A DNA stretch of 64,000 bases, from positions 372,001 to 436,000 of the forward strand of contig JAYWIR010000023.1 in assembly GCA_036172245.1 (NCBI GenBank). The letters are read 5' to 3'. The DNA comes from Raillietiella orientalis. Taxonomy: Eukaryota. Position 1 is the stretch's first letter; every line of letters starts with the position of its first letter. A model generated the notes under the pieces. It did not search any database. It was not told where the DNA came from and worked only from the letters and a program-made list of their open reading frames with translations. This document shows positions 1 through 64,000 of the stretch, one piece after another. The translations under genes and the position numbers were made by a program.

Positions 1-665
1 CATGTCATTCTTTTTGTAAGGCAGGGGAGATTAAATGTGTTTGATGCCTTGAAAACCAAATGGAATTGTCGAGAGAGAGCAGAACGAAAGAAATGAACTG
101 GTCTATGGAGTTTGCAGACTCCTTGAGGAATATAGAGGTCACAATGGAAGCGAAAATGACAACAGCAAGCTACATTCTTCAAGGATTCGCAAAGTAGTAT
201 TTCGATCGGTCGTACAGAAACTAAATGCACGGTATAGCTGCGAGACGAAACCGAGAATATCAGCTGGTTTTCTGTGAACATGTCCGTTTACCTAGTTTCG
301 ATTATTCCCTATTATTCGCATAATTTAGTTATACATAGAATTGCTGGAAAATTTAGTTTAATCTCCTACAGTTATTGTCTTTTAGAATTCCATCAATAAT
401 TTACACAGTAATAATTTCCCATGCTTAGACAGTCACAGTTGCTCTAAATTCCATAAGTATAGCTGCAGACGTAACTGCAAGCAGTAAACCAGCTGCTTTT
501 ATTTCCAGTTTCAAACATATGTAATCCGTAAAATTATTTTACCTAGGGAAACTGAAATAATATATCATTTGTCATGTTAGTTTATGAGGTAATTAAGTAT
601 TTGTTTTGAATTTTTAAAAAATGTAAAGCATCAATTTAAATTCAATTTCGAAACAGCAATTCTGA

Positions 666-689
666 TTTGGCGCGGTCTACCGATTTGAA
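666..689 (+). promoter_or_regulatory. Putative E2F site (TTTGGCGC, 666-673) with nearby CHR-like TTTGAA (684-689) upstream of FIGNL1
   Basis: Motifs read directly, about 400 bp upstream of the FIGNL1 ATG; a second TTGGCGC at 712-718. Confidence 0.4.
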
Positions 690-1072
690 TGGTAGCCAAA
701 TGCATTTCATGTTGGCGCATTGTTAAAATTTAGTCGAAATGGACTTGAAACAGTCTGAAGATTCATGTTTTTGAAAGCAATCAGATTCCTTATAAGCATT
801 GATGGTATTAATATTATATCATAACTAGTGTTAATACGTAAACAAAGGGATGGTTTTACTAGCACCTAGGATAAATAAGCCTACAGTAATTTTAGTCTCA
901 TTCTTGTACTTTCACCAGAGTAAAAATTGTCATCTGTTGTGCATTTTTAATGGAGTAAGCTCTGGTGGGGCATGTCTGTTGGATGTAATCCTTCAGTGAA
1001 TCTTGCAATGTTCAAGGTCGAAAAATTCTCATTAGTCCAATTAGTTTTTATATGGGCGTGTAAACTTTTAGC

Positions 1073-3679
<2,607 letters not shown>

Positions 3680-3754
3680 ATTTTATGCCTTACTTCATCT
3701 CTAATTTTTTTTTTTTTTTTTTTCATTTATTTTGTGACTTAATATGCGAATTCG

Positions 3755-4525
3755 CTAGTTTTTTTGTAGTATTTGTAGGATTTTTAAGTTCTGATTCGAG
3801 CTTAAATTCAATTGGAAGCATATCTGATTGAACTCGTGACAAGGCCTCCTAATGCCTTGGTATCCATCTTTATAGATTAAATACCCACCAGCATCCCCAG
3901 TTTCATAGCCAGACCAAATAAAATTCTCAGATGATTCCAGTTGTGCTGATGTAACATGTATGCCCTGTTTTAAGAGGGATAATTCGGAAATGCATGAACA
4001 CTGCAACTTGATAAACTGAATCTTCATGCTGTGATCTTCTAAAAAGAATTCAAGGAAGATGCATGCCATAAGATACTGTGCAATGTTGAATCTGTAATAG
4101 ATCTATGATAAAGGGCCAAAAAATTGATATGTAAATTTGTTTGGGTATGTTTTACAAAAGCTGCATGTTGTAAAGCAAATGTCCGTGGTGGGATACTAGG
4201 ATCGCGCGTTTCATTAAACAGACTATACACAGAGAATAACTTAATTACAAAAGTTTCTGCTGCATCAAAATTTTGCTGAACCGCAAATTTACCCCTGGCA
4301 GATCAGCTTTCATAGTAGTTTACTTCGTTTGAAGCCGATAAAGAGTTTACTAAGTACACAATGGAGTGACGGGAAAGAGTACAAGTTTATTCCTAGAACT
4401 ATAACGACTGACTTATTTCATACTTTTTTCATTAACCATCTGTTGACAAACTTCAACGGAAAAGATAATGCATATGTGCAACCACTTGCTTACTGCCGCG
4501 GATGTACCTGATGGATGCCATCAGG
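3755..4525 (-). pseudogene. Possible decayed gene fragment with weak fukutin N-terminal-domain resemblance
   Basis: Reading frame interrupted by stops: ..IVYLVN..*..FAVQQNF..ETRDPSIPPRTFALQHAAFV..HINFLALYHRS..ILWHA*. Motif order resembles remembered fukutin KDPR..IHLVVFHERS..YLWHG. By-eye similarity only. Confidence 0.25.
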
Positions 4526-6079
4526 ATCTGTTAAGATTGCCAATCAAAAAAGTGACCATGATATGACCATGGTATCTTTTAGCTTGACCCTCTGATTAAA
4601 CGAGGTTCAATGCAATTTTTTCTCCGTTTGTCTTCTGGTGGGTATTAGATTCAAAACTAATTAAACACTTAATTCTTAAAACTCTTTCCCAAAGTACTCT
4701 ATTCGTTCTTTCGTCACATCCTTTGTTTTAGCTCCAAAACTGTTCGCTTTCTTTTATTTTCTTCAGGACATGCTAATAGGCATTCTTCTTTCCCAAGCCT
4801 CTGGTATTTACTTTTCAGCAGACCCATCACTACTCTTATAGTGGTAAAACTTTGTCATCCGGTTCTGAATTATTTGCAGCATTCCTCTAATAAAGAAGGT
4901 ATACCAGAATTCTCTAATGAATTATGCTGACTAGTGAGTTGCACAAGATGATGGTTGTTTCACCCTTGAGAATCCTTTGACAACCATATGGAGGTAAACG
5001 TGTGCAGTTTGAGTTTTGATCCTTGCATTCCTTGCAGAATTCTTTTTGAGAGTAAGCTTGCGATAAAAATTGAGAAAATCGTCTGAATCTCCAATCACAA
5101 GTCAGACTACCTGGACAGACTTGCGTAGCGTTCTTTCAAGAGTCAAGAAGCTGGTGTTCTCAGTTCTGAATGTTGTCCCTGCTGTCTCCAATGCTGTCTG
5201 GTGGCGACTGCTTTGTTCACTGCAACTGTTTTGCGCAGTGGACTCTGGTATGTTTTATGCTTTAACAAAAATCCAGTCTTTTTTTTTTAGTTTCGATGGC
5301 TTGCACCTTCTGGGTGATCAAAGTTTTCGGTTTGGATTGACACTCTTCATGGCTAGTGTCACTAGGTGCGAACAGATGGTGAAGACTGGTTTCTTTTTCA
5401 GGCACACCTCTGTAACTCTCACCACAAATCAGCCAGAAGAACCGAACTACTTGGTCAGTTCCATTTCCCCATATTATGCTCTTTGAGACAACTGTTAACC
5501 CAAAATTAGACCCTGTTCCTTATGGACAGGGTCCAATTTTTTCGGCCACATCTATTTCACCTCACTACTAACTGCTGCCACGGAGGACTGTCATCAAGCT
5601 CTCTGAGTTTGGCATTTTGCAGTATGTCCTGTAGGTTTTTAAAAACGTTACTCTCGATGTTTATTGGGGAAAAAAAAACAATAAACGTACAATAAAGAAG
5701 GGAGCAAACTTCGTCCTGCAACACTTCCATGAAGAAATCCTGCGTAGATATTTCCCATACAGAAAACATCTACGCAGTGTTCTACTCATGGAGATGTCTG
5801 GTACATAAATAGGAAGGACAATAAATAAAGAAACAAAAGCACATGATTAGAGAGGGATACCGAGGGCAAAGGAGTCGATCCATTACTATGACTTCTGAGT
5901 TCTCGCCCTATCCCGGCGGATTCTTCCTTGTCATCTATATACAATTCAGACTAATTGTTGGCACACTGTACTATGGTAGTGACCAGAAGAATCCCTCTCT
6001 TCCTGGCGTATTGCTCTTCTCAAACGCACTTCCGGGAGTCCCGAACGCAGCATACTATTGTCACTACAGCCACTATTGT

Positions 6080-8480
6080 CACCCGAGGCTCCATTAATGC
6101 CATCGCTTATTGCATGGAAATGCTCCGTAGGTCTCATAGGTACTACTCGTTTCAATGCCTCGTGATCCTGGGAGAGTGGCACACGTTTAGGATATTTTCT
6201 TCATCCTCTGGTTCTTTGATCGCTCTGCTTTGCGCACTTATTCATCTCATACAGGGTTTGGCTTTCTTCCATATGGAACTTCTTTTGGTATACTGAATTT
6301 TTCTTAATCGCTACTAAGATTGGACAGGTAGTTTTCCCAAAAAAGACCTTGAGAACCAGGACCCCGTAGATTCGGTAGGTTGACCTTTTTCTCTTGTCTG
6401 AGAAGAGAATGATTAAACTTGGTTGCTTTCTTACTACTTGTGCTACGATTTCCTTCTACTAAATGAGCACTACTAATACAAGGCTGACGTAGATTTCTAT
6501 ATATTAGATGGAACAAACTACGAGGAATCCCAGAATCCGAAGTGTGTCAATGCGGTTATGCTTGGAATTTCTGTGGCCGGCAGCTTTGATTTCTGGATCT
6601 TGATCTCCAAACCCTGTCGTTCCTCCATTATCCACAATGCTGTTGATGAATGTTTTCTTTTGCCACCTCATTAAAAAGATCACTGGCATATACCAGTTGA
6701 GGGAAAGATGTTTCTTCCATCTTGACCTCTTTGTATTGATTGCGGTCGTTTACTACAAAGAGACACTTTCCAGGCAGAGAAGCTAGGGTATCAATCTGGA
6801 GGACGGCGGTTTCCATTCGAATAGCAATCTTGTGTTTGCTATTGATCTTAAAGGTGGCTTCTGCCAGGACTGTTTTCATGAACTCGTAGGACCGTCTTCA
6901 GATGCCTGGTTTTATCAGGATTCTGATAAACACCTTTCAGTCGAACGCCTTTTCAATGTCGGAGAAGCTCGATATCAACTCATTTCCAATGATCTTGTTA
7001 AGATCGATGATACCTGAACGCACCTGATGGTTTCTTACTTACAGAGTTCAGAGACTCAACATGTTTGATGCCTCGCTCCAGGGCTCAACCTCAGAAAGAT
7101 TTGCACAAAGTTCTGGTGAAACTTTAAAAAATTTAGTAAAGGATGACGTGCAGAAAGCCATTCGACTAGACCAATTCTAGATTCTTGTCAAGAGCATGAA
7201 AGGAGGCTTGGAATTGTCCATAAAATTGGGATGTCATTTCGTAGTGTTCCGACGATTCGTCAAGACAGAGAAATAAAAAATGTTTAAAAAAAATTACAAG
7301 AACAATAAGCCAGCTTGAAATCAGGACAGCTTCAAAATCTGCAGTCTCTTTCCCTACATGATTTTTAAGAGATGACAAGGACTTAAGCTTCAAGCAATGA
7401 AACAAACAGCTGGTAACAAAAATTCAATGAAATTCAATACTTCGATCGCTCCAGCTGTAGCGCGGGCGCCTTCTGATAGTGGAAGGTCAAACACACGGTT
7501 CCAGTATTTACATTTCTTTCTTTTGCGTGCCGTTGGGAATGTCGCAGGTGTGCTTTCCGATGCGCAGCATGCATCCACTATTCTTACTTCATTCTGGTCC
7601 ATTACCAGAGGCTTGGAATGCTTCCTAAGTACGAATGGCTTCTTCTACATAGTCTTATAAACAGTTTTCTTATATATTCCTTCCTATAGAATACATCTTA
7701 CGTTGACAAATAGGTGAAAACCGCCTTCCCAGTCGAAAGACCAACCAATGCTGATTCGGAGAACGTCCAAAACGATGTTTGGCATTTATGAATCTTTCGG
7801 ATTAGTAGAAAACAGCTGCCTTAAGATTCTCATTTCATTGCACTCGGCAGTACAATCTCTCGCTCGCTCAATGCTCCGTCAGCTGGTGAAAAAGAAGGTC
7901 GCCACTTTGTCTACTGATGCTGAGTTTGGTGATTTTGTTGTCGAGAGAAATTTCTGAGAAATTCCAAAGAAATAGCGTAAACGAGAGACGAGGGTAATCT
8001 CAAATGGGATCAGGAGAAAGTCATCTCATGCGTTGGGCTGCATAGAAGTTCCAACCACTTTTTCACTTCAGGAGAGTACATCCGGACCTTGATTATGGGT
8101 TTATCCAGGATCAACGTCCTTTTTCTCAGGAGAATTACCTACTGAGGGCGTTCGAAAGAGCAAACACTTTTAGGCAAACCGAGAGCAACGCGTTTTCAGC
8201 TTCAGAAGATGTCAGGTTTGGATTAGACGTTGCCTAATATGATTAACTGTTGCTTGTGTCCCCGGTACACTTAGCGCTAAAGTGAAGGCACTTTACCGCA
8301 CTTCGCCACTTTACCGCTGTCGATAGAGGACAACAACTGAAGGGAGGCAGGAGGCAGGAAGTGGTTTCCTGTGATAAGATCACTCCGGGAGTCGACTCCA
8401 GGTACTGCGTGAGGGTAGAGGAATGATCATTCTGCAAGTTGCATTCGTCTTCGAGAGCGAGCACCTTTGACATAAGAAGT
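6080..8480 (-). mobile_element. Decayed non-LTR retrotransposon (APE endonuclease + reverse transcriptase)
   Basis: Minus-strand motifs in LINE order with many stops: VILSQET (~8364-8384, APE xxLQET), DIEKAFD (6940-6960), AVLQIDTLAS (GVxQGxxLSP-like), LVYASDL (YADD-like, ~6677-6697). Confidence 0.75.
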
Positions 8481-8846
8481 ACTCGAAAAAGAAAGGAGAC
8501 AAAATGAATTGTTTTTTCTGCTCCTGCTAAGCAGTGCCTTGCACGATTCGCTTTCTTAGGGTGATTCCATGTACTTGCTTCATACCATTGACTTCCTGGA
8601 AGTGCTGCAGAGTCGTATGAGAGACATGACTTTGTGAGTTCTGGTTCTCAGCCCGTCTTTCGTGTGTCCCTCAATTGGACAGTCAAAGACTCGGTCGTCA
8701 GCGAATATTGCTCCGTATACTTTCATAGAGAAGGAACCACCTCACCAAATATTTGAATTTTTTTTGTTTTCCAGAAATTTCGACTTTCAGGTTCTGTTCC
8801 TTGGAAAACGAACATTCAGACTATTCCAAAGGTCCGTCTGTTGAAG

Positions 8847-8944
8847 AATCGAATTGTTTTCAGTACAGTGAAAGCGAGTCTTCAACGAAGTTTCCGTTGC
8901 CAGAGTGAAGTTTCGTCTCACGGAAACACGCATCTCTAACTTGT
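8847..8944 (+). repeat. Dispersed repeat copy, similar to 15162-15262
   Basis: gtacagtgaaagcgagtcttcaacgaagtttccgttgccagagtgaag..cgcatctctaacttgt aligns by eye with gtacagtgaaagcgagccttcgacgaagatttccgttgccagagcgaag..cgcatctcgaacttgt. Confidence 0.8.
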
Positions 8945-9319
8945 CTTTTCAGGGTTTCCTGATTCTGTAGGTCAAATCATGATTCTCCTGGTGGCTTCAT
9001 CTCTTTCAGTCTTCCTTTTTACATGCGCGGAGGCGGATCTACAACAAGATGAAACTGTAAAAGGAACACAGAGATTTAAAAAAACCACAAGTCAGGGCTC
9101 CTATTTTGAGACTAATCATCCATGGCAAAAAGGATATACCGTTTTGGCTGCTAATTTACAACAGCAGCCAAAGCCATATCTTCTACGGAAATGTGAATGT
9201 GATGAAATCGAATTAACCCACGGAACATCACATTGCTATGCGAGCAAATTACTTCGTTAGTCCTCTCTAGGTCTCTATTATTATTTTTTCAGATTAACAG
9301 AACTAAATCAAAGTTACAA

Positions 9320-9366
9320 ATTGTCAATTAGCTGATTTTGTAAGACAGAATCAGCTAATTGACAAT
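9320..9366. repeat. Near-perfect inverted repeat (22-bp arms, 3-nt loop, 1 mismatch)
   Basis: attgtcaattagctgattttgt-aag-acagaatcagctaattgacaat, followed by a (GT)n run. Confidence 0.9.
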
Positions 9367-9453
9367 GTGTGTGTGTGTGTTTTTACAATAATCTAAGTTT
9401 ATTCCCATGGAAATAATCTGGAGTTTATTCTTTACGGATTGCTCTTGTATTAA

Positions 9454-9977
9454 CCCTTTGGGTGAGGAGCTCATCAGCTCATTTGAACGTTCTGTGCCGA
9501 CGGCACGCGAGTCGCAGGCGCGACCTCTGCGAACGGAATCCTTTCCGCGTAACGCGTACTCTATCGAGGTACCAATTGACCTTATAAAGTGCTAATTAAA
9601 GTTGCTGTTATAATTGTTTACTTACAGCACATTAAATGAAATATTTTCATTTTTCCCAAACATATATTATTTATTTAAAAGTTATAATTCGAATAAATCA
9701 ATGATTCATTTACATTTTTAAGATATCACAAAGATGAAAAATATTATAGTGAACTCTATACGACACCGCGAAAAAACGAGAATAGTCCGCCGATAGAAAT
9801 GGAATTTTGTTCACTGTCGTTGCCAAGGAAATTCATTATAAGAACGTAAGTGTATGCGCCCATCTCAAACACTGATAGTGCTAACGTATGCCGCGAGTGT
9901 AAAGTCAAAAAAACGTTTGCTAGACGCATAGATGAGTGATTGTGAGTGATGATGAGTGATCCATGGCACTCAAAGGG
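9454..9977. mobile_element. piggyBac-type non-autonomous element (MITE), ~524 bp
   Basis: TTAA on both sides (9450-9453, 9978-9981). TIRs CCCTTTGGGTG / CACTCAAAGGG (10 of 11 match). No transposase ORF. Subterminal gatgagtgat repeats. Confidence 0.75.
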
Positions 9978-10199
9978 TTAACAAGAGTGATTTTACAGGG
10001 AACTTTTCCAGTTAATGACAGGAAGTAAAAAATTAAAATCAACATATATTTTCATTCATTTGTTGCATAAACCAAATATCAAGTTTTTTTTTTTTTTTTT
10101 ATTGGAATAAATCTTTTTTTCCAGCCTAAAATTATCGGTATGTGCTGTTGAGCACTCGCACTTTAGCAAGCAAATTGAGGCAGTTTGCTGTACTAGTAA

Positions 10200-10760
10200 T
10201 TTTATTTATTCTGGAATTTCATGCTTCTGTTTTCCTCCCGAATCTCCTCGCAAGAGCGCTTTTGTAGACGTAGAATGGTCCATAGGACGCAGAATAACGA
10301 AGAACAATAATTTTGTAGATATCGTTCCTGTCCGCACATCCGAATACGATGATGCGGAGCAAAATCAGAAAGCGGATGATGCTCCATCTCACCCTTTTAC
10401 TGTCCCGATGCAGGTCAGGTTTCTATGACATCTCGCATGTGGTCGTTGCTAAGTGTTTGAATGATGACAGCAGATCTACGCATAACAAGAGTAACGTCTT
10501 CACTCTTCGATATTGTAAGTAGGACAAGTAGCGGCTAAAAGTTCACCGGGTCACTCGATGTGCTGCTTGACTCAAGAAGCAGTTCTCCATCTCGCATCGA
10601 ATGTGTCTGCCCAGTTGGTGACCGAATCCCAATGGGAACCCGACGCCGGAATCCTCAGTAGGCATCTCACACTTCGCATCCAAGGGAAAACCGGCCGAGC
10701 CATGTGTTCCTAACGATGAGAAGCATTTGACAGATAATAGTGAGTTCCGAAACATACATG
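10200..10760 (-). mobile_element. Possible highly decayed hAT transposase fragment
   Basis: Broken frame with ..GVG..G..I..CFLSQAAHRV, resembling the hAT CxxH region; weak. Confidence 0.25.
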
Positions 10761-11464
10761 CGCGAAGATTATGTATTTTGTAGTGTGCCCTCCAGCAATC
10801 GTAGAACGATTTATAGATAGCCAGTTATTTGTGGCTAATTCGCTGTATAGATCTCGCTTTTCAAAGCTATAGAGCAGCCTACGCGAGAACCAAGAATTAA
10901 TGAAATTAATGAAACTCTACCACTTTTTTTGAAGATCACTTTTGAAAGTCAGTAACGCTAGAATTGCAATTAAATTCAAATTAGATGATTCCTCGACTCC
11001 CTTGTGGTGCGAGGCAACAATGAAAACGGGAAGCGGAAGCTTCCTGTTCGCATTGTTACGTCACCTTGCGAACGAAACAAGAACGCCCTCTGCCAGCCGG
11101 CATGCGCGTTTCTAGTAAGACGGAAAATGGATCACTAAACGCGGAGTCATCAGCTTGACCTGGCACGGCATTGTGACCAGGATCTTCCAAGATCCGGCAG
11201 GGACTAAGTGACGCAAGGTGGGAGGCGCTTTGGCGAGCTTTGTTCCACCCAAGGCACTTGGATGCTGAGCCCCCCGCATTGACACAGTAATGAGGAATCC
11301 CCCGTTCGGGAAAATGTCTCGAATGCATTCGACGCTAAGCGGTTGCTTATGCTTCGAGAGAGCACCATTGCGTTCCATCAGCTCCGAACACCTCTTTTTC
11401 GTGGCCTCGCGAACGGAGAGTTCGTTCCCAACCAATCCATCCCTAAGAGCGCTACATTCATTCC

Positions 11465-13270
11465 ATGTGGTTTCAGACGAAGGAGCAGGGCATGCCTTGG
11501 TGGAGTGCTTTCTGCATATCCTTTTTCGTGCTCGGCTGGTGCGCCGACCGAACTCGCGCCTACCCTGGCGTGTACCAGTGGCTCCTGGACTCCATCGGGT
11601 GGAACTCGTTGGGCGGCGAGTCCAGTACGACGACAATCCCACGCGCAAGCGGGAGCAGCGCCTACGACGATCTCATCAACGAGCTTTGGAAGCGTTACGA
11701 GGAAAGAAACGCTGGGGGCGCAGCGCTCGAGTCGATGCATGGAACTTCGCCCCCAGAGGAAGACTTCGACGAGCATTTCCAGGATGAAGCGCTGAGGAGC
11801 GTCCAGCGCATCCTGGACATCGAGAGAGAAAGGCTGGAAAACTCTACCCGAACTACCACCCCAGGAGTCGAGGAAGCCCCTCCAGGAGATGGGGGAGACG
11901 TCGACTACTCCGGCTTATTTGACTCGCTGTTTAGCGGCGATCTCTCCTTCGATAAGGTGTTCGGTGCCAGTGAGCAGGATGCGGATCTGAAATCCTTGCT
12001 GGCGAACCGGTCGTCTCCAAGCGTTCCTGTCTCCGAAGCACTGGTCGGCGGCGCCGGCAGTAGCGGAACGAAGTCTTCCCAAGTCCAGCAAACAGCCCAG
12101 AAACTGGAAGAACTCCTCTCCAGCGAGCTGCTAAATCTGTTCTCCGAGGGATTTCTTCAGGACAAGGGCCAGGGGCAACAGATGCCAGAGGGAAGTCAAA
12201 GCCCTCTTCCTCCTTCCGTGCAGACTCCTAATGTTCCGCTTTGGCTGCGGTTCCTGTACTCCAAGCGGGACCACCTGGAGAAGATCCGCAGGAAACTCTC
12301 GAACATTATCATTCAGACCTTGAACCTGGACGCTCGTCCAGTGTCTCCAGGAAGTGAAACCGACCAAGAGATCGATTCCCTCCTGAAGCCGCTGATGCAG
12401 CACTTGTCAGAGGAGCACAAGAACGATCGCTTCAACATCTTCTCCATCTTCGGGAGCAAAGATTCGCTCTTGTCCAGGGTGAAGCAGGACGTCAGGGCGT
12501 TTCTGTCTTCTTGGAAGCTTCCCTCAGGCGGCAGTGACAGCGGCAGCTTGCTGCAGGGCTTCGTGCCTCTCCCACAGGCGATCCTGTCGATCAAGGACGG
12601 GAAAGGCTTCAAGGAGCATGGCAAGATCTTGGGCACTCAGCACACCGGAAACCGCTCCTCGGAGATGAAGCAGCACATGATTCAGAAGCTGCAGGGTAGC
12701 CTCATGAACATGAACTTGGAGTACGGCTCCCCCAAGAAACTTCCAGAAACCATAGTCACTGTCCATGTCCTCGACGCACCTCCTAACGTAGACGGGAACC
12801 TTGGCAGCGGATGGGCCCCTCAAGATGCAGGCAAGGGCCCTCCTCTACAGGGATCTTCTCTAGGAACCTATCACGGAGAATATCCACCCTATTACCAGGT
12901 ACCCACAAGCTCTCCTCCCAAGTCGTACCTACCAGAAGTTAGCCGGGAGAAGCACATCATCCATGTGCCTCCCGAGCAAGCAGGCCATCAATACCACCAC
13001 CTCATCCACCAGCGCCCCCCCAAACCGTTGCCCATTCCTCAGTACACTCCTGGACAACTGTTTCACCAGTACCACAGTCACGATCAGTACGGACCAGGAA
13101 TCCAAGATCCCTCTTGGAGCTTCTCGGACTTCAATCCAGAGAGGACAGACTTGCATTTCGACTTCTTGTTCGACTGGAACAGCATGTGGAAGCACAAGAT
13201 CTTAGGGAAGAAGAAGTCACACTCGTATCGGCCCTTCTTCGGTGATCCTACAGTGTTCGTGCCTGTGTAG
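11465..13270 (+). CDS. Uncharacterised, probably secreted protein (601 aa; possible start at ATG 11492), single coding exon
   Basis: 1.8-kb uninterrupted ORF with GC-rich third positions. Hydrophobic N-terminus MPWWSAFCISFFVLGWCADRTRA resembles a signal peptide. Acidic/Ser-Thr-rich N-half and Pro/His/Gln/Tyr-rich C-terminus. No recognised domain. Confidence 0.8.
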   Translation: MWFQTKEQGMPWWSAFCISFFVLGWCADRTRAYPGVYQWLLDSIGWNSLGGESSTTTIPRASGSSAYDDLINELWKRYEERNAGGAALESMHGTSPPEEDFDEHFQDEALRSVQRILDIERERLENSTRTTTPGVEEAPPGDGGDVDYSGLFDSLFSGDLSFDKVFGASEQDADLKSLLANRSSPSVPVSEALVGGAGSSGTKSSQVQQTAQKLEELLSSELLNLFSEGFLQDKGQGQQMPEGSQSPLPPSVQTPNVPLWLRFLYSKRDHLEKIRRKLSNIIIQTLNLDARPVSPGSETDQEIDSLLKPLMQHLSEEHKNDRFNIFSIFGSKDSLLSRVKQDVRAFLSSWKLPSGGSDSGSLLQGFVPLPQAILSIKDGKGFKEHGKILGTQHTGNRSSEMKQHMIQKLQGSLMNMNLEYGSPKKLPETIVTVHVLDAPPNVDGNLGSGWAPQDAGKGPPLQGSSLGTYHGEYPPYYQVPTSSPPKSYLPEVSREKHIIHVPPEQAGHQYHHLIHQRPPKPLPIPQYTPGQLFHQYHSHDQYGPGIQDPSWSFSDFNPERTDLHFDFLFDWNSMWKHKILGKKKSHSYRPFFGDPTVFVPV

Positions 13271-14899
13271 ATCGTGCTTCCTCTTGGCAGTTTGGCTCCT
13301 GTGACCTCTATGGCTGGCAGTGAGATTATCCCGGTCCGGTGACTACACAGCCTGCGAGCAGCTGATCCGGTGCTTTAAGGTCGAAGGATTCTTCTCCTCC
13401 CTGTACTCCTTTTGCGTGCGTGTTTTTCCACCGCCTTGAATGCCCATGAGAGGGAAGAGGAGAGCGCCCTGTACGAAAACGAAAAGCTGGAAAGCTTCTC
13501 TCACTGCTGGAAATTCATTCCCGTCGTTGTTGCCTCAGAAGGACCAAAGCGGAAAATCGGTGCCCTTTCAGTCACTATAGAAGGTACGAACGTCCCGACA
13601 ACAGCAAAGATCCGATGACTCGGCAAAGCTCCCTACGTTCCTCTCGCTCCTCGGGAGGAGGAAAGTCACGAGGAAAGATTGGTTTGCTCGAGTGGGGAAG
13701 CCGGGCCGAGATGAACCGCGTGGTTCCATTCCTCAGGAGGTGGGGGAGTTCACGGATGCTGTGATGCGGAGATGCAAAAACCTCCACCCTACGCAAAACC
13801 TGGCGAGGCGGAATACAAGCCCAGGCACCCTGGCGCATGAACCCACTCTGGTTTTTTTCTCACCCCTCTCACTTCTCCTACAAGAGTTTCAGGTGCGGTC
13901 TCTCCCCATCTCTTTTGGTCATGTTGTGCGACTGTCGCTTTAGCATCCGATCTTGCTTAGAATCTGCAGAGAATCCTCCAGGGAGAGGTTCCTTGGAGGG
14001 ACCCTTTTTTTTTTTTTTTTCTTTTTCTTCCTCTCAAACGGGTCACAGTCTTTATGAACTTTTTGAACGGGTGACAGTCTTTCTCCGAGAGTCGACGCTC
14101 CCAGCGTCTCGTCGCTCTTCTGCGGCGCGAACACCCTAAACTTCCACACCCTCAGAGAGGAGCAGAGGGGCGTCCACCGTCTTCGCACAGCTGCCCACTG
14201 TCGTCGAGGAAGTAGTTGGATGAAGGTCTGCTCGAAGAGAGCGCCCCTGTCGGTTCGGAACGTGACCACAAGAGGTCATTGCAGGTCTCCCCACCTTTTA
14301 GATGCCTAGGCGCTCCAGGATGTCGGTCGTGAACTCATTCAGCCCGAGGGACGTCCCCACGCGGTGGACCACCTGTGCGCCGAGGACGAATCTCACGAAA
14401 CCCGGAAGGAAGCGGGCAACCACCTCTGGAGGCGCCGCAAAAGTGTTTTCGACAGTTTCAGTGCTGCGGGAAGACTTTTGGGTGTAAAGAAATGAACGAC
14501 AGAAACCTGGAATCCCAAGGGGACCAAAGATTTGCCCATGCGTTTCCACCGTGGAACTTGCACTGCATTTTTCATTAATCCTGCATGTCGAGTTTAAAAG
14601 TTTTCCTTTTTGAAGATACTGTCGTTTGATTTCCCACCAGCAAATAAGACCGCAGTAAAGGCTCTTTATTCAACTTACACAGTGCGAAACTGCGGAAAGC
14701 TTAACCGCTCAGTTAGGATGATTGCGGAAGCATTTTGCCAAAGACGGATTGTGACCAAGGGAAACTTTCTGAAAAGGTAGGCACAGTTCACAAAGAGTGT
14801 ATAAGATCTCTGGTGCGGAGGCATTATGTACCGAGATGTTAGACGGCCTCTGCAAACCCTCGTACGTTCTGACAAAATTTTTTGGCAAACTTACGTGAT

Positions 14900-15500
14900 G
14901 CACAAAAGTTGACATTCGAGCGTTTATCTCGTTAAAAATATTCGTGCAAAAACACACACAAAAACGAACCATTTCCATGGGAAGAAGTTCCTGTGAAAAG
15001 CCTGTTCTTGTGATTCTGTTGTGAACGCGAATCACGCAGACGTCATCCAAGGTCTGGTGTAGCAGGTGAAACGTTTTTCAATAGTTTTGAAAGGTGTTTT
15101 TATAAGACGCAGTAGTCTGACTTCCTGTACGAGCCAAAACAACGAGTACACTACGACGGGCAATCGCAATTGTTTTTGGTACAGTGAAAGCGAGCCTTCG
15201 ACGAAGATTTCCGTTGCCAGAGCGAAGGTTCGTGCCGCGGGAACGCGCATCTCGAACTTGTGTGCAGCATTAAACTTGATGTAATCAATTCCCGTGTGCG
15301 GGCATCTGTTCTTCGAGCATCTTAAAGTTCATCCAACAGTGCTTTCTTGCGAGCAACAGTGGCAAGAAATTTTCAGTTACGGTGATGTGTGAATTTTCCT
15401 TTCTGACTGAAGTAATCAGTTTTTTGGGGGGGCCTCACGGCTTGCAACCATCCGTATACTGTTACCACGGGCATTTGCATTTCGCTTCCATTTGCTCCTT
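14900..15500 (-). mobile_element. Possible decayed hAT (Buster-like) transposase fragment; second partial copy near 8850
   Basis: Fragmentary motifs YTDG.., IDYIK and MRVPAARTFALATEI..LSLYQKQLRL in the order expected for hAT VNxIK..RLFxxLC..LLLHTEVRWL; the local repeat copy supports a mobile origin. Confidence 0.3.
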
Positions 15501-15879
15501 GAAATCGATATACAGAAAACACAGCAAAGTCGGAACAGTTTCTTTTATTTGGCATTCAAAAATAGAAAAATGATCACGCTAATTTATTTCAGCCGAGAAA
15601 GAGGCAGCCTCGAATTCAAAGTTGTAGCACCCATTGTTTTTGACAGATATTCAATTAAATCTTAACAGCAATGGGCCAACGCAAGTACAGATGTATACTG
15701 TACTCATAATTATAAAAAATAAATTATTTTAATCAACAGTAATGCATCATGAAATTAAGGAAAACAAAAACAAAGCTTTTCTGCAGATTATTACAATTTG
15801 TCCACAAGACGGATAACACTAACTGCGTATGCTGGAGACTGCAAAAGAGACTTAAAAGAGGGATTTTTCTGACTTCATG

Positions 15880-16504
15880 TCATCGTCCAGTCCACGAGAA
15901 TGTCATTTCTCCGAAAAATTCCCCTCGGATTCGTCGTACCAACTGAATGTCACTGAGCATCAATGTTTTCCTCTTGGCATGAAGAGTGAAATAGTTTGCC
16001 ATCTCAAATACTGTGACCATGTAGGCCTCAGCAGACTCTTGTAAGGCATTGATAGCTTGCTTCTGAAATCTAAAACTATTTCATTCTGTATCTATCAATC
16101 TCTGTAGCATACCTCACTTCTTGGCCACCTCTTAACTGCATGCAGATTTCATAGACAAGCCTATAAAATGGAAGTTTTCTCAAAAGTAACTGAGTTGACC
16201 TTTGCATGGCACGGATTTCATGTAGAGCCCTAGAGTGTTGCACCCTCCTCTAAATAGATTGTTCCCATTATTAACAATAAAATATAGTGGGTGCCACCTG
16301 TATCAAACGAGGTTCTGATGCAGTACTGCTGGAAGCTGCATTGTTAGCTACTGCTGAACCAGAAGGCTGTGAAGAGCTTCTGGCATTGGATCTTTGAACA
16401 TTTCTATTCCTGTTTTGTTGATTGCCTTGTCTGTTACTGGACCGTCTTCTTCGTGTGTTATTTCGCTGTAAATCCCTAGCATGAACTCTTCTTTGCCTAG
16501 CCAT
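15880..16504 (-). CDS. CENPA: Centromeric histone H3 variant (CENP-A/cenH3), 177 aa, 3 coding exons
   Basis: Exons 16504-16298, 16249-16113 and 16069-15880 (48- and 43-nt GT-AG introns). Histone fold [88 protein letters not shown]. Non-H3 Arg/Asn/Ser-rich tail, H3 Q68 replaced by Y, loop 1 two residues longer than H3. Confidence 0.88.
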
Positions 16505-17255
16505 TATATTCAGAAGTAAATGTTGCGAAGATGCTCTCTGTTGTTACTGCTGTATAAGCTTCACATGGATTCCATAAAATGATAGCATTTTTAAAGCTTG
16601 GTAAAAGGATTTACTGCAAACTTGTCTATTCTTGGAAATCATATCAAGTATCTGTTTTCTTTTTATTCATAGTATTTGCTTCAAGGCAGCAAAATGTCTG
16701 ATACCAATAAACAAATTTAATAAGACGATGAATGTGTTGAAGAGTTATGCAATAAACCCCATCAAATTGAACTTCTGACAACTAGGAATTGAAAAGACAA
16801 TAATAACCAGAAAACAACTAACATGAACATGAATTCATGGCAAACATTTTAGTGCATGCAGTTATATAATTTGAGAATACATAATATATTGATATGCAAC
16901 CATAACTCTTTGCTACCAAAATAAAATAATTAAAATTACATTGACAACCAGCCGTCTTCAATTATCAAAACCGTAAAGGATACAGAAGTAATTGTAAATG
17001 TTGAAAATACCCTTGAAAATATCAAATTTTAGATCAACACTAGAATTTCTTTGATCCTTACAAAAATGGAATTGAAAACAATTGCTCAAAAGTAAACAAC
17101 TGAAAAGTGCACATTCGCATTCTCAGAACCAAAGTTATAGGCTTAATAAAATCAAACTACTTATTGCTGTCAAATTTTTGAAAACTAGAAAACACGAATT
17201 TTAATTTTTGAAGAAATTAAAGCGCAAAATTAAATTCAAGCGTAAAAAAACAAAT

Positions 17256-17269
17256 TTCAAATTTCCCGC
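17256..17269 (-). promoter_or_regulatory. E2F site abutting a CHR element (GCGGGAAATTTGAA) upstream of CENP-A
   Basis: Plus strand TTCAAA (17256-17261) followed by TTTCCCGC (17262-17269), about 750 bp upstream of the CENP-A ATG and in the gene's orientation. Confidence 0.55.
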
Positions 17270-19939
17270 ATTTAACTTATCTCTAAGTGATCTCAACTTA
17301 GTTTGTTTTTTAAAAACATTTTATTTCTTTCAAGAAAAAAATTTACAATTACAAAAGTCGAGTTGATAAAATTACTAAACGTGCGCAAAGTAAATGAAAA
17401 ATAATTACAAGTTCATGAGTTCTGCGTTGAGATTGATTAGAGGAAACAAAAAAGCACCTCATTGAAGACATCCCACATTTGAAGAGCATTTAACATTCTA
17501 CTTTGGAGATATTTCCTGTACACTTTAATTAATAGCTTTACATTTGGAGTGAAATTTGAAAATGTATAGCTAACAGAATACAATGTTTATTATTCATTCT
17601 ACAACAAACAATATTTATCACATGCAAATGTATATGTGTGTATTTAATTTACTTAAAGAATCAGATATGCATTACATATCGTCTGAGTTTTTCAGTGCTT
17701 GTTTTCGAAATTTCCTTGAACCCTCAAAAGCTCAAATTCTTTATCTGAAGATAAAATACTTTTACGAATAGTATATATTTTTTTGTTTTGGTTTAATCTA
17801 ACAAAACAAGGATAATCTTATCGCTAAAAGTGTTGCACAGGAATAACTAAAAACCCTTTATTACCAAAGAGACGAGCACAGATTATTACTACTTCTCATT
17901 CACTACATAAAGTTTGCCAAATTGATCTAAACCTAAGGGTAATCCTTTTTTATTTTGATCTCTAGGAAGCTTTGGGAAAGGGATATTTCTTATTAGATCA
18001 TGCATAATTAAATGGAATGCAGAATCAAGGAATTTTTCCATCGGTTGTTTTGCTTTTTGTTTTGGAAAAAAGTCATTCCTTAGACTGCACATCCCACGAA
18101 ATTGCATATTTTCTATACAGAAAAGATAATCTACTAGTTTCATAGAATAAACATCACAAACATGCATAGAACAAGATGCAGTCGAAGTTGCTCTTCAACC
18201 ATAGGATATCCTCACTCTCCTTCCCAAGATACAACTCATTGCATCATATACACTCAATAAATCAAATAATGAATAACTTCTCACGATGAGATAGATTCAC
18301 CTAGGAACGGGCAATAGAGGTTGCAGCATTTTTTCTTTGAAGCATTTTTTTGCTAAATCATATGCTTCTCTTTGCTGTTCCTTTGTGTGTTCTTGCATAA
18401 TTGCAGTTCTTGCATGATTTTCGCATAAAGCAAATTGAAAAGAAAAAAAAGAAGGTACTAGAATTCGATGGCACCAGTATTTTCGATCTGTTGAATGTCT
18501 CCAGTCTAAGCCTTCTTCCATCGTGCTGAATTTATGACATCATTTTCCCGCTGTCCATGGAGGTATTTTTTACAGACAGTCCATGTACTTTTGGGCAAAA
18601 GAGTTCGAGGCTCAGTATCCTGGATGAGGGTGAGGGACAAGGATGAGCAATAATTAGGTGCCTTCTATGTGAACATTAATGCGAGATTTTGAGTCTATTT
18701 GTTCGTGGTTGCGGCAGAAAGAAAGAGACTCCTTTCATGACCCCTACCCTTAGTTACAATTAACACCTACTGAAGTATTTTAATAAAGGAGTAACTGTCT
18801 GCAGGGAACGCAAGTTTCAATACTGCGGAAGAGAGCAAGGATTGCCTCAATAATCTTTCTTCAGATTCACTCCATGAGAAAACTCTATCATTTTTCAAGA
18901 TTTGCGGTTTCCGAAGCATGAACTTGTTGAGTTTGATGTGCTCTCAAGTTATTATCAAATCCCAAAGCACGAGACTAAAAACTTTCTCTACATCCCTTTG
19001 GAATCACTTTCGAAACGGGCGTGATTACATTTGTGTCCGGCGTTGCAGTTTGGCTTTCGGAAGCACATTCCGGGAAAAAAGCAATCTGCCATTCCGGCCA
19101 TTCTTATAGAAGTGGCATTAAGATCCTTGTAATGTGACTAATGTTTCGAATATGTTAGGCATCAGCTTTGATTTCCGAGATTCCCGGAGGATTATTTTAA
19201 ATTGCTTTTCGATCAATTTTCTAAATCATTTCGGTCTTCATGTCCCTCATGATTCTGAAGAGACGGGAATTCCCAAATTCATCGCCGTTGCTAGTTCGGG
19301 ACGCAGAACCTCTGGTGCCTCCTGAGACACTCAGAAGACAACAAACTTGCGCTTTTTTCGTGTTACACAATGCCCGAAGCATAAAAAAGGACCGATCTAA
19401 GGCTCAGGCTTTTGAAACACAAGACAAGGAATATAATAATGGAGGGGCACATGATGAAACTGCGACTTTCGGCAAGACACCTCGACAGTCGCAAGCACAC
19501 AGTAGCGGAGTCCATTTCTTTCTTGTTTGCTTGGCTTTTGTGCTCCCTTCCTGATTGCCAGCCGGAAACATGATGGAAACTAGCAGGGGAGCAGCGAAAC
19601 TTTTCTCAGTGTTTGCAGCATGGAATAACCAAAGAGCCACCAATTCTTCCTTGGTAACCTACCCTGAGTACTACTTCGTGAGAAGCAAAATACCTTTATT
19701 TCTGGACTCTGGAAATCTGCAGATAGGTTTCCGAGAATTTCGTGGGTGAAGGGAGGCATGCGTTAGCAATTCATTGACTATCTCTATTTCGGTGGTTAAT
19801 AACTAAGACTTATTTTCTTCAGCTTGAAAAAAGTCTTTATGTCCATCTCAGCGAACGCATGCCGCCTTCCACAAACCAAAGATTTCCAGAAGGGGATGGG
19901 AGCGTCACCGAAAAGAGGGCAACGAGTCCTCCTGTGAAC

Positions 19940-22740
19940 TCACATGTTCTCTCTTTCGCAATCCAACTCCTCACTGCCGAACTGCGGAGGCGGAACTATA
20001 GCTTGCTGACCAGACGCCGCCCGCGCCTCCGCAGGGGCGTCACCAGACAGCTGAATGCTGGTTTCCACATGGTTCTCGTGACCCACAGTCGACTCGTGCG
20101 GCATGAGCATTGGAGGCGATCGGAACAAGTAGCAGAACGGGTAGTAGAAAAGGTTGAGGAACGTGGACGCGTAAAGGTCGGCGTAGCGGAGGACCTGGCA
20201 AGCGAAGAAGGTCAGGCGTGAGCCTGTCCGGAATAAGGAGCCCAGGTTGCCGTAGGCATTGTCCAGCTTTTGACTGATCTCGTGGATAGCATCGTGTACG
20301 AAGCGGATGTCCGGCTTGTCCTTTGTGCTGCTGTCCAGGTTGCGGTACAGATCGCCCAGAGCCACATCCAACGTTTGCAGCTTCTGGAAGAGCAGGCACT
20401 GGTTCGTCCACACATGTAGCTCGTTCTGCAGCTCCGGAATGATGAGGAATGTGCGCCAGCCACTTGTCTTCTTCGACTTCAGGATGTCGCCGAAAATGTG
20501 GTCACCGATGTACAGGACATCCTTGCCCTTGGCTCCAATCAGTTGGGAAAACACGTCCCGCGAACCACCGGAGTACACCTGACCTGGCCGCAAGGGCCCC
20601 ACGTGCGAGCCGATGCGGAGGGCGCCAGTCTCGCACTCCACCTGCCGTAGGATTGTCCCCTCCTCGAAGAACAGCGGCTTCTGAGCGTCCACGACGATGA
20701 AGTCGAAGAACGACTTCCAGGACGCGGGCTGCGCGCCCCCGCGGGGGGCGAAAACTTTATTCATTCCCTTCCATCCTGTTTCCTCTCACCTCTGACACAC
20801 CTGGATGGTCAAACAGGTACTGCATGATCCTCTGCAACACGCGCCCCCCCGGATGAGGTGGAAAAGTTCCCTTTCCCCTCCCCCCTCCCACTTATCTCCT
20901 GAGCTTACCTGCGTATATGCGTAGTTGCTGTTGGTGAGCAGGAAAGTCTTGGCGCCGTTCTCCCGCATCCTGCTCAACAGCAGTGGCAGCCTCTTGTCGC
21001 GGTACACGAACTTGGACAGATTCTCCAGTGTCTCTTGCTTCAGGCTGCCTTGGTCGTGGACCCAGGATACAGACGCTCGGATGTCTTGGAAGATAGAATT
21101 GAAGGACATGAAGATGTCGCCGCACTTGACTCCTGTTCCGGTCCTAGGATGGAAGGAGGGACCCGCCGCTGTGCTTTCGCTTGCACTTCCGGAGGGGAAG
21201 TGGCGGCTGCCCTGGCCGACTTACGCCGTGTACTGCTGGCATCTCTCGAAGTAGTCAATGACGCAGGCGATGAGATAGCTCTCTGGTTGGTTGAACAGAG
21301 TGCTCAGGACGTACACCCTGCTCTCATCGTACGGCAGGAACCGGTTCGGATACAGCTCGTACATCTCCGAACTGAAGAGTGAGGGAGGGGGAGAGCAACG
21401 CATGGGAAAAGTTCAGCAGGGAACGCGTGCGTAAAATAAAGGGAGGACACACTCACGGCATGAGGTACTTGAACCCATGGACGCACACCAGGATGTTGCC
21501 ATATCCATCCATCTTCAGCAGGTTTCCATAGTGTGTGTCAAACCACAAACCTCTAAAACGAAAAGTGCGCGTCCAGCTGGAGATGCGGGAAAAGGGAACA
21601 AAAAGAAGTGGGAAATGGTGATGGGGAGAACTAAACGTCTACCCAAAGAAGAAACGCTGAGGAATAAGAACGGGAAGGGAGACAGAGGGAAACGAGAACG
21701 AAGCAACTCCAGGACAGTCGTACTGCGTAGGCAGTCATCATGCGGTAGGAAACACGACGACACGCGCCCTTCAAAGTGAGAGAGCGGGAAGGGGTTCGTC
21801 TGTGAGATCCGAGACGTGGCGGGCTTGAGTGCGCCTGGCGAGGCAAGGAAACGCGATGGAGGTGTTACCGACACGGTTTGCTTGAGAGAGCTGATTGGGA
21901 AACGAATGGGGGAGGGGGATTCTTTGAAGGGAAAAACAACAGCGAAGCGCCGGGAGGGACACGGACGCCCTGCGGGCACACACGCGCTCGGAGGCTGGCA
22001 CGTTTGGTTTTCCTTGGAGTTCCGATGAGGAGGACAGGGTACAGTGATACCTGAATCCAGCACGACGTCCCACGAAGCTCTCCAGGGAACGCAGCTTCCG
22101 GCTTGCACCACGAATAACGCGATAACGAAGCAAACGGTTTTTTCCGGGCGCTCTTGGTGCGTGCCGGGGAACGTCTCCCGGTGGTCGCGAGCTGGCCGTC
22201 CGGGAAAAGCAAGAGAAGAGAAGACAAGCAGGCGGGCGAAAAAGGTGTCAGAGCAGCATTCGGATAGCCTCAGGGAACGCCCCGTCACGAACTACTATTG
22301 GCAAGCCGTATGCACAGAGAGGGAGACAGACGGTCGCCGAACTGAATGGAGCTCGGACACACGCTAGAGTGCGCGCACATGCCAATCAAAGGGCCAACGG
22401 CTGGCTATCGCCAGAGACAGAAAGCAGCCTCTCCCCTCCCTGGCAGTGCTCACCGCGCTCGAAAGACGGAAAGGGAGGACCCGCCCGCTGGCCACTTGCC
22501 TGATCGGGAACCGCGGGTCGTAGTTGAAGTCTAGCATGGCCGCAGGGTAGCCGATAGAGACCATTCTCTGCAGAATGAGCCTGAAGGCCAGCTCCTCGTA
22601 CTGCGGCGATTTGTACACTGGGAGTCAGCATACCTTTCGGAAGAGTCACGCTGGCGCCATACTCACCGGCAATCGTATAGTCGAGGTCGAAACCGAAGAA
22701 ACGGATCTTCTCCAGGTGCAAGCTGCGGTTCACGAAGACC
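19940..22740 (-). CDS. NT5C2: Cytosolic purine 5'-nucleotidase (cN-II, HAD family); first coding exon(s) not resolved
   Basis: Exons 22740-22667, 22617-22500, 21552-21457, 21371-21225, 21143-20909, 20831-20790 and 20728-19940 join in frame. [10 protein letters not shown] motif [52 protein letters not shown]. Confidence 0.96.
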
Positions 22741-25700
22741 CTGGAATACACGAGCCGTTTGCAGTGACTGCAGGGGGGACGCTGTCATCGACTCGCAGAA
22801 AGAGACCTGGAACGGCGAGCGAGCCGAAACAGCAACGAGTAAGCCCCTTTCCTTTAGGCCACATCGCCTCCCTTATCCTCCTCCTCCTCCGATCATTCCG
22901 CCTGCTTCCCTGTGCCAAGAGCTCCTCGACGACTCTCAATCGCCTCAATAAGGCTGCGTTCCGGCCAAAAATTTCCTGGGCGACGCATCCTGCCAATCCA
23001 CGTCGGCGGGAATCGCCCGCGATCCTCACAAGGACTACGGGACGAAAAGGGACCAGAGCCTCCACCAACGCGCTGAAGGGCGACGAAGCGTGTGCAGTTT
23101 AAGAGTTGCAACTGAAGAAAGCACCCTGGGGGACGCTCCCTTTCTCTTGGACTCTCGATTCCCCTTCTCCGGCAGCTATGGTTGTCCAGAGCACGCGTCC
23201 CCCCGTCCTCCGACACCTTGCTGTCACCTTACGGAATGCTCCCTACAGGAGAAAGGCAGCGCGATAATCCTTTCCCCCTCCCCTTCCTATTCTGCTTCTC
23301 CCGCCATCCCACGGCTGCCGGAGCCTCCCTATGCATGCAAAGACCACGTGCACTTTCGCGTATCTTCCCGAATCCCTTATATTGGACCCACATCCCGCAT
23401 TTTCGGATGATTGCAACTAACTCCCTCCACCAATCTCAAAGAGAAGGGCAAGACGCCAAAGATATCGAAGACACGGGCTCTTCACTCTTCCAGCTGATTC
23501 ACCTGAAACCATCTTGAGAAGATGGACATACTCGCCACAAGCACCAAGAACCGGGACAGGACCATGGGGTTCTCAAACCAGAATACAGAGGTCGACCTGC
23601 AAGGCCCTTCCTCGTGTCACCACCTTCTTTCCCAACACCGGCGCGAGTGGCCAGGCAGTTCATCCTCTTCCTTCCCCGGTGATAATCCTCACGACTATCC
23701 GTCTTGGGGGATCACGCGGTCAGTCCCAAAACGAATAAGCCCACCGCTTCCATGCATGTGTATTTTTTCTGCTCGATTCTATTGGCTCGACACTGTGCAC
23801 CTTCCCCACCCCGATCCCGCGTACCGGGGCAGGCGGGGGAGTGGACCTGCGAGATTCTTCAGATTCTGAAGGCGAGTGCACGTCGACAGTTCTTTCCACT
23901 TTATTTTCATTGCCCCTCTCCTCTTCTTTTCCCACTGGACCTGCGTACGCCATCGACGTGACATGAGCGTGTGCCTGCAGACCACGCTGGATAACTCTGA
24001 AGTAATACGAGCGAAGCAGGTCTTCTATTCGAAACGACTCCTACGCCCCGTATTCCTATTTCGCCATCCTTCCCTGCAGGAGAGGCGCTCTGCTTCTCGA
24101 TCCGTTTCTGGGGATCTACAGACGGCCGCTCCTGATCGGAAGAGACAGGGGAAGGGAAGGGAAAAAAGGTCAGCGAGAGAGGATAAGAGATACCACTAGC
24201 CGGGCAGGCCATGAGGCAATGCCAGAGAGATGCTGAGATGAGCGGAACTGAGAACCACGGGACAGGCAGTCACAAAAATGGAAAGGAGGGAGGGAGGAGA
24301 GAGACAGAAGACGAGAGCAACTTTTCATTTCTCGATTATATTTCGTTAACCAAATGATCGCCTACACCTTCACTGGGGGTTTCCGGAACATACAGGTAGG
24401 AGGCGTGGTTGTCATTGCAGGAGCAGGGACGAGGTTTCCCTGCTGCGGACGAACCATCGGTGGAGCGGAGCTGCGTCTCCCATGTGAACGCGCCTGCTGC
24501 TCTTTTCGTGTTCCAAAATAGCAACTGCGCGCACGCAACGAGAGGAACGCTGTGTGGAAAGGGCAATTTGCTGAGGGATAGGCGGAGGTTCATTGTGGTT
24601 CATGTGCCACCGCGAAGCTCCGGGAGAGGCAGAAACTCGAACTAAGCCGTCGAGGCATCGATGAGCTGGCCAGCATTTGCAACGAAAGGACAAGAAGGAG
24701 AAAAGGAATGGGGAAAGGAATAACAAATAAAAGCTAAAAAGCCAAATAAATGGACGAAGACGAAAGAAGAGGAGAGGGAAGCAGCGTAGTGGTGTGTGGA
24801 AGGCTTCATGATCAGGAGGATTTCCACATATCCCCGGCGCACGATGGGGAATGGATCAGGGACGCTTCCCGTACCGAAGCTGCTCACGGACCAAAATGCA
24901 ACAGCGTTCAGTTGTCATCCAGCAACACAGGGTGCTCCTGGCGAACTGTAACAGAACACAGCAACAGGAGAGACTTCTTCACCACATAGAAGTAAACCGA
25001 CAGACAATGGGGAACCACAGAAGAACGCGGCTGTTAGATTCTGGCCGTGGTAACTATGCGTCCCGCAATTCCGTTCGGAGCATATGGGCAGGCGCGCACG
25101 CAGCACTCTTCCGTCGGCAACAAACGGTATGCGAAGGACGTGAGCAGAGGTATCTTCCTTGGAGCGACCCTTGGAGCCACACGTGGACCTGCCCAGGCGA
25201 GGGTACACGCCACAGCAGGGGATGAAACTTCGATAGGAATCTAAGGGCAGCTATAGTCCTTTGCTCCTCCTTCCCTCCCTTCCTCCTGTAGAGGAGCATC
25301 GGCATTGCCACAGACATTCGCAAGAGATCTGAGGATCTCCGCCCCTCACCCATGGCACTGTCTACTCCTCTTAGACAGGTAGGAGGGGGGAAAGTAAAAA
25401 AAAAAAAAGAGGAAAAAGGGGCGCTAAGAGCGCAAAAGAGCACGACGCAGGACATGAAGACTTCTTGGAGAACGCGGGTCGCAATCCTCCACGGCCAGAC
25501 AGAGAAACGCCATTCTCGCATCATATCGCTTTTTCCCGAGAACTGGTGAGGCAGAAGACCGAAGAACTCTAACCGAACGGGAAGCAGTAGATCTGCGGAC
25601 TAAGAGGGACGACGAGGAGGAAGGCCGACTCCCGGCGAGCGAGAGCCTTGGTACGAGGTCGCGCGATCAGACTCACGTGAAGGAGGATCCCATGAGTAAC

Positions 25701-28700
25701 CCACGGCAGGTCTCCAAAGGAAAGACTGCACGAGGACCGGACTCGGCTCAATGGAATCCTCGGAAAGGACCAGGAACACCAGCCTACTAGGGGTCCTTTG
25801 GACACGTCTGTAAGTTTACGGTCGCTAGGAACGACGAAGGGGAAAAAACGGAGCGAGATTAACGCGGCGATTCGGCTTAGCGGTATCCATGGGAAACGCC
25901 CTCAGTCGCGTGGTCGATAGAGCACGCAGACCGGCAGAGGAGGAAAAGTCGTGGAGCTTGTCAGAGAAAGCATGCCGAAAGAAACCTGGAAGCAGCCAGA
26001 GTCTGTGAGCAGAAAGCGAAACGAGAGGCAGTGGCTGGTATGTGTGCGTCGCGCGCTGAAGTCCAGATGACGCTCTCTCTGCGAGATGTGTGCGGTGTTG
26101 CACTGGAGTAAAATGTTCCCTCATGCCATCGAGTCGTGGACCCGGGAATGGCAAACCAAAAAATGCGACCATGTACATGCGCTAGGATGAACCAAAGAGG
26201 CTCACTCCAGAGGTCTCCCGTCGCGCGCTGTAGAAGGGAACCAGCTTTTTCCGAAGAATTGTAGCAACCTCGCCAACCGGGTCCACGTTCGTCATGAGAA
26301 CTTCCTTCCTCAGAGGGATCCATAGCGTGGCATTTCCAAGGAGTCTCGTCCTCCTAAGGCAACGCCTTGAGAGCTGACCTGCAACGAGGACTCCGTGGCA
26401 CTTCCATGACCAACATGAGCCGTCTTGAACGGTCGACAATTGGCGAATTCAGGAGCGGTCCCGCAAGGCACCTAATAACACCAAGGGTCTCTCAACCTCT
26501 GCTTGACTCTGCAGTCGCTGGAATGTGCAACGGTATTTCCAGGCCTCGCCTAGGGCAACAAACTCGCTGTGACGTGCCAGCAAAGATGCTGGAAAGCACA
26601 GCTGCCCTCTACTACTCCGTCACGAATCGATCATCTCGGACTGTCGTCACCTTTTCCACAGCATTTAGACAACAGTGATGGGCAATAGGACCTCCTGGAT
26701 CAGCGCCTCGCCCGACAGTCACCGAAAGAAACGCCTGTCGGCAAACCTCGGGGGATGACCTCAAGAATTCAGTATGGCATATTATGGCCTGCACTGAAGG
26801 CACCAGTCAGCCACACCCGCCCCTGGCTGAAGGGGTTTCAGCCAAATTGGCAACCAGCAGCGAGTCAAGTGCTCAAAGGTAACCCAATGCACAGGATGAG
26901 TATGTTTGGTGCCGCATGGTTACCTCGCCGAAACATGCTCGCAGCTCCAAGGTGATACGTGTCAAAGCCACCTATCCACTCGTAGCAGCATGAACCCCAA
27001 CGCCACCTTCTTCATCTATCGTCCTTTTCCGCTAGCCATCGCAGCCACATATAAAGTTAATCCGCTCCTTCCGACTCCCTTATGAGGAGCTATCAACAGA
27101 AACGCCGCTTCTTTGCCACCATGAAAGACGCGTCCAAACGATTTCCGAACATGAAAATCATCTCCCGTGTTCCCCGGAATCAACATGCTACTGCCTTCTT
27201 CCTGTGCAGATCATTTTTACAAAAGTACGGTACGCGAAGCTCGGTTCTGAGAAGCGAAAGAGCATACCTATGTTCCGGATGGCGGTACCACTTCTTGGAT
27301 CGTCCATCCGCATCTTGGCTGTCTTCGGCAAAGCTCTCTGTGTGGTGAGAAATCCAAGACAAAGAATCGTCTTTTCTAAGGACTTCAGGGGAATCACTAC
27401 AGGACCCGAAAATGGAACGTGGAACATTCTCACATTTACTTTACATACTCATTCCAATCGGTCTCCATGTTAACAGGTCAGATAAGCAATACAATGGCAG
27501 CTTCTGGATTTCTATATTCTTTTGAAATGGTTATGCGGGAATAAACAGGGAATGTACCACCCCTCTGCATAACATCAGCTACTGAAAACACATGCACTCA
27601 CTTTAACATTAAAAAAACCAAAAAAGGAAAAAATGTTCCGGAAATCCCCACGGACGACTTTTGCGTGCAACTCAATGGTCAGTATTTCTTTAAGTGATGT
27701 GGAATCAGAGGGTACACCACAAAATACGGTGAAAATGAGAAGAACAGCAATTCAGATGTTTAATTCTGTTATGGACACCGAACCGAAATGGACACAGACG
27801 ATGCAAAGTGGATGGGTCACCGCGCACTATTTTTAAGGAAATAAACCGCGAGCATTATAAGGCAGTGTGAATCTCCGACACGTTAGCTAACACTTTAGAA
27901 TATTTGGGCACACCAACTGCGGCAAAACCTGCCGCCACCGATCACTTCGCACAAACTCTGGAAGCTCATGGTAAAAGTGCTTACAGCTAGAGTTCCAAGT
28001 ACAGGGAAACAGTCCAATCGATCTAATCTTTCAAAAGTAGGTCTTTTCACCAAGGCTTTTGCTTCTTCTCGAGAAATTCGTTGATGACCTTTCACGAATG
28101 CAAGTAAAAATCGGTTTTCAGCACCACAGTTTGATGGATATTGTCGTTATACCCAAAAGTGAAGCGGTGCACTGAGGAACGCTTGCATGGAGCAGCTTTT
28201 ACACCTATGCTGGGAAAAAGGGTATTTGTAAAGAGTCACCGCTAATTTGAAGGAAAAAAACAGCTACTTCACTTCGTGAGAAATAAAACAACTGGTTGAA
28301 CGGCAGGAGAATGGATTGCAACGCATATATTTAATCGGACCACTATCATAACGTGTGTTCCAAGCTCAATGGGCAGGAGCCGTTCCTGGAAACCTAAAAA
28401 CTCAATTTTCGATCTGTATTTCTGAACAAAGGCTGTCGTTCCCTTCCAAACGCACCGCTCCTTGAACAAAAAGTCTGGATGCGATTTCAAAACGCATCCT
28501 GCCCTAGAAAACAGACCTTCTTTGTCAGGAGTTCTAATTTACGATGCAAAGTGATTCAAGGGATTTTGGAAATGGCCTCCAGAAAAGTCCAAGCGGCAGC
28601 AGAAGGTAAAACCTCTTTGAGGGAAATCGAAACATTTTCGAAAATAGCTCTAAAACACTTAAAATGCAATCTTAGTCTTTGAAGCCCTTCCGGGTGTGCA

Positions 28701-31700
28701 CATTATGATCAATAAAAACAGTAGGATGCCCTGTCAAATTTAATGCACGGCTTCGAATCTGCACTGCATTCATTCACACATGATGGATACGGGTGAGTGT
28801 AACAAGCTTGCGTACCTTCTATTCCTCACTGTAATGAATTATTTTACAGATATCGCATATTCTAAGCATTCAACTTAATAATCTGCAAAGGCATTGATCG
28901 TAAACTAGAACAAGCAGAAAGGGAACAGGAATCGAGTCGATCACACAGTGAATTACTGAAAGAGCTGCCCTATTTTCCTCGATGCTGCTCTGTTTTCTTG
29001 CATTCAGTAAGAAAGCGCAGTTGGGCTGAATTCCCAGAGCGCATAAACAGTCAACAACCAGCAAAATAAACTTGACACATTTTTTTTTTTCTCTCTCTCC
29101 TTCTCTTTAAACGTTCCAGGAAAAACGCACGGGAGCTATTGAGGCTGCACAGGCACGACACTTTAAATCGCAGGTCTCCTCCGACTGGATGCAACCGTAA
29201 AGCACGGTTGCCTGGGGTTTACTTTCTCCCGGAAAACCGAAATGAAAACCAAGGGTATTACAGGGGTACTCCAACACGGATGTGCGTCCCCGGATAAAAG
29301 CAGCGAACGCGCGCAACCATATCCCCGAAGAACAGCTTCCCGAACTCAGCAATGGGTAACACCGGGTTTTCAAACTGTGGGCACTCCACGCCTGCGGCGG
29401 TCACGTCCCGTTTGGAAGAATCGCCCAAGACTTTGCGCACCCATGCGGCAGTCGCAACTGCAGCAGCAACGCTGCCAGACGTGCAGTTATAATCCTTCTA
29501 CTGCACAAGATGACCACTTGGATTCCTGTCCACCGGATCGGATGGATGCTAAGAGGAGCAAAGAGGGCAAACGGCAATCAACTTGTACACAAATAAATGG
29601 GGGAAAGTACTCCTTGCGCCCCACTTTGCGTGCACTTCTGATGAAGGGAGCAGAGGATACCCAAGCAGCACGGCGTGCAAACAAACGCGATTCCGAACAT
29701 CCTTTTTTCCCGATCCCAAACCCTCTCTTTCCGCCGTGATGAATCACAGCCGCAAATCGCAAGGGCGGATGTGGCGCCTTGTTTTTCGGCTGCTGAAAGC
29801 ATGTCGGTACATTTCGTGGAAGGCGCGGGAGGAAATTTTCTTCTAGAAATGTAAGAGTTCGAGCGAGCTCTGATGTAAAAAGAAAATCTCATTCCCATTA
29901 AAAAAAAAAAAAAAAAAACGGCCACGAGAATCGTGCATGAGAAAAGTGAGGCTTCTTAAATCTCATTGCCTCCACTTTTTTTTTTTTTTTTTTTCCTCCT
30001 CTTTTTCCAGTGCTTCCTGCAAACTTGTACGGACACTTTTCATACTGACCTGATTCAATCTCACAGTCAAATTCCTCTGCTTAATTCTTTTTGCAGTGAA
30101 CCTTCCGGTTAGCTCTGCACTTCTGCGCTACTTCCCATCGATTCCTTTGGTATTTGAGGAATTCCTAACCCTACAACCCACTCTCGCAGTTGCAGAAAAT
30201 CTCTGCGTCACGCTTCACAGCGATGCGTTTCCCACGCTTCCTTGTCCATTTCTTCTATTCTCCCTCTCTATTCTAGTTCTAGTGGTGGTAGCACAAACCG
30301 GACAACAACATTGGCGGGACGTGTGAAGCTCCAAGAACCCACATTTGCCTTTTACTTTAGAGTTTTGTTATCTTATGCGCGGTCTGTGCTTGCAGATTCC
30401 TTTCGGTCGATCTGGGCTCAGCTGCTTCAACTTTTATTGCCTGCTAACGCATTCTGCCCCATCTTATTGCCTGGTTTGCCACGACTCAGGCAGCAAAACA
30501 AGGCGTTAAATACAGGAAACTCCAACCACGTGGGTCGTCGATGTTTCAAAATCGACGTATGCAAAAGATGCGACTTTGAAAAGGCAAAAAGAGTGGGCGC
30601 CAAGTTCAATCGGCTTACGCATCCTTGTCCACTTGGTAGAAAGACGACTTAGAAATGCAAAAAAAAAAAAAAAGGGGGGGGGGGGGAAAAGGCCGACCAC
30701 GGGATGCTCAAAATCTGAAAGAACAGATTTTCACAGCTGAGTGGCAAAAAAATAAAGAAGACTAAAGTCACGTTCAGACATAAGCTCGCAAAGAATTTTT
30801 CTTGGTGCGGTTTTCACAATTGCGTTTACTTTACGTTCAGGCACTCTGCCATCTTAACCTTTAAAATAAAGTTCAAAAAACATACACTTACTAGAGCAAT
30901 GGAGTTTTACTTCCCTATGAAGCCTATCGTTTCTTCTCCCGGGATTCGAGAGACCACCACCACCCACCTACGCTGTCACGGTTACCGCGAAACGCACCCA
31001 CAGGCAGACCCAATCTGCACCGCCTCGCTATTGTATGATGCAATGGATTTATGCTGGTACATGTCGACAGATTCGAATTCTCGGAACCACTGCAAATGCA
31101 GTTATTCAAACTTGAAGTTTTTTTGAATGCCTTGAAATCAAAGCTCCGGGTAAAGAGATCAACTGAGATTTGACACTAACATGTTTATAGGGTTCGGCTT
31201 ACATTCAAGCATTTCTTAAAGCAAACAATCATTTCTTCCTATGGAATAGTATTCCATCATTTAGCGGCTCTACGGCTTAATATTGAAAGACCATCGCGCA
31301 CAGAAAGTGAATTGTGATATCCATTCATTGATTTCCGTATTGATTGCCTTCTGTTTTCGACCTTCGTTTGTTGCTTATGATGTAATTTCGTTTGGATCTT
31401 AGAACTGCAATATAATGGAAAATATTTTATGATCTTGGATCTGTAAATATTATGTACACAGGAGAATCTCCACTAGCCTTCAAAATGCTCCTTAAGACTG
31501 ATTCGCATCTGACTTGACATCAAAGACTTTGAAAATGTCCAATAAAGTTGGAGATTTTTCGATCAAATCAACAACTGCCATAACAAGGAAAGCTGATTTA
31601 TTGTTCTGTTCACAATGAAAACACATGCAATATACGCATGCTGATGAAAGCCCCGTAAGTTATTGGCAAATCTTGTAAAGGTGGTATGATTCTTTCCACT

Positions 31701-32329
31701 TTCTGGGAATTATTGGATTCAGAACTTAAACACTTGCATTTATCTGCCTTCAACAGTGCTTAAAGGTACTTTAGAAAAAAAATGAAAACAAAAAATAAAA
31801 AAACATGAAACCGAAAACCATTTAGTATGCCAATAGACCTGTTACAAAAATAGAATGTAATGTTGGTTGATCTCAAATGAATTACAAATTAACAAAAATG
31901 TTCCTTCATACCTGAAGCAAACCATGCCACCTACCCATAGTGCAAATAAAATATTTTGGGAAAGAAAACTGCTACACCAGTTTATAACTCCATACAACTC
32001 AGAGTATTAGATTATTTAAAGTATTGCAATCCAGATTATTTCAACCGGGATCTATAGAACATGAAACTTCTATATCAATATAATATGTAAACTTGAACTT
32101 GATGCACATTTTCACCTTATGAATGAGAAGCTTAAAGTTGGGTGCAATTCCAAGATGAGAAACACATTCATAATACCCTAATCTGATTCCGTTCTAAACA
32201 ATAGGGTAGAATTTTCATTTCCTTGGTAACTGTATGTTGCAGAACTCATCATTTACCAAAATTTTCTGCCACTACTTCTTTTCTTTTTCAAGAAACTGTA
32301 GTCCCATACTTCAACTCTAATCTATAATA

Positions 32330-32905
32330 ATGGCAAGTAAGAAAAAGGCAGCAAAAGATACCAAAAAACCAAAGGCAGAAAAAGAAGCAGTTAAAGAAGT
32401 AGAAAAAGAAACCAAGCCAGCAACCAAGCCAAGTCCACCAAAGGAAGATGAGGTTGCACCTCCAGAAGATGAGAAACCCCCAGCACAAGAGGGTGACACC
32501 ACCAAAACAGTGTTGGGTGTTCTACTGTTGATTCTTCTTGGAGGCCTTGCCTACTTACTGTATAAAAGGGGAAAATCTAAAACAGGTGATCCAAACCTAC
32601 GTGCTCAGATACGAATTCTCAAAAGACAAAAACGGGATTTAGAATGTCAGCTTATCTTGGAACAGGATGAAAAACGACGATTTCTGCAAGAATTGCGTGA
32701 CAATGAAGAAAAACTACGTGCTTACGAGGAAAGGCTCAAGGCTACTGAAGCACTTGCAAATCAGTTACGGAGACAATTTTCCGATACTTCTTGTACTACA
32801 GTATCCCAAAGTGCTGCTCAGTGTTGTCATATAGAAGATTTAGACTCATGCAATGATCTGATAGATGCAAAGCATAGACAAGTAGCAAAAGCCCATTACT
32901 GTTAA
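32330..32905 (+). CDS. Uncharacterised single-pass membrane protein with coiled coil (191 aa)
   Basis: Single ORF in an AT-rich background. Lys/Glu/Pro-rich N-terminus, hydrophobic helix VLGVLLLILLGGLAYLLY followed by KRGK, heptad-like charged segment, Cys-containing tail. Confidence 0.75.
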   Translation: MASKKKAAKDTKKPKAEKEAVKEVEKETKPATKPSPPKEDEVAPPEDEKPPAQEGDTTKTVLGVLLLILLGGLAYLLYKRGKSKTGDPNLRAQIRILKRQKRDLECQLILEQDEKRRFLQELRDNEEKLRAYEERLKATEALANQLRRQFSDTSCTTVSQSAAQCCHIEDLDSCNDLIDAKHRQVAKAHYC

Positions 32906-34649
32906 TTGTTTAACTTATGTGATGACCTTCGGAAGGGTTTTCTAAGATATGCCCACAGTAGATTATGGGATGTGATGCCTTTTCTTTTCTCGTTTCATAA
33001 TGAAAACAATGCCTTATCCTCCAAGAATGATTTTGGGAATGCCAAATCCCCTAAGCTAAGAAAAACATTGTTTATTCTTAGAAGGATCCATTCCTAATAG
33101 TTTACTCATCTGATACTAAGTGAAATTAACACTTACATTAAGGAAGGCCCACTTGATGGATGTAAACAAAATGTGCTCAAATACATTGGTTTCTACGTCA
33201 ACCTGTTATTAACGATTCTGTTCGTAGAATTAGTTCGTAGGAAGAATCACACAATGAAGCACTTATTTGTGATTACAATATGGAAACAACCGTTTGATCT
33301 TCCCGTTTTGCCAATAAGCATTACCCCGCCTATCCGCCTCACAAAAACAAAATACTGGACAAATGAATAGAATTCCGATTTGGCGATTGCATTCAATATC
33401 AGGAAAATGCGGAAAATGCCATAATAACCACGATCTTACCGGGTTCTGTAAGCTTCTAATACCATCCATCAGAAAACAAGTTAAAAATCAATGCCTTTTC
33501 GAAATTCTGCAATGCCTTCACTACACATTCTTGTTCGTTTGATGCATCGACTATTTATAAAAGAGCATTCTAATAATACCGCATTAAATGCATTCCAGGT
33601 GCTTCGTGCACGCAAAATTTTATTTCGTTGACTTTCAGTATTTCTTTCCTTTGTGTTTGATTCATGTGTGTGAATCAGGAAGCTGTGTCAAGTGCCCTAT
33701 GTGCCTTCCCTGAATGGGACTGTGGTGTGAATTGACAGAATCTCAGCAAATCCGATTAGGTCGTGGCTGAAATTTCTACTGGAGGTGAACGGTAGAGTGT
33801 CATCATGCACTGAACTTTCAGCAAGGAGGCTGAATCTTGCTCGGGATTCCTTCATGCTTCTGTTTTTTTTTTTTTTTTTTTTTTTCCCGTACATGGTTCG
33901 CCACTTTTCAATTAGATTTCCTCAATATCTAATAGCTGCTCTTTTTATTTAGTGAGCCAATCTTTTGGCAAGTTCTAGATAAGGTTCTACGGCAACACCT
34001 GTGCACGTGTGCGATGCACGCAGATACAATCTCACAAACGTACACGTTTACAACATTTTGGAATTGGACCATTCCAAATCAGAAAGGAGGAAAGAAGAAA
34101 ATCTAAGGATGCCCTGATCTCACGCTTATTTTTTTGACCTTGAAAGATCGAAAGAAAGACACACACACACACACACATTCTAAGAACACACTCCCAGAAT
34201 GAATGCCTCGTTGATTTTGTGCTCCATTAGAACTTCGTAAGTCAGCATCCATGAAAGGAAGAAAACTGACGAGAGCACATCGTCCGAGAACTTTTTTTTT
34301 AGCTTGCATTTTATTTTGATATGCATGACATCCCCATCTATACTGAAGCAGGATCACAAGCAATTTCACGAAACTACTTGTACAGAATCTATGCATACAG
34401 CATCATTTGATATTCTATAATTCCTGAAAATGGACTTTTGGTTTATATAAGTGAGTAAGAACTACTGATATCAATCCTAGTTTAAAATAAAAAACTTTGT
34501 TTTGTGAATCAAGTATTAATCGTTGTCTCTTTTTTATTAAAAACTCAAGTAAATTACTGAAAGGCTCTCCCCTTTAGAACCAAACATTAATCCTTAATAC
34601 ACATATAAAGGAATTTTTCAAATTCTCTAACCATAACGCTGCAACATAC

Positions 34650-36500
34650 ATACAAAAGCAGCCTCCAGCGTTTATATATGTATATATTGGTTGAATATAA
34701 CCAAAATCCCATTAGAAAAATGCTATCTTGGTACCTACTAATTTACTACCAATATAAAATATCCAACTGTTGATCAGCCTTCAAGAAACGATCAAAATGC
34801 AGATGAGGAAAGGAAAGAAAGCATTCCCTAACCCATACTCCACATTATGTTCTGCAACCAATCTGACTCACCTTCAGAATAACCTCAGATAATCGAAATA
34901 ACCTTTACTGGACACATTATAATTCCCATTAGTACCATTCAGAGACTAAAGATTACCTCATCTCCCAAGGTCCTATTCTACTCCCAGTCCCGTATTCAAC
35001 ACAAGAAAAATCCGGAGCTCTAAGAGGCTCCCACATAACGACATTTCTAACACACCAACATCAACACGAAATTCTTCTCTGCTTTCAGAAATTGACAGAT
35101 AATTAATGAAACCATCCTAGCAATTCTTTTTAGATAAATTACACATCCTTTCCATCACTTTCTAGTCAACCAGACTCAATTTGCATCGAGTTTTTTTTTT
35201 TACTATTCAACCATTCCTGGTGCAACTGGCATTCATAATGTATCAGTTCGTAATTCTTAAACTTTAATCTTTAACCATAGAATGAATTTATCCCGTTCTT
35301 CTTCCAATACATTTTGCTCAAAATTTTTCTCTCGGCTTATGTCGCATTGTACAACCCGACAGTCCTTGGATAATCATCAACACATTTTACAATTTGGGGT
35401 CGAAAAATTATCTTAATTATCTCTCTCTCTCTCTCTCTCGATATCTTCACATTTTTCTTCTTCTCCAGATCACAACGCTACAAGTTTTTTTGGTAATCAT
35501 GAAAATCCTTTCTTTATTATCCGTCCCCAAACCACATTTTTCCCGCTCATTTGACCACTCCCATATGTTCCACAGGAGGTAGTTCTGAAGCGCTTTTTCG
35601 TTACTGAAATCAACGCTTTCCTGATCAAAGCAGCGGATTTATCATCTCAAAATAAAAGTCTTAGCCAACGCAATCTTCCATTCATGCTATCAGTTAAATA
35701 GCTGACCTTAAAATGCTGTCTTCATCGAGATATCCCATTGGGTTCCCACTGATTAGCCGTCTGCCAACCACAGGAATTCCTTAACCCATTTTTTAAACGA
35801 ACTTTCTCCAAATTCTCATCATGAACTTACTATCATAATCTTCCTACGTCCTTGCTCTCATTTATTAAAAGATGATTTCACAAAACTTATTATTAGCCAC
35901 ACTTTATAGACATGATAGTTTTAAAACTTTTATTTTGGTTTTTAAGCTTATCCTTTTGACTTGACATAAAATAACAACTCTATTATTCCTCTCCTGCTCT
36001 CTGCTCTCATCTTTCTTATCTTTTCCCCTCCACACAAGAGCTATGTTCACTCTTAATTGATGGAAAAGCCACATGATTATTACTATCGAACCACATTATT
36101 ACATCGTCTACTCGATAAAATTCGTTACATTCGTAGTTGCACCAAAAATTATACTCACCCCTTACTTTACTCCCTTCTGAGAAGTATCCACGGTTCCAAT
36201 TTCTTCCTCAAAGCATTAAATTTATCAGAGCTTCTCCAGTTCTCGCTTTTATCTAAATGAATGACGATGACATGTCTATCTCTTTTTATCGTAATGATAT
36301 CCCTATCTCTTTTTATCTTTTAAAGAATACCAACCCTTAATTAAAAAACGGTTAGTCTATAAACTTCACATCTCTTCCCATGATCATTATGTCTTCAATG
36401 TATTGCTTATTTTGCTTGCCTCTTTAGGATACCTCCCATCATAAACCACCGTCACTCTATTGCTCGTTGCCATAGGTATCTGACACTCGATTTTCAATTA
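34650..36500 (-). mobile_element. Probable old LINE remnant
   Basis: Purine-rich minus strand with only faint endonuclease/RT-like fragments; no intact motif. Confidence 0.25.
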
Positions 36501-38299
36501 CCCACATCAATTTTCCAGTGAAGGCAAATTATCAATGAACTCGAATTCCATCATCCTAAGAATACGGATTGCTGCAAATTTCCATAGAATTTTGGCTCCA
36601 CCGATCGCTAGTGATAGATCGAACATCGATGAAAATGAACACTGTGACAATGACGGCCCATTCCTCTTCCTGTTATTTTGTATACAAGTTACCCGGTTCA
36701 TGTCTGTCCCATCCTTTTCAGCAGTCCAATTTGCATCACTATGCACAAGTCTGGCATTAAATCAAGCTACCCACATGCAAATTAAAAACGACAAGTCTTA
36801 TGAACACCAGATTTGCCAACACCAGCCATGAGAACATCGGTATGCGCTATTGTATCCCCCGAATGTGACCTGGTATCCTGAAAAGGCCTCCCAAGTTATC
36901 GATCTTTTCTAACCTATTGGACCCAATACGCTAATTACGAAAAATGGGATTCATGATATTGCTGTCACATCCCACAGCCTGTTTTCTTCTTCCTATTCAT
37001 ACCTGTCATAATAGAAGGATTTGGGAACTCGCAAGGTTCCCTATTATAGCAGCATAATACGGAGCCGGGTAAAAGGATTCTTCCTTTCACCCGAATCCTT
37101 TCAACTGTACTCCGCTCCAAAGGACTGGGGTCGCTCGGATGGGATTTAGAAAGATGCTCCTCTGTCCCTCTAAACCAGCCATGGGGGTGGCCTCGGCGGA
37201 CTCTTTTCGGAAATGTGGCGAGTCTCAGTCCGCTTAGGAGATTTACAACTCGCACATCGAATGTCAACTTCTTAACTTTGGAGTTCATAATAGCCGTGGG
37301 CTCTTCATTTTTCCTTGCCGTCGGATTCGGCCGGTGCAACTGTTAAGTGAGTTGTTTCCCTCAACTTCTTAGGGGTATAGATGGTCTCTGAGGAAAATGA
37401 CCGGAAGCAAAAGACCGATGAGTTTCTCCAAAGAACGATTGCATTTACGAGGCAGGGAACAAAACGATAATGAAACTCTAAGAAAGCATTAGTGATTGAT
37501 TTCTGAATGAAATCAAATTTTCCGATTCTTTTCTCCTTGTTATTAGCAATTTGCTTTTCTCATGTGGATTCAGCATATTCTTTTTGGTGGTCGTAAAAGC
37601 AAGCAAAATCAATCGTATGTTTATCAAATATGCTCATGGCTGTAAGCATCCTTCACCGCAATGTGCACTCCAATAGAAAAATTAAGTGAAGTCAACTTGA
37701 TACCAATTAGAAATAATAGAAACTAAATTTCTAAACCTTCCATCTCCATAAATTGATTATTCACCAGTATGACTGATTAGAAATGTTCATGAAGGTGATT
37801 TATGTGTCTGCTTCCTTTGTGCAGATTTGTTTATAGTTGAATCGGAATCAGTAAGTGGGGAGTTGGCTGTAAAGATTTTCATCTGCAAGCCTACAACTGT
37901 TTTTATATTCCACAATTATCATTTTTTTCGAACAACTGTTCTCCCAGATACAAATGATGGGCCTTAAAGCACACATTGAGGCATCTTGTTTTCATAAAAG
38001 TATCTATGGAAACGCAATGTTATAGAATTAATTGAGTGGAAGTGAACTGAACTGAGTCCAAAGAGTCCAAATTGAAATATCAACTCAGCAAATACTTGAA
38101 GGAATTACTCCTGCCTGTATTGAGTGGAGAAGAAAAGAACTGCTTTTCCATCCTAATTTAATGAACTACCCCGAACTTGTTTTCGCATCATTTTTTTTTT
38201 TGTTTTTTCGACATTCTCGCTGCTCTTTCTTGATCGATGTCATACCAGACATCGAGTGCGAAAAACCTGTGCAGCCAAATGCCATCAAGCCGTTGTTAA

Positions 38300-41200
38300 G
38301 AAGCTGGGCTTTCCCACCATTTTCAAGTTATCTTTGCGAGGCAGTGATATTAAAACGGGGCGATCTGATCAACAGCCTAGGACTCCGAAGTTGGAAGCCC
38401 ATTTCCGTTTTTTCTCTAGGATCTGATCGATAGTGAGACCTATGAGAAATCCCAGATCACAAAACCGATCCTTCTTTCTCTCTTCAGGAACCGAAGTACC
38501 TTCCATATCCCCAAACTTCATCTCTTCTTCGAGTGTTCAGAAACCCTCTAGCATTTTACCTCTTACGAAGCCACCCAGCATGGAAACAGTGCAGCAGATA
38601 ATCGCATTCTGAATCTGCTTCAGATTTAAGTTCCATAAATTGCCGGCAGGCAATTATCTAAGGAAATTTACACATCCACTACCACAGACATTTCTGCAAT
38701 TATGGTTAAGTACGGTCCACAGAGATGTTCTTGATGTATGATGCCGAGGGAAGGAGAGGTGGAACACTGAATTTTCCAGCTTTAGATCTCTAAATTTCAA
38801 TCTGCCTTCTAGAGATGCTAGTACCACTACTACTCTGTTTACCTAACTGTTGAGGGTTCCTTCAGCAGTTGGAAACAACCAGACTCTCCGGTGATCGCAG
38901 CCGACCTGCGCAAAGAGTTCGAGTGCATAAGCTTGGAGCTCCTTGAGCATCTGGCCCTTTGCTGACGTGTCTGTGCTTGTTCCGGAGCGCTAACGAACAG
39001 CTTCAGAGGTCGACACGTGTATGGTGAGCCAGCATGAAGGGTCATCAGACAAGGGGACTACCTGAGTCGCATTCTGTTCAGCCCCTACTTTGATTTGGGG
39101 CTGAATCCACATGGTCAACTTCCGCGCTGAAGAGGCCTGGTCAGGCTGCCTTCAGAAGTCTTTTCATGGGATCCTCTGGAACGTTTATCATGAGAAGTAG
39201 ACCTGGAAAAGGGACAGAGCTCCTACGCAAAACTAGAGAAAACCAAAAAAGGCAAAAAAAAGTTCATCAATGAGGAATCCCCAGCTCGCAGGTCAGCTGT
39301 AAGCAATGCCCGTGACAATGGCTAGGAAAAAAAATAAATGAAATAAAATAAAATAAATCTGAAGGGAAGGAAAAAGGAACACTTGATTAGGCTGTTGTTC
39401 TCAACCTAATCCACCCCAACATGATGGAAATGTTCTTCGAGGCTTCTTTGTAAAGTCAATGCCATATCTCATCCTTCGCCAACGAAGAGGCAATCTGGAT
39501 GTCATTGCTGGCACACTTGCGGTGAGTAGTCGGCAGTCACGATTTTGTGGATACAACACCATTTTGCGATCACGATGGCAAAAGAGAGCTGATCTTGCAT
39601 GGAAGGCCGACACATCAACCGTGAGTGCGTGAATGTTTTACCGTGGGTGTTCTGATGCCAGAAGCGCTGACGCCAGACGCTTTCGTAAACAGCACAAGAC
39701 ATTTCAGCCCAGTGGGAGCTCCACAGAAAAGTTCCATCTGGAACGGCTGTGCAACTTTTCATTGAAAGGGCAGACCTCAGTGCAATAAGAGCACTGCGCC
39801 GTGTTACCACTTGAGGGGATGTACAGAAGTGCCTGCACACAAGAGCAGGTGCAAGTTCCTTTAGAGCCCACGTTGAAAGTTCTGCACAGCGAAGCGTCTC
39901 TTAGCTGCACTAAGTGACCTTGTTGGTCAGCTCCACAGCTCTACCTCCTCAGCCTCTTCTCTTCTGCAATTGGAAATTGTGAATAATCTCTCCTAGCATT
40001 GCGTATACTCTCTCCATGAATTTTTCCGTGGACATTGATGTTTTGTTGATGAAGACGATAACTCGCCAGTGTCATTGGAATAATCCCATAGAAAAGATAG
40101 CGCTGTTGCAAAATGTGCAGAGGCTGCATGAATCCAGTTCCACGCTTCTGCTACCATCTGTTGAAGAGCGGCTCTTCCAAAGAGATAGACTGGACGGTAT
40201 GCTTCCGAGCTGGAGATCATCAGGAGCTCCCGGATGCCCACGGACTCCTACCTCCAGGCACGCGAGTTCGCGGGATGGCAGAAAATTCGATAGTCGGAAG
40301 CCAGCAGGTAGGCACGCTGCTTTAACGGAAACTCCAAGGGCTCCAGCAACTTCCGGTTGATCTTCAAGAAGAAAAGAAGTTCCTCTTAACCGGCCACCTG
40401 CCATAGATGAACAAACACAGAGCCTTCTCTCTGTCCTCTGAAGACAACGAGACCGCCCTTCTGCAAGCGGAAGTCGACCACGAACGTTGGGATCTGCCCC
40501 GTGCTCACACGAGGCAGATCCAATCCGGATGCCCTTCCTACAGCGCTTCCACGGAACATCTGTGCCCTTCTCCCTGTTGATGCTCTCTCCCAGGCGGATC
40601 AACTCTGGAAAAACTGGGAATACTGGGAGAACAAATGTTCGATCAAAGTATATATAGTAGTCTCACGTCGAAGGGTTGGTATCGGAACAGACGTTTTCCT
40701 GAGCACCACATCCTCTGGAGTTTGTTGTGCTGTGGGGGGCTGCTGACCAACTTCAGTGTAACCGCGGAAGGAAGAAACAACTCGGCTTCCCGTCACTTCC
40801 TCTCTGAAGCAGCATTGTCGGATGTCCTACGGTCCCAGAAATAACAAAACGCGGATGCAGGAAGTCAAAGATCCGTAGATACCTGAGCATGGATATCCGA
40901 GGTCTGCACGCATCTACATCCCGTTCGTCACCCAGCAGTTCCCTGCGGAGGCACTGCGAGAGACGAGGAATTGTATTCGCACATTTACAACAACGTTAGC
41001 CGTAGTGCTGTCTTCTCTAAAGGAAAGCGATGACAGTAGCCGACAACCAAATTGGGAGACTTCCTTTTCTTCATAGCGCTACTGTCGTCGCAAGAATTCC
41101 AACCTGCAGGGCACATCAAAATGTCGCGAACGGAATTTCCTGCAGTCTCTACGCTCTTGCTCTCTTTCCCTTGTTAGTTCCTAATCTTCTTAGTGTCGCT

Positions 41201-41800
41201 TATTTCATGGGTTCATTGTATGCTTCCCCTTGCACTCTGGAAACTTTGCATTTGCAACGGGAGTTCCCATCCAACAAAAGACAGTGAACAGTGAACCATC
41301 AGTGAACACGTTGGAAAACATTTCCCGAACCTTCTAAGGTGAGCAGGGATGAAACGATACTGCAACTCTTGCCAGTGGAAAATGCTAGCTGCAGCTCTCT
41401 CGCACAACTGATACACCATTGAAGACGTTGTTTCCAAAGGCTCTTGACAACTGTGATAATCGCGTTTCTGTGCTTCCACCTACCATGCAGTGTCATGTTG
41501 GCATACCGGACTCAGGAACAAGTACCAGGAGGAGATAGAGACGATACTTCTTGCGCCGTCCATGGTGCTCGAGCAGCCGCTGTCGCCACACCCACGGCGG
41601 TCAGGGAAGGCATCATGGTCGTAGTAGAACACCGAAGGGAAGGAAGACACTTGGCTCCATCTCCTGACTCTCTATCGCTTGGAATCTATCCACGTCGTTT
41701 ACTTATTTTTTGTCAGCCTCCTCTTTGTATAATTAATTGGCGTTCCGAGTGGAACCTTGCATAAATCCTTTGTCTGGCTCCACTCGCTGCAGGAAGAAGC
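38300..41800 (-). mobile_element. Probable decayed LINE (ORF1 zinc-knuckle and RT remnants)
   Basis: FIPAHLRRFGKCF.. and further Cys/His remnants near 41230-41360 resemble ORF1 knuckles; AYRPVYL (~40180-40200) resembles RT YRPISL. Boundaries approximate. Confidence 0.4.
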
Positions 41801-42399
41801 TCACTACCTTGCTTGTTGTGCACTTAAAGTCTTCTCCATAAAGGTTTCTCCGGGATGGGGTTACGCATCATTTATTGGGCTCCAGTTATGGCCACACCAG
41901 GTTTTCACATGGTAGGTTGCATTTCATTGCATGTTAGCTTTGTTTCCTTGAATAGATCTTCGCCCTTGACAGTACACTGGATCGGAATTCTCAAACTTAA
42001 TCCTGAAAATCATCCCTTTCTCTGTTCAGTTCCATAATAAACTTTGCCTTGGCTACGTGAACAGAAAAGTGGTCTACCGTTTCCATTCACATACCGAGGA
42101 TCTGATTACTTCTCGGACTACCGAACCCAGGGATACTCTCGCAAGAGGAAGAACTAGGGAGGAGTGGAGGGAGAGGTGAGGGACCATGGATAAATAAGTC
42201 AATAGGGAATGGGATAAAGCGACCTCACGGTCCTCGACTTGATTCCCGGGGACCAGCGTTGGACGGAAGAAGAGTTAGTCTCCCCACAGCGTTCGAAGGT
42301 TCCCATGCACCTCACTTTCCAGATTGGACCATTCCATCAACCTCCGCATGTAGGCGATGGCAATTGTAAATGACGGGATCTTGGCCACACTCTTCCTCC

Positions 42400-42761
42400 G
42401 TTTCAATATTTACCGTCGCTCGTACGTGACAAAACACCGACAACGAGGAAACCGATAAGCCTAAAGACTAGAACATTCTCGAAACCGGTCTTCTGGGGAG
42501 AAATCATGGAACTGATGTTCATCGGGGACGTGCTATCATCCATGAAGTAGCCTTCCGCATTCCAGAAGTACGTTTGGGGGTTTTCAATCATCCTGCAGAG
42601 GGGACATTTCTTGGGCACCTTCCCCTCTGAGACGACGTGACATTCCTCGGAGTGACCAGATGTAAACAAACTGCCCCTGGTGTGATCCATTTCCTTCACA
42701 GGCGTTTTACCAATACCTCTCAGGAGCTAATAGCATATCCGTACTTAACAAAACTCCAACT
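42400..42761 (-). mobile_element. 3' end of a LINE ORF2 (C-terminal zinc finger), interrupted by the hAT element
   Basis: LFTSGH..VPKKCPLCRMIENPQTYFWNAEGY matches the LINE C-terminal CxxC..E..HF..C..Y pattern. Confidence 0.4.
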
Positions 42762-44106
42762 CAGCGTTTCCCAAACTCAGCTTTTCCTATGACGGAACAC
42801 TTCACAAATCCTGAAATTTTAACGGAAGCCTTGGTTATTTTATAGGGAAGGAAGAGATTAATAATGAATAAATTAAGCAAGTAAATATAAGAGTTAAGAA
42901 AACAAAACAAACTTTTAATCTCAAATTTTAATTATATAAAACAAAACACATGAAAATAGTAACATAAACCAGCGTATATATAGTAAATTGTAATGTAATT
43001 ATTAATACAGTTGAATGTATCTTTTCCGGTAGCTCGTTCTTGTGGATATTCGCACATGAGTAAATCTTCTATACGATACATAACGAACAAATACCAGTGA
43101 TACAGCGAGCCCTGCGATATCTGTAGACTCATCCATTTGCAATACAGAATCACTGCAAAGTCTAAATCGGTGAATTAGCTCTTTCCTCCATGTCGGACCT
43201 TTGATGTGGCATGAAACAGTATTACTTGATAATGTATCTATTTTTTTAGCAGACTCTTCTCTTGAGATGCATGATGCAATGCCTTTCTTCACATAAGGCT
43301 TGATGACTTCTCTCCAGTTGTATGAACTTCACCAATGCGGTAACACGCGAAAAGATTCCTCTGCTGCATTTCCATTTTCGGTTTTAGCAATCGTCTGAAG
43401 TTTAGATTTTTTCAGTGGATCGCTCAATCTCTTAAAACAAATGATATCTTTTTCTTTGCAATGAGCATGTTTCGTTTCTAAGTGCCTACGTAGTTTAGCT
43501 GGAGCCAATGAACTGTTTGCTAGCATTCTATTACATAAACACATCAGGAGCATCTGTATTGCCAAAACACGTAAATCCCCAATTTAAATAACTTTCATCG
43601 TATTTCCTTTTCGGTATGCTCTTAGATGACATTTGTTTCTTAATATTAAATTTTGAAGAAATCACAGTTTCTTTTCCAATCATGGATGTGTCAGAAGTAC
43701 TTTCCTCTCCTTGTTTGAAAGTTCCTGTCTTTAGCCAGCAATCCATGGGTAATTTTTGAATAATATTGAAATCCTAATGTTAGTCAGAACTGTAACAGAA
43801 GCAAAAAAATTTTGTCATGAAAAAGACCGCAACACAAAAAAGCTAAATGTGAAATCATTGGCACTTTTTAGTAAATGTGTCAATAATGTAAAAGCAATTG
43901 TAACAAGAATGATCTGATAAAATGTTTAGTAACGAAATTTTTAGTAGCAAAGTGAGGAGCGCCTGAGTTTCAGACATGTTTTAACTTGATGCAGGATTTA
44001 AAATATATTAATTTTCATAATTTTTCACGGAACAACTTATTGACTCTCCGCGGAACACTGGTGTTCCGCGGAAAGTCCTTGGGAAAACATAGTTTGGGAA
44101 ACAGTT
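42762..44106 (-). mobile_element. Internally deleted hAT transposon (Buster/Charlie, ZBED5/SCAND3-like transposase pseudogene)
   Basis: Frameshifted transposase: KRKYDESYLNWGF, CLCNRMLANSSLAPAKLRRHLETKH (BED finger), LSSNTVS, LQMDESTDIAGLA..VFVRYV. TIRs CAGCGTTTCCCAAACT / AGTTTGGGAAAC. Subterminal CGGAAC repeats and palindrome TCCGCGGAACAC..GTGTTCCGCGGA. Confidence 0.9.
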
Positions 44107-44991
44107 AGAGTCTAACTCCTGCCTTTTCGAACTGCAGAAGAGTGGGAAGGAAGGAGCTTCCATCCTCTGATTTTAAGGACATTAGCTCTGTTTGCTTTAA
44201 TGTGAGGTCCGAGAGCAGGGATGGAGCTTCCCCTTTCTCAGTCAAAAAGGTTTTACTAAAAATCGACTCAGTATTACTCAAACAGATTTTGATTTGTGAA
44301 GCTCACAATAAGATGGAACAATGACAGGGGCACCAGAAGTTTATGTACACTCTGTCTGATTGGGCATGATTATAAAAATTTGTCTAGAAACGATGTATCG
44401 TTTCTAAACTGAGGTGCGCACTGACAAACTCCTTTCTCACTTTCAGAGGTTACACTAATGCAATGTGAAAACTACCTGGATACGTAGCACGAATACCCCT
44501 GAATTTTGAAATTTGCAAAATAACTAACCGATCGAAATTTCCAATTTCCTAGAACTTGGAAATTTCAATTTTTAATCTCTCATAAATCTGCTGAGAAATA
44601 GATTCCGTACTCTAAAAATGCGGACTAATGCAAAACAAAAAGGAATAAACCTTCTGAGAATAATCAATGAAGCTCGTATCATGTTTCCATTAGACAAGCT
44701 TTTGTGTCATTTTTGCAGATAGGAATTGAATTAAAGGATACAGGGCAAGAGTTTACCTAGAAATATGAATTTCAACCAATGTTTCTGCAAGCGAAGATAC
44801 TAGAACTAGTTCTTTAACAACGAAGGCAACCTTGGTAAGGGAAAAGAGATCTAAGGGAATTAATTGTGTGAAGCCGCAGTTGCTAGGGATTTTCTACTCT
44901 GTAGCAGTATGTAGACCTCATGCACTTGCAAGGAGATCAGATTATAGTAACAGGCTAAAGAAATTGCTGTACGAATCACTCCTGGTGAGAC

Positions 44992-45183
44992 TGGTTAAAA
45001 ATAAATACTAATACCTGGGATTCTATGTGGTAGCTAATAAAGATTGCGAAGAGAAACTGCATCAGGATTTATGAGTCTTTTAAGCACGCTGGTATTTCCA
45101 ACTGATCATAGAGAACAAAGTTGATTTGGCATCTGTAACGTTCTTCTAGACCTGGAGTGATAATAGGTAAGAAAGGATTGGAG
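44992..45183 (+). pseudogene. rpsC: Bacterial ribosomal protein S3 fragment, Wolbachia/Rickettsiales-like, frameshifted
   Basis: Translation across small indels: LKINTNTWDSMW / ANKDCEEKLHQD / ESFKHAGIS / IIENKVDLASVT / SSRPGVIIGKKGLE. RPGxxIGKKG is the bacterial S3 KH-domain signature. Confidence 0.85.
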
Positions 45184-47533
45184 CGGAGCAGCTATTTAAA
45201 CTTAGACTGAACCAGTTTCAAAACTTCACTAACAGGCGTAGGATTCCTTCAAGAAAAGTGAACAGTTTTTGTAAAAACGCTGAACATATGTAAGAAAACA
45301 ATTTTCAGATGAGCTGTTTTCTACTCTTAAATTGGAGATTAGTCTAAATTCACAAAATTACAAACGGCAACTTGTATGGAAAAGAACTATTAAGAGAAAA
45401 ATAATTCAGGTTGGATTAATCAGTGCAAGTGAGGCTCAGCAAACTTTAAAGGAAAATTAAATGACCGAGGATTGGATTGGAAGATTGTGAAAATGAGATA
45501 AGAGAAGGCAATGAGTAGTAAAGTGGAATTAGGGAAAATGGAAACCTTGCGGGCAAACGGTCTGAAGCATAAAACGAAAATCATGGTAATACGAAGAATC
45601 AAGGAAATAGTGGGACTAATACGAAAAATCATTTACGTTTCTAAACATAGTCTTGAAAAATATGTATATAATTTCTCAAGCCTGAAACAGATATGAGCAA
45701 AAAAAAGTCCTATTCCATGTAGCCAAGGCAACTTTGGAATCCTCAAAGTATTTGAATGGATGGTAAGGGGGAAAAAACCATAATCATCTCTTTGTCTGAA
45801 TACGCATAAATTGTGGCAGAATAGAAAACAATTTTGAGAATTTTGGTCACTCTCAACAAACCCTGCACTGCAAATTAGAAAATTGCACGTTGTAGAGATC
45901 GAGGACGATTGAAACACTCGATAATGTTCACATGTTGGTGAATCAAGTAGGTAGCTTTGAAGAGGAATATATCTTTCAGTCTAATTTGGTTGGATTAAGT
46001 TGACTTGAAAATAGGCAAAACCAGAAAGAATCGTCTCGAAAAACGGGTGAACTTGAGCTTACTGCTAGATAAAGATCCTTACTGATTGGGGCTTTCTTTT
46101 TGTTTATTATAGTCTGTTTTATTTCTTGCATAAGGTGGTTTACTGTAAGTACTTCATATCCAATCTAGCTGTGAGGCAAAAAAAAAAAAAGCACCAGTTT
46201 CTTGCTTGAATTTATTGTTAAAACGATCATGTGCTGATGGTTATCATACCATGTCGTACATTGGTTACTTATCATTCGTTGCTCACGATACTTGCTACCG
46301 AACTATCATTTTTTATCCCGGTTGTAATGAACTTCGGCTTGCAACTTCAGTTGCAATTTTTGCAATAATAATTTATTCTCTCATTACTTCAATCTTTCCT
46401 ATTTCACTCTAAAAAGACTGAAATGATTCCATCTTTAAAGCAATAGAAAAACCAAAACCAGCCCCACAGAAATTCTGTTTACCCCAATATTTTGCTTCAT
46501 CTTTGTAATACTGGGCATAAGTAATAGTCTAAATGTCAGCTTGCAAACATTCCATTACAATTCTCAAATTTGCATCGCATTTTTTCAGTCATTCAGAGTT
46601 TTGGAGATTAATTTCCTACTATCAAACAGTTCTATCTTGCATCATACTTCCTGAATGCATGCTAGAAACATCCATGGTGCCTTGATGCTTTTGTCTCACT
46701 TTGTCTGTTTTTCTTTTATTGATTAGAATGGGCATGAGATTTTAAAAGTATTTGTTAACTACACCAAATTTTAATCTCAATATCAAATCACTGCTTTTTT
46801 TTTTTTTTACATAACTTGGCTGTACATCACTAGAATCTTTTCATTTTCTGTTACCATCTTTTTGTTCTAGAATGCTTTCAATTTGTCAACACTTATTACA
46901 TCTTTCAATTATCTCTTTACTGACATAATCCTGCAGTTGATTAATTGCTTTGGATCTGCATTCCTTCTCAATTGACAGCTGCAAATGTGGAAAAGAAAAT
47001 GTTTGATGTCACCATGTGCATGTGGACGCTTTTCTCATTGTTAATTTCATTTTCATACAAACTGTTGGAAATTTCTTGTGTACATGAGATAACTGGCACC
47101 CCAACTTTTTTCAACTCTTCTGTTTTGTTAATAACCTAATGTTAATGAGATTGCTGAAGTTTTTCACTTCTTACTTGTATATAATACTTGAAGTCAGAAT
47201 CCTTATCTAATGATTTTTATTTTTACTGTATTATCTATTATTTCCTTAGCCATTAATTTTTCATGTACCTTGACTTTGTTCATATTATCTCAGTGATGGC
47301 TACTCAAGCCTGCTTAAAATTGTTTAAAATCAAATACAACCCTAAAGATCTGGTTTCTAATTAATGAGCCTTTCAAAACAGATACATAATCTGCATTGTG
47401 TTTGTATATTCGAAAGATATAATTTACTGCTTCTTTATGCAATGCTTTCAACTGAGAACTTTCACAAAGCAGTTTAGTAAAATAAGGATTGTTTGTTTCA
47501 AGATTCATCTGAAATGTGATTAGAAAAAACATT

Positions 47534-48217
47534 TTAAGCTCCAAAACAGCTCCTACCTTTGTAAGCACTCTGTAGTGCCAATGCAATACTATGTACATCG
47601 CTTTCAATTATGTTTGCCCAGTTTACAACATCTCCCATTTCTTTGAGAGCCATTTTCAAATTATTCACCAGCAATAACCAATTCTGTAACTGTTTGTTGA
47701 AGTTGGAAGAATTGTGGTATAGACGCTTAGTTTCAACATCAATTTTCTTCTGATTCATGTATGCTTGAGCCACGCTAAAATCGAAAACACGGTTAAAACC
47801 TGCAAAAATCAAGCACACAGCATGCCCACAAGAGGCCTTCTAACGATCACAAACGCGGATTACATGTCGCTGGTTCTTTTCAGGAGATGTCAAAAAACTA
47901 TGAATATTGTATCGATCGTGTTGGCATGATTTGCATGGCGTGTCGCCATGAAACGTGTAGGTTACTAGAGTACCCACAAAAATCAAGCTACCAAAGCAAC
48001 TCGAGAAACGAATGCAAGTTTGAAACATTACCCCAAGTTTAGGTGATCCACTAAAGTATCTGTTAATGACACTGCGGCATCGGTGGCTGATTTTAGCAGC
48101 TTTTCTACAAAGGTGGTCATTGAAAGGAAGGAATTCATTGTCATCCATCACAGTACCTTGAGTCTCCTTTTTTTGGTTCTGTCGTGCATGGTGCTCCTTT
48201 AGTATAGAGGCCAACAT
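47534..48217 (-). CDS. BLOC1S1: BLOC-1 subunit 1 (BLOS1/GCN5L1), ~124 aa
   Basis: Exons 48217-48157, 48104-48032 and 47774-47534. MLASILKEHHARQ..LTDTLVDHLNLGVAQAYMNQKKID..ALKEMGDVVNWANIIESD..AYK. Confidence 0.93.
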
Positions 48218-51200
48218 CTTGTTTTATGTTTCTCATCCAAAGTATAGTTTCCTTGAGACTTGCGACACTTCGGCACCGGAGGCCTCCAGCTGAGCCTCCC
48301 TCGAGCGCCACGCAAGAGGATGGCTGCGTTGAATGTCGCAACGGTAATTCCGCGTTCCAAGTGTACTAATTTTTCGAAATGCTCATACTAATAATAATAG
48401 TAATAAAGGATGGCCGTAGTTGCTTGCACAGAATGCGAAATCAAGGATGAAATTCTGTAAAAGCAAACGTGTTGCCGGTTTCTGGGTATGTTTGCTGCAT
48501 TTGTGCATGGTTAGTGCATTTTGATTACCATCAAAGTGTACGCATCATTAAAGTGACATGCCGAAAACGTTTCCTTTGGAACTTAAACCGAAAGTTTACA
48601 CCTAATTCTAATTCAATGTGCACGTGATGTTCATCCGCAAGACATATAGAGAATCTGACTGCGTTTAGTAAGGATTTAGTTTTAAATGAAAGTTCATTTT
48701 GAAAATATACTATTCCAAGATTTCTTTCCATACTTTACATAGACTAGGTTCCAGTGTTCGGAGGGAGTATTTTATAATCGACACATTTGTTAGTGTTTTC
48801 CAAATAATTGCAAGTGGTAGTTAAACCTTTCTGTTATATAGGTTGATTTTCGATTTAACGTGAATGCACTGAATATGACTAGCAGGCCAACTCTTGAAAG
48901 TTTTTTTTTCAATCCAAGTCTGATAATCCGACAGGCACGAAAAATTGAAGCACGAAAAATTTTGCATCCAGTTTGAGCAACCTTTGTTTGTGAGAATGAT
49001 GCACCCGTTTGAGTTTGAAAACTCTTGCAAATCAGACATTGTCCATGTGTCAGGAACATGTGTCAGCCCACTTCCTTAACAATTTTAACTAATTTCTGTC
49101 ATGATTCACTGTCATCACATCAGCACCAGAGGTTCCACTTCAGTACTGTGAAATTGCAACCCATCCTTTTTTCCTCATCTTTGGAGATTTCATTATTTTT
49201 CTTCTTGAAATTTTCTAATGGACATAACTCCATCCTGTTACAGTTGAGAGTACAGATGATGAAGAATTAGTAACTCAGAGTAACACGAGGGAATGCTTGA
49301 GTTGGAGATGTTTGAGATTGTGTGAACAATGATTTGAAGAAATGGAAGTCAAAGATTTAGATGAATTACATGCAGGATGAAGGACACAAGGGGGAAAGAA
49401 CGTATTTTGCAGGAGTTGAGCTCAAGAATCAAATTCATCTTCTTACAAGAAAGTTACGTCTATGAAGATTCATATGCTTTACTGACTGCAGGTACAGGTT
49501 TTCTACTGCAGCATTTGAGTAGGGAGGAGGAAATGAAAGTGAGAAAAAGTGCATTTTATGAGGATTATTCACTTTTTGCTCACCTAGACTGAGATTGTCC
49601 TTGTCCTTTTACAATATATAGAAGACTCCAAGCAGACAGATGTTGAGATTCCCAGGATTTCAAATAGAAAGAATAGGTGGCAATATCAAAGTAGCAGATG
49701 ACAACCAATATCAAGATGAGACAAAGAGAAAGAGAACAGCATATCCTCAAAATCTCCATTTTGTTTTGACATATGCCAATATAGAATGTTCACAGAGTGT
49801 TGAAAGCATTTCTGCAAATAAGATGTGCATGAATGAAGCGGATTAAATCTTAGCTTGAAAGAACTGACAATGAATCCTTCAGTAAGAAACTGCTGGTTCC
49901 AGAAAGGAAAAATCCCCTGAATTACACCAAACTGAGATGTTACTTCAATAAAATTTTACCATGTGACTATACTGTATTCCATCATTCTTTTTATTAAGTA
50001 TTGCAATCCTATTTATTAACCATTCATATAATGAAATGTGTCGAATGCTACAAGGAGTTCTTGCAAACAAAGTAAAGATTGTTTGAAACACAGAAGAATC
50101 TACTAAATGATTCTTATTCATCAAAAAACATCTTATTTCATTTATTTAGTTTATTTTCTTTAATACTTAACAATCAACCATGAGAAATGAGTGTGGAAAC
50201 ACGAGGCTAAATCCAGAACAGCTGCTTTGGGCATTGATATAAAAGAAACTCATTGTGAGCTCAAAAGATCTGATTAAAATCAAAATCTTATGAATCAAAC
50301 ACATTAAACAAGGCATTCTTGAAGCATGGGAAAACATCATTAATACTAATGAAAATCCAAATAGTAGTCATGAAGATATTGTAACATCTTTTTCTGCTGC
50401 CACAAACAGCTCCCATCTTATCAACCAATACATGAAACAAAGCAAATCCAATGCAGAATTTTACGAGTTGCCCCTCATAATGAAGAGCTTGAGTGCAAAC
50501 TTAGATAAGGTTTTTCTTCTCTCTACTCTCTGTTCCACAAGCTAGGGACACCAAATAAAGGTATTTTATTGTTTGGAATGCTTGGAAGAACTAACATGTA
50601 AGTTTCATATAGACTTGTGCACACAAAAACATTAAGAAGTCACATTACTGCAAACTTCGTAGTAGTTGTATGATAGGAGGCATCACTCAGCTCAAATGCT
50701 TGTTCCAGAAACTGGCACTTTTCCAAGCAATGCAATTAGGTGAAATGCAAATGAATATCAAAATGATAATTCAGCTATGTAAAATCGCCATCCACATCCA
50801 TCCATCACTTTACCTGATTTAAAGGTAACCCACAAACTTTATTGTTCTTTAGTTCATAAAACTGTAGCAAATCATGATGGGAAAAGGATGCAAAAATACA
50901 ATCATTGTTAGCACACAATGATCTCTAAATTCATGTGCAGAGAAAACTGATTAACACAAGTTATTTTGATGATGAGCTGTAAGAATTGCAGAATTTTTTG
51001 AACACTGAAAACTTCTAATCTTAAATAACTCTGACACGAAGTTACTGAGAACTATATTGACCAATAACAAATTTATAACAATTATTCGATCTACAACAAA
51101 TACAAATGCAATCCAAAAATAAGATAATAATAGACCAATCTACTGCTTTACCATTTTTTCAGTATCTAGTTTTCAAATTTTTGTGTAACAAGCCCCTCAT

Positions 51201-51303
51201 CAACAATTAACGTCAATATAACCGCAAAAATGCACATTGTACTTCCGTAAATCAATAAATAAGATATGTAATTTAATAGAATTTACAGCATTTTCTGACC
51301 ATC

Positions 51304-54300
51304 TCAACATAAACTTCCTTCATGGAGTGATTGTCTCCCAGAACTCTTTTCAGCAACATTCTGAAAATAAGAACAATGCATTCCTATTCATACTCATTAT
51401 CACTTGCATGAAAATGAATGCTACAATCAACTTACCTCCTTCAACTGACTAGGACTAAGAGAACCCACAGACTTGGGAATAGCTCTAATTAAATCTCTTG
51501 CAAGCTTTGCATATTCAACATCCAAATCCATTATAGCTGGGGAAGCAAAAGCCTTTTTTATTGCTTCCACATCTTGTTCATCCCATGCTTTTAGTGTTGT
51601 TTGCAGAATACTTATCTGATAAATCAAGCATGAAAATACAAACATTTTCTAGTGGTTAGCTGATCTTATGTGAGTTAAAAAAATATGTAGATAAGCGTTT
51701 GATCACAATTATGCTATTAGATCCATTACTATAGAATCATTAAACATTCTTTTTCTCAGCACACAACCCCTCCTTATCTTAATTCAAAGTGTCTATAATG
51801 CAAAAAACAAAAACAACAATAACAACACAAGCAAGAACAGTACCAAGTGCCTAACAGAATAAGTAAACAGTGCGATGATTTCATTTGGGAAATCATTGCA
51901 CTGTTTAATTATTGTTTTAAATCAAAACAAAAACCATGAACATCACCAAGCACAATAACAAAAGGGATGATAACGGAATTATGAATTTACATGTAAACAG
52001 AACATCAAGAGCATATACATGTAAGACACACTGAGATATCTTACTTCTTCCGAATCACAAAAAGATCCAAAATTCTGCAATATCTTACTAGCAGCAACAG
52101 AATCCTCTCTAGCTAACTGAACTAGAAAAAGCACAATTACGAATCTGCCAATCATTCTACAATCTGGCTCCTTCTGAAGAATCCTAATGATGTTTTCGAT
52201 ATTTTTGCTAGCATTGTCAAACCTAAAACAATAAAGGTTTGGTTTCATTTAAACAATACATACTGTTTCAAATTAATCATCAACTGGGATGTTCTATTTA
52301 GAGATTTCATTGCAGATTTCATGTTATCACAAGCCTAAATAAAATAAAACATGTGAATGAATTTGATCCAACACAACCCCAACTTGTAATTTTGTTCTCA
52401 TGTCACTTTTTGCTAGATTTTCATGGTGATTAACATGATATGCCTATATGAAACTAAGGATAAAATAATTAAAACCTCAAACATGCAACAATAATTCACA
52501 AGCTAAAACAAACAGAATTGGAAAATTGAATAATGACCACTCTGATAAACAAGAAAAAGTAGTTTAAGGATAGTTTTTGTAAAAACTGTTTGTCATGCAA
52601 CTTGGAATTATTAACCTAATGCACAAATGTGCACATATCAATGGATAAAATCAATAAACCTGGGTATATCTTAATAAACAAAAGGATCTACTCATATCAG
52701 CTATGCACAGAAATCTGATTTAATTTCACACTTTGATACTCTCAATGAAGTAGTTCCAATGCTTCAACTGATGTTCAGAACTTAAATCTGATAAACAGCA
52801 AAGAAAAATCTATGGCAGATTACGTGCTGTGATTCACCACTGAACTTTAATTCACTCTGCTATAAATTCTCCCATGCAATGGTACAGAATTCTCAATAAA
52901 AAGTTCAACATGCATACCAGGAATACATCAGATGCTTTCTCATATAATACGATGGCTTTTTCAGCATGGGTTTCTTCAATCAGTTTTGCTCCCTTTAAAG
53001 CTGCTGTGCCACCACTCTCAAGTAATCCTTGTTTCACATACGTGGAATAAGCTTTCACATTTAAGTCAAAAGCTTCATCAATGTTTCCCTGCTTTCTACT
53101 CATAAAAGCAGCTTGTTCAAGACATCTACAAGGAAACAAAAAAAAGCCAAAAGAATCCTGGTACTATTCTACCTAAATACCTAGCGGAAAAAAGAATCCT
53201 GAGTTTATGTTAAGGATGGTTAGAATTATTTTTATCCAACACAATGTACTTTTCAACAACCTAAGAGTAACATTTATTTTGCTTTTCAATCATTACAGCC
53301 ACTTAATTAAAATTAATGGATTATCAGCCAATATGTTAACAACTACTATTAGCTGGATTACAATTAGTGCATGAATTTAGTTATCATTTAAAATTTCATT
53401 AAATACAATTTCTGGTTCAGTTCAAGAATGCTTCAGTTCAGCCCAACTGAAGTTAAAAACTAAAACTTTGTCCTACTCTCAAGCTGTGTTATACTTGGAG
53501 AATTTTACATTTTTGCAAACACATCAAACAATAAACCTGCACATTCACATGAACAGATTATTGGAAATCTTGTTTCATCAATAAGTTGTAGGTTTTCAAT
53601 TTTATCTTCACAATTTTCTATTATTAAATTTAGATGAAACTCATTTGTATTTTTAGACATGTATTGGACTTATTAAAAAATAAGATTATGAGCTGATCAC
53701 CTTGTTCTATCTCAGGGCAGCAATGACTGCATTAAAACTGTACATTTGTTTTAATGTATACTTTAAGACTATTTTCATTTTATTTTCTAAACCTTGTATT
53801 GATTTTGATTTCACTGAACTAAAATTTTCATACAAACATCAATGATCTTGAACTTTTCTTAACTGTGAATCACTCACATTGTAAACATCAAATGCTTAAA
53901 ATTAAGTTAATTTTTGGAAATTAATGCATAATTTTTTGAATCAAAACACCCATCATATCCTGTTAATCAAATAAAAGTGAATATGTACCACAAAAACCTT
54001 TCATTCATATTTTTAATTGTTTGAAAATTAAGCATTCAGCATAACATTAAATGCAGGCATAATTTCAATATTATATATCCAACAAACCACAATAAATTAA
54101 TGAGTTAATATAGGTAGTTATCATAGTTATTAATGGCCCTTGTGCAAGGATGATACACAAAATCATGAAACTTATACTTGCAAAACAATGAGTTTGGCAT
54201 TTTTTTAAATACATTTTTTGAATATCTCATAGTAATCTAATAAAGCACTTTCATTTTGAAGGATACATTTCTTCATGTGCAAAGCAATCAGCAGCTTTCA

Positions 54301-54524
54301 CAAAACATTCTTTTGCACGATCAAACTGTTCGACAGTTTTATAGCACACAGCTAGAAATAACGAATTCTTAATAAGAAAACAAGGATAGTATACGTACCT
54401 GCTTTGCTGTACTTTGTAGCAGCAGCATCATAATCCGGTTTTCTCTTAAACAATGATACCTTCATGCTGAAAAATCAATAAAAATTAAGATATTTTGTAA
54501 ATGAATTCATCAAAAGTTCATTGT

Positions 54525-54557
<33 letters not shown>

Positions 54558-55046
54558 AATACTAGACATTGATAAATTCAGTCATTTTTTCAATTAGAAA
54601 ATGTTTTCACAGGTCCCTTCAGAGAAATAATGCGTTCACAGTGCTATACAATAAAGACATGATATAATTCGAAAAACGACTACTTAGGTAAATTCAAAAA
54701 TTATCCTAGTGACTCTTTAACTATGACCATGTTGAGGATTTCCTTGATTTGGGTTCAATAAACGTTTACACCTCGCCTTGAATTGGGGACTTACACATCT
54801 TTTAAATCATGAATATGGGTCTCGATACTGTTATTCTCGTTTTAGAATCAACATGTAGCTAGAAGTCCTATAATCAAAAGAAATTTTCCAATTCACCGAG
54901 CTTATATTCAAATGATGTCATCGATGGATAAATTGCAAATAAAGGTATATTTAACACTAGATGCAACAAAAAAAATACTAAACTAACCATTTTTCTGCTT
55001 CTTTGATATATTCTTCGGCTTTTGCGGAATTCCCTTGCAAAGACAT
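51304..55046 (-). CDS. NAPG: Gamma-soluble NSF attachment protein, 307 aa, 9 coding exons
   Basis: Exons 55046-54988, 54466-54399, 54351-54267, 53198-53181, 53125-52918, 52334-52264, 52222-52045, 51615-51436 and 51360-51304 join in frame (924 nt). EAEKCMKVSLFKRKPDYDAAA, LVQLAREDSVAA, LDVEYAKLA, C-terminal GSLC. Confidence 0.92.
53199..54266 (-). other. U12-type (minor spliceosome) GT-AG intron of NAPG
   Basis: 5' splice site GTATCCTTC (54266-54258); branch site TCCTTAAC (53216-53209) ending 10 nt before the intron end; no polypyrimidine tract. Confidence 0.9.
54133..54169 (+). pseudogene. U6 snRNA fragment (internal stem-loop region)
   Basis: ATGGCCCTTGTGCAAGGATGATACACAAAATCATGAA versus remembered U6 ATGGCCCCTGCGCAAGGATGACACGCAAAATCGTGAA: 32 of 37 identical, all differences are transitions. 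Confidence 0.8.
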
Positions 55047-58000
55047 CTCAAAAAATACTGATGCTCCACATGCTGTGATTGGCTTACAAATGGGCTAACA
55101 ACATCAGATCACATAAGAACTCTGTTTTTCTTCATCAAAAGCTCCTATTCCTTAACTACAAATCAAGAGCACCTGCACATTGCGTTACGCTGTTTACCTC
55201 TGAAACCCAAATTGATCGACTCATGGTTCTCAGATTCGTTTGAAAGAAAAAACTAGTAAGCTAAAAAATTTACGGTCATCCCGAGATTAGTCTGATTTTG
55301 CATCAAAGTGGTTGATTTCAAAAGGAGATGATTAGAGAGTTGAACAAAGAGTCACTGTTGTTGATAAGGAATATTTTATTTTCGGAAGTTCATTTCTTTA
55401 GGATAGCAGTAAATACAAATAAAAATCTATATTTACAACGAGAAATTCACATCTTAGAATTTAAATGCAATACCTTAGAGCAAGTATACATTATAAATGC
55501 ATAACTGTTGCTGTATTTTTTAAAATGTCGTTTCCAAAATATCAAGAAAGCAATATTGCTTTTCGGAGAAAACCATTCTGCAAATGTATCTAACTATTTT
55601 ATATTCATATCTAGAGAGAGTCGAAACTCGAAATTCATAACATTTGTCTTCATTTCTGCATATATAAAACTGAATGCATTAGGTCTTTGTGTATGTTTGT
55701 CCAATTGTATTAACACATACAAAAAGCTTTTTCTTTGAGTTTCTAAAAGGAGATCATATTGTATTTCAAATTAACAGAGGTACTAATTAAACGCAACGAA
55801 ACAAGATTGCACTATTGATTGGCTAATTTGCCAACATTCCGTCATGTAATGCTCTGAAACTCTTCGTTTAAAAGTAGAAACGAAAATGTACCAGGTAATG
55901 ATTGCAGATGATTTCCGGCTCGATCAAGATGATTGCAATCAACTTTCATGAAGAACGTTTCAAAAAAGTATCCGAGATAGATCATGAACTATTTTCTAAA
56001 AGCTTTTATACGATACATCATAAAAGTGCGCATAAGATTTATGATAATGTACTAACTTCAAAGTGTAATAAGCATATGTAAATCCAGATAAATAGAACAT
56101 TTCCAAAATCCATTATTTCATCGCAGGCATGAACGCGATAGCAATTGTAAGAGTAATGAAAATCAGACAAAAGAATATGATTAAAGCATCCAAAATGCAG
56201 CACTAGTTCACATAATGCATTGAATAAAGTTATGCCATTTTCTCCTGTATTCTCGGATGTCTTGATTCAACTAAGGATTATAAAAATACAGTGTCACAAA
56301 CTAACAGTGCTGATTTTCTTAAGTCTGAATTTAGGTTTTATTTAATAATGCAAATATTTCCACTTATTCCAACTAATTTCATTTTTATTTCTGAAACATT
56401 CATCGTGTAACTTTAAATTATTTTTACCGTCTTGGAAATTTAATATATCCGAAGTTTTCGAACTGTAAGAGTGTTTTCTCACATAGGCTGCATCGCAATC
56501 ATAGATATACTATAATTATTTTCCAAGCACAAATGAGACGTATGCCAACAAAAGTGCCCCAGGTAGTTACGAAATGAACTTTGCTCCGCAAAATTGTAAT
56601 GTGCGTGTGCGTGTGAGTATATATGTATGTATGTATGTATATTTATGTAATTCATTTGAATGCAGCCCAATAAAATTCCGATATGCAGATTTCAAACCTA
56701 ATATGATGATTTTTTTACGAAAGCGATTAGTTACTTAAATAAGGTTCAAAATACAAAGTTCTCCATATAGAATGTTTGTAGTGTTAACCTCAGACAAAGT
56801 AGTCATTTAAAATTACAAAAAACAAAAAAACAGAAAAAGAGTTGGAAAATTAGTTTTTAAGAAAAGCTAAAAAGCCTTTTAAACGATCTTCATCCTTTAT
56901 TATAAAAGTAATGCATGAGATGAGACATAGCTGAACGATCATTATTCTTAGATTTAGATTATATTAGATTTCTCAAGCAAACTTCGAGCTCGTAGATCAC
57001 AAGGGAATTCTCATGTGATTTTTGTTTTTCCGATATCTATAATTATTTTCCGAGACAAACTTGCCTGTGCTATATAAATATATGTTGACTGATTTAATCA
57101 TTCGGTATCAAGATAAAATGGATTTTCGTAAATTGTCTGTTGATATTTACAATGTTATTGTTTCACTGAATCCACTTGGTGAAAAATTCTCTCAGTATCC
57201 CTTTTTGTTCCTTCATTTTTGAGTGACAACTGCATCATTTGGGGTAACGGAAAAAAATTGGCACTTTGAAAACTAATATGTTTGTTGGATTTATATTCTT
57301 CATCATTGTGAAAATTCTCGAGTATTAGTGCCTGTTTGTTTAGGTGCTTTGGAGATTTCCTCGAGTAAAAGACAAAATGAATGTTTTCTCAATAAGGGTG
57401 CATGGTTTGTGGTCTTTTTGTTCAATAATACTGTATAAGCTGTTCTTAATATCAGCCAAAAAGTTGCCTTTAACTCTTGATGCTAGAAACCCAAACCCCA
57501 AAACTCCTTTGGAATTCAATTACCCCTCTTTTGAGAATAGGCCGGTCGAAATCTCAAAGCGTACAGAATTTATATTCCCATTTAAATGTTCCTTACAAAA
57601 TGTTATATGATAATGACACAGATGGAATAAATATGCTTTAATAATTTTATCTTGAAGATATTCCGCAAAAAAGGCTATCAGTTTAAGGTCTATTTAAATC
57701 AGAGTTGCACAAATATGACCTGCAACAAGATTGCAAACAAAGAATAGGATTTCTAATCACATCTCCGATAATTCCAAAATACACATCTCTTGCATCTTTC
57801 GTGATAAGAGCATTTAAAAACTTTGGTTTCATAGTCATTACATACATCTTGATTGTAGCATACATTACACCTCTTTTGTAGCACTAATACTGAGGCACCC
57901 CTTCCTTCAAACGACGCAAGAAAAGTGCATGAGGTAACCTTGTTTTACTTCGCCAAATGCATTGAAAATGAATTCGAAGTAAAAGACTTTCATCATGGCG

Positions 58001-59550
58001 AAATAATCGGAAAGTTTCTTAAGCTTATTGAAAAGTCTTTTTTTTTTTTTAACTCCATTTTGAAACTGCTTTAAAATCGTATAATACTTTCAGTTTTCGC
58101 GATCTATGCTATTTTAGCAGATTAAGAAAACCTCGTATGAAAATATACGAAGTTCTCGGTTATCTGAAATTAGTGTTTTCATTCCCTTGAAAAAGTCAAG
58201 TTAGACTGCTTTTTTAAGACTGTAGCATATATCAGAAATACTTTATGCGTATAATTGGAATAACTGTATTGGAAAAGATCTCTTTGTAAATCATCAAAAA
58301 TTTGGAGAAGCTGGCTATCACATTCCATCCTTGAAACTGAGTACCAGCATTTGAATTAGGGTTTATCAAACACTTTACGATTCTGCATAGGAAATCCAGG
58401 GTAATGAAATGTTTGTGGATGAAAATAAAACACATGCAGAAGTGAATATTAATATGTTGCATTAATGTTTTAAAAAGTTTACCTTACAAAATCCGTTAAA
58501 CACTGCGCAATTTTGAAAAGAGAATTTGAAAACTATTACGCTTTGGATAAGTCGAAATTTTGAAACTGTAAGGTTAAATCATATAGAAGAAAATCTGAAT
58601 GAAAAAAATCGTTTCAAAATTATTCTCTGTAGAACTAACAAGTTTCATTGATGCGCACATTTTTCCGTCTATTAAAGATATTACTAACTATCACTTTAAC
58701 ATGTTCTTTTCCTTTGGAAATCTGAATTCATGAATAGCACTTACATTTCAGTACAGTTTTGGGTATCAATGAATTGAATCAAAATATATCACATTTTTTG
58801 ATCTAGAGGATTTCATATTATTAGAGCTATACTTGCTTAATAACCAATGATGTGAATTTGTGTAATTTACAAAGATATACTATGGAGACACTAAATGACA
58901 ATTCTTGCGCCCTTGTTAGAAGTCTTATATTTTAGTTCTGCATTTCTATTTTCTAAACTGATCCAATGAAACAAATTCTTTCTTTGAAAATGAAGTCAAC
59001 TTGCATTTTTGGTAACTCTGTGAAGCGCGCATTCATATTTTTTGTTCGAACAGGAGGTTAGTGACTTGTTGCGAAGCGCGAGGAACAGCTGTGAAGGATA
59101 CTTTATGGCAGGTCAATTGGTTGCCAACAGTGATTCTAAAAACCTCCGTAATAGCCTCAGTTTTTTCGAAAAACCAAATCGTGCTGAAGTAAGTGCAACC
59201 AACTAATCACTGAGCTTTGTTTTGGCCTTTTCTCGAAAGATGGGAATTGTGTTGGAGTTTAGCATATGTATTTCGTTTTGAGGTCATTACATTTTATGCA
59301 GATTTCATTAGTGGACCGGCTGTGTGATCGCGTGCCCTATTGATTCGAACCATTCGAACTTTTTAATAACAGTCTGTTGAAGCCTATGCTCTGCATGTTG
59401 GAAATAATCGGGGGGGAGGGGGGGGGGTTGGACATTTCAAGCAACGCAGCATTCGCGGTCATTGGAAGACTTGCTGGCGTTTTGATACTCTTGTCGCTGT
59501 TTTTTATGTCGTTGTTGGGCACTCAATGACGGGATTTTTTTTGTTTTCAG

Positions 59551-60009
59551 CAGAATGAAGGATTTTCTGCAGTAAGGAAATCCATGAAGCACAGGATCAG
59601 GTTCTCTAAAGGTGTATCTTACATCCTCCGAGAAAGGTACAGTTCCAAAGATTGGTTGATGGTAGTTGGAAGGGAGTATTTTCGTATTTCACCGCTGTCC
59701 CTCTTTTCTTCAAATTTATGAAGTCCTCCGAGTAAGGTGTGGGCAGAGTATTCCGTGGGGCAGCAGAGTTACCAACGCCCGTGTTGTGGTGTTTATCAGT
59801 ATGAGTGTGTATTTCAGTATCAGTTCACTACGTTTTCCTTTCGTTTATTCCATGCAGATGATAAAGTTTTTATCTTGGTGTGAAGTTCAGGCCCCGATCT
59901 TGGATTCAAAGCGATTAGCACGAGTGTTACTTCGCTGTGCGTTTTTTTCATCTCATTTTCTGAATGAAAACCATGTCCTCAGCGCCACTTTCTTCCAATC
60001 AGAGAAAAC

Positions 60010-60046
<37 letters not shown>

Positions 60047-63023
60047 GGGGAATTGTATATTCATGTTGAGAGAAAGGAATAATGATCTCATTCAGTCATT
60101 TCAAATTTAGTAAAACTCAATTTATCGCTCCTCCAATAAAAAAGGTTGGTATTATGTATAAAAAGCGTCTCTGCGTTTACGTGTGCGTATTTGTATTTCA
60201 TTGTACATTTCTTTCCAGTCGGTTTGATGATGCCCACGAGTCGGTTCTCCGGGTGGCGCGTGGGTGGCTCTCGAAAACTTATTGCCCAGAATCCTTTCTC
60301 TAGCTTTCAGGTTTTCCAAAATTTCCTTCTCCTTTTTTTCGTGATCTTTTTCTTCTTAATCTCAGGAAAATAAAGGAGACCTCAAGAAATGTTTTGTGGT
60401 TTGTTCGTGTTTTATTTCAAATTGACAAGCCGTTTCCCCTTTTTTAAAAAAAAAAAAAAAAAATTGTCTTGCAGTGTGACAGCTCCGACTTGTCGTGTGT
60501 ATTATAAGTTGCAGGGAAAGTGGGACCGCAAGGTAACGGTACGGACTTCCAGATGTGTGTCCCGGCAGCCGACGTGCGGAAGCCTGGGTGATGGCAGCCG
60601 AAGAATGTCGTACAGTTGACGTGGGCTCTTCTGCATTGCAGAAAACGAAATGAAATGAAAAATTGGAAGTTTTTTTTTCTTCCTTCCCCCCCCCCTCCTC
60701 TGTCGTGTTTTTTTTCCACCTCATTTCGTTTTCCGTGTTTCGTGTCTTTTGCTCTCGCAATCGCCTTGTCCAATCTCATGCGTGAGAAACCTGTTTGCAC
60801 AAGTCGGTGAGATCTGCGCAGTGCAATGCAGTCGGAAGCGCTCGTATACATCTATGTATCTATGTTGCCCGTGTACAATGCGAAGCAGCGTGTTCCCTTT
60901 GGAATTCTGTCCTCCAGCTGGTCTTCAAAAGGATCTTAGTGACTGATTAAGGTAAAATACAAGTGCGTCAAGTATGGAAGACACCGAATGTTGCCGTTTT
61001 TGTAAAGAAAGAACGGAATTTATCCAAGACCTGTGTCAGAATAAAGCAAGGAATTTTTTTTTTCTGATGAAGCAACTCCAAGCAGCATTTTTCTTTTCTC
61101 CAGATATGAAGTCATTGCATCTCATGCTTCACTCTTAATTAGCGTCGTATCGTCGTTGGTTAACGCATGTTTTCCGCCCACATTCGATCTAATGACGTTT
61201 TCTGTTCAGATAACGACAAGGAAGACACTCTGAGAGCACAAATTACGCATCCGTCTGTAATGCCATTCAAGCAAATTATCTACCCACCCTCTTGTGAAAA
61301 AAGTGTTCCTCTCTACAAGTGCTTTGAGAAAACACAGGCAAGATGTTTCTGCAAGAGTGAAACCTGCTGGTCCCATCTACCACGCGGATCACATTGAGCA
61401 CAAGATTGGCACGCCCGTGTGCGAAGTATGTCTGTGTGAAGGATCTTACAATATAGATAATTCGATTTCAGTGGTTTTCGGAGTCTGCTTGCCCGAGTAG
61501 GTGTCACCTGGTACAGATCACTATCCTTATTTTCCGATCGGCGTGAAAAATGGATCTTTCTGAGATGTGTGTGTGTGTGTGTGTGTGTGTGTATTCTTCA
61601 GACGACATACTCCTTCATCGAGACCGTTGAATTCTACGGAGTGCATCGTGGTTGATTCGATGCATCCAGGTTTTCTCCATTCGTCGGAATGAAACTGAAG
61701 ATGGAGCTTTGCCATCAGTGCTTTTAGAAAAAATCGATTGTTTTTTCTTTCCTGTTTCCAAAGTCTGCGAAACCCTCATCGAATGGAAGATCCCTGAATA
61801 CCATCGGCTAGTCTTGAGTCATACAAATCAGTTTCTTTCATTTTTTTTTTTTTCCACCTCATGTTTTCCGTATGTTGAAGTCATGATCAGTGTTCCATCT
61901 CCTTGTTGGTTCGCCCAAGAACAGTTGCTGGCGTTCTGGAGACAGATTTCCGTCTAACGGCATTGCTATCAGAATCACGTTCCATGCTGGCGTAGAATGG
62001 GAAGTTTTATTCACAGTTCAGATTTATGCATCCCTGATTTGCCTTTTAATCCTTCATGTTTATTTGGTGCTATTGCACACCACCTACCCGTCATAGGACG
62101 CTAGTATTGCTGTTCTGGTCACAATTTTATTTTGGTCAGTCTTGTACAATTCATAACCTTTACTAGCATGCTCAGAGTGTCTTCCTGAAGCGTGTTTTTT
62201 CAGCGACCTGGTTCGCTTGGCGAGCAGTTTGACGCGTGTAACACGCTCTGGGATAACAATTTTTTACATCCAGAGTGGAACCGATAGAGAAGCCAAACAT
62301 CTTGATTTCGCTTGTCTTTTCCGTTGCCTTATCCAGGAAGGATTGGTGTATTCCATCTTGTTTGTTTGTGTGTGTGCCAAAACAGTCAATCACGAATCTC
62401 AAAAATGAAGGTGCAATGTCGACGTTCAGTGCTCAGATCACATGGAGAGCCTGGAGAAACTGTTGGTTTCTTGGATCTTAGTAAACCTACTAGCTGTCTT
62501 TGTTGCGATACTTCTTGAGTATATCCAAACAGGGCAACTGGCTCGGATTTTGTTTTGAGCAAAGTCTTTTGTGCAGATTTCCGGACTCAATAGAAGCAAT
62601 TCGGGTTCCAGGGTTCTCCAAGTCACTGCATTCGTCATATGTGTGTGTTTTAAAGAGTATTCCCCCCTTGCAAATGCATTTCCGAGTAATGTTTCCACTG
62701 TCATCATCGCGTCTGTCGAGAGAACTCTGGACACGTCAGTCTACATTTCTTTTTGTCTCTGTGTCCGCTTCTGAGCATATGAGCGCTGTTTTCAGTCCTG
62801 AGTGCCAGTCGTCGGAATATCGAAAAATGTTTACGAGAAGTGATCCAGGGTACAATATAGTTTCAAATATGTTTTGCAGAGCACGGCTCGAGGACTCTTA
62901 TTCCAGAAGGCTGCAGAAGCTTGCAAAAAAGCTGCAGAAACTATGTCAAGAGATGCCTGGGTATGTTTCAGAGTCCTGGCTACACGTCGGTCGCCAGATG
63001 GAGAACGAAGGCAGCGCCCACAA
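59551..63023 (+). CDS. NOSTRIN: Nostrin-like F-BAR protein, partial (exons 59551/59554-59636 and 62880-63023; remaining exons probably lie beyond the window)
   Basis: Spliced peptide NEGFSAVRKSMKHRIRFSKGVSYILRER|ARLEDSYSRRLQKLAKKLQKLCQEMPGYVSESWLHVGRQMENEGSAHK matches the FCH/F-BAR pattern GF..L....F.KEL..IL.ERA.LE..Y.K.L.KLA. EMPGYVSESW resembles insect Nostrin. NAGNAG acceptor at 59548-59553. Start exon not identified. Confidence 0.75.
61566..61592. repeat. (TG)n microsatellite
   Basis: About 13 TG units read directly. Confidence 0.9.
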
Positions 63024-64000
63024 GTAAGTATTCCGTCTCATTCTTATTTTCCCGATGATCGTTTGTCTTCTGCTTTTTCTAAACGAAATCCCATGGCTCA
63101 GCGTGCTTCCCTCTGCGATCGGTCTTGCGGGTACTTTTTCGGCACGCGGTTTACCTGCAGCGCTTTTCGTGCCGTCTGTATTCGTCTTTTCGCACCTGGC
63201 GTGGTCCTCGAACTAGATTCAAGCGGAAATATACTCCTTCCATCTTCCTATAATCAGGAAACACATCTTAGGAATTGTCCTGTCGTCGAGCCTTTGTCCG
63301 AAATCAGTATTTGTTTCGAGATGAGGCGAGATGATTTGACCTTTGAGACTGGATTCATCCTCAAGGGTTTGAGCTCACTGGTAACCAGACAATCCGAAGC
63401 GGCCACTCTCTTCCTAGATTGTCTTCCTGTGGTATTACAAGTCTGGAAATCAGTGTTTATAATCAATGAGCATGTCATATCAGCAGAAGATTCTCAGAAG
63501 AAAGTAAGCACGAAACCAGCCATATTGGATCCTTGAGGGAATAATCTTACGATCCGTCATGCTGTTTTGGTGTCGTTCGGATTTTGCTTTGTGTAAGGGC
63601 ACTTCGCTTGAACCCTCTGATCCTAAGTAGTTGCGATCTCTAACGGTTCTCTTTGTGTGCGTGTGAGAAATGTTCCAATGTTCCAGTGACTTCCAATGGG
63701 ACATCTGGTCACGGATCACTCGAGGATCCATCGTGACGCGTCACCTTGACTTACGCGCATATGACCGAACAGAACAGATGCCGTTGACTGTGAAGACACT
63801 ACAGTTAGTTTGATCGTGAATTCTCCAGAACAAAAGAATCCGAAGCGTTATCCTGTTTGCGATCGTATTCTGTCTCTGTTTGCCTTGTCCTGTTGTTTTT
63901 TTCATCATGTCTTATTGTGTGTTTTGTCCTGCCCCTGTTCTCTATTGTATTGTTTTTTATCCATTTGGGTCGATTCACGTTTTCGGTCTCAATAAAATGT

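Follow-up and report, generated by a model that had tools for sequence, protein, structure and literature searches.

How did some 190 nt of bacterial-looking DNA come to lie among host genes, from which bacterium did they come and do they still encode anything? A preliminary description of the 64-kb stretch of DNA analysed here (the window) had recognized in it the N-terminal KH region of bacterial ribosomal protein S3 (uS3, encoded by rpsC), spread across small deletions and frameshifts, and the peptides that it described are indeed present on the + strand. The limits first given, 44992–45183, are correct to within one base; the exact limits of the rpsC-like piece are 44993–45182 on the + strand, a length of 190 nt.

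44993–45182, + strand: Wolbachia rpsC (uS3) pseudogene fragment, as assigned by blastn, nhmmer, identity to the closest sequence (L002) and the tree

Source of the rpsC-like piece

The piece corresponds to about nucleotides 31/32–248 of the 618-nt Wolbachia rpsC (~217 nt of the donor gene), that is, to uS3 residues ~12–83, which make up the N-terminal segment together with the beginning of the KH domain. Across 44993–45182 it reads in two alternating + frames in the order LKINTNTWDSMW / ANKDCEEKLHQDL / ESFKHAGIS / QLIIENKVDLASVT / SSRPGVIIGKKGL, with LKINTNTWDSMW, ESFKHAGIS and SSRPGVIIGKKGL in one frame and ANKDCEEKLHQDL and QLIIENKVDLASVT in another. Real Wolbachia uS3 proteins contain KINTNTWDSIW, KLHQD, ESFKHAGLS and SSRPGVIIGKKGL, and the motifs that had been taken for those of Wolbachia RpsC were found in the S3 proteins of wCfeF and of the symbiont of Meromenopon meropis (as ESFKHAGLS in the case of the third peptide). 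A single-frame read-through, with X at its four stops, was compared by phmmer with 5.8 billion proteins; two of the 18 candidates had E ≤ 0.01 and both were Wolbachia S3, the best being the 30S ribosomal protein S3 of wCfeF (E 5.0e-8) and the second that of the Wolbachia symbiont of Meromenopon meropis (E 5.2e-7). In the reverse direction, tblastn of wCfeF uS3 against the window placed residues 12–83 on 44995–45183 (E 2.7e-12). The read-through matched KH_2 (PF07650) at a sub-threshold 16.4 bits (Pfam cut-off, 22; E 0.0081), the C-terminal S3 domain (PF00189) was absent from it, and neither the DNA profile nor tblastn found anything past gene nucleotide 248. With a broken KH domain that scores below threshold, and no C-terminal domain, the piece is, as a protein, no member of the uS3 family; it is a gene fragment that encodes nothing.

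For the comparison at the DNA level, a back-translation scan with the wCfeF protein, covering one genome per prokaryote species, yielded 543 confirmed relatives, and the best 80 loci were kept. When these 80 were compared with the window by blastn, 39 HSPs had E ≤ 1e-3. The top 20 were all Wolbachia rpsC on 44993–45182 (best, L002; E 1.7e-53), matches of Ehrlichia and Neoehrlichia reached just the first ~50–78 nt of the fragment, and HSPs outside the fragment were few, 27–41 nt long and AT-rich or poly-A. When 21 Wolbachia rpsC genes were combined into a DNA profile, nhmmer gave one significant match in 43000–47500 (E 7.3e-42), which spans model positions 31–248 of 618 with no continuation on either side. 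Identities, counted over aligned sites in a MAFFT alignment, were highest to L002, a metagenome-assembled genome (MAG) whose uS3 is 99% identical to that of wCfeF (173/190 bases, 91%), followed by wMoz and L001 (172/190 each), filarial strains of supergroups C, D and J (155–161/190) and representatives of supergroups A and B (145–149 of 187–190). Ehrlichia, Anaplasma and Neoehrlichia shared 108–130 of 187 bases with the fragment (58–70%), and other Rickettsiales shared 101–115 of 184–187 (54–62%). A two-codon ‘NT’ insertion in KINTNTWDS is common to the fragment and Wolbachia, whereas Ehrlichia and Anaplasma are without it.

The phylogenetic analysis comprised the window and 37 of the best 80 loci—all 22 that were labelled as Wolbachia or behaved as such, 10 from Ehrlichia, Anaplasma and Neoehrlichia and 5 from other Rickettsiales; three near-duplicates among the Ehrlichia/Anaplasma loci were left out, as were 40 MAG loci from more distant Alphaproteobacteria. 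The alignment was cut to the columns of the fragment and analysed with IQ-TREE (TPM3u+F+G4, 1000 ultrafast bootstraps). The split that unites the window with the F-type sequences (L001, L002, wMoz, L005 and Paracimex) and filarial C/D/J strains against all other sequences had an ultrafast bootstrap (UFBoot) support of 98, the non-Wolbachia clade was set off with a support of 95, and support within the F/C/D/J group was just 56–64. The window has the F state at eight of the nine sites fixed between F and A/B representatives, and it splits 2:2 at the four sites fixed between F and C/D/J representatives. The tree assigns the donor to the group of Wolbachia made up of supergroup F and filarial C/D/J, with F-type sequences as the nearest sampled; any finer assignment within F/C/D/J is unjustified because the fragment offers only 190 nt. 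Sequence comparison thus confirms the origin in Wolbachia rpsC that had been proposed from motifs, given that the fragment nests within the Wolbachia tree with other Rickettsiales included and is 91% identical to an F-type sequence, and the BLAST search and rpsC phylogeny that the preliminary description had named as checks returned closest relatives that are all Wolbachia (among the best 80 of 543 loci).

Decay and age of the piece

Against all close Wolbachia, the fragment shows four deletions and no insertions (1, 20, 1 and 5 nt; 27 nt in total). None of the four is a multiple of 3, and each shifts the frame:

45032–45033, + strand: scar of a 1-nt deletion, GGTA|GC compared with GGTATGC in Wolbachia; frame shift
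45070–45071, + strand: scar of a 20-nt deletion, codons of residues ~38–44 (SIRSYIN) lost; frame shift
45101–45102, + strand: scar of a 1-nt deletion in an A run, from the alignments; frame shift
45137–45138, + strand: scar of a 5-nt deletion, from the alignments; frame shift

Read through in a single frame, the fragment contains four stops. The first ~31 nt and the last ~370 nt of the gene are missing; the fragment lacks a promoter, a start codon and the end of the gene, as well as any neighbours from the operon. Compared with twelve close Wolbachia, 14 substitutions are private to the window; they are distributed 5:4:5 over codon positions 1, 2 and 3, and 10 of the 14 change the residue. Ten pairs of live Wolbachia differ at 4–24 of the same columns, with 3–20 of the differences at third positions. 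The even spread of the private substitutions is therefore that of neutral decay in an unused gene, not that of a live gene, and the fragment is a non-functional, neutrally decaying pseudogene. Frame-breaking deletions and a neutral substitution pattern both bear out the decayed lateral transfer that had been suggested, as well as the argument that indel decay speaks against contamination by a live symbiont: a live rpsC would be intact, and four frame-breaking deletions are present here.

Neutral substitution in insects proceeds at some 2e-9 to 1e-8 per site per year. With a maximum-likelihood terminal branch of 0.094 substitutions per site for the window (IQ-TREE), the insertion would be very roughly 10–50 million years old, an age that is an upper bound because part of that branch length may have arisen in a donor lineage that is not sampled.

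Host surroundings and rival explanations

Three host genes lie on the same contig as the fragment, which is joined to host DNA on both sides at the assembly level:

~2480–3680, + strand: fidgetin/spastin-like AAA ATPase exons (tblastn against a Wolbachia ORF, 34–40% identity)
20012–22748, − strand: NT5C2, cytosolic purine 5'-nucleotidase (Pfam PF05761, E 2.2e-68)
47534–47839, − strand: last coding exon of BLOC1S1/GCN5L1 (PF06320, E 3.1e-25, profile positions 41–113 of 114)

We take the name of the AAA ATPase from its motifs, and the Wolbachia ORF that matches it is presumably FtsH, judging by position and size. NT5C2 has several exons, which are GC-rich, and several short introns (aligned exons lie as little as ~44 nt apart). 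All named sequences among the best 120 of 1,063 NT5C2 matches were from arthropods (59–71% identity), with no nematode, and human NT5C2 scored ~40–50 bits lower. In a rough FastTree analysis of the window exon and 31 hand-picked named sequences from the best 120 of 1,063, the window did not fall among the hexapods but, on a long branch, grouped with the myriapod Strigamia and the sea spider Pycnogonum (local support for this group, 0.98). Because this set held only arthropods, the tree shows no more than that the host NT5C2 is arthropod-like and probably either not that of a hexapod or else fast-evolving.

The window is heterogeneous in composition, with a GC content of 0.54–0.57 across the gene-bearing 20–26 kb and 0.31–0.32 across 50–58 kb. 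GC-rich DNA at 11465–13270 (+) holds an open frame of 601 codons, rich in S, P, G and Q, for which we found no Pfam family above threshold and no homologue by word-index search or full HMMER search of 1.84 billion representatives; the frame could encode a protein particular to this lineage and probably disordered, either whole or as one long exon. Neither Rfam families nor tRNAs were detected across the window.

The fragment is intergenic, 2.35 kb beyond the BLOC1S1 stop codon and on the strand opposite to BLOC1S1. Its flanks match none of five Wolbachia genomes. They had been called AT-rich host repeat DNA, of which the first part holds (GC content, 0.38 on the upstream side and 0.35 downstream); the second, repeat DNA, is not supported, as the flanks, like the fragment, are single-copy within the 64-kb window. 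A DNA search of the whole window with the five Wolbachia genomes returned only the rpsC piece, apart from chance matches to poly-A or AT-rich DNA, and neither rplV, rplP nor any other rpsC neighbour was found in the window using ORFs from the 20-kb rpsC neighbourhoods of three strains. At the protein level, tblastn of 1,715 stop-to-stop ORFs of ≥80 amino acids from one complete Wolbachia contig (1.145 Mb) against the window gave nine HSPs at E ≤ 0.01: two on the rpsC piece, four on the host AAA ATPase (2.7–3.5 kb) and three weak ones (E 0.002–0.01). The earlier remark that rplV and rplP are lacking beside the fragment holds in both of these ORF searches.

Several candidate matches were examined and rejected. 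The Wolbachia ORF match on 2946–3517 reflects universal AAA+ homology with the host ATPase and no transfer. A second Wolbachia piece at 45248–45293 was dismissed as chance, as it matched an AT-rich intergenic stretch of one genome (E 0.002) and none of the other four. Matches to Wolbachia genomes by blastn at 60005–60046 and nearby are poly-A runs. Long runs of this kind (60010–60045 and 60446–60463), which produce spurious Wolbachia matches, could be the tails of retroposed copies. The remaining candidate was a continuation of the gene at 45389–45451 (+), where 21 residues resemble uS3 106–126 and are co-linear with the fragment (window-wide tblastn E 2.6–4.6). When the 1.5 kb that follow the fragment were shuffled 150 times with base composition kept, one shuffle reached its score of 19.6 bits; only 28 of 63 nt are identical to L002, and the DNA profile finds nothing there. 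We treated it as chance because a continuation of the same age should be ~90% identical; chance is the most likely source of the resemblance, though it does not fully explain it.

The nearest transposon trace is a probable hAT-type remnant, which appears to end ~0.9 kb upstream of the fragment:

42766–44102, − strand: probable decayed hAT-type (GTF2IRD2 / FAM200-ZBED5-like) remnant, from ORF features and inverted repeats

The remnant holds broken or frameshifted ORFs at 43002–43773 (−), for which a language-model feature match of 0.94 to GTF2IRD2 / zf-BED / FAM200-ZBED5 clusters is a lead only, and it has no Pfam match. Imperfect 28-nt inverted repeats (42766–42793 and 44075–44102) bracket it and leave out the fragment. 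The suggestion that the fragment had been inserted into a LINE remnant found no backing, in that reverse-transcriptase, endonuclease and other LINE domains were absent from the 25 stop-to-stop ORFs of 42.4–48.2 kb and neither junction of the fragment has a poly-A tail.

Taken together, the fragment is very probably a nuclear Wolbachia transfer (NUWT), a dead relic downstream of BLOC1S1. It shows three features that define a NUWT: Wolbachia phylogeny, contiguity with host DNA at the assembly level and inactivation. Wolbachia resident in the host germ line would have supplied stray DNA, of which a short piece of rpsC would have been joined into a host chromosome, presumably by end-joining repair of a double-strand break; neutral, deletion-biased decay of the inserted piece then followed, as its sequence shows.

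Sequencing projects on arthropods often contain reads from Wolbachia. PMC6126470 likewise points to this, and because the contiguity of fragment and host is that of the assembly alone, a read from a live Wolbachia could in principle have been stitched into a host contig. Such an artefact or contamination is very unlikely, as a live rpsC would be intact, whereas here four frame-breaking deletions accompany 14 private substitutions without codon-position bias; moreover, only 190 nt are Wolbachia-like amid ~19 kb or more of non-Wolbachia DNA on each side, and a chimeric join would normally bring in a longer stretch including rplV or rplP, neither of which is present. A source outside Wolbachia, either an organellar rps3 or another member of the Rickettsiales (Rickettsia, Midichloria, Ehrlichia or Anaplasma), might be entertained given that RPGxxIGKKG is common to all bacterial-type uS3 and that Pfam alone yields a sub-threshold KH_2. 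The identity of 91% to Wolbachia, against 58–70% to Ehrlichia, Anaplasma and Neoehrlichia and 54–62% to other Rickettsiales, the nesting of the fragment within Wolbachia in the tree and the shared ‘NT’ insertion leave this source a vanishingly small probability and refute it for the taxa sampled; for an organellar source, 91% identity to Wolbachia leaves no room (in a comparison set without mitochondrial rps3).

The two other rivals accept a nuclear transfer and differ over its later history. The NUWT copy could have been captured by, or inserted beside, a mobile element and then spread, so that this locus would be the product of transposition or duplication and not the primary integration. 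The hAT-type remnant ~0.9 kb upstream fits this, as do the duplicated NUWTs reported for Brugia malayi (PMC3849323) and Drosophila ananassae (PMC4299567). We nevertheless regard such spread as unlikely: fragment and flanks are single-copy in the window, the inverted repeats around the hAT remnant exclude the fragment, no transposon domain is adjacent and, in a weak test, the 28-nt junction of the 20-nt deletion had 0 matches in a metagenome contig collection. Alternatively, the relic could have been put to use by the host, for example in a transcript, be it the 3′ UTR of BLOC1S1 or some non-coding RNA, or by serving as a regulatory element. It does follow BLOC1S1, 2.35 kb past the stop codon, on the opposite strand though, and some B. 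malayi NUWTs are reported to be transcribed (PMC3849323); with no open frame, no sign of constraint in the substitutions and no Rfam match in the window, a use of this kind is extremely improbable. A primary nuclear transfer from Wolbachia that has since decayed is the reading that we retain.

Comparison with known nuclear Wolbachia transfers

The NUWT phenomenon is well known in arthropods and nematodes—its wide extent was reportedly first shown by Dunning Hotopp et al. in 2007—and the fragment is one more instance of it. As a record of past or present infection, it adds one data point, with an F/C/D/J-type donor and an arthropod-like host. Elsewhere, NUWTs have been reported to reveal past Wolbachia in lineages that are now uninfected, as well as replacement of one supergroup by another (PMC4046930, PMC12693587). 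By itself, one relic of 190 nt is of little value; to be informative it needs a genome-wide NUWT census, knowledge of whether the host is infected and the state of the locus in relatives; its value would be higher if the host lineage is without live Wolbachia, or if F/C/D/J-type Wolbachia has never been recorded there. The host may be a non-hexapod or fast-evolving arthropod that carries no live Wolbachia today, with the fragment as a palaeosymbiosis marker of F/C/D/J Wolbachia about ten million years ago, a tentative reading that we consider possible and, on balance, doubtful; if true, it would extend the host range and history of the clade that gave rise to the nematode symbionts. NUWT fragments are also of practical concern, as they can yield false-positive diagnoses of Wolbachia by PCR or from reads.

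Among described cases, Brugia malayi is reported to contain hundreds of NUWTs that are short gene fragments (PMC3849323), and NUWTs of the mite Tropilaelaps mercedesae are reported as confirmed by PCR (PMC5467014). Like these, the present fragment is a short part of a Wolbachia gene that mutation has disabled and that lies co-linear with host genes, without operon neighbours; unlike them, it is one 190-nt piece examined here. Wolbachia genomic fossils closest to filarial and clade-F strains are described from Dictyocaulus viviparus (Koutsovoulos et al. 2014, PMC4046930), and ‘ghost’ NUWTs in filarial nematodes free of Wolbachia are described as traces of infections since lost (PMC12693587). 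The fragment resembles both in being short, inactivated, co-assembled with host DNA and a sign of past infection, and differs from both in that the host is arthropod-like, not a nematode, and that one fragment stands against hundreds. More generally, it is like nuclear copies of organellar DNA (NUMTs and NUPTs) in its presumed capture at a chromosome break followed by neutral, deletion-biased decay, and unlike them in that its donor was a facultative or obligate bacterial symbiont and not an organelle.
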